From: Leucoraja erinacea
Taxonomy: Eukaryota
Direction of reading: 5' to 3'
Assembly: GCF_028641065.1 (NCBI RefSeq)
Contig: NW_026575377.1
Span: 1 to 51,379, forward strand
DNA: 51,379 bases
A program made the position numbers and the translations under genes. Positions 1 to 51,379 of the stretch are shown piece by piece (positions within the stretch are counted from its first letter, which is position 1; each line of letters starts with the position of its first letter). The notes under the pieces were generated by a model. That model worked only from the letters and a program-made list of their open reading frames with translations. It ran no database searches and was not told the DNA's origin.

Positions 1-369
1 ATTTTCATTATCAATCCCTTACAACAATGGCGAATGAATACACTAGATGGCAGTAAAATGCAAACCATTTTTTAAATTACAGTCAAAAAATCCAGTTTAC
101 AACCCAGCGGTATGAATATTGATTCCTCCAGCACCCTAACCCCTGCATCCCCGCTCTCTCTGTCCCTTCCCCACACAAGTACTTCTACCAGCTTCAAAGC
201 CGTCTTGTTGAGTCTCATTGTCTGTAACTCATTCGCATCCAGCCCGCAGCTAACGTGGACATTTCTTCCCAATAACCCTTTCTGGCTTAAGCCCTCCCTT
301 CACCACCTCCAGTTTAAATTCAATTTGGAATATTTTGGAGGGCCAAGAAACCAACAAGCAAGAACCAAG

Positions 370-1490
370 AACATAGAAAATAGGTGCAGGAGTAGGCGAT
401 TCGGCCCTTCGAGCCAGCACCGTCGTTCAATATGATCATGGCTGATCATCTAAAATCAGTAACCCGTTCCTGCTTTCTTCCCATATCCCTTGATTCCATT
501 AGCCCGAAGAGCTAGGTAGACACAACATGCTGGAGTAACTCAGTGGGACAGGCAGCACCTTTGGAGAGAAGGCATTCCTTCTCACCAGAGATGCTGCCAG
601 TGCCACTGACTTACTCCAGCATGTTGTGTCTAACTTCAATTTAAACCAGCATCTGCAGTTCTTTCCTAGCCGTAAGAGCTATATTTAACTCTCTCTAGAA
701 TATATCCAGTGAATTGGCCTCCACTGCCTTCTGTGGCAGAGAATTCCATATATTCACAACTCTCTGGGTGAAAAGTTTTTCCTCATCTCAGTTCTAAATG
801 GACTACCACTTAGTCACACACTGTGACACCTGTCACTGGACTCCAACAACATCGGGAACATTTTTCCACCATCTAGCCTTTTTCTAACCACGGCCTGTTC
901 CCTTTATCATTGTTTTTTTTTGCATATCTTTCATTCATTTGTTTTATATCTTCCTCTACCTCCATCTATATATCTCATTTCCCTTTCATAGAAACATAGA
1001 AAATAGGTGCAGGGGTAGGCCATTCGGCCCTTCGAGCCTGCACCGCCATTCAATACGATCATGGCTGATCATCAATTCAGTATCCCATCCCTGCATTTTC
1101 TCCATACCCCCTGATCCCTTTAGTCACAAGGGCCACTTCTAACTCCCTCTTAAATATAGCCAATGAACTGGCCTCAACTACCTTCTGTGGCAGATAATTG
1201 CACAGATTCACCACTCTCTATGTAAACAATGATCTTCTCATCTCGGTCCTAAAAGACTTTCCTCTTATCGTTAAACTGTGACCCATAAATCCGGACCTCC
1301 CCAACATCGGGAACAATCTTCCTGCATCTAGCCTGTCCAACCCCTTAAGAATTTTGTAAGTTTCTATAAGATCCCCCCTCAATCTTCTGAATTCTAGCGA
1401 GTACAAGCCGAGTCTATCCAGTCTTTCTTCATATTAAAGTCCTGCCATCCCAGGAATCAGTCTGGTGAACCTTCTCTGTACTCCCTCAAC
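370..1490 (-). mobile_element. Cluster of CR1 LINE 3' fragments interleaved with Penelope-type 3' pieces
   Basis: ORF 1218-1406 YSLEFRRLRGDLIETYKILKGLDRLDAGRLFP (CR1 ORF2 C-terminus); CR1 3'UTR ends with CATAGAAA tails at ~370 and ~985. Confidence 0.85.
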
Positions 1491-1820
1491 TCCCCTGAAT
1501 CTCAGTGTGAAGAAGGGCCTCGACCCAAAACGTCACCTATTCATTTTCTCTAGAGAAGCTGTCTGACCCGCGGAGTTTCTCCAGATTTATGTACTCAAAT
1601 ATCTTCATTGTGTGAAGTTTTTTTTAAATATAACATCGAACATTGTTCTTAAGTCCATCTGAATGCTTTTATTTTAAAGCAGTTTGTATAACAGTGAGAC
1701 CCTTGGGTTTAACAAACCCACTCCCCCTATGATGTGACACAAACCTCCGGAAAATCCAAGTGTGATAAATCCAAAGTAACAGGCAGTTATTTGGGATATG
1801 AAGCTGAATTCAATCCCTTA

Positions 1821-2662
1821 AGGGCCTGTCCCACCTGGGCATCATTTGCACGTCATGCAGGTGAAAGGAACAGGTGTCCTAAACTTTCTGAGGCACAACT
1901 TTCATCATTGTTCAACTTCTGTCAAGGAGAAGCTATACTTCACCCTCGTTAGACCTCATTTGGACTACGCAGTTGCAGCATGGGACCCATACACAAATAC
2001 AAACATTTCATCCATCGACTGTGGCTGGGGTGAGAGCAGTCCTTGACGATGCTGAGCGCCCTTCGCAGACATCGCTTGCTCTGGACAGACTCAATGGAGG
2101 GGGAGTGAGGAACCGGTGATGCGTTGGGCAATTTTCACCACCCTCTGCAGTACTTTCCGGATGTGTAAACCTGTGGACTGCCAGATGTGCAGTCCAGGGG
2201 AGAGCAAGTGATAGCCTATAGGAAAATAAAGACCAAAACCCATCAAATAATTTTAAAAAAGCGAAAAAAAAGAAAGGAGAAAAGAAGCAAAAATGGGCCC
2301 TTATGTGTGGATATACCGGCTTCATATCTCACCACACCCATCACCCAGTTCGTGAGTCGGTTGATTTCCAGAATTGTGTTGCACCATACAACACTTGTAA
2401 TGAATCAATTAAAGGAGACCATGTCTTTAAAAATTGCTCTGATTTTTCTGCTAAGACGAGTCTCATATCTTCAAGATGTATTGTCTCAGGCATGCCGTGC
2501 ACGGATTTTGAGAATCCCAAAGTCCTGGTGTGCCGTGCACTACCACACCTCACTGTCTACGCCACCACGTCTCACCGTGCGCCTTGCGCGAGTCGGGCGT
2601 CGTGACGCATAAACGATGCCGCGTAAATTACACGCAAATGACGCCCAAGTTTGACTGGCCCT
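1821..2662. mobile_element. PIF/Harbinger-type non-autonomous TIR element enclosing LINE fragments
   Basis: Imperfect TIRs AGGGCCTGTCCCACCTGGGCATCATTTGC (1821) and GCAAATGACGCCCAAGTTTGACTGGCCCT (ends 2662), flanked by TTA on both sides (1818-1820, 2663-2665). Confidence 0.6.
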
Positions 2663-2669
2663 TTAATCA

Positions 2670-3065
2670 TCAAAGCCTCCCGCTGCCTCGGCAAGGCCAG
2701 CAGCATAATCAAGGACGAGTCGCACCCTGGTCACTCTCTCTTTTCCCATCTCCCATCAGGCTAAAGATATAGATGTGAAAACGCACACCTCCAGATTCAG
2801 GGACAGTTTCTTCTCAGCTGTTATCAGGCAACTGAATCATCCTACCACAACCATGATGTGGTGCCGTCCTGAACTACTATCTACCTCATTGGTGACCCTT
2901 GGGTTCTCCTCGATCAGAGTTTGCTGGCTTTACTTTGCACTAAACACGATTCCTTTATCATGTATCTGTAAACGGCTCGATTGTAATCTTGTATTGTCTT
3001 TCCGCCAACTGGATAGCACGCAACAAAAGCTTTTCACGGCACCTCGTTACACGTGGCAATTAATG
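2670..3065 (+). mobile_element. Rex1/Babar LINE 3' fragment
   Basis: IIKDESHPGHSLFSHLPSG...KTHTSRFRDSFFSAVIRQLN resembles the Rex1 ORF C-terminus, followed by a 3'UTR. Confidence 0.7.
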
Positions 3066-3149
3066 AAACAAAACCAAAAAGCCATTCCGTCAGTTCCATG
3101 AGACGTTCCCTCTGTGAAGATTGCTTCATGATGGGAGGAGGGCAGTAGA

Positions 3150-4864
3150 TTCTGAAGATGACAGTCAACTCTTGCAACCTGCTCCCTCGACGTTTTCCCC
3201 TCTGCTCTTCTGAAGATGTCATTGCAATAGCTGGTCCCAGCATCCTCTCTATCATCAACAGTTCTCTGGCCACTGGCGCTGTTCCAACCTGTTTCAATCA
3301 CGCGGTGGTCCAGCCCCTCCTGAAAAAACCGAACCTAGACCCCACCCTGCCTAGCAACTACAGGCCTACTTCCAAACTGCCTTTCCTTTCAAAAGACATT
3401 GACAAGGTAATTCTAAATTAACTAATGCCTTACCTACACCAAAATTCCACCCTGGAAAGTTTCCAATCAGGTGTCAGGGCCCACAACAGCACAGAGTCTG
3501 CCTTGTTGAAGGTACAACGACCTGCTTCTTGCCATCAACTCCGGCGACTGTGCAATCCTGCTCCTTCTCGACCTCAGCGCAGCGTTTGATACAGTGGACC
3601 ACACCATCCTAATTGACCGTCTCCGGTACGGGGTTGGTGTTGATGGCGCTGCCCTGAGCTGGTTCATTTCCCACCGCAAAGATAGGAGTTTCTCTACCAC
3701 CATAGGCAACTCTTTCTCTTCCCCAGCTGGCCTTTTCTGCGGGGTTCCACAAGGCTCCATCCTAGGCCCCATTCTCTTCTCTCTGTATATGCTCCCCCTC
3801 GGCCAAGTCATTCAAAGGCACGGCATTTCTTTCCACTGCTATGCAGACGACACACAGCTCTATCTCCCCCTGAAACCCAACAACCGATCAAATCTACTCA
3901 GCCTCATGAACTGCCTCGAGGATATAAAGTGTTGGATGGCGCAGAACTTCCTCCAACTAAACGAGAGCAAGTCTGAGGTCATCCAACTCGGCCCCTCGGA
4001 CTCCATCAAAACAATAACAGGCAGCCTTGGAAGCCTAACCTCCTTACTCAAACCGCACGTCAAAAGCCTTGGCGTGATATTTGACTCAGCGTTGAAATTT
4101 GACAAACAAGTCAATGCTGTGGTAAAAGCTAGCTTCTTCCAGCTTCGCACGATAGCTAAAATAAAACAATTCCACCAATTCAACGACCTTGAAAAAATCA
4201 TCCAAGCATTCATCTCCTCCCGCCTTGATTACTGCAACTCCCTATACACTGGCATCAGCCAATCATCCCTGTCCCGCCTGCAATTGGTCCAAAACACCGC
4301 AGCGAGACTTTTGACGGTTGCCCGTAAAAGGGACCACATCACCCCGATTCTGTCCTCTCTCCACTGGCTCCCAGTACGGTACAAAATCAACTTCAAGCTC
4401 CTCCTATATGTATACAAAGCCCTTAACGGGCTTGTCCCTCCCCGCCCCCCACCCCCCCCCCCCTCCCCCCATATCAAAAATCTTCTAACCCACCATTCTA
4501 CCTCCAGGTCCCTCAGGTCGGCCGACTTGGGGCTACTGACTATCCCGCGGTCGGTCCAGGTTTAAGCTCAGGGGCTACCGTGCGTTTGCGGTTGCAGCAC
4601 CTAGACTGTGGAACAGTATCCCTCTCCTCATCACAACTGCCTCCTCCATCGACCGCTTTAAGTCGAGGCCCAAAACCTATTTCTAATCCCTAGCGTTTCT
4701 TGAGGTCCTCTGAGGGAGCGCTGTAAACAGTTTATGTATGTATTGTTCGATCTGTGTACCATTGTATGTAGCACGTTAGTACCTGCTCTGATGTAAAGCA
4801 CTTTGGTCAACGTCAGTTGTTTTTAAATGTGCTATACAAATAAAATTGACTGACTGACTGACTT
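3150..4864 (+). mobile_element. L2 LINE, 5'-truncated (reverse transcriptase)
   Basis: [66 protein letters not shown]; AATAAA plus (TGAC)n tail at ~4840-4864. Confidence 0.92.
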
Positions 4865-5144
4865 GGACAGGTTCATGGACAGGAAAGGTTTAGAGGGTTA
4901 TGGGCCAAATGTGGGGCAGGTGGGACTAGTGTAGACGGGGCATGTTGGTGGGGATGGGCAAGTTGGGCTGTAGGGCCTGTTTCTACACTGTACGACTTAA
5001 TTGGTGCATCAGGCTTGACTTGGTGTAAGGAATATTTGAATAATTGAATAGGCAGCATCGCCGGAGAATCTCAATAGGTGACATTTGGGATTGAGTGAAG
5101 AGTCTCGACCCAAAACGTCACCTCTCCATGTTCTCCGGAGATGC

Positions 5145-5580
5145 TGCATGATGAGCGTTTGACTGCACTGGGCCGGTGCTCGCTGGAGTTTAGAAGAATG
5201 CGGGGAGATCTCATCAAAATGTACTGGATAATGAAAGGCTTGGATAGAGTGGAGAGGATGTTTCTACCAGTGGGAGAGTCTAGGTCTAGAGGTCATAGCC
5301 TCAGAATTAAAGAACGTTGTTTTAAGAAGGAGATGAGGGGGAATTTCTTTAGTCAGAGGGTAGTGAGTCTGTGGATTTCTTTGCCACAGAAGGCTGTGTG
5401 TGGAGGCCAAGTCAGTGGATATTTTTCAAGCAGAAATAGATAGATTGGTTAGTACGGGTATGAGAGGTTATCGGGGGAAGGCAGGAGAATGGGGTTAGGA
5501 GGGAGAGGTAGATCAGCCATGATTGAATGGTGGAGTAGACGATGGCCCCTCTGACTTAATTCTGCTTCTATCACTTATGA
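5145..5580 (+). mobile_element. CR1 LINE 3' fragment
   Basis: SLEFRRMRGDLIK...[11 protein letters not shown]...FFSQRVVSLW plus CR1 3'UTR. Confidence 0.85.
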
Positions 5581-5780
5581 CCGGCTGAGTTACTCCAGCA
5601 CTTTGTGTCCTTTTACACACTATATTCTCCAGTGCAGCCTCACCAATGAGTTGGACAAAGTGAGTGCTGTAGTCTTTGTACATGGGGCACTGAAACACGT
5701 GAAGCTCCCACTGTCGGTCCCAGCTTAGGTTGGGTGACCAAGTCATGGGTTCCCAGGAGATTTTTAAATTAATGAATGAA

Positions 5781-6124
5781 NNNNNNNNNNNNNNNNNNNN
5801 NNNNNNNNNNNNNNNNNNNNNNNNNNNNNNNNNNNNNNNNNNNNNNNNNNNNNNNNNNNNNNNNNNNNNNNNNNNNNNNNNNNNNNNNNNNNNNNNNNNN
5901 NNNNNNNNNNNNNNNNNNNNNNNNNNNNNNNNNNNNNNNNNNNNNNNNNNNNNNNNNNNNNNNNNNNNNNNNNNNNNNNNNNNNNNNNNNNNNNNNNNNN
6001 NNNNNNNNNNNNNNNNNNNNNNNNNNNNNNNNNNNNNNNNNNNNNNNNNNNNNNNNNNNNNNNNNNNNNNNNNNNNNNNNNNNNNNNNNNNNNNNNNNNN
6101 NNNNNNNNNNNNNNNNNNNNNNNN
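5781..6124. other. Assembly gap
   Basis: Run of N. Confidence 1.
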
Positions 6125-6542
6125 AATGATTTATAAATAAACACAACAGTGTTGTTGAATGTCACTGTGGATCTTCCTGGATCTTCACTTCTGTAACTTG
6201 TGTCGCCCCGGAAGGAGGGTGGGGAAGCGGAGAGGGGAGGAGGGGTAGGGGCATGAGAGGTGAGAAAGGAGGGGAGGGGGAAGAGGAGAGGTTTAGGTGA
6301 GGGGGACAAGATGGGATACATCGATAAATAGACAATAGGTGCAGGAGGAGGCCATTCGGCCCTTCGAGCCAGGACGGCCATTCATTGTGATCATGGCTGA
6401 TCATCCACAATCAGTTCCCCGTCCCTGCCTTCTCCCCATATCCTTTGATTCCACCAGTACTAAGAGCTCTATCTAACTATCTTTTGAACGCAGCCAGTGA
6501 ATCGGCCTCCACTGCCACCTGAGGCAGAGAATTCCACAAATC

Positions 6543-6711
6543 GGTCACGGTGGAGCAGCGGTAGAGTTGCTGCCTTACAGCGAATGCAGCGCCGGAGACC
6601 CGGGTTCGATCCCGACTACGGGCGCTGTCTGTGCGAAGTTTGCACGATCTGCCCGTGACCGCGTGGGTTTTCTCCGAGATCTTCTGTTTCCTCCCACACT
6701 CCAAAGACGTG
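6543..6711 (+). mobile_element. tRNA-derived V-SINE (HE1-like)
   Basis: A box TGGAGCAGCGG, B box GGTTCGATCCC, V-domain-like GCGTGGGTTTTCTCCG...TTCCTCCCACACTCCAAAGACGT. Confidence 0.85.
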
Positions 6712-6915
6712 GACTCGATGGGCCGAATGGCCTAATTCTACTCCTATATCTTGCGAGCATCTCTGAAGAGAAAGGAACAGCTGACGGTTTGGATCCAGAC
6801 CCTTCATCAGACTGAATGTGTGGGAGGGGGAGACAAAGCTGGGAGGGTTACTCCAGTCTGGGTTTTGGGGTGGTGGCGGTGGGGGGGGCAGGAATGGGGG
6901 AGATTCCCCGGTTGG

Positions 6916-8047
6916 TCAGTTGTGTTTCTGCCGTTTCCTGAAGCGTTTGACGTCGGGTGGCCGGTGGGGCCACCACCAACCGCATTGGGGGATTCTCCAC
7001 ACCAGCACCCCCAGGTACCCCGCGCATAGTCACGCACCAACTCAAATTCCACCTGCAACAGGAACATTAGCAGTTCATAGCAAACGTATTTGAGTATAGG
7101 ATCAGGGAGGTTCTACTGCAGTTGAGACCACACCTGGAGTATTGCTTTCAGTTTTGGTCTCCAAATCTGAGGAAGGACATTATTGCCATAGAGGCAGTAC
7201 AGAGAAGGTTCACCAGACTGATTTCTGGGATGTCAGGACTTTCATATGAAGAAAGACTGGATAGACTCGGCTTGTACTCGCTAGAATTTAAGAGATTGAG
7301 GGGGAATCTTATAGAAACTTACAACATTCTTAAAGGGTTGGACAGGCTAGATGTAGGAAGATTGTTCCCGATGTTGGGGAAGTCCACGACAAGGGGTCAC
7401 AGCTTAAGGATAGAGGGGAAATCATTTAGGACCGAGATGAGATTTTTTTTTCACACAGAGAGTGGTGAATCTCTGGAACTCTCTGCCACAGAAGGTAGTT
7501 GAGGCCATTGCATTGGCTGTATTTAAGAGGGAGTTAGATGTGGAACTTGTGTCTAAAGGGATCAGGGGGTATGGAGAGAAGGCAGGTACAGAATACTGAG
7601 TTGGATGATCAGCCACGATCATATCGAATGGCGGTGCAGGCTCGAAGGGCCGAATGGCCTACTCCTGGGCCTATTTTCTATGTTTCTATGAACTGGTTGT
7701 ACAGTACACCTGTGGGGGGAGAGAGGGGGTGGGGTGGAGGGAAGTGGTTGGGAGGAAATAAGGAGAGGTACAATGAGAAGGGGGAGATAACCCTAAACTC
7801 GACCGTGAGATCTCGAAGCTGTTTCCCGCCCTCCCTTCTCTCCCCACCCCATGTCGTCCCCCCCCACTCCCTCTCTCCATCCGTCCCCCTCTCTCCGCCC
7901 CCCATCCCTCAACTTGAGACCCCCTCCCTGTCTCCCCCTCCCCCTCCCCCCCCCCCCCACGGGCTGACGGTCGATGAACTCTAGCCGGTCACGTTCGAGT
8001 TCCCAGAGCCGCACCTGGTCGGTGATGGTGGGAGGCAGCACCGGGGT
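6916..8047 (-). pseudogene. GTF2H4: GTF2H4 (TFIIH p52) remnant: last two exons with intron; last exon split by CR1 and frameshifted
   Basis: Exon 7969-8047 (79 nt, AG/GT bounded) [26 protein letters not shown]; next exon starts 7709 with GVLYNQF and resumes at 7064-6916 as FLLQVEFELVRDYAR..LGVLVW.NPPMRLVV..PTGH.DVKRFRKRQKHN* with frameshifts; matches the recalled vertebrate p52 C-terminus. Confidence 0.9.
7066..7690 (+). mobile_element. CR1 LINE 3' fragment inserted in the GTF2H4 last exon
   Basis: RPHLEYCFQFWSPNLRKDIIAIEAVQRRFTRLI; (TTTCTATG)n tail at ~7675-7690; GAAC at both junctions. Confidence 0.9.
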
Positions 8048-8711
8048 CTGTGGGAGACAAACACAGACTGTGTAAACGGGGAAACCACAGAGACCTCCAT
8101 CCACACTGCACACCCCACACACACTGGGCACAATGAGCAGGAAGGAACTGCAGATGCTGCTTCACGTTGAAGATAGACACATGGAAGGCGGAGCTGCGGG
8201 TTTTCCTGGAACCTGGAATTTCTGCGGGTTTTCAACTGGAACCTGGAACTTCTTACGCACCTATTCTTTGAAACATCCGTTCCAAGGTAAATGTATCTGG
8301 TGTTGAAAGTGGAAAAGCCTCAAACATAATGTAGACACTAAGTTGACGGACTTTAGACCCGGGGGAGCCCGGAGCTCAGGACCCGCCGCCCGCGGCAGCT
8401 GCTGAACCCGCGGGAAGGGAGATTGTTTCAATCTTTATATTTTCACAAAAGTAATTTCTGTTCCGTTGCCGGACGCGGTTAACTGATAAAAAATGAATGG
8501 ATCGACAGACAGCTCTGATTTCAGTTGCTGTTTATTTCACTCTTACCACATTTACATTCCCCCTGGATTTATTTCCGCGCTCACTGGGGTTTCACGAAGC
8601 GGAATTTGGGGTATAAATGGGAGCCGTTCAGCGCCGACCTGTTGTCCACCGGGTTTCTGCACCACAGCCCCTGAACCCCGCTCCTGACGCCGGTCCCGGG
8701 AACCGAGCCTT

Positions 8712-9244
8712 TTACACATCCGGAGCTGAACTGGAGCAGATTCTCAGCCGCTGGTTTTCGTTCCAAGTCCTGAAGAAAGGATAAAGTTTCTCCGTGAATT
8801 TATTCCCAGTGAAGGTGTAGAGATGGGACTTGGTGTCGGCGTCGTAAAATGAAACTGTCCCGGACTCGTAACTGAGATAAACTCCCACCCTCCCAGTGAT
8901 GGGACATGCGGGGAGAGGGGATGGAGGGGAGGTGACTGCTTCAAACACTTCATCAATCCGCCTGATCCTCCAGACTCCAGTCTTTGGGGTCAGGTCGACC
9001 CGTCTCTTCCTCTCCACAGACTCTGCGGCGACTCCCAGACTCCACCACTCACTCCCCGCCACCTCCACCTCCCAGTAATGTCTCCTCGATGTGAATCCCT
9101 CCGATCCCAGCACACACGCCCAGTGTGTAAACCTTTTCCCGGTGTCAGGGAGACTCCTCCGGGTCTGGGTCCATCTCACCGTCTTCCGATCCTCAGACAC
9201 GTCGAGCAGCGGATGCGCTGTTTCCACATCCAGGGTGACGGAGA
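8712..9244 (-). CDS. TRIM last exon: PRY/SPRY (B30.2)
   Basis: CCCCCAG|[14 protein letters not shown]...[19 protein letters not shown]...[15 protein letters not shown]...LYPFF; minus-strand AATAAA at 8568-8573 and 8531-8536. Confidence 0.95.
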
Positions 9245-12200
9245 CTGGGGGAGAAGCAGAGAATCAGAGAGTCCCCGGGGATCGGGGGGAGACTCGGGCA
9301 CAGGCGGGCGGACAACTGAAACCTTGCCCAGGGTGACACCCAATCACGTGAGATGGACCACACAACCCTTTCACCGCGTTTCACTCCGAGGAAATGGGAG
9401 GCTCGTGGATTGCAGGAGCGGGTCGGGCGGCGGAGTGGGAATTTGNNNNNNNNNNNNNNNNNNNNNNNNNNNNNNNNNNNNNNNNNNNNNNNNNNNNNNN
9501 NNNNNNNNNNNNNNNNNNNNNNNNNNNNNNNNNNNNNNNNNNNNNNNNNNNNNNNNNNNNNNNNNNNNNNNNNNNNNNNNNNNNNNNNNNNNNNNNNNNN
9601 NNNNNNNNNNNNNNNNNNNNNNNNNNNNNNNNNNNNNNNNNNNNNNNNNNNNNNNNNNNNNNNNNNNNNNNNNNNNNNNNNNNNNNNNNNNNNNNNNNNN
9701 NNNNNNNNNNNNNNNNNNNNNNNNNNNNNNNNNNNNNNNNNNNNNNNNNNNNNNNNNNNNNNNNNNNNNNNNNNNNNNNNNNNNNNNNNNNNNNNNNNNN
9801 NNNNNNNNNNNNNNNNNNNNNNNNNNNNNNNNNNNNNNNNNNNNNNNNNNNNNNNNNNNNNNNNNNNNNNNNNNNNNNNNNNNNNNNNNNNNNNNNNNNN
9901 NNNNNNNNNNNNNNNNNNNNNNNNNNNNNNNNNNNNNNNNNNNNNNNNNNNNNNNNNNNNNNNNNNNNNNNNNNNNNNNNNNNNNNNNNNNNNNNNNNNN
10001 NNNNNNNNNNNNNNNNNNNNNNNNNNNNNNNNNNNNNNNNNNNNNNNNNNNNNNNNNNNNNNNNNNNNNNNNNNNNNNNNNNNNNNNNNNNNNNNNNNNN
10101 NNNNNNNNNNNNNNNNNNNNNNNNNNNNNNNNNNNNNNNNNNNNNNNNNNNNNNNNNNNNNNNNNNNNNNNNNNNNNNNNNNNNNNNNNNNNNNNNNNNN
10201 NNNNNNNNGGTATCAGATTATCAAGTAGCGGATTGAGATAAATTGTAACAGGAAGTATTTATAAAGGCAGGCAGGATGTCGGATGTAATATTGGAGAATT
10301 GGGGCCTAATGTGGAACTGGCACACAGCAAGTGTTGAGACCTGGGGCAGAGTCCACATCATCACACTGAATAGAGACAATTTCAAATGCCAGTTGTGATC
10401 CTTCTGTTCATCTTCTCTGCAGCAGAGGGAGAGACAGAAGGAGGGGTAGCTTCCACCACTAAAAAATGTCGGCATTGAATGGCCCTTGTGCAACACATAA
10501 TGTGTGGGGGCTCGCAGTTGTAGGGTCGCTAAAGGACAGGAGATTCATTGGTGGAAATGATCCTGGACCTGTAACCAAAAATTCATTCAACTCTGGCTAA
10601 ACCAATATATGGGCTTTCATGAGGCATTGGACATGTTCACTCATGGTGGGAGAGTGGCCACTGGTCAGCCTCACTTGTTGTATTGTGTGCAGGTTGTCAC
10701 ACTCAAGGAAGATGTTCCGGTGGCTGGGACGACGAGGCAAATGCCCAGAACGGTGCTCCGGTGGCTGGGACGACGTTATGGCGGCGGTGACCAGAGTGTC
10801 CAGGTGTCCGGAAGTGGCGGCGCTGCCCTGGCAGCAGCGGCTCGCCTGCAGTCCGTTGGTTTTTACTTTTTGTATTGTTTTTTTTCGTTTTTGTCTAGTT
10901 ATGTTTTTGGTTTTTAGGCTGTGTTTATGTGGGGAGGGGGGTGGGGGGTGAAACGGGGGCTGCTGTCACTCCCTTCGGGGGAATACGACCTTTTTGTCGT
11001 ATCCCCCTTCTTTGCGTCCGTCTACGCTGAGGCCTAGCGGAGCCGGCGACCTCGGGACTCTGGAGGCAGCTGACAGGACTCGTCCTGGGCTCGCTCCCGG
11101 CCCAGCCCGGGATGGAACGGTGCTCCCGTGAGAGCGGCATGGTGAGGGGCTGGAGTGGCCCAGCCCGAGGGAGGAACGGCACTCCCGCTGGAGTGGCCCA
11201 GCCCGAGGGAGGAACGGCACTCCCGTCGGAGTGGCCCAGCCCGAGGGAGGAACGGCACTCCCGTCGGAGTGGCCCAGCCCGAGGGAGGAACGGCACCCCC
11301 GTCGGAGTGGCCCAGCCCGAGGGAGGAACGGCACTCCCGCTGGAGTGGCCCAGCCCGAGAGAGGAACGGCACTCCCTTCGGAGTGGCCCAGCCCGAGGGA
11401 GGAACGGCACTCCCGTCGGAGTGGCCCAGCCCGAGGGAGGAACGGCACTCCCGTCGGAGTGGCCCAGCCCGAGGGAGGAACGGCACTCCCATCGGAGTGG
11501 CCCAGCCCGAGGGAGGAACGGCACTCCCGCTGGAGTGGCCCAGCCCGAGGGTGGAACGGTACTCACGTGAGGGCGATCCGGTCCGGGGGCTGGGACGGTG
11601 CTCCGGTGGCTGGGACGACGTTCTGGCGGCGGTGTCCAGAGTCCTGGGTTCAGCCGCGGGCCGGCGGCTGCGTGTGCTGGACTGGAGGTGCGGCGGCTTC
11701 GACCACCCCGGGCCGCAGTGTTTGAACCGGCCCGTTCGCGGGGTTCGGTGAGCTGCGGGACTGTTTATACCATGGCCCGGTGGGGAATCGCCTCAGCGCA
11801 GAGGGAGCAGAGGGAGAGACTGCAACCCTAAGATTTTTTGCCTCCACCACAGTGAGGAGGTGTTTGGAGGACTCACTGTGGTGGAAGTTAATTTGTGTTT
11901 ATTGTTGTTATTGTTGTATCATTGTGTGTATGACTGCAGGCACGAAATTTCGTTCAGACCGTAAGGTCTGAATGACAATAAAGGAAATTCAATTCAATTC
12001 AATTCAATTCAATTCAAGATGTGTTTGTGCTGGAGAGCGAATTGAGTATATTCATCGGGATGTTGCTTGTATTGGTGGACTTTCGTTACAGGGAGAAAAT
12101 GGGTTCAAAATCTCAATTTTCAGGTACATATGTGCAAGAGGATCTCATGGACAAGTAGCTGGGTGTTTTCCACCGAGGCAAATGCCCAGACTGAGGTCAA

Positions 12201-15200
12201 TGCTAGTTTCCTTAATCAATCTAATTCAAACAATGCCTCAGTGTGATCGAGCGTTAATAACAGTGAACCTCTCGATTCCCACAGGGGGCAACACTGAGTC
12301 ACCAGAAACTTCAGTCACTGACAGATCAGGCCGAGTTGAAGGGCAGATTTCTTCCATGAAGATCGTCCATAAATGTTGATAACAATCCCGGTCAGCTCAT
12401 TGATAACGGATTTCAATCCATATCAGATCATAACGTTATAACTGATTGAAGTAGAATTAGGCCATTCAGCCCATTACGTCTACTTAATCATGGCTTATCT
12501 ATCTCTCACTCCTAACCCAATGTTTTGGCCATCTCACCATAACCTCTGACTCCTGTGCTAATCATGAATCTATCCATCTCTGCCTTAAAAATATTCACTA
12601 ACTTGTGCTCCACAGATTTATGTGCAAATAATTCCACTGATTCGCCACCCTCTGACTAAATACATTTCTCCTCATCTCCTTCCTCAAAGACCATCCTTTA
12701 ATTCTGAGGCTGTGCCCTCTAGTCCTAGACTCTCCCACTGGTGGAACCATCCTCTCTGCATCCACACTATCCAATCCTTTCACTATTCTGTATGTTTTAA
12801 TGAGGTTCCCCTTATCCTTCTAAACTCCAGTGAGTTCAGGCCCAGTGGCGACAATCGCTCGTCATGGGTTAACCTACTAATTCCTGGGATCATTCGTGTA
12901 AATCTCATCAGGCCCTTCTCCAGAGCCAGCACATCCTTCCTCAGATATTGTGTCCAAAATTGCTCACAAAACTCCAAATGCGGCTTTCCAGCGCGTGATA
13001 GAGCCTCACCATTACCTCCCTGGCTGCCGTCAATGCGAGTTTGTCTAACGGGACGCATTAATTAACTAATTATTTTTTTGATTAACAACTTCTCTTTTGA
13101 GAAGCAAGGAGGGAAGAATTATATGTCATGTTTTTCTTCACTTCTCACAATGCTATGTACGACAGAAGCTAGAAGCTCACCAGGCATTTGACACGTGGTG
13201 TTTTTGGTCCTGCTGTGGTCCACAGCCCTCACCGAGCAAACCAGTTGGTGGAGACGGTTTAGTCACCTCCTATCCGACCATGGAGCAGGTAGCACGGCAG
13301 GTAGCACATGGTTCCCGTTGTGGTGGCCATTTGCCTTAATTATGAATGTTATAAATTATGACATTTGTCTTAAAATATTGTCTTCCTGTATTTATGTGGG
13401 TGGGATTTATTACGTAGCCGGGGCGTGTTTGCTGCTGGGATTCTTAGCCTGAAGCTTATGTTTTTTTTAGTGTAGTTTGGAGGAAGCATGGCGGGAAGGA
13501 ATATCTTTCGACCATACGGAGCATTCTAGAGAAGGATCAGAGCCACATGCAGAGACATGCGGAGCCTTCTAACATTGATCAGTCTGGATGAATACCTTAC
13601 TGGTTTACTTTGACTATAAAGAAACTATTAATCAAGAGACTGTGTTTGAAGATTTATCTTTTGAAGATAAATCTTGTCTCGCGGAGAGCTCCCATGTGTA
13701 AACAACACCATCTCTCTACCCCGTGTTTTCTTCTAGTGGCTGGAGGGAGCAGTCCCTTGAACTACATAATAATCCGCCACTATATCGTCGAAAGCTACCT
13801 TACGGGAAAGAGGTGGTAGAATCCGTCCCTAGGAAGAGGGGCAGAAGTTAGGCTGGATCTCTGGTGACAGGTTCGGCCAGAAGAATTAGTTCCAGAAGAG
13901 GAACTGAAGACCGGTTCCAGAAGAGGAACTGAAGCCAATAGATCTCAGCCCGAGATTGGCTTAGCTATTTGTCGACAGCCACACGACTTATCTGGAGATG
14001 GACAACTTTACCACGGAATCGTGAGTAGAACAACTATTATACTATGCTGAATTCTGAAGCTGGGACGCTTTCATTCGAACGGCTTCGGAAGAGTCTGGAG
14101 AAGAGTATGGAGAGTTCGGTTAAAGTTTGAAAAGAAACCAAGAAGCTTGTTTGCCACTTCAGCCTGGATAAATCCAGGTGCTTGTCCTTGCGTTGACCCC
14201 ATGATAGGACACATTATGTGTGAACTGAAGTCACTTCTAAACTTCGAAAATATTTTGGATGTTGTCTGAAAGTCCAGTTTGTTATAGTTTCTTATCCGAT
14301 GTTTTTAGAACATTCAACCAACGTTCATCAATAAGACTGAAGCAAACTGAAGAAGTCCCTGTTTTTCTGGAATCCAGATTTAACGATCTGCCAAACAAGA
14401 TGGATCAGGTGAGTCAGATGAGCCACAAGGTGGCGATGGAAGTCCAAGATATGAGAAGAGACAAGTTCAATTCACCGAAAAAGTCAGTTGCATTTCAGAA
14501 AGAAACACAGAAGGAGAGAAACAAGTTATGGAGGAAGGTGCTGAATCTGTTTGATGGCCAGAAGGAACTAATGGAATCAGATGAGAACGTGAACAAAGTG
14601 GAATGTAATCTGATCCAAATATTCAGCTACTGTTAAGAGGTTTGAGATAAGCATAACGCACCTGCTGGGTTCAGCCACCTCAGGAAGAACTCGAAAATAT
14701 ATCCAGTGGTTCGAAGAAAAGGTGAAGTTATTTGATGATTCTATGGAAGATGCCAAGCGATGTTTAGCTGGAGTTGAACCAAGACTGCATGTGTGATAGA
14801 AGGAAATGCTACTCAACAAGTTGTCAACATCGGACAACTTACTTATGGTACAAGTTGGAAGTGTGATGCAACAAGGTGCTGAAATGGAAGAGGAGATTAC
14901 ACCACAAGATAGTATCTACACAAAGAGAAATCGTGGATGCATTGGTGATCAAGACATAAATCTGGTTCTACAGCCAGTCCAGCGTCAAGGGCTTCTGCTC
15001 GATTAGGAGTTGAAGCTGATCTAGTCGCTCTCTCAATAGAAGCGGATGCCTTGGAGATGAAACGTGAGATTGAGCGAGAAGAAGAACAGCTGAAAGGAGA
15101 GATTAGGCAACGAAAAGAACACCTGGAACTAGCCACAAACATGGCGGTTGTCAAATTGAAGAAGGATATAATGGAAAGTGAGGGTTCAAGATGCAGCTCC

Positions 15201-18200
15201 AGGGCATCTGATGCCATGAACACTTATCTGAGAAAAGGAACGGTTCAAAAGGAAACAACAGCTAAATTAAATCTACAGCCAGAGGATATCCGGCCTCGTG
15301 ACTCAGAAATAGCATGTAGCCAAAAGATAGACAAAATTGCATCTCAGCAACTGGGTTCTAGGCCGAAGCAAACTACTTATGGGGATCTGTAGAGACTCAG
15401 GACAAACGAACAGCTCAGCACGCTTTTCCGAGGCCTGATATACAGGCTCGAGCAAGTATAATTATCAGAGACCTGTCTTTCATCCGTTGCGCCAAGCCAA
15501 GGATCTCGAGAGGGATACGTAAATTGCGGAGAATCAAGCTGAATTCAACAAGCTCATTGTGAAACAAAATCTCTCGTTCCCTCTACCACCAATAGAAATT
15601 CATATATATGATGGTGATCCTTTGTGGTATGAAACTTCCATAATGGCATTTGACAAAGTCGTAGAAATGAAAATACTGATGAAAAAGAGGGCTTACCATT
15701 TCTGATGTATTCCACAAGCGGAAGTGCTAAGGTACTTGTAGAAACTTGTCAAAATAAGCCTGGCCGCCAAGGCTATCTAGAGGCAAGATGGTTACTTAAT
15801 GAACGTTTTGGTAATGATCAAAGGATTGCTAACTCATAAATGGAGAAGGCCTATGCTTGGAAATATATCAAGCCAGAAGATGTGGCGGCATTAAGTGATT
15901 TTGCAATATTTCTTAGAGGTTGTTGTAGCTCAATGGAAAATCTCAATCACGCGGTGGAGATGAATCGTGTTAGTAATACTAGAGCTATCATTCAAATACT
16001 GCCCAGTTGACTTAGATAAAGGGGGGAGATAAAGCAGAATAAGAAGAAACGAGTAGCCATGTTACCAGACCTAGTGGATTTCTTGGAAACGTAAGTAAGG
16101 ACATTAGATCCACATCACGGGAGTATTGGAGATCATAAATCAATTGAAACTGTCAAAGGTTCTTCCTTTACCAAAACTAAAGGAAGATCAGGACCTAAGG
16201 GAGGAAGTTTTGCTGTCGCTCTAATACCTGTGGAAACGACAGGTGGGATGAAAGGAGATGTATCTACCATCAAGCATAAAGGATTTTGTTTGTTATGTGA
16301 TGAAGTTGGTCACGCCATATGGTGGTGTCCAATATTCAAAAAGAAGGAATATAAAGAAAGGGTGGATTTCTTAAAATAGAACGGAATCTGGTTTGGATAC
16401 TTGAAAAAAAGGACACATGGTTAAAAACTGTAAGAGTCCTATAATTTGTGATGCGTGCAAGCCAACTCATCCTTAAGCACTTCACACTGTAAAGAAGAAG
16501 CCGGGCCTAATAGAAGAGAAGGGGAATCCAGCTACTAATGATGCTGTCACCTCACCTCAGATAACTGCTTGTATTAGGGCCGGGGTAGAAGCCTGTATCT
16601 TCTCGATCTTACCAGTTCAGGTAAGGAATAGCAAGACGAATACAGTGTTGTAAACATATGCATTTTTGGACCACGGAAGTTCGGCTCCCTTTGCACAGAA
16701 AGCCTGATGAGAAGGCAGGACATCACAGGAGAAGATATTAAGATTCGATTGCGTCCCATTAATGAACATAAGGAGTGCATTAGTCATTACATTACAAGTA
16801 TGGAGATAGCCAGTCTGGGTGAACATAATTTTACACCAATATTTTAAGTGTTTACACATGAGACCATGTATGTTGCTTATTCAAATATACCCAGACCTGA
16901 GGACATCAGACAATGGCCTTACTTGAAAACTGTCAAAATATCTAAAACAAATTCTGGCATTGACCTACTTGTCGGAACGAATACTTTGGAGGCATTGGAA
17001 CCTGTACAGGTTGTGAGGAGTCGAGGTGATGGGCCGTTTGCTGTGAAAACTCTACTAGGATGGGCTATCTATGGCTCCTTGAGAAGGAACAACGAAAGCA
17101 GGAACCAGAAGAACTACCCTGCCGCTGCTGTTAATCAAATATCTACTGGTAAATTAGAAACGCTATTGGTCAAGCAATACAGCCATGACTTCAATGAAAG
17201 TACTAGAAAGGAATCTGAAGAAATGTCTAGGGAAAAGTTATTTATTGGATATTATGAACTACTCAGTAAAGATGATAGACATACACTATTGTTTGGACTT
17301 TCCTTTCAAACATGAAAGTGTTAGTCTGCCGAATAATCGTCATCTGGCAGAGCAACGCACCCGGAATCTGAAACGCAAGGTTGGCAAGAACACAACATTT
17401 TATGAGGAATGTACCTCCTTCCTAAAGGATATGCTTGATAATGATTTTGCCGAAATGGTAACAATAAACCAACTGAATCGAAGTGATGGAGAGCTTCGGT
17501 ACTTTCCGCACCATGGGATGTATCACTCGAAGAAAGGGACTTTGAGGATGCTCATTGACTGGGCTGCAGTCTTCAAATGAACATAACTTAACTGTCAACT
17601 ACTGCAAGGTCCAGACTTTACCAACTCACTCATTGGAGTTCTCATTAAATTCAGACAAGAACCAATTGCTTTGATGGCTGATATCAGAGCGACGTTTCAT
17701 CGTCAAAGTATCATAAAACACATTGACTACCTGTGATTCATATGGTGACCTGAAGGGGATGTACAGCAAGATCTTGTTGAATACAAGATGAAGGTACATC
17801 TCTTTGGAGCAGTGTCATCAACAAGTTGTGCGAACTTTGCATTAAAGAAGACGGCATATGTCAATAAAGTTCACTTTCCAGAGGAAGTAATAACCACTTT
17901 GAAGTGTAATTTATATGTGGATAATTGCTTAAAATCCATGCCTACTGAGCAGGAAGCAATTCAAACTGTAAGACCTCTGACTTCCCTCTGCATTAATGGA
18001 TGATTCAAGCTTTCCAAGTGGATCAGCAACAGTCATGTGGTATTGGAAGCATTCTATCAGATGATAGAGCCAAAGAGACCAGAGAGTTGGATTTGGACAA
18101 AGACAACGTGCCAATGTAAAGAGCTTTCGGAGCTACTAATGTTTTACGTGGGAAATACGTTAACACAAAAGAAAATCCTACGAATGAAGCTTCTAGAGGA

Positions 18201-19551
18201 CTGACAGCAAACCGCTCCTTAAGCAGTAAGAGATGGATCAATGGACCAGAGTCTCTCTGTAAGTCAGACAGAGAATGGCTAAAACTTGAGCTGGGATTAG
18301 AAATCTCTGCTAATGATCCGGAAATTAAACAAAACCAAAGAGTGAACGTTATTATTAAAAATACTATAATTCTCTCAAATTATTTTCATACTTCAACATT
18401 ACACAGGACATGGTGGAAGAAGTTTCATGCTATCGAAATTTTAGACATTTGTGTTCTGGACTATATACTGGGTATCATGCCTGATGTTAAGGGTTTGGTG
18501 CGCACGGTACGCCTTTAAACTAAAATAATGTTTTAATAAGATTAATAACCAAGTTATGCTTGCTTCTAGAAGGCGAAGGTGAAGATAGAATAATCGTTGA
18601 ATAAATCTGAATGCAGATATATAGTGCATGCTATTTTTCGTTTTGATATATATTAAGCTGTCATTACTACTTGTTGATGTCTATTAGTAATTCCCTCGTT
18701 ATACAGAACATTAAGGGGCCGGTATGTAGTGGCCATTTGGTTTAGTTTTGTGTGTCAGAAATTATGGCGTTTGCCTTTAAATGTTGTCTGCCTGTAACTA
18801 TGTGGGTAGGATTTATTACGTAGTCGGATGCGTGTTCGCAGCTGGGATTCTTGCGCAGAAGCTGTTAGCTTTTTAGTTTAGTTCGGAGGAGGCATGCATG
18901 TTTTAATTAAAGTGTACATTATTCATGTCACTCGTTGTATTTAACTAACGCCTAACAAGCTCTAATGCATTAGAACAAATAAATGATATCATCATTACCT
19001 TGCGGAATAACACACGACATTTCGCTGAACGCTCTGTTCAATAAAAAGGGGTGATCGAATTTTGCAACTTCCGGTGCCCCATCTGCTACTGACAACGTGT
19101 AACTCTCATCACTAACCCTGTAAATATAAGCAGCTGGGTTATAAACTGAACTACTGTAATCTTCTGAGTTTTTAAAAATAAAATTATGCATGGTTTCAGT
19201 TAAGAACATTTCCTACCTCCTCTTCCGACTAATTTCCTCCTGAAATCAAACAAACACATTTTTGTATTGATATATTGACCATACACAACCCAAAAAACAG
19301 TATTTTCAACTCATTGTTCCAAGTTGCTGGACATTCTCCATTAACACAGCTTCTGATACACGGATCGCACGAGAACGTCACATAAAGGATCAGGAATCAC
19401 CACTGGGCAACATATCTGAGGAAGGATGTGCTTGTTCTGGAGAGGGTTCAGAGGCGGTATACAAAATGTTTCCAGGAATGAGTAGATGTACATATATTGA
19501 GTGATTGGCGGCACTGGAACTATATTCGCTGTAGTTTAGAAGAATGAGGGT

Positions 19552-19598
<47 letters not shown>

Positions 19599-21278
19599 AC
19601 TCATTGAAACATACAGAACATTGAAAGGCTTGGATAGAGTGGATATGGAGAGGATGTTTCCACTAGTGGGAGTGTCTAGGACTAGAAGTCATAGCCTCAG
19701 AATTAAAGGACTTTCTTTTAGGAAGCCTTTCAGTGGATGATTTTAAGGCAAAAATAGATATATTCTTGATTAGTGCGGGTGTTAGAGGTTATGGGGAGAA
19801 GGCAGGAGAATGGTGTTAGGAGGGAGAGATAGACCATCTATGGTCGAATGGCCGCGTCGACGTGATGGGTCGAATGGCCTAAATCTACTTCTACCTTTTT
19901 TGACCTGATGATAAAAAACAAAGAGGAAGAAATTATATGAATTAAATGGACAGGAAAGGTGCACCACACGGGATAGATTTACTTGCAACTCTAAAAATAA
20001 TGTTTTGATAATAGATTTTACAATATCAAAGGATTTCATACAAAATACCCCAAAGTTATTAAACACTGATTTTACAAACAGGATTTAGATAATATATAAC
20101 TGGCATAAGTGTCAAGGTCTGTAACTGAATGTTAGTTCCCATTAATTCATACACTGCCTCTCACACCCACTACACCAGACACACTCACAGCATGCAAGTG
20201 TACCTGCATTTTTGTGTCAATTTAAATGTAATATGTAGCTTGGGAAACAGAGGAACAATCAAACATTTAGTGTCATGTTGTCCACTTATTCCCCAGAAGT
20301 TGTGCATTTTCTGTGTGCGCTTGGATTGGCCTAAAATTAGAAGAAATTCTCACCATTAGAAATATCACACTGTCTTTTTGATCCATCCGTTCCTGTATCT
20401 TTGTGAGTTTCTCCTGCATGGAATTTAATTTCTCTTGGATTACTTGAAGATTTGTCTTCATTATATCAAGACTCTTCGCCTCTGATTCCCTGAGATCTTT
20501 GAGTAAACGCTGTTCTTCCTCAGAGAGAATCTGCCGCTTTTTAGTGAAGTGTGATGTGATGTGGGACTGCAGACTGCGGGACTGTTCCTGTGAAGAGAAA
20601 TGTGGATATTGTTATGTTGCCACAAGGGGGTTAAATCTACACGGGATCACACAGCGAGGGACGAGACCTCACCCTAACTCCAGAAATCTTTGTTTTCTGC
20701 AATTGTTCCATTTCCAGTATCTCGGATTTTATTTTCGTGAGAGATTCCATGGAAGATTTCATCTGTGCCTGAAAATGGGTTTGTAAAAACAAAAAGTGAA
20801 ATGAAAGTGTTGTACATGAGAAAAAAACGCAGTAGAATTCATGTGATCAAAAGATGTTTGCTTTTACCTTGTAGTTTTCAACAGCTTCTTCTATCGGTAT
20901 GAAGCGGTGATCTCTGTGTTCCCGCGCGTCTCGACAAATCACACAGATCAGTTTCTTGTCAGTTTCACAAAACAGCTTCAGTTCTTCCTGATGTTTCTCG
21001 CAGTGAAGTTTACTTTCCTTCACTTTCTGATTCAGGTTTAATGTTTGAGTTTTCTCAGCCAGACTTGACAATGCCCAATTCACAATGAGGGTGCGGTCTG
21101 CAAATTCCGCTCTACATTCCGGGCAGGAAGTTCTCCCGTCTCTTTCCCAGCACTGTGTGATACAGGAGCGGCAGAAGTTGTGCCCGCACTGCAGGGACAC
21201 CGGATCGGTGAAGATATCCAGGCAGACGGGACAAATTAGTTCTTCGCGTAAACTCTCAACCTGCTGTTCGGCAGCCAT
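8712..21278 (-). CDS. TRIM E3 ligase, class IV (RING-Bbox2-coiled coil-PRY/SPRY; TRIM39/RFP/TRIM69-like), 6 coding exons, predicted 471 aa
   Basis: Exons 20868-21278 (411), 20673-20768 (96), 20354-20587 (234), 19217-19239 (23), 18999-19117 (119), 8712-9244 (533); all GT-AG, phase-consistent, total 1416 nt with no internal stop; the link to the last exon spans an assembly gap. Confidence 0.88.
9446..10208. other. Assembly gap (within predicted TRIM intron 5)
   Basis: Run of N. Confidence 1.
10745..12016 (+). mobile_element. GC-rich non-autonomous retroposon-like repeat with AATAAA and (AATTC)n tail; carries the 38-bp array
   Basis: 3' end GAATGACAATAAAGGAAATTCAATTCAATTC; internal direct repeat GGTGCTCCGGTGGCTGGGACGACGTT at ~10752 and ~11597. 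Confidence 0.5.
11151..11568. repeat. 38-bp tandem minisatellite, ~11 copies
   Basis: Unit GGAGTGGCCCAGCCCGAGGGAGGAACGGCACTCCCGTC, no spacers. Confidence 0.95.
12440..13000 (-). mobile_element. CR1 LINE 3' fragment
   Basis: [30 protein letters not shown]; [14 protein letters not shown]. Confidence 0.85.
13319..18896 (+). mobile_element. BEL/Pao LTR retrotransposon, degraded and internally deleted
   Basis: LTR homology between 13319 (TGTGGTGGCCATTTG) and 18725 (TGTAGTGGCCATTTG); PPT AAGGGGCCGG before the 3' LTR; gag-like [11 protein letters not shown] and Cys/His knuckles (~16285-16485); protease-like FLDHGS; [34 protein letters not shown]; many stops. Confidence 0.9.
18999..19117 (-). CDS. 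TRIM exon 5 (119-nt linker)
   Basis: TTTACAG|..[39 protein letters not shown]|GTAATG; phases fit both neighbours. Confidence 0.85.
19217..19239 (-). CDS. TRIM exon 4 (23-nt microexon)
   Basis: TTTCAG|GAGGAAATTAGTCGGAAGAGGAG|GTAGG; typical 23-nt TRIM exon. Confidence 0.85.
19405..19900 (+). mobile_element. CR1 LINE 3' fragment in TRIM intron 3 (contains a long poly-G)
   Basis: [14 protein letters not shown]; [12 protein letters not shown]; CR1 3'UTR. Confidence 0.8.
20354..20587 (-). CDS. TRIM exon 3 (234 nt, coiled coil)
   Basis: [14 protein letters not shown]...[19 protein letters not shown] bounded. Confidence 0.9.
20673..20768 (-). CDS. TRIM exon 2 (96 nt, coiled coil)
   Basis: TTTTCAG|[32 protein letters not shown]|GTGAG; typical 96-nt TRIM exon. 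Confidence 0.9.
20868..21278 (-). CDS. TRIM exon 1: RING (C3HC4) plus B-box2
   Basis: [44 protein letters not shown]...CPECR; [33 protein letters not shown]; donor AAG|GTAAAA. Confidence 0.95.
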
Positions 21279-21285
21279 TCTCGCC

Positions 21286-21385
21286 ACTTCCTGACTTCAC
21301 TTACGGGGAGGCGCTAAACACACCTGAGATACCACGTTTGTCCAATCAACGCGCCGCACTGTCAGGGAACGAACTCTATTGGCGA
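21286..21385 (-). promoter_or_regulatory. Putative TRIM proximal promoter (Ets GGAAGT, two CCAAT boxes)
   Basis: ACTTCC at 21286-21291, CCAAT at ~21343, ATTGG at ~21378, immediately 5' of the ATG. Confidence 0.4.
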
Positions 21386-21679
21386 GGAGTGTGTAAGAAG
21401 AAACTGCAGATGCTGGTTTAAACCGAAGATAGACACAGAAAGCTGGAGTAACTCAGCGGGACAGGCAGTGGCAAGGGTGGGGGATACATTTGTGTCCGCA
21501 ATATTGAATGTATATATAGCCTTAGATAATGTCGGATGGAGTTGTATAAGGATCATGTATTGTAGATATAATTTCTTCTCGAATAAAGTATATTTTGAAG
21601 TAAATTTAAAAAAAAAGTATCCCTGGAAAGCATCTCTGGTGACGTTTTGTGTCGAGACCCTACCTCAGACAAGGCGAGC

Positions 21680-22225
21680 ACACAGGTACCGACTCCAGGC
21701 GATCATCACTAGAGAGAAAAGTTGACAAGGCATTTAACCTTGGCCCCCGCGATCACCCGTTTGCCAAACATTGTAACTCCCCTTCCCATTCTCAGACTGA
21801 CCTTTCTGTCCTCGGCCTCCTCCACTGTCTCAGTGAGTCCACACGCAAATTGGAGGAACAGCGTTTGGGCAACATACGAAGCAGCGGCATGAATATTGAT
21901 TTATCTAATTTCAATTAACTCTTGCACGTCTCTCCCTCATCTTCGTGGTCCTAATAGTTTCACTGTTTGTATTTCGGCTTTGTCACCACCTCTCCCACTG
22001 CCAACAATGGACCATTGTGGGCTCTATCGTTCATTGGTCATCGGTGCCGGATCGTATTTTGTTTTTTCCTTTCTCATAGCTCTAGTATCCTTCGCGGCCG
22101 ACTCGCATTCTGAAGAAGGGTCGCAACCTGAAACCTCACCTATTCCTTTTTTGCAGCGATGCTGCCTGACCCGCTGAATCACTCTGGCATCTTGGTGTAA
22201 CCCAGCATCTGCAGTTTCTTCCTAC
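21680..22225 (+). mobile_element. Penelope-like element 3' fragment (GIY-YIG C-terminus plus terminal repeat)
   Basis: HPFAKHCNSPSHSQTDLSVLGLLHC..RKLEEQ..SGMNIDLSNF, then the CTGAAGAAGGG..GAAAC and GATGCTGCCTGACCCGCTGA terminal motifs. Confidence 0.75.
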
Positions 22226-22562
22226 ACAAAGCATTATGTATACTTCAATATGTCTGGAGCAGGAAAGGAGAGCATAAGAAATAAACTGCTCGAGAGACGC
22301 ATCGGGTAGAGCAACATCTGTTCGCGGGAAAGACAAGCCGCGTTTCTTAGAAAGGGCCAGGGCAAAGAGGAGACGCACTGGGTAGCTGCTGCCCCGCAGC
22401 GCAGGGTTCGGTCCTGACCTCGGGTGCTGTCTGAGTGGAGTTTGCTCGTTTACCCTTTCACCACGTGGGTTTCCTCCGGTGGCCCGGTTTAGGCAATAGG
22501 CAATAGGTGCAGGCCATTCGGCCCTTCGAGCCAGCACCGCCATTCAATGTAACTCCCGTCAG

Positions 22563-23623
22563 TCATGCTTGTTCCCGGGCACGGGGTCTTGGGTCTCCCT
22601 CCTCGTCCCCTTCTGCGAGACCTCTTTTCGCCTGTGGGCAGTCTCGAGCCCAATGGTCGAGTTCCCCACATACGAAACATCAATTTCCTTGAGGGGTTCC
22701 CCGCCCCCGTCCTCGCCCCCTCGGGTTGGTAGTATGCTGAGACCATATTATCGTCCATCCCCTCCACGTCAGCTAGATAGCCATTTTTTGTTGTTTTCTT
22801 ATTTTTATGTTTTCCTCCGCATGGAGCGCCCAATCTTTTACGCCATTCAATGCCTTTGTTTCCATCCTACCATTTAAACGATAACTGACAACCAGGTTTC
22901 TAAAATCACGCTGCCACCTTGCAAAATTGCCTCGTGGATCGGGAATGCCCTCTACGGCCCTTTATACGTCTTTATTGTTCTATGAACGGTACACATATAT
23001 CGTCCCACCCACGTTGGCATCTGGGTTTGTCATTGCAATCATAGGGTAAATTCTTCCCCATCAAGACCATTTAAAGGGGCTGAAAGGCCTACCTTTTCGG
23101 GTGACACTCTGATTTTGAAATCCTGGTTGTTGTGGAACATTCTGCGTCCCATGGACTTGCACCATCGTTGTCGGTAGTTCTGAGGCTTCACATTGTGCCA
23201 CTGGTGACGAGGCCACTCCTCCTGTATATGCAGGGGGGGGGGGGCACTTGCCAACCCAAGTGGTGGTGCTGGCGCAGCCGGGGGCGATCGGGAGAACATT
23301 TCACTGTCTCCGTTCTGTAGATACGCCGTGGTGGTTGCCTCCGTCTTTTTCTTTTTCTGTTTCTCTTTCTGTCCTTCCTCTCTCGCCCTGGCCAAGCCGT
23401 GCCAGATTCTCGCTTATTGCTACCCCAACTTCTCCTTGTCTGTCCGCTGTTGAATTGCATCTCTCGCAATGGCAGACATTAGTTTACAACAATCATCAAC
23501 GAGTAACTTACCACTAAAATCATATCTTTTTCCCCACATGTTTAAGTACTTACAATTACGCTTACTTTGTATAAACATCCATTTCTCATCACCTTCATAA
23601 CCTTTCGAGTTTGTCGAGCCCAT
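22563..23623 (-). pseudogene. gag: Retroviral gag pseudogene
   Basis: MGSTNSK myristoylation motif; PPAY late motif after a poly-C frameshift; capsid-like YPMIAMTNP..YVYRS..AVEGIPDP..SYRLNG; RGRGRG; CFVCGELDHWARDC (22638-22679); ends TGA-CTG; several stops and an apparent capsid deletion. Confidence 0.85.
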
Positions 23624-23962
23624 TCTGATTCCCTCTTCGAGACTTACGACTGTACTTTTTCCCTGCCAAGTCCAACTTGACTCTGAATTCCCAGACTTCT
23701 TACCTTTGGCGACCCTGTCGCCGCAGTAGTCCAACTACTCTCTCCAATTGTCCCCGACAATTCTGTACATCGTCACCGGTCTCCGTGGAAGGTAACAAAA
23801 TACTACTCAGCAAAGTCAAAATTACAACCCGGGGGCCCCTCCTACGGAACATTCAGGTTTATCTCGGCTGTATCGATTGGACCCCGTCACTATCTCCACC
23901 TTCCACAAATCCTTACAGTGAGCGCTCTTGGATTACTGGAAGAAGGCAACAGAGGTAGCGGG

Positions 23963-23980
23963 GCCCCACGTTGGGCGCCA
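23963..23980 (-). promoter_or_regulatory. Primer-binding site, tRNA-Lys(1,2)
   Basis: 18-nt TGGCGCCCAACGTGGGGC, 4 nt after the LTR-terminal CA. Confidence 0.9.
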
Positions 23981-23984
23981 ATTA

Positions 23985-24534
23985 TGTTAGAAATATGTTT
24001 CGCAACAGTAATAAGATATAACTTGAATGTTTAATGAGAGAATTCACACAGAGTGCAGAGGTCTGCGGAAGTCTCTCTATGCTCAAATAAATCAAAGAGT
24101 CAGAAATATCTAGTAGCTTTATTAAGTCACTATGGTGAGAGAGAGACTAGATAGTGATGTGCACAGAGCTGGCGCTATTCAGACTGTCGATACAGAGAAT
24201 TTACACATACCTTTATACTCATAAACAGCCGTAAGCCACATGGTAAGTCATTTTCCATAACATGAATAAAGGAACACAGTTTACAAGAAAAATAATGAAG
24301 TACCTTAGTTAGGTTAGGGAGGCAAGGGAGGAGTAGGGAGGCAGACACCTGCCAAAGCAACATAAGAATGTATGTTTGATAACACACAGACTACAGGATG
24401 ATAGCATGAGAATGGAATATCACAAGGACGAGAACGGCTCTTATCCATGTTCTCTCAGCTGGTGCAAGGCCGGTCTGTAACGGCACTTATCCGTTCTGTC
24501 GGTTGACTGCAAAAAGACTGCAAAAATGCTAACA
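23985..24534 (-). repeat. Retroviral 5' LTR (550 bp)
   Basis: 6-bp inverted termini; minus-strand TATAAA at ~24212-24217, AATAAA at 24118-24123, ATTAAA at ~24030-24035. Confidence 0.75.
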
Positions 24535-25384
24535 TCTTTAAAGCATTTTCATATGTACAGTCCACGATAGCTATTGGAATGAGTTTTTCTATAATGTATG
24601 CTGTCATCATGTTCGACAGTTAGGTGGAAGGGCCTGATCCTGTTCTATCCTCCTCTGGGTTATGTGTTTTATAGGGAATGGTGGTACCAAGAGAATATTG
24701 AGCTAAAGAGGATCTTCAATGTGAAGGTCTACGGACACCTGTATTTGGAGAAAATCCTTAAAATGTATTCGGTTAGTGATCGTGGGTTGTGCTCAATGTA
24801 TTGTTAATCAGAATCAGCAACATGTGTGCTCTTGCAAATCGCATCATTGGCCCACTGGGATTGCAGGCGGCCACCAAGGTCGATTTAAATCAGGTAGCTT
24901 CTATTTCGCAGACAGATGTGATAGAAATTGATGATGTTTGAATATTCAGTATGAAACAAATGATTCGTAAATGATATTACTTTTCGCATAGACACTGTGT
25001 TGCAGTAATTCAGTGAGCCAGGAGCATCCCTGGGGAACATAAATATGCGACATTTCGGCTCAAGATTCTAACTCATACTTGTTGCAGTGCGTGGGCGGGG
25101 GGCGAGGAGCTAGGAGAGACATGGGCGGGAGGGGGGGGGGAGGAGAGCTAGGAGAGACGCTGGCCGGGGGCGAGGATCTGTGAGAGAGGTGGGGGGGGGG
25201 GGGTTGCGCGGAGAGCTGGGAGAGACGTGGGGCTCGCCAAAGCCGGGCAAGTGGCAGATGTATGCAGGTTCGCGGTGGTTTTGATCGGCGGATGATTGAA
25301 CAAAGGGCAATGATGAAAAAAGATAAGGAAAGATGATCATTTGCAGATCTTGCCTCGAGTAATAGACATATGTGTTGCATTACG

Positions 25385-25860
25385 ACCTCATTTCGCAATT
25401 TGAACGCCCAGGAACGAAGGAGTTTACAGAGAATGGCAGCTACTGTCCGCAGCACCACAGATGCAAATTACCCCACTATCCAGTGGATCTCTGGGAGGGA
25501 CTGCCTCAGAAAAGACACCCGCTATCATGAAAGACCCACGCCATCCTGGCCGCGCTCTAATTCAATTCTACGATTGGGGCATGAAATCGTGACCGCGTGG
25601 TTCTAGAATAGCTTCTTCCCAACACTGTCAGCCACACGTCACAGCAATAACCACAGCAGCTTTAAAGTCATCTGGACTTTCTATGTTTGCACGAAGCACT
25701 GAGAGTTGTTATTTGATGCATTAGGGATTACAGGTATTATGTGACTGTATGTTTAATATTGAGTTCTATTGTTTTGTGTATTTCGTTTCTGGCCATGTTA
25801 GGCTGCTGCAAGTAACAATCTCCTTATTCCGTTGTCGGTTCATTTGAACAATGAGCACGT
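25385..25860 (+). mobile_element. Rex1/Babar LINE 3' fragment, old
   Basis: CITTSFRNLNAQERRSLQRMAATVRSTT..; HPGRAL; NSFFP-like end. Confidence 0.6.
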
Positions 25861-26231
25861 TTCACACTTTTGACACACTTAGAAAGCAATGATCTGACCA
25901 AGCCGACAGCACATAGATACGAGCGAAGTCTCAGCGAGGAATTGAATGCGTGAATGGAATTGAATTGAATGGCGTTGAATTCTGACAACTCGGAAGTTAT
26001 ACAACGTTTCGGGAGTTAAATAGAAGTCGGACATCACCGGTAAATGTCGGGACAACAGAACAATTGGTGAACAGAGATCCAGAGGGATACAAGTTCCGAG
26101 TTGACTGACTTCGATGACTGTATCCGCTCTGTTTTGATCATGGGGAAAGTCATGGAGATATCTGGTCAGTCAATGTAAGTGTCTTGAGGACAGGAAGTGT
26201 TACAGCCGCTGGGATGCTGACGTGAGCGGAC

Positions 26232-26582
26232 GAGAGATAGAAATAAGAGAGAGAAGGGAGAGAGAGAGGAGGGGGGAGAGAGGAGGAGCGAGAGAGAGAA
26301 GGGAGGGGGGGAGAAAGAGGAGGAGAGAAAGAGAGTAGGAGAGCAAAGAGGGGAGAGAAAGGGAGAAGGGGAGAGAGAGAGAAGGGAGAGAAAGGGGGAA
26401 TAGAGGAGGGGGAGATAAATAAGGTAGAGAGAGTGGGGGAAAGAGGGGACAGAGAGAAGGGGAGCGAAAGAGAGAGAAGGGAGAGAGAGGAGAGGGGGAG
26501 AGAGAAGGGAGAAAGCAAAGGGAGAGCAAAGGAAGAGATAGAGGGTAGAGCGAGAAGAAGGGAGAGAGAAGGGGGAGACGAG
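26232..26582. repeat. GA-rich polypurine low-complexity tract
   Basis: Almost only G/A on the + strand. Confidence 0.9.
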
Positions 26583-27719
26583 AGCGTGGGGGTCATTTTC
26601 CCGCACAAACCATAGGTGACTGCGCAATCTGAACCCAACCTCCAAGTTGTAAGCGGCCGAAGATGCGCATCCCTCGGGACAGCCCCCACTCTCCCACGGC
26701 CACACTCCGCGGGCTGCGGGTCGGGTGGAACGGAGGTGGGGTACAGTATTCATCCCTCCAAGGTGAAGTGATGGACGCGGGGGTCTGGACCAATCCCTGA
26801 CAAGTCCCGCCCCCCGGCAACGTCATGTTCGTTATTTGACTTCTCTTTTGAGCGGCAATCGGTCCGTTTGCTTGTAGGCGACGCCGCCTTTCGAGTAGGT
26901 GGTATTTCGGCAAAGCGGCCTTTGCAAAGCGGTGACTTTGTTTTTAGGCGACGCAGACTTTCGGTTAATTTGCCTTTAGGCGTTCCGCCCTCTCGGTTAG
27001 TTTGCATTTAGGCGTCCCACCCTTTCGGTTAGTTGATGTTTCGGCTACGTTTCCATTCCCTGATTTTGCGCTTCGGCTTCGTTTCCATTCGGTTATTTGG
27101 CTTCCACTTCTTTGCTTCGGCTTCTGCCCCGTCGGCGCCACGTCCGGGTACCAAAGCCAGTCAGAAAATACAGAAAGTGACATTGATAGGTGTTCGTGAT
27201 TAGCAACAATATTTGGGCCAATTCAAACTGTTTCACACAATGAATTGTCACAAGGCCATACAGACGGACGGAATGGGCAGTCCTAGGTATTCTCCATCAA
27301 AACCTTCGTATCATTGGAAGATCGCTAGGCTCTCGGCATTGTCAGATGTTGTGAGACGTGCAGCCGTGCAGAGCTGCGCTATTTTGAGGGAGAGCCTGAA
27401 TAAGGATCACGCGGTTATACATCGTCGCTGAGGCTTGGATGTAAGAAGATCCCGCCTGCCCAGAGAGAGTCGTAATATCATAAACATATAGTTTCGTCAC
27501 ACACGTCGCCCTTCGGCCCATCTCATCCATGCTGATCATGTTGGCATGTTGGGCTTGTCACATTTAGAGCCATGGATTCAGAAAACACGAAGAAAGGACC
27601 TTGGCCCAACTTGCCCATGTCGCTCGATGCTAACCACACCTGCCTAAGTTTGGCCCAGGTCCCTCTGAAGGTGTCCTACGCATGTTTCTGACCAGATATG
27701 ATTTTCCTGTGGTGAAGGG

Positions 27720-28235
27720 GGCTTTTGGTACATTTGACCTTCATCGGTCAGTGTGTTGAGGTAAACACTTGGGAGGATATGGTGCCGTTGGACGCCACGT
27801 TGTTGAGGCCACGTTTAGAGTTGAGTTTTTGGTCAACCTGTTACAGAAACGATTTTATTCAGCTGGAAAATAACCTGGAACTACACAGTGGGGGTTGGGG
27901 TTTCATTCCTTAGATCACAGAAGGCTGAGGGTTTATCTTATAGAGGTGTATAAAATAATGAGTGAAATCGATTGAGTGAATGTTCTGAGTATGTTACTAA
28001 GAAGAGGAGAAGCAAGAACCAAACGTTCATAGTTTAAGTTGAGAAGATGAATAATAGGAACCTGAAGGGCAACGTTTTCACCCAGTGTGCGGTGGGACTA
28101 TGGAACGAGCTGCCAGATGAGGTAGTTGACGCAGGTACTAAAACAATATTTAATATACGCTTGGACAGGAACATGGGCATGGAATATTTACTAGGATATG
28201 GGCGATACGCGGGCAATTGGGACTGGTTTAGATTC
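27720..28235 (+). mobile_element. Old CR1 LINE 3' fragment
   Basis: LLRPRLELSFWSTCYRNDFIQLE; GNVFTQCAVGLWNELP. Confidence 0.7.
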
Positions 28236-28249
28236 AGTATCTTGATCTG

Positions 28250-28700
28250 CAGGTACACAAAAATGCTGGAGAAACTCAGCGTGTGCAGCAGCATCTATGG
28301 AGCGAAGGAAATAGGCAACGTTTCAGGCCGAAACCCTTCTTCAGACTGATGGGGGGTAGGGGTGGCGGGAAGAAGAAAGGAAAACGGAGGAGGAAGAGCC
28401 CGAGGGCTGGGCGATGGGAGGAGACAGTCCGAGGGCTGAGGAATGAGAGGAGACAGCAAGGACAAACAGAATTGGGAGAATTCAATGTTCATGCCCGCAG
28501 GATGCAGACTCCCCAAGCGGTTCCTCCAATTTCCGGTGTTGCTCTCTCTGGCCGTGGAGGAGACCCAGGATAGAGAGGTCGGATACGGAATGGGAGGGGG
28601 AGTTGAAGTACTGAGCCACTAGGATGTCAGGCTGGTTAGTGCGGACCGAGCGGAGGTGTTCGGCGAAACGATCGCCCAGCCTCGGCTTGGCCTGCAGCGA
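28250..28700 (-). mobile_element. Penelope-like element 3' fragment
   Basis: GSLHPAGMNIEFSQF, then CTGAAGAAGGGTTTCGGCCTGAAACGTTGCC terminal motif. Confidence 0.7.
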
Positions 28701-28984
28701 CGAGTTTTGTTAAACAGCCAGTTTCCGTGCTGTCTACTTAATTGACTCTATTTGGCTCATCACCCTATAAACCTTCCCCATCCATACATCTCTGCAAATA
28801 ACATAAGATAAATAATTCGCATAAAGAGTTTCATTCTGCGGTGTATGTTGTTTGACGGTTTACACAACTTCCCGAGACATATGTCTCATTTATACATCTA
28901 CTTGCGTGCATGCACACCCTTTCAATTTTGTTCAATAGTGTTCGAGGCAATTACATTTGTAATTTGGACAAAATATACGGTGTA

Positions 28985-31900
28985 TCATTTAATGCAGTTG
29001 GTTACTGTGGCAACAGGAACCATGTGCCATTTGATCACGTGTTTCAGTTCCTCTCTGAATTTTCTCTGAGATACAGCATAAATAAAGGTGTTCGTGGAAG
29101 AACTCAAAGACTTCAGCATGTACCCGGATAACTCAGCAATGTTGAAGGGGTCATTGCAATTTCCATCCAAAAATAGCGTGTCAGTAAATTGCACACATAT
29201 GTAACATATCAAATTAACCATCCACAAGAGAATAAAGCTGCCAGAAATGGCGAGCAGCAACACGATGGATTTTCTGCGGTTCTCTATCTCTGGGTCAGTG
29301 TGCTTCACAGTACTGTTGTTTCCACGTAGTCCGCTCCTCACTCGGTTCGCCAATATAATGTGTCTGATGGTCAGTGAATTAAACAGCAAGATCAACAAAT
29401 AGGGAGCAAACGGAGTCAAGATCGTTTCCAGCCACAGAAATGCGGCCCAAATGGGTAATGTGTAGAAGCTTGATTTTACATAGCACGCCCACTCAACGCC
29501 ATTAACTACCTCCCGTGGTTCGTATATGAAATAGTACGGAATGTTTTCCACGATACTTGTACACAATACCACCGCTACCACGATAGTCACATTCTTTTCA
29601 GTACAATGTTTTGTTCGTAGCATTTGATGGCAAATCGCAATAAATCGGTCGAAATAAAAGCCACAGTGAGTCACACTGAACAGTCCATGGAAATAAAAAT
29701 CGTGGTTACGGTGGTGAGATTGAAGAAGGAATGTGTAAAATATGCAATAATAATCTGATATAAAATGACAACAAATGTAATGACCATCAGGTCAGCGACG
29801 GCCATTCCCAGCAGGTAACGAGAGATGCATTTGGAGAGACCGCACTTTTCTCGGGACAAGATCATGATGGCCAACAAATTTACTGCATAAAACAGATGTA
29901 TATTAATAATGATATTCGATATGAGAAGCCGAATAGTGATGTTTCATTATCTGGATTAGAATTAATTGCACAATATTTATCTGATAGTTTTAGTGGGAAA
30001 TCGGTTGCAATTGTGACAATTCGGTCAACTCCGACTAGTGGGTCTGGTCTTTGCAGCGCTGAAGTCAGAATGCAGCTGTAGATCAGATACGTATCTGCTA
30101 CAGAGCCATGAACCAAGTACTGAGCGGGAGGTTGGTCTCGCTGAATTGTGCTTTATACGAAGCATGACTGGCTTATATAACGCGGCTCCATTCATTGGCA
30201 AAGTGGCCGCTCACCCCGGTTGGAGGTGTCTTTAAAGTAAATAATTTTGTTGGAGGTGACTTTAAAGTAAATAATTTTATTGTATTGTTTCTTCATTCCA
30301 AAGATTTGAAATAATGTTTCATTTGGATCTAACTGGGAGCAATACATTAATTCATTCTTGTTTTTTTTTTAATCGTTTACTTTGATTGTTTAAAATATTG
30401 GAATTATTCCCGGTTATGGATTCCCGTACATACCGCTGACAGGAAGGAATTGCCTAAAGCTCTGGTGACTGTTTTAAGTAGGAACTCATGATTCATTATT
30501 TGGGATGCTGTCATGGCCAGTGCAAAACTCCACTTTAAACGACTAACGCCAGAGTGATGTCTAGAGCTCGACTCGACTCACGTCGGCAGAAAGAACGAGT
30601 AAAAATGCAGACAGGCAGCTGTACGGTTGCGGGTTATGGGCAATGTTGCCAAACCAAGTATCATCCTTCTTATTATTACTTACCATTGACTCTACGTCCG
30701 CATCAAGTAGATCATTTGCAATTTTGTCTCCAGAGAGTTATTTATATTTAAAATATTGTTTACAAATAGTACAGTGCACCAGCAGGTCGTTCGCTCCTCA
30801 ATGTCTGTATACGTTCAGAAAATCTCCTCTGCCAGTTCGAGATCCAGATCCCTCCATTCCCCGCCTAACCATCGGGGGCAGATTATTATCTCAACGGGGT
30901 TAGGTTAGGTAAGGGGGAGGTGCAGCGAGACCTGGGTGTCCTTGTACACTACCTTGTAGTGGGGAAACTACTAGAGTCAGTTATTAAAGATGGGATAGCA
31001 GCACATTTGGAAAGTGGTGAAATCATTGGACAAAGTCAGCATGGATTTACGAAAGGTAAATCATGTCTGACGAATCTTCTAGAATTTTTCGAGGATGTAA
31101 CTAGTAGCGTGGATAGGGGAGAACCAGTGGATGTGGTGTATCTGGACTTCCAGAAGGCTTTCGACAAGGTCCCACATAAGAGATTAGTATACAAACTTAA
31201 AGTACACGGCATTGGGGGTTCAGTATTGATGTGGATAGAGAACTGTCTGGCAAACAGGAAGCAAAGAGTAGGAGTAAACGGGTCCTTTTCACAATGGCAG
31301 GCAGTGACTAGTGGGGTAGCGCAAGGCTCAGTGCTGGGACCCCAGCTATTTACAATATATATTATTGATCTGGATGAGGGAATTGAAGGCAATATCTCCA
31401 AGTTTGCGGATGGCACTAAGCTGGGGGGCAGTGTTAGCTGTGAGGAGGATGCTAGGAGACTGCAAGGTGACTTGGATAGGCTGGGTGAGTGGGCAAATGT
31501 TTGGCAGATGCAGTATAATGTGGATAAATGTAAGGTTATCCATTTTGGTGGCAAAAACAGGAAAGAAGACTAAATGGTGGCCGACTAGGAAAAGGGGAGA
31601 TGCAGCGAGACCTGGGTGTCATTGTACACCAGTCGTTGAAAGTAGGCATGCAGGTGCAGCAGGCAGTGAAGAAAGCGAATACTATGTTAGCTTTCATAGC
31701 AAAAGGATTTGAGTATAGGAGCAGGGAGGTTCTACTGCAGTTGTACAGGGTCTTGGTGAGACCACATCTGGAGTATTGCGTACAGTTTTCGTCTCCAAAT
31801 CTGAGGAAGGACATTATTGCCATAGAGGGAGTGCAGAGAAGGTTCACCAGACTGATTCCTGGGATGTCAGGACTGTCTTATGAAGAAAGACTGGATAGAC

Positions 31901-34301
31901 TTGGTTTATACTCTCTAGAATTTAGGAGATTGAGAGGGGATCTTATAGAAACTTACAAAACTCTTAAGGGGTTGGACAGGCTAGATGCAGGAAGATTGCT
32001 CCCGATGTTGGGAAAGTCCAGGACAAGGGGTCACAGCTTAAGGATAATGGGGAAATCGTTTAAAACCGAGATGAGAAGAATTTTTTTTTCACACAGTGAG
32101 TGATGAATCTCTGGAACTCTCTGCCGCAGAGGGTAGTCGAGGCCAGTTCATTGGCTATTTTTAAGAGGGAGTTAGATGTGGCCCTTGTGGCTAATGGGAT
32201 CAGAGGGTATGGAGAAAAGGCAGGTACGGGATACTGAGTTGGATGCTCAGCCATGATCATATTGAATGGCGGTGCAGGCTCGAAGGGCCGAATGGCCTCT
32301 ACTCCTGCACCTAATTTCTATGTTTCTATGTTTACACCAGTCACTGAAAGTCGGCGCGCAGGTACAGCAGGCAGTGAAGAAAGCTAATGGAATGTTGGCC
32401 TTCATAACAAGAGGATTTCAGTATAGGAGCAAAGTGGTTCTTCTGCAGTTGTACAGGGCTCTGGTGAGACCACATCTGGAGTATTATGTACAGTTTTGGT
32501 CTCATAATTTGAGGACATTGTAATTGACGCAGTGCAGCGTAGGTTCACGAGATTCATCGCTGGGATGGCGGGACTGTCATATGAGGGAAGATTGAAAAGA
32601 TTAGGCTTGTATTCACTTGAGTTTAGAAGGATGAGGGGAGATCTTATACAAACGTATACAAAAGGACTGCACAGGCTAGATGCAGGAAAAATGTTCCCAA
32701 TGTTGGGGAAGTCCAGAACCAGGGGCCACTGTCTCAGAATAAAGGGGAGGTCATTTAAAACTGAGATGAGAAAAAAAATCACCCTGAGAGTTGTGAATTT
32801 GGCGAATTCTCTGCCACAGAAAGCAGTGGAGACCAATTCACTAGATTAATTTAAAATATAGATAGAGCACTTGGAGGTAGCGGAATCAAGGGACATGGGG
32901 AGACGGTAGGCACGGGTTACGGATTGTGGATGATCAGCCATGATCATATTGAATGGCGGTGCAGGCTCGAAGGGCCGAATGGCCTCTACTCCTGCACCTA
33001 ATTTCTATCTTTCTATGTTTACACCAGTCACTGAAAGTTGGCGCGCAGGTACAGCAGGCAGTGAAGAAAGCTAATGGAATTTTGGCCTTCATAACAAGAG
33101 GATTTCAGTATAGGAGCAAAGTGGTTCTTCTGCAGTTGTACAGGGCTCTGGTGAGACCACATCTGGAGTATTGTGTACAGTTTTGGTCTCATAATTTGAG
33201 GACATTGTGATTGACGCAGTGCAGCGTAGGTTCACGAGATTCATCGCTGGGATGGCGGGACTGTCATATGAGGGAAGATTGAAAAGATTAGGCTTGTATT
33301 CACTTGAGTTTAGAAGGATGAGGGGAGATCTTATACAAACGTATACAAAAGGACTGCACAGGCTAGATGCAGGAAAAATGTTCCCAATGTTGGGGAAGTC
33401 CAGAACCAGGGGCCGCAGTCTCAGAATAAAGGGGAGGTCATTTAAAACTGAGATGAGAAAAAAAATCACCCTGAGAGTTGTGAATTTGGCGAATTATCTG
33501 CCACAGAAAGCAGTGGAGACCAATTCACTAGATGAATTTAAAATATAGATAGAGCACTTGGAGGTAGCGGAATCAAGGGACATGGGGAGAAGGTAGGCAC
33601 GGGTTACGGATTGTGGATGATCAGCCATGATGACACTAAATGTAGATGCAGGCTCGATGGGCCAAATAGTCTCCTTCTGCAGCTATTAACAATGTTTCTA
33701 TGTTGCTATGTTTCTCTGTCACCCATTCGATCTCTCCAGAGATGCTGCCTGCCTCGCTGAGTTACTGCAGCATTTTTTTGTGAGGACACACACCTTCCCT
33801 GTCCCCTAGACACGGTAGGTATATTTTTGTATCAGAGTGAGACTGATCTGAAGAAGGGTTTCGGCCCGAAATGTTGCCTATTACATTCGCTCCATAGATG
33901 CTGCTGCACCCGCTGAGTTCCTCCAGCACTTTTGTCTACCTTCGATTTTCCAGCATCTGCAGTTCCTTCTTAAATATTTCAGGATTGGTTGCTTGGCGAT
34001 AAACAAACCGTTCACGTTAAATGTCCACACAATAAACCAGACATGTGTCTATATCTATTAAGACACCTCACACAATCAGCTGAATTAGATCAATGGAACA
34101 CAACGGGAAAACAGATGTGAATTCATTTGAAATTCGACATTTACGTCATCAAAAGCAACACATCCATTCAATAGACATGTGCATGAAACTTGCTCGCAAT
34201 AACAAGTTTTACCAGGTTTTAAATGGTTTACCAGGTACCCCAATTGTTCCAAGAATGGGGTAGTAAATTCGTTCAATCTGTAAAATCACGGGTCTCTCCA
34301 T
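28985..34301 (-). pseudogene. GPR139/GPR142-like class A GPCR pseudogene (2 exons)
   Basis: Exon 1 34232-34301 MERPVILQIERIYYPILGTIGVP|GTAAAC; exon 2 29882-28985 (V)NLLAIMILSREKCGLSKCISRYLLGMAVADL...DCSV*LTVAF/FDRFIAIC...NTFIY; stop at 29671-29673, adjacent 1-bp frameshift, TM3 Cys region apparently deleted. Confidence 0.85.
30876..33712 (+). mobile_element. Nested and tandemly duplicated CR1 LINEs
   Basis: RT QHGFTKGKSCLTNL, YLDFQKAFDKVPH, QGSVLGP, KFADGTKL; inner copy ~30950-32332 flanked by TACAC; 687-bp tandem duplication (32248-32934 / 32935-33621). Confidence 0.92.
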
Positions 34302-34694
34302 GTTTTGAGGAATGATATCCTGTTCCACCCGGTAATATGCCTGGATCTTTAATAATGCCGTATTGATATATAGAAGAAGCCGCTGGTGACACACGTCTAT
34401 ACCACGTGATTGCATCAATTGTCTATAGACATTGCAACAAATCGGTTAATTTGTGTCCCAGCAACTGCAACACATCAGGGGAATGATTCATTCAAATTCA
34501 AACATTTAAACATCAGTGAGGACGTTTATATTTAGATCCACGTTAGAATGAACTGGAGCAAGAATTTGTGCCGGTGTGGGTGCCCTTCAGCTTGACAACA
34601 TCCAGATTGTTTAGCATTTACTGGGGGCAGTTTTGCATTTTGAATTAATTTGATTTGAAATCCACCCAAAATGTATCCAAATTACTTAGACAGA

Positions 34695-35260
34695 GACATG
34701 AAAAATAGGTGCCTGAGAAGGCCATTCGACCCGTCGAGCCAGCACCACCATTCAATATGATCCAAAATCAATATTCCGTTCCTGCTTCCTCCCCATATTC
34801 CTTGATTCCGTTATAATGGCTATATCGAACTTTCTCTTGAACACATCCAGTGAAATGGTCTCCATTGCCTTCTGTGGCAGGGAATTCCACAGATTCACAA
34901 CACTGGGTGAAAACTATTTTCTTCATCTCAGCCCAAAATGGGCTACCCTTAATTCCTATACTGTGACCCCTGGTTCTGGACTCCCCCAACTTTGGGAACA
35001 TTTTATCTGCATCTAGCCTGTCCAATCCCTGAGGAAATGTTATATGTTTCTATAAGATCCCCTCTCATACTTCTAAATTCCAGTAAACATAAGCCCATCT
35101 TATCGACCCATTCTTCCATTATATGTCAGTCCCGCCATCCCGGGAATTAACCCGGTGAACCTGCGCTGCACTCCCACAATAGCAAGAATGTCCTTCCTCA
35201 AATTCGGAGACCACAATTGCGAACAATACTCGAGGTGTGGTCTCACCAGCACCATGTATA
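34695..35260 (-). mobile_element. CR1 LINE 3' fragment
   Basis: [26 protein letters not shown]; VRPHLEYCSQL. Confidence 0.85.
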
Positions 35261-35654
35261 ATAGATAGCAAGTAACACGCAGAAATTGAATTCTGTAAAT
35301 GTATTATACATTATTCAAGATATTTTATCCGGCGTCTTCACTCTCATTTCAACCGCTGATGTTTATGCTTGTTCATAGTTACCATATTATACACAGTACT
35401 ACACTACTGCAGATAGGAATTGTGTTTCACTACGAACAACTTTGCTGTAGAATGACAAATGTTATAAATCTGAATTAGGTAATTGAATCAAAATATATTT
35501 CTTTAGTCAGACCTGGGCCGTGTTCGATGCATTGTTGATCAGAGCTGGGAATAGAACTGCTCTTGCAAATCGCGAGAGCATCCACTGGCTCACAGAAGTG
35601 GCAAGTGAATTCCAAGTTGTATTTATGTGGGATAGTCTTTGCTTGATTTATTGA

Positions 35655-35950
35655 TTCATCTAACTTCAAATAACCCCTGCATTTGCTCTCTCTCCATCCC
35701 AACCCCCACCCAAGTCGCACCAGTTTCTCCTTTTCGCCTCGCAAACAGCTAACTATGGGCTGTTTACCTAATCATCGTTACATTTTACTTATATTACATT
35801 CATTTGTTCTATATCTCTCTACATCACCATCTACATCTCTCGTTTCCCTTTCCCCCGACTATCAGTCTGAAGAAGGGTAACGACCCGAAACGTCACGCAC
35901 CCCTTCTCCAGAGATGCTGCCCGTCCCGCGGAGTTACTCCGGCATTTGTG
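35655..35950 (+). mobile_element. Penelope-like terminal fragment
   Basis: CAGTCTGAAGAAGGGTAACGACCCGAAACGTCAC...GATGCTGCC, same terminal motif as the other copies. Confidence 0.6.
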
Positions 35951-36074
35951 TCATTTTCGCCAAGGAGCGAAGGAGTTTATAGATAATCGCCGAGACTCTC
36001 CGTTCCATTATTCCTAGATGGATTGATGTAAATATTTAACTAAGAAATGATTAAACAATTCAGAACAACGCTGG

Positions 36075-36495
36075 CAATGCAGAGACGATTTACAAAGTTG
36101 TTGCCAGGACCAGAGGGCCTGAGTTACAGGGAGAGAATGAGCAGGCCAGGACTTTATATTTTGGGGTTCAGCAGGTTGAGGGGCGATTTCATAGAGGTGC
36201 ACACTATCATGTGAGAGACAGTTCTGCTAAATGCACAGTCTTTTGCACAGAAAATGGGAAACGAGAACCAGAGAACATGGCTTTATGTTATAGGGCGAAA
36301 GATTTAATAGGAACCCCGTGGCTGACTTTTTTACACAAAGGACGGCGGGCAACGTTTAATATACATGTGGACTGGTACATGGATAGGGCACGTTTAGCGG
36401 GGTATGGGCCAAACACACGTAGGTGCGACGCGTGTAGATGGGGCATGTTGGTCAGCATTGGTAGGTTGGGCCGAAGGGCCTGTTTCCACGCTGAT
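36075..36495 (+). mobile_element. Old CR1 LINE 3' fragment
   Basis: QRRFTKLLPGPEGLSYRER; RLRGDFIEV; 3' GGTTGGGCCGAAGGGCCTGTTTCC. Confidence 0.7.
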
Positions 36496-37294
36496 TTAAT
36501 CTGACCGTGTGTCTGGGCATCTTGCAGCCGGGAGATTCAACACTGAATTCTCCAACCTCAAATAACTCGTTCTGTATTTCTGTCGGTGTCAAAATTAACC
36601 ATTTCCAGTTCTCCTCAATTTGTCACAGAGTTGTCATATTTTACTCGTCTAGTCTTGCCTGCCTAGCACATCTCCCAGTTTAACTATCTGCAACAAATTG
36701 TACAGATAATGAAACACATGTCCTTGTCCCTGCCCCTGTAACCCATGTGGACGCGGCCTATCGGAGATGGTACATTAAGTCTGACGAGCGGAAAGGGGAA
36801 ATGAACTTTCCTGTTAATGCGTTTGAGTTTTGATGTCACCATCTTGTTAGTAATCATTGATTTATCTGTGGTACACAAAAAAGCTGGATAAACTCAGCGG
36901 GTGCAGCAGCATCTATGGAGCGAAGGAAATAGGCGACGTTTCGGGCCGAAACCCTTCTTCAGACTTATGATTTATATGTTGTCGTTTCAGTAAGTTGTAG
37001 CAGCTTTCCAATTTTCTGAAATCGAAAATTTCCGATGTTCTCGTTTTTCTAAACCAGGAATACCCATGTGCCAAATGTAACAGCATATTAAACGCCGTTT
37101 TCATATCTGCCACGACCCCCCCCCCCCCCCCCCCCCCCCCCTCGGCAGCGCGGTCCTGGCACCCCTCATCATGTGTGTGAAGTCACTTTATCCGCCCGAT
37201 TCCTTTAAACCTTCTTCAACCAATGCCCTCTAATCTTTCACATTTCAAACCTGGAAATAGTTATTGACTGATTATCTTATCGATGTTTGTCATA

Positions 37295-38375
37295 CATTTA
37301 TAACCATATAACAATTACAGCACGGAAACAGGCCATCTCGGCCCTACAAGTCCAGGCCGAACACTTATTCTCCCCTAATCCCATCTACCTGCACTCAGAC
37401 CATAACCCAACAATCCTTTCCCGACCATATACCTATCTAATTTATTTTAAAATGATAAAATCGAACCTGCCTCCACCACTTCCACTGGAAGCTCATTCCA
37501 CACCGCCATACTCTCTGAGTAAAGAAGTTCCCCTCATGTTTCTCCTAAACTTCTGTCCCTTAATTCTGAAGTCATGTCCTCTTGTTTGAATCTTCCCTAT
37601 TCTCAAAGGGAAAAGCTGGTCCACATCAACTCAGGTAACATTCTAGTAAATCTCCTCTGTACTCTCTCTATTTTGTTGACATCCTTCCTATAAGTGGGCG
37701 ACCAAAATTGTACACCATACTCCAGAATTGGCCTCACCAATGCCGTGTTCAATTTTAACATTACATCCCAACTTCTATACTCAATGCTCTGATTTATAAA
37801 GGCCAGCACACCAAAAGCTTTCTTTACCACCCTATCTACATGAGATTCCACTTTCAGGGAACTATGCACAGTTAATCATAGATCCGTCTGTTCAACTGCA
37901 TTCTTCAATTCCCTACCATTTGCCATGTACGTCCTATTTTGATTTGTCCTGCCAAGATGTAGCACCTCACACTTATCAGCATTAAACTCCATCTGCCATC
38001 TTTCAGCCCACTCTTCCAACTGGCATAAATCTCTCTGTAGACTTTGAAAATCTACTTCAATATCCACAACACCACCTATCTTAGTATCATCTGCATACTT
38101 ACTAATCCAATTAACCACACCTTCATCCAGATCATTGATGTACATGACAAACAACAGTGGACCCAACACCGATCCCTGAGACACCCCACTAGTCACCGGC
38201 CTCCAACCTGACACACAGCAATCCACCATTACTCTCTGGCATCTCCCATTCAGCCACTGTTGAATCGATCTTGCTACTCCACCATTAATCCCCACAAATG
38301 AACCTTCTTAACCAACCTTCCATGAGGAACCTTGTCAAAGGCCTTACTGAAGTCCATATAGACAATATGAAGTCC
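37295..38375 (-). mobile_element. CR1 LINE RT fragment with internal deletion
   Basis: VTSGVSQGSVLGPLLFVMYINDLD..SKYADDTK; LVRPILEYGVQFWSP. Confidence 0.9.
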
Positions 38376-38436
38376 ATTTATACACATCTCTCAGGAAAAA
38401 GTGTGCCAGAAAGATCTCCATGTATCTTCAATAGTG

Positions 38437-39160
38437 ATTAGTCGGCAGGGAGTGAATGTAGATAGCGGGCACATAACCCTTGACTGATGAGGGGTGCAGA
38501 GTGAACGCAGGTGTAACTCATGATTACATCAGGTGCGGAATGTGGAGAGCCCCCCCCCCCTCCCACGGACACCTCCTGGCGGCCTCTAAATTCCGGATGC
38601 TGTTGATGAAAACCATGGATGAGGGAAGAGAGGATGTCACGGGCAGGGATCCAGCTCCTCTCCTCTGGTCCGTTGCCCTCCCAGTCAATCAGGTAGTGGA
38701 TCCCTCTGCCACGCCGCCGGGACTTCAGCAGCCGCTTCACCATGTACACGGGGCCACCGTCAATGATGCGGGCTGGCGGAGGTAGCACAGGAGCGGGACA
38801 CAGGGAGCTGGAAGATTCACACTTAACCCGGGATACATGGAAGGTGGGGTGAATACACATAGACCGGGGCAGTCTAAGGCGGACAGCAGAGCGGTTGATG
38901 ACTCTGAGAACAATGAATTGATCAATAAACCGGGCGCCAACTTACTGGACTCAACGCGGAGGACGAGGTCTCGGGTAGACAGGCAGACCCTCTGCCCAGG
39001 GCGGTAGCGAGGGACAGGGGTCCGGTGATGATCCGCCCGCCGTCTATACCTGAAAGCGGTGCGGAGCAGAACAGAACGGGCCTCCCTCCAGGTCTGACGA
39101 CCGCGGCGCACAAACCGCTGGGCAGAGGGAACGGAGACCTTCTCCTCTTGGTGAGGATGA
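38437..39160 (-). mobile_element. Ty3/Gypsy (chromovirus-type) 3' fragment: integrase C-terminus, chromodomain, PPT, partial LTR
   Basis: [19 protein letters not shown]; [11 protein letters not shown]; [46 protein letters not shown]; G-run PPT at ~38550-38565. Confidence 0.88.
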
Positions 39161-39496
39161 CGTCGGACCAGCTCCAGACGGATCCGCGGTTGGAAGTGGG
39201 ACCGGCCCCGCGAGGATGTCCCGACACCTTCCCCACCCCCTCCCCCGGCGTGTCCCCACTGCCCCCCTCCCCATGGCCGTGATCCCTCAGCCCCCAATCC
39301 GTGACCCCCACTCTCCCAACGTCCATGACCCCCCCCCACCCCCCAATCCCAGTGACCCCACGTACCCCCCCCATCTCAGTGACCCCCCATCAACGAATCC
39401 CAGTGACCCCCAACCCATAACCCCCACCCCACCCCTCAGTCCCCGTGACCCCCACCACAAGCAGCCACGGACAAACACCTGGAGAACACACTGGAA

Positions 39497-39502
39497 TTTA
39501 TT
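39497..39502 (-). terminator. Candidate polyadenylation signal of the MHC class I gene
   Basis: AATAAA on the minus strand followed by GT-rich sequence, ~1.2 kb 3' of the stop. Confidence 0.45.
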
Positions 39503-39962
39503 GAACATTTATGTGGCGACAGTGAAGCAGAACACGCCCCCCCAGCAAAGAATCACAATCCCTGATCCCCCCCCCCCCCCCCCACAGTCCACACGGTGGA
39601 TGTGACGTCACAACGCCAGGACCCCCCCCCCCCCCCCCCCCCCCCTCTGTCCGTCTCCGGGCCTCCGGTCAACCAGCGCTGCAACGCTCCAGCTGTGAAT
39701 CATTCCCACCAGATGTTGATCGGGACTGTTCCCCCCTGAACCCCGTCATTTCAGGAACATTATGGGCAGCAGCAGCTCCCCCCCTCAGTGCAGGCAGTAA
39801 ATGAGCAGCGACCCACAGAGCGAAGCGCAAAGTCCAAATCACCAAATCAGCTGTGGATGCGCCCATTGTTCACCCCACCCCCCCCCCCCCCCAACAGCAG
39901 AAACCCCGCCAACATGTCCCGCTCTCCACCGACGCTCCTGTACCGGCGGCGGCGACGGCACA

Positions 39963-40134
39963 NNNNNNNNNNNNNNNNNNNNNNNNNNNNNNNNNNNNNN
40001 NNNNNNNNNNNNNNNNNNNNNNNNNNNNNNNNNNNNNNNNNNNNNNNNNNNNNNNNNNNNNNNNNNNNNNNNNNNNNNNNNNNNNNNNNNNNNNNNNNNN
40101 NNNNNNNNNNNNNNNNNNNNNNNNNNNNNNNNNN
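39963..40134. other. Assembly gap
   Basis: Run of N. Confidence 1.
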
Positions 40135-40466
40135 CACAAGCCCGTCCGTGTAGCAGTAGTACTGACCCCCGCCCCCTGCCGGCAATACAACCCCCCAGCA
40201 CCACAGGACAGTACAGCACAACAACAGGCCCTTCGGCCCACACTGTCTGTGCCGACCATGCTGCCAACACCAACTATCTGTCTGCGAGTCACCCTCCCCC
40301 CCGCATGTCAACGTGTCCATCCACAAGTCTCTTTAATGTCACTGTTGCGTCTGTGTCGCCCCCCCCCCCCCCATCCCCTCAATTATCAGCAATAAAACCA
40401 CCCCCCACCCGGGATTAAATGCCCCCCCCCCCGGAATACCCACCCCTCCCCCGCTGGATATAATAC

Positions 40467-40497
<31 letters not shown>

Positions 40498-40713
40498 ACC
40501 GCCGGCATAACCCCCCCCCCCCCACCACACCACATACACACACGGTAGCCCCTCCCCACGCAACGGGGCATTAAACCCACAGCTCCCCCGCCGGGAATAC
40601 CCCCCCACCGGGAACCCCCCCCCCACCGGGAATGATACCCACTTCCCCCTCCCCTCCCTCCAGCAGAATAAACGCCACCCCCACAGGGTTTGCGGGGGGT
40701 CCCAGTTCCTACC

Positions 40714-40760
40714 TCAGGCTGGATCAGAGGAGTTTGATGAGTTTTCCCCGCGCTCCGAGG
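40714..40760 (-). CDS. MHC class I cytoplasmic exon 2 with stop
   Basis: CCGCAG|TSERGENSSNSSDPA-TGA G|GTAGG; Ser-rich tail, 3'UTR in a further exon. Confidence 0.85.
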
Positions 40761-43408
40761 CTGCGGAGGGAAGGAGCGACGTTACACGTCAACTGGCGAC
40801 GCCGTGGGTGCAGTGAGGCGCGGACAGACGGACACGCGCACACACACGAGCACGGGGACACAGGGACTCGCACGGACACGTACACGTGGCGGGGACGCGC
40901 ACAGACGGTCACAGCGCAGACACGTGGACAGATACGCAAGGGTCACACTGACGCGCACAAAAATACACGGGCACACACGGACACGAGCAGGAGCACACGG
41001 ACACGCGCACAGACACACACGGACACGCGCAGACACACACGGACACGAGCAGGAGCACACGGACACGCGCACAGACACACATGGGCATGCGCACAGACAC
41101 ACATGGGCATGCGCAGACACAGACACAGTACTTACTCTTGGTGGCATTGTAGCCGCTCTTCCCCGCTGTAAAACACAGAGACAGTTGTCAACCCTCAGCT
41201 CTCAACCCAATCACACAGCGGACACGGGTTGGGCTGTGACCGGGAAGAGTGGTACAAGAGCTGGGCCCGGCTCCCACACTGGCCTCCACCCCCACATCCC
41301 ATCGCCCCCCCCCCACACCGGCCCCCACACCCCCCCCGGCCCCCTCCCCCCCCCCCCCCCACACCGCCCCCCCCCCCCCCACACCGGCCCCCACCCCCAC
41401 ACCGGCCCCCAACCCCACACCGGCTCCCACCCCCCACCCACACCGGCCCCCACCCCACACCGGCCCCCACCCCACACCGGCCCCCACCCCACACCGCCCC
41501 CCCCCCCCCACCCACACCGGCCCCCACCCCCACACCGGCCCCCACCCCACACCGGCTCCCACCCCCCCACCACACCCCCCCCCACACCCACACCGGCTCC
41601 CACACCCACACCGGCCCCCACACCCACACCGGCTCCCACACCCACACCCACCCACACCCACACCACCCCCCCCCCCCCCCCACACCGGCTCCGACGACAC
41701 CCGCACAGAGATGTCCCGGGGGGGGGGTGGGGGATATGGCGGGGTGAGGGAGAGTGAGGGGAGACGGGGGAAAGGTGTGAGGAGACACAGGGTAGGGGAT
41801 GGAGGGGGAGGAGGAGGGGAGGGACGGGTCGGAGGCGATGAGGAGGGAGAGAGAGATGGGGGAGTGAGGTGGGAGTGAGGGTGGTGAGGACGGGAGAAGG
41901 TGAGATGGAGGGGGATGGAGGGGATGGAGGGGAGAGAGGTGGAGGGGATGGGGGAGATGGAGGGGGAGATGGAGTGGAGGGGGAGATGGAGGGGGGGGGA
42001 TGGAGTGGAGGTGGAGATGGAGGGGGAGATGGAGGGGAGGGTGAGATGGAGGGGAGATAGGGGAGGGGAGATGGAGGGGGAGATGGGGGGGGTGAGATGG
42101 AGGGGGAGGAGTGTGGGGCAGATTGAGTTGTACTCGGTGTTTCCGCTGGGTCAGGCCACGGGGTGGAGGTGCCCGGAGGATGATGCAGACACATGCGGCG
42201 GGCGGGAGGTCACGTTGACCCGGGGCAGAGCTGCGGTTTGAGGGAGGAGGATTGGAGAATAATCCCCCCTCCCCCGGGGGCTGCAATGTGTTTGCGTTGC
42301 ACGAGGGGTGGGGGAGCAGAGACTCTCAGCCCGATGGATGTCCGGCCCGAGCTGCCATGCAGAGAACCAACGGCCAAGAGCCGGCAAATGGGTGCAATGT
42401 CCACGGGCCCCTGACGGGCAGACACGGACACGGTGGGCCGAAGGGCCTGATACTGTGTTGTCTGGACCCCCCGTGTGCTCCTACCCCCGCGTGGCAGAAG
42501 GGGGCGGGCGGAGAGAGGTTGAGACGGGGGTCTGGGGAGGGAGCGGGGAGGAGACGGGAGACAGAGGGAACAACGTGACGTCTTGTATCAGAAGAGGCGG
42601 GGGTCGGGGGTCGGGGGGTCGGGGGGGGGGGGGGGGGGGGTTGAGGAGAGGACGCCCCTCCACTGTCTCCCCCCCCCACTCCTACCTTGTTTCTTCTTCC
42701 AGTAGAGGACTCCCCCCACGACAGCGGCCACCACCAGCACCAGGACAACGAGCACCAGGACAATGGTCTTCACGGTGCTGCCCGACTTGCGGACTGTCCC
42801 AGATTCACAAACACAGGCGGTTGAGAGACAGAGACCGGGTCACGCATACCCCTCTTCCCCCCCAATCATCCTTCCCCTAGTCTCACTCACCCCCCTCCCC
42901 TTCTCACCCCCCCTCTCTCTCCCGAGGCGCTTCCCTCCTCATCCACATGCCCTGAGCGCTACCCCACTCCTCCTCACCAACTCTCCCGCCCTCCCCCATC
43001 GCATCCCCCCCCCCCCCCCCTCCAATCTCCCGCTCTCCCCCTTCCCTCACCCAGTCCTCTATTCCCTAACCCTCCCCTTTGCTCTCTCCGATCTCCCTCC
43101 CCCCCCCCCCCCCCCCCCCCCCACCCCCCCCCGCCCGCACTCACCCAGGAAGACCTCGAGGGGCTCGGACAGCCCCGGGTGCTCCACACGACAGGAGAGC
43201 GGGGCGGTGTCCCCGGACTCCACGTGGGCCCAGCGGCGCTGCTGGAAGGTGCCGTCGTGGTTGGGCAGCGTCCCGTGGGAGCGGCTCTCATCCAGGACCA
43301 GGCCGTCCCGCACCAGGTTCACCTCGATGGAGCGCGGGTAGAAGCCCGTGGTGAAACACCACACGCGGCTCCCATCCCCCGACAGGAAGATGCTCACCTC
43401 CGGCTGAA
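40714..43408 (-). CDS. MHC class I heavy chain, 3' part (alpha3, TM, cytoplasmic exons)
   Basis: Four phase-1 GT-AG exons give ..QPEVSIFL..WCFTTGFYPRSIEV..LPNHDGTFQ..SCRVEHPGL / VRKSGSTVKTIVLVLVVLVLVVAAVVGGVLYWKKKQ / AGKSGYNATK / TSERGENSSNSSDPA*. Confidence 0.92.
40820..42115. repeat. Intronic low-complexity arrays (GCACACGGACAC-like, CCCCACACCGG-like, GGAGATGGAG-like)
   Basis: Short degenerate tandem units at ~40820-41125, ~41300-41700 and ~41880-42110. Confidence 0.85.
41136..41165 (-). CDS. MHC class I cytoplasmic exon 1, 30 nt
   Basis: TTTACAG|..AGKSGYNATK..|GTAAGT; contains the conserved tail Tyr. Confidence 0.85.
42686..42793 (-). CDS. MHC class I connecting peptide/TM exon, 108 nt
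   Basis: Hydrophobic helix followed by WKKKQ; AG/GTAGG. Confidence 0.88.
43145..43408 (-). CDS. MHC class I alpha3 (C1-set Ig) exon, 264 nt
   Basis: C..TGFYP, LPNHDGTFQ, CRVEH motifs; CCCCACAG acceptor, GTGAG donor. Confidence 0.93.
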
Positions 43409-43418
43409 CTGTGGGGAG

Positions 43419-45815
43419 AGGCTCAGTGAGGGGGGGGGGACAGTGAGGGGGGAAAGGGGGGGCAGTGAGGGGAGGGGTAGTGAGGGGGGAAAGTGAGGGG
43501 CGGGACAGCGAGGGGGTCAGTGAGGGGGGGGGGGGGACAGTGAGGGGGGACAGTGTGAGGGGGGACAGTGAGGAGGGGGACAGTGAGGGGGGCAGTGAGG
43601 GGGCAGTGAGGGGGGGGCAGTGAGGGGGGGACAGTGAGGGCGGGACAGTGAGGGGGTGTCAGTGAGGGGGGGAAGTGAGGGGGGAACACAGTGAGGGGGG
43701 ACAGTGAGGGGGGGACAGTGAGGGGGGGGCAGTGAGGGGGGGACAGTGACGGGGGGACAGTGAGGTGGGGACAGTGAGGGGGGACAGTGAGGGGGACAGT
43801 GAGGGGGGGACAGTGAGGGGGACAGTGAGGGGGGGGACAGTGAGGGGGGGGACAGTGAGGGGGGGCAGTGAGGGGGGGGAGTGAGGGGGGACAGTGAGGG
43901 GGAAGTGGGGGACAGTGAGGGGGGACAGTGAGGGGGGGGACAGTGAGGGGGGACAGTGAGGGGGGACAGTGAGGGGGGGACAGTGAGGGGGGGACAGTGA
44001 GGGGGGACAGTGAGGGGGGGACAGTGAGGGGGGACAGTGAGGGGGGACAGTGAGGGGGGACAGTGAGGGGGGGGAAGTGAGGGGGGGACAGTGAGGGGGG
44101 GACAGTGAGGGGGGACAGTGAGGGGGGGACAGTGAGGGGGGGCAGTGAGGGGGGACAGTGAGGGGGGCCAGTGAGGGGGGGACAGTGAGGGGGGGGACAG
44201 TGAGGGGGGGCAGTGAGGGGGGGACAGTGAGGGGGGGACAGTGAGGGGGGCAGTGAGGGGGGGGGACAGTGAGGGGGGGACAGTGAGGGGGGGCAGTGAG
44301 GGGGGGGACAGTGAGGGGGGGCAAGTGGGGGGGGGACAGTGAGGGGTGAGTGAGGGGGGGACAGTGAGGGGGGGACAGTGAGGGGGGGGCAGTGAGGGGG
44401 GGGAGTGAGGGGGCAGTGAGGGGGGACAGTGAGGGGGGGTGAGGGGGAGTGAGGGGGGGACAGTGAGGGGGGACAGTGAGGGGGGGACAGTGAGGGGGGG
44501 CAGTGTGAGGGGGGACAGTGAGGGGGGACAGTGAGGGGGGCAGTGAGGGGGGGACAGTGAGGGGGGCAGTGAGGGGGGACAGTGGGGGGGGACAGTGAGG
44601 GGGGAAGTGAGTGAGGGGGAGGGGGGGGACAGTGGGGGACAGTGAGGGGGGACAGTGAGGGGGGGACAGTGAGGGGGGGACAGTGAGGGGGGGACAGTGA
44701 GGGGGGACAGTGAGGGGGGGACAGTGAGGGGGGACAGTGAGGGGGACAGTGAGGGGGGCAGTGAGGGGGGGTGAGTGAGGGGGGGACAGTGAGGGGGGAC
44801 AGTGAGTGGGGGGGGACAGTGAGGGGGGGACAGTGAGGGGGGGCGAGGGGGGGACAGTGAGGGGGGGGTGTGAGGGGGGGACAGTGAGGGGGCAGTGAGG
44901 GGGGGACAGTGGGGGGCAGTGAGTGGGGGACAGTGAGGGGGGGGCAGTGAGGGGGGGAACAGTGAGGGGGGGCAGTGAGGGGGAGTGTGAGGGGGCAGTG
45001 AGGGGGGGGACAGTGAGGGGGGGACAGTGAGGGGGGGGACAGTGAGGGGGACAGTGAGGGGGGGCAGTGAGGGGGGGTGCAGTGAGTGGGGGACAGTGAG
45101 GGGGGACAGTGAGGGGGAACAGTGAGGGGGGGCAGTGAGGGGGGGACAGTGAGGGGGGACAGTGAGGGGGGGCAGTGAGGGGGGGAAGTGAGGGGGGGGA
45201 CAGTGAGGGGGGGACAGTGAGGGGGGGACAGTGAGGGGGGGACAGTGAGGGGGGACAGTGAGGGAGGACAGTGAGGGACAGTGAGGGGGGGGACAGTGAG
45301 GGGGGGACAGTGAGGGGGGGCACAGTGAGGGGGGGACAGTGAGGGGGGGGACAGTGAGGGGGGGGGGAGGGGGGACAGTGAGGGGGGGTCAGGGCGGGAG
45401 GTGGGGGTGAGTGAGGGGGGGGGCAGTGAGGGGCAGTGGGGGGAAGTGAGGGGGGGACAGTGAGGGGGACAGTGAGTGGGGGGACAGTGAGGGGGGGACA
45501 GTGAGGGGGGGGCAGTGAGGGGGGACAGTGAGGGGGGGACAGTGAGGGGGGGACAGTGAGGGGGGACAGTGAGGGGGGGCAGTGAGGGGGGGACAGTGAG
45601 GGGGACAGTGAGGGGGGACAGTGAGGGGGGGACAGTGAGGGGGAGTAGTGAGGGGGGGAGGTGACAGTGCTGGGAGACAGTGAGGGGGGGACAGTGAGGG
45701 GGGACAGTGAGGGGGGACCAGTGAGGGGGGACAGTGAGTGAGGGGGGCAGTGAGTGGGGGAACAGTGAGGGGGGGGACAGTGAGGGGGGGGGCAGTGAGC
45801 AAGGCTCAGTGAGGG
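43419..45815. repeat. G-rich minisatellite (GGGACAGTGAGGGG)n, ~2.4 kb
   Basis: 12-16 bp units with CAGTGA core and variable G runs. Confidence 0.97.
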
Positions 45816-45913
45816 GGAGAGTGGCTGAGTGCTGGGGACATGGGAGGGTGGGACCAGCAAAGGGAGGAGGGGGACAGTGACTAGGGGGACAACGCAAGGC
45901 TCGGTGAAGGGAG

Positions 45914-46500
45914 GCAGTGACTAGTGGGGGAACCGAAAAGCTCGGTGCTGGGACCAGCAGTGACTAGTGGGAACCGCAAGGCTCGGTGCTGGGACCAACA
46001 GTGACTAGTGGGGAACCGCAAGGCTCAGTGCTGGGACCAGCAGTGACTAGTGGGGAACCGCAAAGCTCAGTGCTGGGACCAGCAGTGACTAGTGGGAACC
46101 GCAAGGCTCGGTGCTGGGACCAACAGTGACTAGTGGGAAACCGCAAGGCTCAGTGCTGGGACCAGCAGTGACTAGTGGGGAACCGCAAGGCTCGGTGCTG
46201 GGACCAGCAGTGACTAGTGGGGAACCGCAAGGCTCGGTGCTGGGACCAGCAGTGACTAGTGGGGAACCGCAAGGCTCGGTGCTGGGACCAGCAGTGACTA
46301 GTGGGGAACCGCAAGGCTCGGTGCTGGGACCAGCAGTGACTAGTGGGGAACCGCAAGGCTCGGTGCTGGGACCAGCAGTGACTAGTGGGGAACCGCAAGG
46401 CTCGGTGCTGGGACCAGCAGTGACTAGTGGGGAACCGCAAGGCTCGGTGCTGGGACCAGCAGTGACTAGTGGGGAACCGCAAGGCTCGGTGCTGGGACCC
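45914..46500 (+). repeat. 42-bp tandem repeat (~14 copies) of a CR1 RT motif
   Basis: Unit GCAGTGACTAGTGGGGAACCGCAAGGCTCGGTGCTGGGACCA encodes AVTSGEPQGSVLGP; the last unit runs into QLFIIYINDLD. Confidence 0.95.
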
Positions 46501-46686
46501 CAGCTTTTTATAATATACATCAATGATTTGGATGATGGGATTCAAAGTAACATTAGCAACATTGCAGATGACACAAAGCTGGGTGGCAGTGTGAAATGTG
46601 AGGAGGATGCTATGAGGATGCGAGGTGACTTGGACAGGTTGGGGGAGTGGGCAGAAACATGGCAGATGAAGTTTAGTGGGGATATA

Positions 46687-48295
46687 CAGTGGCTTGCAAA
46701 AGTTTTCGTACCCCTTGAACTTTTCCACATTTTGTCACGTTACAACCACAAATGTAAATGTAATTTAATTGGTATTTTATGTGATAGACCAACACAAAGT
46801 GGTGCATAATTGTGAAGTGGAAGGAAAATGATACATGGTTTTCACATTTTTTTAATAAAATAAAAAAAACTGTGTGGCGTGCAAAAGTATTCAGCCCCCC
46901 TGAGTCAATATTTTGTAGAACCACCTTTCGGTGCAATTACAGCTGCAAGTCTTTTGGGGTATGTCTCTACCAGTTTTGCACATCTAGAGACTGACATTTC
47001 TGCCCATTCTTCTTTGCAAAATAGCTCAAACTCAGTCAGATTGGATGGAGAGCGTCTGTGAACAGCAATTTTCAAGTCTTGCCAGAGATTCTCAATTGGA
47101 TTTAGGTCTGGACTTTGACTGGGCCATTCTAACACATGAATATGCTTTGATCTAAACCATTCCATTGTAGCTCTGGCTGTATGTTTAGGGTCGTTGTCCT
47201 GCTGGAAGGTGAACCTCCGCCCCAGTCTCAAGTCTTTTGCAGACTCTAACAGGTTTTCTTCCAAGATTGCCCTGTATTTGGCTCCATCCATCTTCCCATC
47301 AACTCTGACCAGCTTCCCTGTCCTGCTGAATAAAAGCATCCCCACAGCATGATGCTGCCACCACCATGTTTCACAGTGGGGATGGTGTGTTCAGGGTGAT
47401 GTGCAGTGTTAATTTTCCACCACACATAGCATTTTGCATTTAGGCCAAAAACTTCAATTTTGGTCTCATCTGACCAGAGCACCTTCCTCCACATGTTTGC
47501 TGTGTCCCCCACATGGCTTGTGGCAAACTGCAAACGGGATTTCTTATGGCTTTTTTTCAACAATGGCTTTCTTCTTGCCACTCTTCCATAAAGGCCCGAT
47601 TTGTGGAGTGCACGACTAATAGTTGTCCTGTGGACAGATTCTCCCACCTGAGCTGTGGATCTCTGCAGCTGCTCCAAAGTTACCATGGGCCTCTTGGCTG
47701 ATCCTCTGATCAATGCTCTCCTTGCCCAGCCTGTCAGTTTAGGTGGACGGCCATGTCTTGGTAGGTTTGCAGTTGTGCCATTCTATTTCCATTTTCGGAT
47801 GATGGATTGAATAGTGCTCCGTGAGATGTTCAAAGCTTGGGATATTTTTTTATAACCTAACCCTGCTTTAAACTTCTCCACAACTTTATTCCTGACCTGT
47901 CTGGTGTGTTCCTTGGGCTTCATGATGCGGTTTGTTCACTAATGTTCTCTAATAAACCTCTGAGGCCTTCACAGAACAGCTGTATTTATACTGAGATTAG
48001 ATTACACACAAGTGGACTCTAATCACTAATTAGGTGACTTCTGAAGACAATTGGTTGCACTGGATTTTATTTAGGGGTATCAGAGTAAAGGGGGCTGAAT
48101 ACTTTTGCGCGCCACACTTTTCAGTTTTTGTAAAAAAATAAAAACCATGTATCATTTTCCTTCCACTTCACAATTATGCGCCACTTTGTGTTGGTCTATC
48201 ACATAAAATCCCAATAAAATACATTTACGTTTGTGGTTGTAATGTGACAAAATGTGGAAAAGTTCAAGGGGTATGAATACTTTTGCAAGCCACTG
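46687..48295 (-). mobile_element. Tc1/mariner DD34E transposon, Passport-like, full length (1609 bp)
   Basis: TA target duplication (46685-46686, 48296-48297); ~210-bp IR/DR TIRs starting CAGTGGCTTGCAAAAG. Confidence 0.96.
46905..47923 (-). pseudogene. Tc1 transposase (DD34E) with one stop and one frameshift
   Basis: MKPKEHTRQVRNKVVEKFKAGLGYKKIS..GRPPKL..WSDETK..QQDNDPKH..SPDLNPIENLW..GGSTKY*; TAG at 47783-47785; 1-bp deletion at ~47322. Confidence 0.93.
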
Positions 48296-48629
48296 TATGT
48301 GAGGTCACTTTAGTAGCAAAAACAGGAAGACAGATTATTATCTAAATGGAGTCAAGATTGGAAAAGGGGAAGTACAACGGGATCTGGGGGTCCTTGTTCA
48401 TCAGCCTATGAAAGTAAGCATGCAGGTACAGCAGGCAGTGAAGAAAGCTAATGGCATGTTGGACTTTATAACAAGAGGAGTCGAATATAGGAGCAAAGAT
48501 GTCCTTCTGCAGTTGTACAGAGCCCTAGTGAGACCACACCTGCAGTATTGTGTGCAGTTTTGGTCCCCTAATTTGAGGAAGGACGTTCTTGCTATTGAGG
48601 GAGTACAGCCTAGGTTTACAAGGGAGAGA

Positions 48630-49084
48630 ACGGGATGTTAGGGGATAGAGAGGAAGAGGGAGGAAGAAAGGAACAAGGGAGAGAGAGAAGAGAGAGAGAG
48701 AGGAGAGAAAGGGAGAAGCGAGAGAGAGAGAGGAGGGGGAGGAGAGAGAGAGAGAGAGAGAGAGAGGAGAGCGGGGGGAACGATGTCTAAGCGAGCGGAG
48801 AGAGAGAGGAAGAGAGAGAGGGAGAGGAGAGGAGAGGGATTATTGTGAACAAGAGTGTAGGGAGGAGGAGAGAGAGAGAGAGGAGAGGAGAGAGGGGAGA
48901 GGAGGAGAGAAGAGGAGAGGAAGGGAAGAGGAGGAGGGAGAGAGAGAGAAGGGAGAGAGGGAGGGGGAGAGGGGGGGAGAGAGAGGAAGAGAGAGAAAAG
49001 AAGAGAGATGTAGAGGTGGAGTAGAAGGGGAGGGAGAGAAGAATTGAAGAAAGGAGAAGAAAGAGGAGGGGAGAGGGAAGAGGG

Positions 49085-49115
<31 letters not shown>

Positions 49116-51379
49116 GGGGTGGTAGGAGGGGGATGTAGGGGAGAAGGATGAGAGAGGGAGGGGGAGTAGGAGATTGAAGAGACTAGGATGAGAAAGAAAA
49201 GGAGAGAGAGAGAGGAACAAGAGGAGAAGGGAGGAGGGAGAGAAAAGAGAGAGGCAAAGGGAGGAGAGGAGAGACCGGGAGAAAGTGGGAGAAAGAGAGA
49301 GAGGAGTGAGGAGAGAAGAAGAGAAAGAGGGAGGGAAGGAGAGAGGAGGGAGAGAGAGAGAAGAGAGGGGGAGGAGAGGAGAAAGGGAGAGGAGAGAGGG
49401 AGGGGAGGAGGGAAGAGGGGAGGAGAAAGGAAAGGGAGGGAGAGGAGAGGGGAAAGGAGGGAGGAGAGGGAGAGGGGGAAAAGGGGGGAGGAAGAGAGGG
49501 GAGAGAGGAGGGGGAAAGAGGAGAAAGGGAGAGGAGAGGAAAGAGGGGGAGGAGAGAGAGGAGAGGGGAGAAAGAGGGGAGGAGAGGGAGAGAGGAAGGG
49601 AGAGAGGGGAGGAGAGAAGAAGAGGGGGAGGGAGGGAGGGGAGGAGGAGGAGAAGAGGGGGAGAGAGGGGGGAGGGGGGAGATAGGAAAGAAGAGGAGGA
49701 GGGGAGAGACAGGAAGGAGAAAAAGGGGAGAGAGGAGGAGAGAGAGAGGAGAGAGAGGGGGAGGAGAGAGGGGGAGAGGAGAGGAGGAGAAAGAGGAGAG
49801 GGGGGGAGGGAGAGAGAGAAGAAGGGAGGAGAGGAGGGGGGGGAGGAGAAAGAGAGGGAGAGGAGAGAAGGATGGGGAAGGAGGGGGGAGAGAGAGAGGG
49901 GGGAGGGGAGGGGAGGGGGAGGGAGGAGAGGGAGAGGGAGTGGGAGAGGAGAAGGGAGGGGGGGAGAGAAGAGGAAGGGGAGGAGAGAGGAAAGAGGGAG
50001 AGGAGGGGAAGAGGAAGAGAGGAGGGAAGGGAGGGGAGGAGAGGGAGGGGAGGAAAAAGGGAGAGAGGAGGAGAGGGGGGGAGAGGAGAGGGAGAGAAGG
50101 GGAAGGAGAGGAGAGTGGAGGGGAAAGGAGGGAGAGGGGAGGAGAGGAGAGGAGAGGGAGAGGAGGGAGGAGAGAGGAGGAGGGAGAGGAGAGAGAAGGG
50201 AGAGAGGAGAGGAGAGAGGGGGGGAGGGGGAGAGAGGAGGGAGGAGAGAGAGGAGAGGAGAGAGAGAGAGAGGAGAGGGAGAGGAGAGAGAGATAAGAGA
50301 GAGAGGAGGGGAGGAAGAGGAGAGGAGAGAGAGAGAGAGAGGAGAGGAGGAGGAGAGGGGGGAGAGGAGGAGAGGGGAGAGGGGAGGGGAGGGGAGGGGA
50401 GGAGGAGGGGGAGAGAGGAGAGGAGAGAGAGGGGGAGAGAGAGGAGAGGAGGAGGGGGGAGGAGAGAGAGGGGAGAGAGAGGAGGGGAGGAGGGAGAGGA
50501 GAGGAGGGGAGAGGAGAGGGAGAAGGGAGGAGGGACAAGAGAGGGGGGAGGAGGAGAGGAGAGGAGAGGAGAGGGGGAGGAGAGGGAGGAGACGAGAGAG
50601 GGAGAGGAGGAGGAGAGGAGAAGGGGGGGAGGAGGGAGAGAGAGGAGAAGGGGGAGGAGGAGAGGAGGGAGGAGAAAGAGGAGAGAGAGAGAGAAGGGGA
50701 GAGGAGGGAGAGGAGGAGAGAGGGGAAGGAAGCGGAGAGGGGGGAGGAGAGGGGAGAGGAGAGGGGATGAGGGAGGGGAGAGACGAGGAGAGAGGGGAGG
50801 AGAGGAGGGGAGAGAAGAGGGGAGGAGAGGGGAGGAGAAGTGAGGGGAGGAGAGCAGAGGGTAGGGGAGGAGAGGAGAAAAGAGGAGAGGAGAGGGAGAG
50901 AGAGGAGAAGAGAGAGGAGAGGGGAGAGGGAGAGAGAGGAGAGAGAGGAGAGGGAGAGAGGGAGAGAGGAGGGAGAGGAGGAGAGAGAAGGAGAGAGGGG
51001 NNNNNNNNNNNNNNNNNNNNNNNNNNNNNNNNNNNNNNNNNNNNNNNNNNNNNNNNNNNNNNNNNNNNNNNNNNNNNNNNNNNNNNNNNNNNNNNNNNNN
51101 NNNNNNNNNNNNNNNNNNNNNNNNNNNNNNNNNNNNNNNNNNNNNNNNNNNNNNNNNNNNNNNNNNNNNAGGAGAGAGAGGGGGGGAGAGGGAGAAGAGG
51201 AGAAAGAGGAGAGAAGGGGGAGGGAGAGAGAGGAAGGGAGGAGAGAGAGAGGAGAGAGAGGGAGAAGAGGAACAGGAGGGGAGAGGAGAGAGGATAGATG
51301 ACAGGAGAGGGGAGGGCAGGAGAGGAGAGGGGGGGAGAGGGGAGGGGAGAGGGAGATGAGAGGAGGAGAGCGGAGAGGA
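48630..51379. repeat. Long GA polypurine/polypyrimidine tract (gap at 51001-51169)
   Basis: >2.5 kb almost entirely G/A on the + strand. Confidence 0.95.

What the first reader, a model, noticed from the sequence alone, without database searches (positions are those of the whole stretch)
22551..24534. Probably uncatalogued fish-type endogenous retrovirus with a tRNA-Lys PBS
Missed by the ORF track because of stops and a frameshift. It has a 550-bp LTR, a PBS TGGCGCCCAACGTGGGGC, and a gag with MGxxxS myristoylation signal, PPAY late domain, capsid-like segment, RG repeats and one CCHC knuckle, ending in TGA-CTG (a UGA-CUR read-through context). The Lys1,2 PBS is known from foamy and betaretroviruses, but this Gag architecture is orthoretroviral (gamma/epsilon-like). 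Chondrichthyan ERVs are poorly sampled.
Basis: partly seen in the sequence, partly recalled or inferred. Interest (0 to 1): 0.7.

Follow-up and report, generated by a model that had tools for sequence, protein, structure and literature searches.

The report
Decayed fish-type retrovirus with UGA readthrough
This is the broken front third of an old retrovirus insertion; its relatives in the same genome carry all the usual retrovirus genes and likely made their enzymes by reading through a UGA stop codon, as related fish retroviruses are predicted to do, so it is a new member of a known kind.

Summary
The minus strand holds one LTR (24594-23985, 610 bp, not 550), a tRNA-Lys(CUU) primer site, and a decayed gag ending TGA-CTG. 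Homology stops about 13 bp later at a LINE tail; pol, env and the 3' LTR are absent from the window. Relatives in the same genome (three subfamilies, all broken) show LTR-gag-pro-pol-env-LTR, 5-bp target duplications, an RT nearest MLV among solved structures and nested among teleost ERV RTs, an MLV-like capsid fold and a gamma-type Env. It is therefore a class I, epsilon-like ERV, not Gypsy, foamy or beta. Pro follows the gag stop in frame in 6 copies; the junction is TGA-CTG-A in 22 of 24 located copies and TGA-CTA-G in a third subfamily. UGA junctions are already described for SSSV, ZFERV and a toad ERV; only the alphavirus-like UGA-CUR context is not listed for retroviruses in the review read. 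The window copy belongs to a capsid-deleted lineage (5 independent insertions) and gave no LTR or gag RNA reads in 4 runs. Dfam/Repbase could not be checked. The scan holds no look-alike elsewhere. Verdict: new member of a known kind.

The parts
23985..24594 (-). 5' LTR, 610 bp (begins TT instead of TG, ends CTAACA); TATAAA at 24217-24212, AATAAA at 24123-24118
   Evidence: Alignment with LTRs of relatives; empty paralogous sites diverge at 24595/24594; 91% to the L031 5' LTR, 71% to the subfamily-B LTR of L050; motifs
23963..23980 (-). Primer binding site for tRNA-Lys(CUU), after a 4-nt spacer TAAT (23984-23981)
   Evidence: 16 places in the genome carry the complementary tRNA 3' end; 5 of 5 fetched are tRNA-Lys(ctt) by ARAGORN
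23624..23962 (-). Leader, about 340 nt, stops in all three frames, no accessory ORF
22563..23623 (-). Decayed gag: MGSTNS start, matrix, PPAY (23237), N-terminal half of capsid, RG run, one CCHC (22679-22638), stop TGA (22565-22563)
   Evidence: tblastn to the Gag ORF of L048 38-58%; 92.5% DNA identity to L031 over 1414 aligned bases
22872..22873 (-). Joint of a 386-bp capsid deletion shared, at the same breakpoints, with L031, L032, L033 and L036
   Evidence: 5' flanks of these copies are unrelated
22550..22565 (-). gag/pro junction TGA-CTG-ACG and the first four codons of pro; proviral homology ends at 22550 (plus or minus 2)
22505..22549 (-). 3' tail of a high-copy LINE-type repeat (CR1 label recalled) that abuts the truncated provirus; not viral
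   Evidence: 7 other matches in the window, some beside LINE RT frames; very high depth in all DNA runs
24595..25080 (-). Host 5' flank, segmentally duplicated; paralogues are empty sites
   Evidence: LTR/flank joint bridged by contigs of runs X1 and X4

Best explanation
The stretch is the truncated, dead 5' third (LTR, tRNA-Lys primer site, decayed gag) of a class I, epsilon-like endogenous retrovirus whose relatives in the same genome carry gag, pro, pol and env, and which likely made its enzymes by read-through of an in-frame UGA. How the family worked: transcription from the LTR; reverse transcription primed by host tRNA-Lys(CUU) (complementarity shown); a Gag predicted to be myristoylated, budding through a PPxY late domain and packaging RNA with one zinc knuckle (motifs shown, function inferred from gammaretroviruses); Gag-Pro-Pol made by suppression of UGA in a CUG/CUA context (frame shown, read-through inferred); a gamma-type Env, so the ancestor was likely infectious; integration with a 5-bp duplication (shown in 5 of 7 two-LTR copies). 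How this copy arose: it descends from a lineage that had already lost 386 bp of capsid, so it was likely copied in trans by helper proviruses. It inserted in one unit of a duplicated TRIM/GPCR region before two species split. It later decayed and lost everything past the gag stop, likely by a deletion that joined it to a LINE tail.
For: Gene order and domains in relatives: RVP, RT, RNase H, rve, TLV_coat. RT of L044 against PDB: MLV E 3.9e-41, foamy 6.5e-25, HIV-2 7.4e-24. RT relatives are 50-72% identical fish ERV proteins; 7 RT rows of this family plus unnamed P0005 form one clade (SH-aLRT 98) inside teleost ERV clades (quick tree, 108 rows). The predicted capsid (pLDDT 84) matches MLV capsid best in PDB (E 4.4e-5) and WEHV2, RMERV and WDSV Gag at ranks 2-4 of the viral library. 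The conserved Q-x3-E-x7-R motif fits the major homology region (recalled). Env has CXXC, RVKR, the immunosuppressive motif and CX6CC; its TM is 72-78% identical to named shark proteins. Junction: located in 24 of 35 sequences; TGA-CTG-A in 22, TGG-CTG in 1, TGA-ATG in 1. The protease DSG motif is in frame without a stop in L045, L047, L050, L082 and L085 (L048 was flagged but dropped, its DSG lies in inserted DNA) and in L079 behind TGA-CTA-G. LTR pairs: K2P 0.016-0.040 in 6 and 0.097 in 1. The capsid deletion is shared by 5 copies with unrelated flanks. The LTR/flank joint is bridged in run X1 (organism A, 0 differences in 363 bases) and X4 (organism B, 9 in 353). Depth is zero on LTR and gag in 4 RNA runs of 2 studies, 5-6% of each read; only trace depth lies on leader/PBS in one run.
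Against: Read-through is inferred, not measured; PMC13517186 says it is not experimentally verified in epsilonretroviruses either. No subfamily-A copy has protease open from the stop to DSG (0 of the 9 A-type rows), although the first 35-45 codons are in frame in L031 and L035. No clear downstream RNA structure: z from +0.07 to -2.18 in 6 folds. No tree with named WDSV, SSSV, ZFERV or SnRV sequences could be built; the best RT fold match (Q2VF30, 43%) came without a name, and my reading of it as SSSV is recalled. The tree is a quick one without bootstrap. The top Gag fold match is annotated as a turtle herpesvirus protein, unexplained. The 3' break at 22550 is not bridged by any listed contig and the paralogous flank does not resume behind it, so an assembly join cannot be excluded.
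Confidence: 0.9

Rival explanations
1. The family is already catalogued (a Dfam/Repbase ERV1 family, or among ERVs listed in vertebrate-wide or chondrichthyan screens), so only this locus is new.
For: Close env relatives are in public shark annotations as uncharacterized or syncytin-like proteins. A 2026 preprint screened 36 chondrichthyan genomes for Env and found epsilon-like Pol beside catshark candidates (10.64898/2026.05.06.723177; abstract, introduction and passages). PMC4422223 reports two epsilon-like lineages in elephant shark (first part of text).
Against: The Gag search found 4 relatives at 25-38%. Paper searches listed no description of this family. The scan's own index has no look-alike.
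Confidence: 0.35
2. The 3' truncation is an assembly artefact and the real locus is a longer provirus.
For: The window is a whole 51-kb contig in a duplicated region; no listed contig bridges 22550; the host flank seen in empty paralogues does not resume.
Against: The break falls on a LINE tail, a usual partner of deletions (inference). Pieces on both sides of the break are present at 98-100% identity in runs X1, X3 and X4. Only the longest pieces were listed.
Confidence: 0.12
3. It is a foamy-like or betaretroviral element, as the Lys primer might suggest, or a Gypsy retrotransposon.
For: Most fish foamy-like ERVs use tRNA-Lys (PMC5210030 passages); the Gag has RG repeats.
Against: A Cys-His box is present (foamy Gag lacks it) and single; pro is in frame with gag; RT is far closer to MLV than to foamy or class II RTs; the capsid is MLV-like; Env is gamma-type.
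Confidence: 0.02
4. The copy is kept for a host role, for example as an LTR promoter for the neighbouring TRIM gene or as a Gag-based restriction factor.
For: The LTR points toward a TRIM RING-B-box exon 2.7 kb downstream on the same strand (21296-20850); the insertion is shared by two species labels.
Against: gag is broken by many stops and indels; no RNA reads on the LTR, gag or the TRIM-side bin 22244-22354 in 4 runs.
Confidence: 0.04

Closest known systems
[quoted passage not shown]
   Same: Simple gag-pro-pol-env layout; gag and pol in one frame with a UGA between them (UGACGA and UGAAGA; PMC13517186; PMC3382231 figure legend); RT nests among teleost ERVs. A Lys primer for ZFERV is recalled and was not confirmed: the paper is not held.
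   Different: Junction context UGA-CUG-A / UGA-CUA-G; all copies seen are broken, whereas ZFERV has intact frames; LTR 390-730 bp; SSSV's Met primer is recalled. Direct sequence comparison with either was not possible.
Epsilonretrovirus proper (WDSV, WEHV1/2)
   Same: Gag fold matches WEHV2 and WDSV; in-frame gag/pro junction.
   Different: No room for accessory ORFs in leader or between env and 3' LTR; UGA rather than the UAG type; His primer of WDSV recalled.
Gammaretrovirus (MLV)
   Same: Nearest solved RT and capsid; MGxxxS, PPxY, one CCHC, gamma-type Env.
   Different: UGA-CUR instead of UAG-G with pseudoknot; Lys instead of Pro primer and 5-bp instead of 4-bp duplication (MLV values recalled); capsid only 13-14% identical.
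Elephant shark CmiERV lineages II/III and shark syncytin-like Env loci
   Same: Epsilon-like ERVs of cartilaginous fish with LTR divergence 0.024-0.033, like 0.016-0.040 here; TM 72-78% identical to Chiloscyllium, Mustelus, Heterodontus and Scyliorhinus proteins.
   Different: Relationship to CmiERV not tested (its sequences are in a supplement that I did not open); the SU N-terminal domain resembles unnamed P0305/P0333 and a lumpfish Env rather than these shark Envs.

Membership tests
Retroviridae ERV (versus Ty3/Gypsy) | Two LTRs with TG...CA ends, target duplication, PBS and polypurine tract | tested here: met
   7 two-LTR copies, exact 5-bp duplication in 5; purine tract before 3' LTRs; the window copy has one LTR only
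Retroviridae ERV (versus Ty3/Gypsy) | gag-pro-pol-env order with retroviral env | tested here: met
   env remnants in L033, L035, L039, L072 and most subfamily-B copies
Class I (gamma/epsilon-related) ERV | RT closer to gamma/epsilon than to class II or III | tested here: met
   PDB ranking MLV 3.9e-41 versus foamy 6.5e-25 and HIV-2 7.4e-24
Class I (gamma/epsilon-related) ERV | Single CCHC, myristoylation signal, PPxY, MHR-bearing capsid | tested here: met
   the MHR is deleted in the window copy
Class I (gamma/epsilon-related) ERV | pro-pol in frame with gag behind one stop codon | tested here: met
   6 copies open from stop to DSG
Class I (gamma/epsilon-related) ERV | Gamma-type Env (CXXC, furin site, ISD, CX6CC) | tested here: met
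ZFERV/SSSV clade | UGA at the gag/pro junction | tested here: met
   23 of 24 located junctions plus L079; literature
ZFERV/SSSV clade | Monophyly with ZFERV and SSSV in an RT tree | tested here: inconclusive
   No named reference sequences were available; nested among unnamed teleost ERV RTs; top fold match unnamed
Epsilonretrovirus (WDSV/WEHV) | Accessory ORFs outside gag-pol-env | tested here: not met
   340-nt leader closed in all frames; env ends about 140 nt before the 3' LTR in L050
Spumaretrovirinae / fish foamy-like ERV | Gag without Cys-His box, foamy-type RT | tested here: not met
   definition from PMC5210030
Betaretrovirus | Two CCHC boxes, frameshifted pro and pol, class II RT | tested here: not met
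   definition partly recalled
Named Dfam/Repbase family | High DNA identity to a library model | not testable with these tools
   No such library on hand

The most novel reading that the evidence does not exclude
This family is a retrovirus lineage that expresses its enzymes with the alphavirus/cellular type II signal (UGA-CUG, and the strong UGA-CUAG motif in one subfamily) without a pseudoknot, a context not listed for any retrovirus. It reached cartilaginous fish from within the teleost ERV radiation and carries an immunoglobulin-like receptor-binding domain in Env.
Probability: 0.3. Interest if true: 0.5.

Novelty: new member of a known kind. Interest (0 to 1): 0.3.

Why it matters
It adds a well-defined, multi-subfamily class I ERV to a thinly described host group, with primer, target duplication, LTR ages and junction signal mapped. 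Read-through in fish and epsilon-like retroviruses has not been measured. The natural junction series found here (UGA-CUG-A, UGA-CUA-G, and decayed UGA-AUG and UGG-CUG variants) gives a ready short-cassette test of whether these viruses rely on stop context alone. The repeated spread of internally deleted lineages is a clean record of copying in trans. The window copy itself is a dead fragment with no sign of a function.

Tried and rejected
tblastn for pro, pol and env in the window: none. ARAGORN on the window: 0 tRNA genes. Viral-contig scan with integrase: no relative. Cluster look-up of 10 hits named no known virus. No RNA holder listed. Search for a stimulatory stem-loop after the stop: not significant; a G-rich/C-rich stem recurs in subfamilies A and B but does not beat shuffles clearly. 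A first alignment test for the capsid deletion was uninformative because gaps were too cheap (second part) and was redone with blastn. A codon-pattern test for RT presence missed RT in L050 and was not used. A CR1-like tail lies about 550 bp past the insertion point in 5 of 6 empty paralogues, suggesting it might be the window's tail; the sequence after it differs from the window, so this was not accepted. An Ig fold for the Env N-terminus: Pfam gives nothing for this family's SU or P0305, PDB only E 0.053; the Atlas gave no result. The careful RT tree did not finish; the quick tree is used. Primary papers on ZFERV, SSSV, the toad ERV and teleost retroviruses were not held. Searches for a Lys primer in ZFERV or Xen1 (passages) did not confirm it. 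Supplements of the shark papers were not seen and may list these loci.

Full report
Observation. The element lies on the minus strand. Alignment with relatives puts the LTR at 24594-23985, 610 bp. Paralogous empty sites of the duplicated host flank part from the window exactly there. A 4-nt spacer and the PBS follow (23980-23963). The PBS is complementary to host tRNA-Lys(CUU): 16 genomic places carry the matching tRNA end and 5 of 5 checked are tRNA-Lys(ctt). Gag starts MGSTNS at 23623 and has PPAY, an RG run, one CCHC (Pfam E 3.7e-7) and TGA-CTG at 22565. It carries six internal stops in the two main frames and several indels. Homology ends at 22550, where a LINE tail begins. Nothing of pol or env is in the window.

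Relatives. A DNA search of the own genome gave 108 matches (a lower bound). I fetched 34 ten-kb or shorter stretches around them, not all matches. They fall into subfamily A (window-type LTR or related), B (390-bp LTR) and C (L073, L075, L077, L079 and others, about 50% Gag identity). Seven stretches hold both LTRs; five have exact 5-bp target duplications, one a 4-bp match, one none. LTR divergence is 0.016-0.040 in six and 0.097 in one. With the shark rate assumed in PMC4422223 (2.2e-10 per site per year) the six give about 35-90 million years; a tenfold faster rate gives 4-9, so the age is loose. Gene order is gag-pro-RT-RNase H-integrase-env. Every copy examined is broken by stops, frameshifts, insertions or deletions.

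Classification. The RT of L044 matches MLV far better than foamy or lentiviral RT among solved structures. Its nearest database relatives are fish ERV polymerases at 50-72%. In a quick tree of 108 RT rows (L031 and L032 and short hits left out for length) the family forms one clade with unnamed P0005, inside teleost ERV groups. The best RT fold match in the viral library was unnamed. The predicted capsid of L048 matches MLV capsid in PDB and WEHV2, RMERV and WDSV Gag in the viral library, behind one protein annotated as herpesviral. Env has all gamma-type motifs. Its TM is 72-78% identical to named shark proteins and 63-75% to bird, teleost, frog and primate Envs near the top of the list, a widespread TM lineage. 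Gypsy, foamy and beta readings fail. True epsilonretrovirus membership fails for lack of accessory genes. The filing is class I, epsilon-like, probably near ZFERV/SSSV.

The junction. Of 35 sequences, 24 gave a junction with two natural probes: 22 TGA-CTG-A, one TGG-CTG, one TGA-ATG. The sequence on either side differs between A and B, the stop and next codon do not. L079 (subfamily C) reads TGA-CTA-G. Protease is open in frame to its DSG motif in six copies; none of them is of subfamily A, where only the first codons remain in frame. So Gag-Pro-Pol was likely made by UGA suppression. This is not new in kind: SSSV, ZFERV and a toad ERV have UGAAGA, UGACGA and UGAAGU, and read-through there is unverified (PMC13517186, passages). 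UGACUA is the type II motif of alphaviruses, UGACUAG supports basal read-through in human genes, and UGACUG is listed for one alphavirus. In these passages no retrovirus has UGA-CUR. Against over-reading: the codon after the stop is Leu in all three subfamilies, so protein constraint could explain part of it; only two independent codon states were seen; folding showed no significant structure.

History of this copy. The window, L031, L032, L033 and L036 lack the same 386 bp of capsid at the same breakpoints yet have unrelated 5' flanks. A capsid-defective template was therefore integrated at least five times, most simply with proteins from helper proviruses (inference). Its matrix region is closer to subfamily B (84-89%) than to L035 (79%), while its capsid/nucleocapsid is closer to L037 (84-90%) than B is (about 72%), a sign of recombination. 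The LTR/flank joint is bridged by contigs in two species labels, so the insertion is real and predates their split. The 3' break is not bridged in the listed pieces. Four RNA runs (two studies, 5-6% of each read) show no reads on LTR or gag; tissues are unknown, so this is limited evidence of silence.

Literature seen. PMC13517186, PMC8672886, PMC4977317, PMC10699275, PMC8278194, PMC3382231, PMC2684134, PMC10968565, PMC6114882, PMC5210030, PMC4131045: passages. PMC4422223: first of two parts. bioRxiv 10.64898/2026.05.06.723177: first of four parts and passages; its supplements are closed and may list env loci of this family. Searches for a description of this family listed none. The scan's index gave no look-alike by sequence, nothing by place, and by words one note on a different, foamy-like family in another genome, not used.

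Verdict. A real, correctly spotted, dead fragment of a class I epsilon-like ERV: new member of a known kind, interest 0.3. The UGA-CUR junction series is the one feature worth a bench test.

Noticed in passing
window 20850-21296 (-): Exon of a TRIM gene (RING and B-box), 1.3 kb past the truncated provirus, same strand; the region is segmentally duplicated on at least 8 other contigs.
   Followed up: partly
window 28988-29943 (-): Rhodopsin-family 7TM receptor gene (Pfam 7tm_1), apparently split by a frameshift near 29790.
   Followed up: no
L043, L045, L046, L047, L049, L081, L082, L084, L085: Subfamily-B copies that share a jump from protease residue about 143 to integrase residue about 11, lacking RT and RNase H: a second deleted lineage copied in trans.
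   Followed up: partly
L044:7213-7581, L035:7127-7450, P0305, P0334: The Env N-terminal domain ends in an Ig-like strand motif. A related unnamed Env (P0334) has a Pfam V-set domain above cut-off (E 5.6e-7), but this family's own domain scores only E 0.053 to an IL-1RAcP Ig domain through P0305.
   Followed up: partly
L040 (G000:C2:54363000-54372999): A different class I ERV (RT 40%, TM 31% to this family) with TGA-TGG junction and pro in frame, lying between two window-type LTR pieces 5.4 kb apart.
   Followed up: partly
window 23981-23984 and 3' LTR starts of L031, L044, L050: A 4-nt spacer separates LTR and PBS in nearly all copies, and AAAA precedes the 3' LTR; longer than the 2 nt recalled for MLV.
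   Followed up: no
P0005 and P0305: Nearest RT (72%) and TM (79%) relatives are unnamed Logan proteins of 1029 and 623 aa whose longest contig has the same length (8428), perhaps one related virus or young ERV.
   Followed up: no
BFVD entry V5NX06: A protein annotated as ICP4c of chelonid alphaherpesvirus 5 is the top fold match of this Gag (E 1.3e-9), suggesting a retroviral capsid-like part or a mis-assigned sequence.
   Followed up: no
window 11073-11642 and 45885-46583: Tandem arrays of 38-bp and 42-bp units.
   Followed up: no
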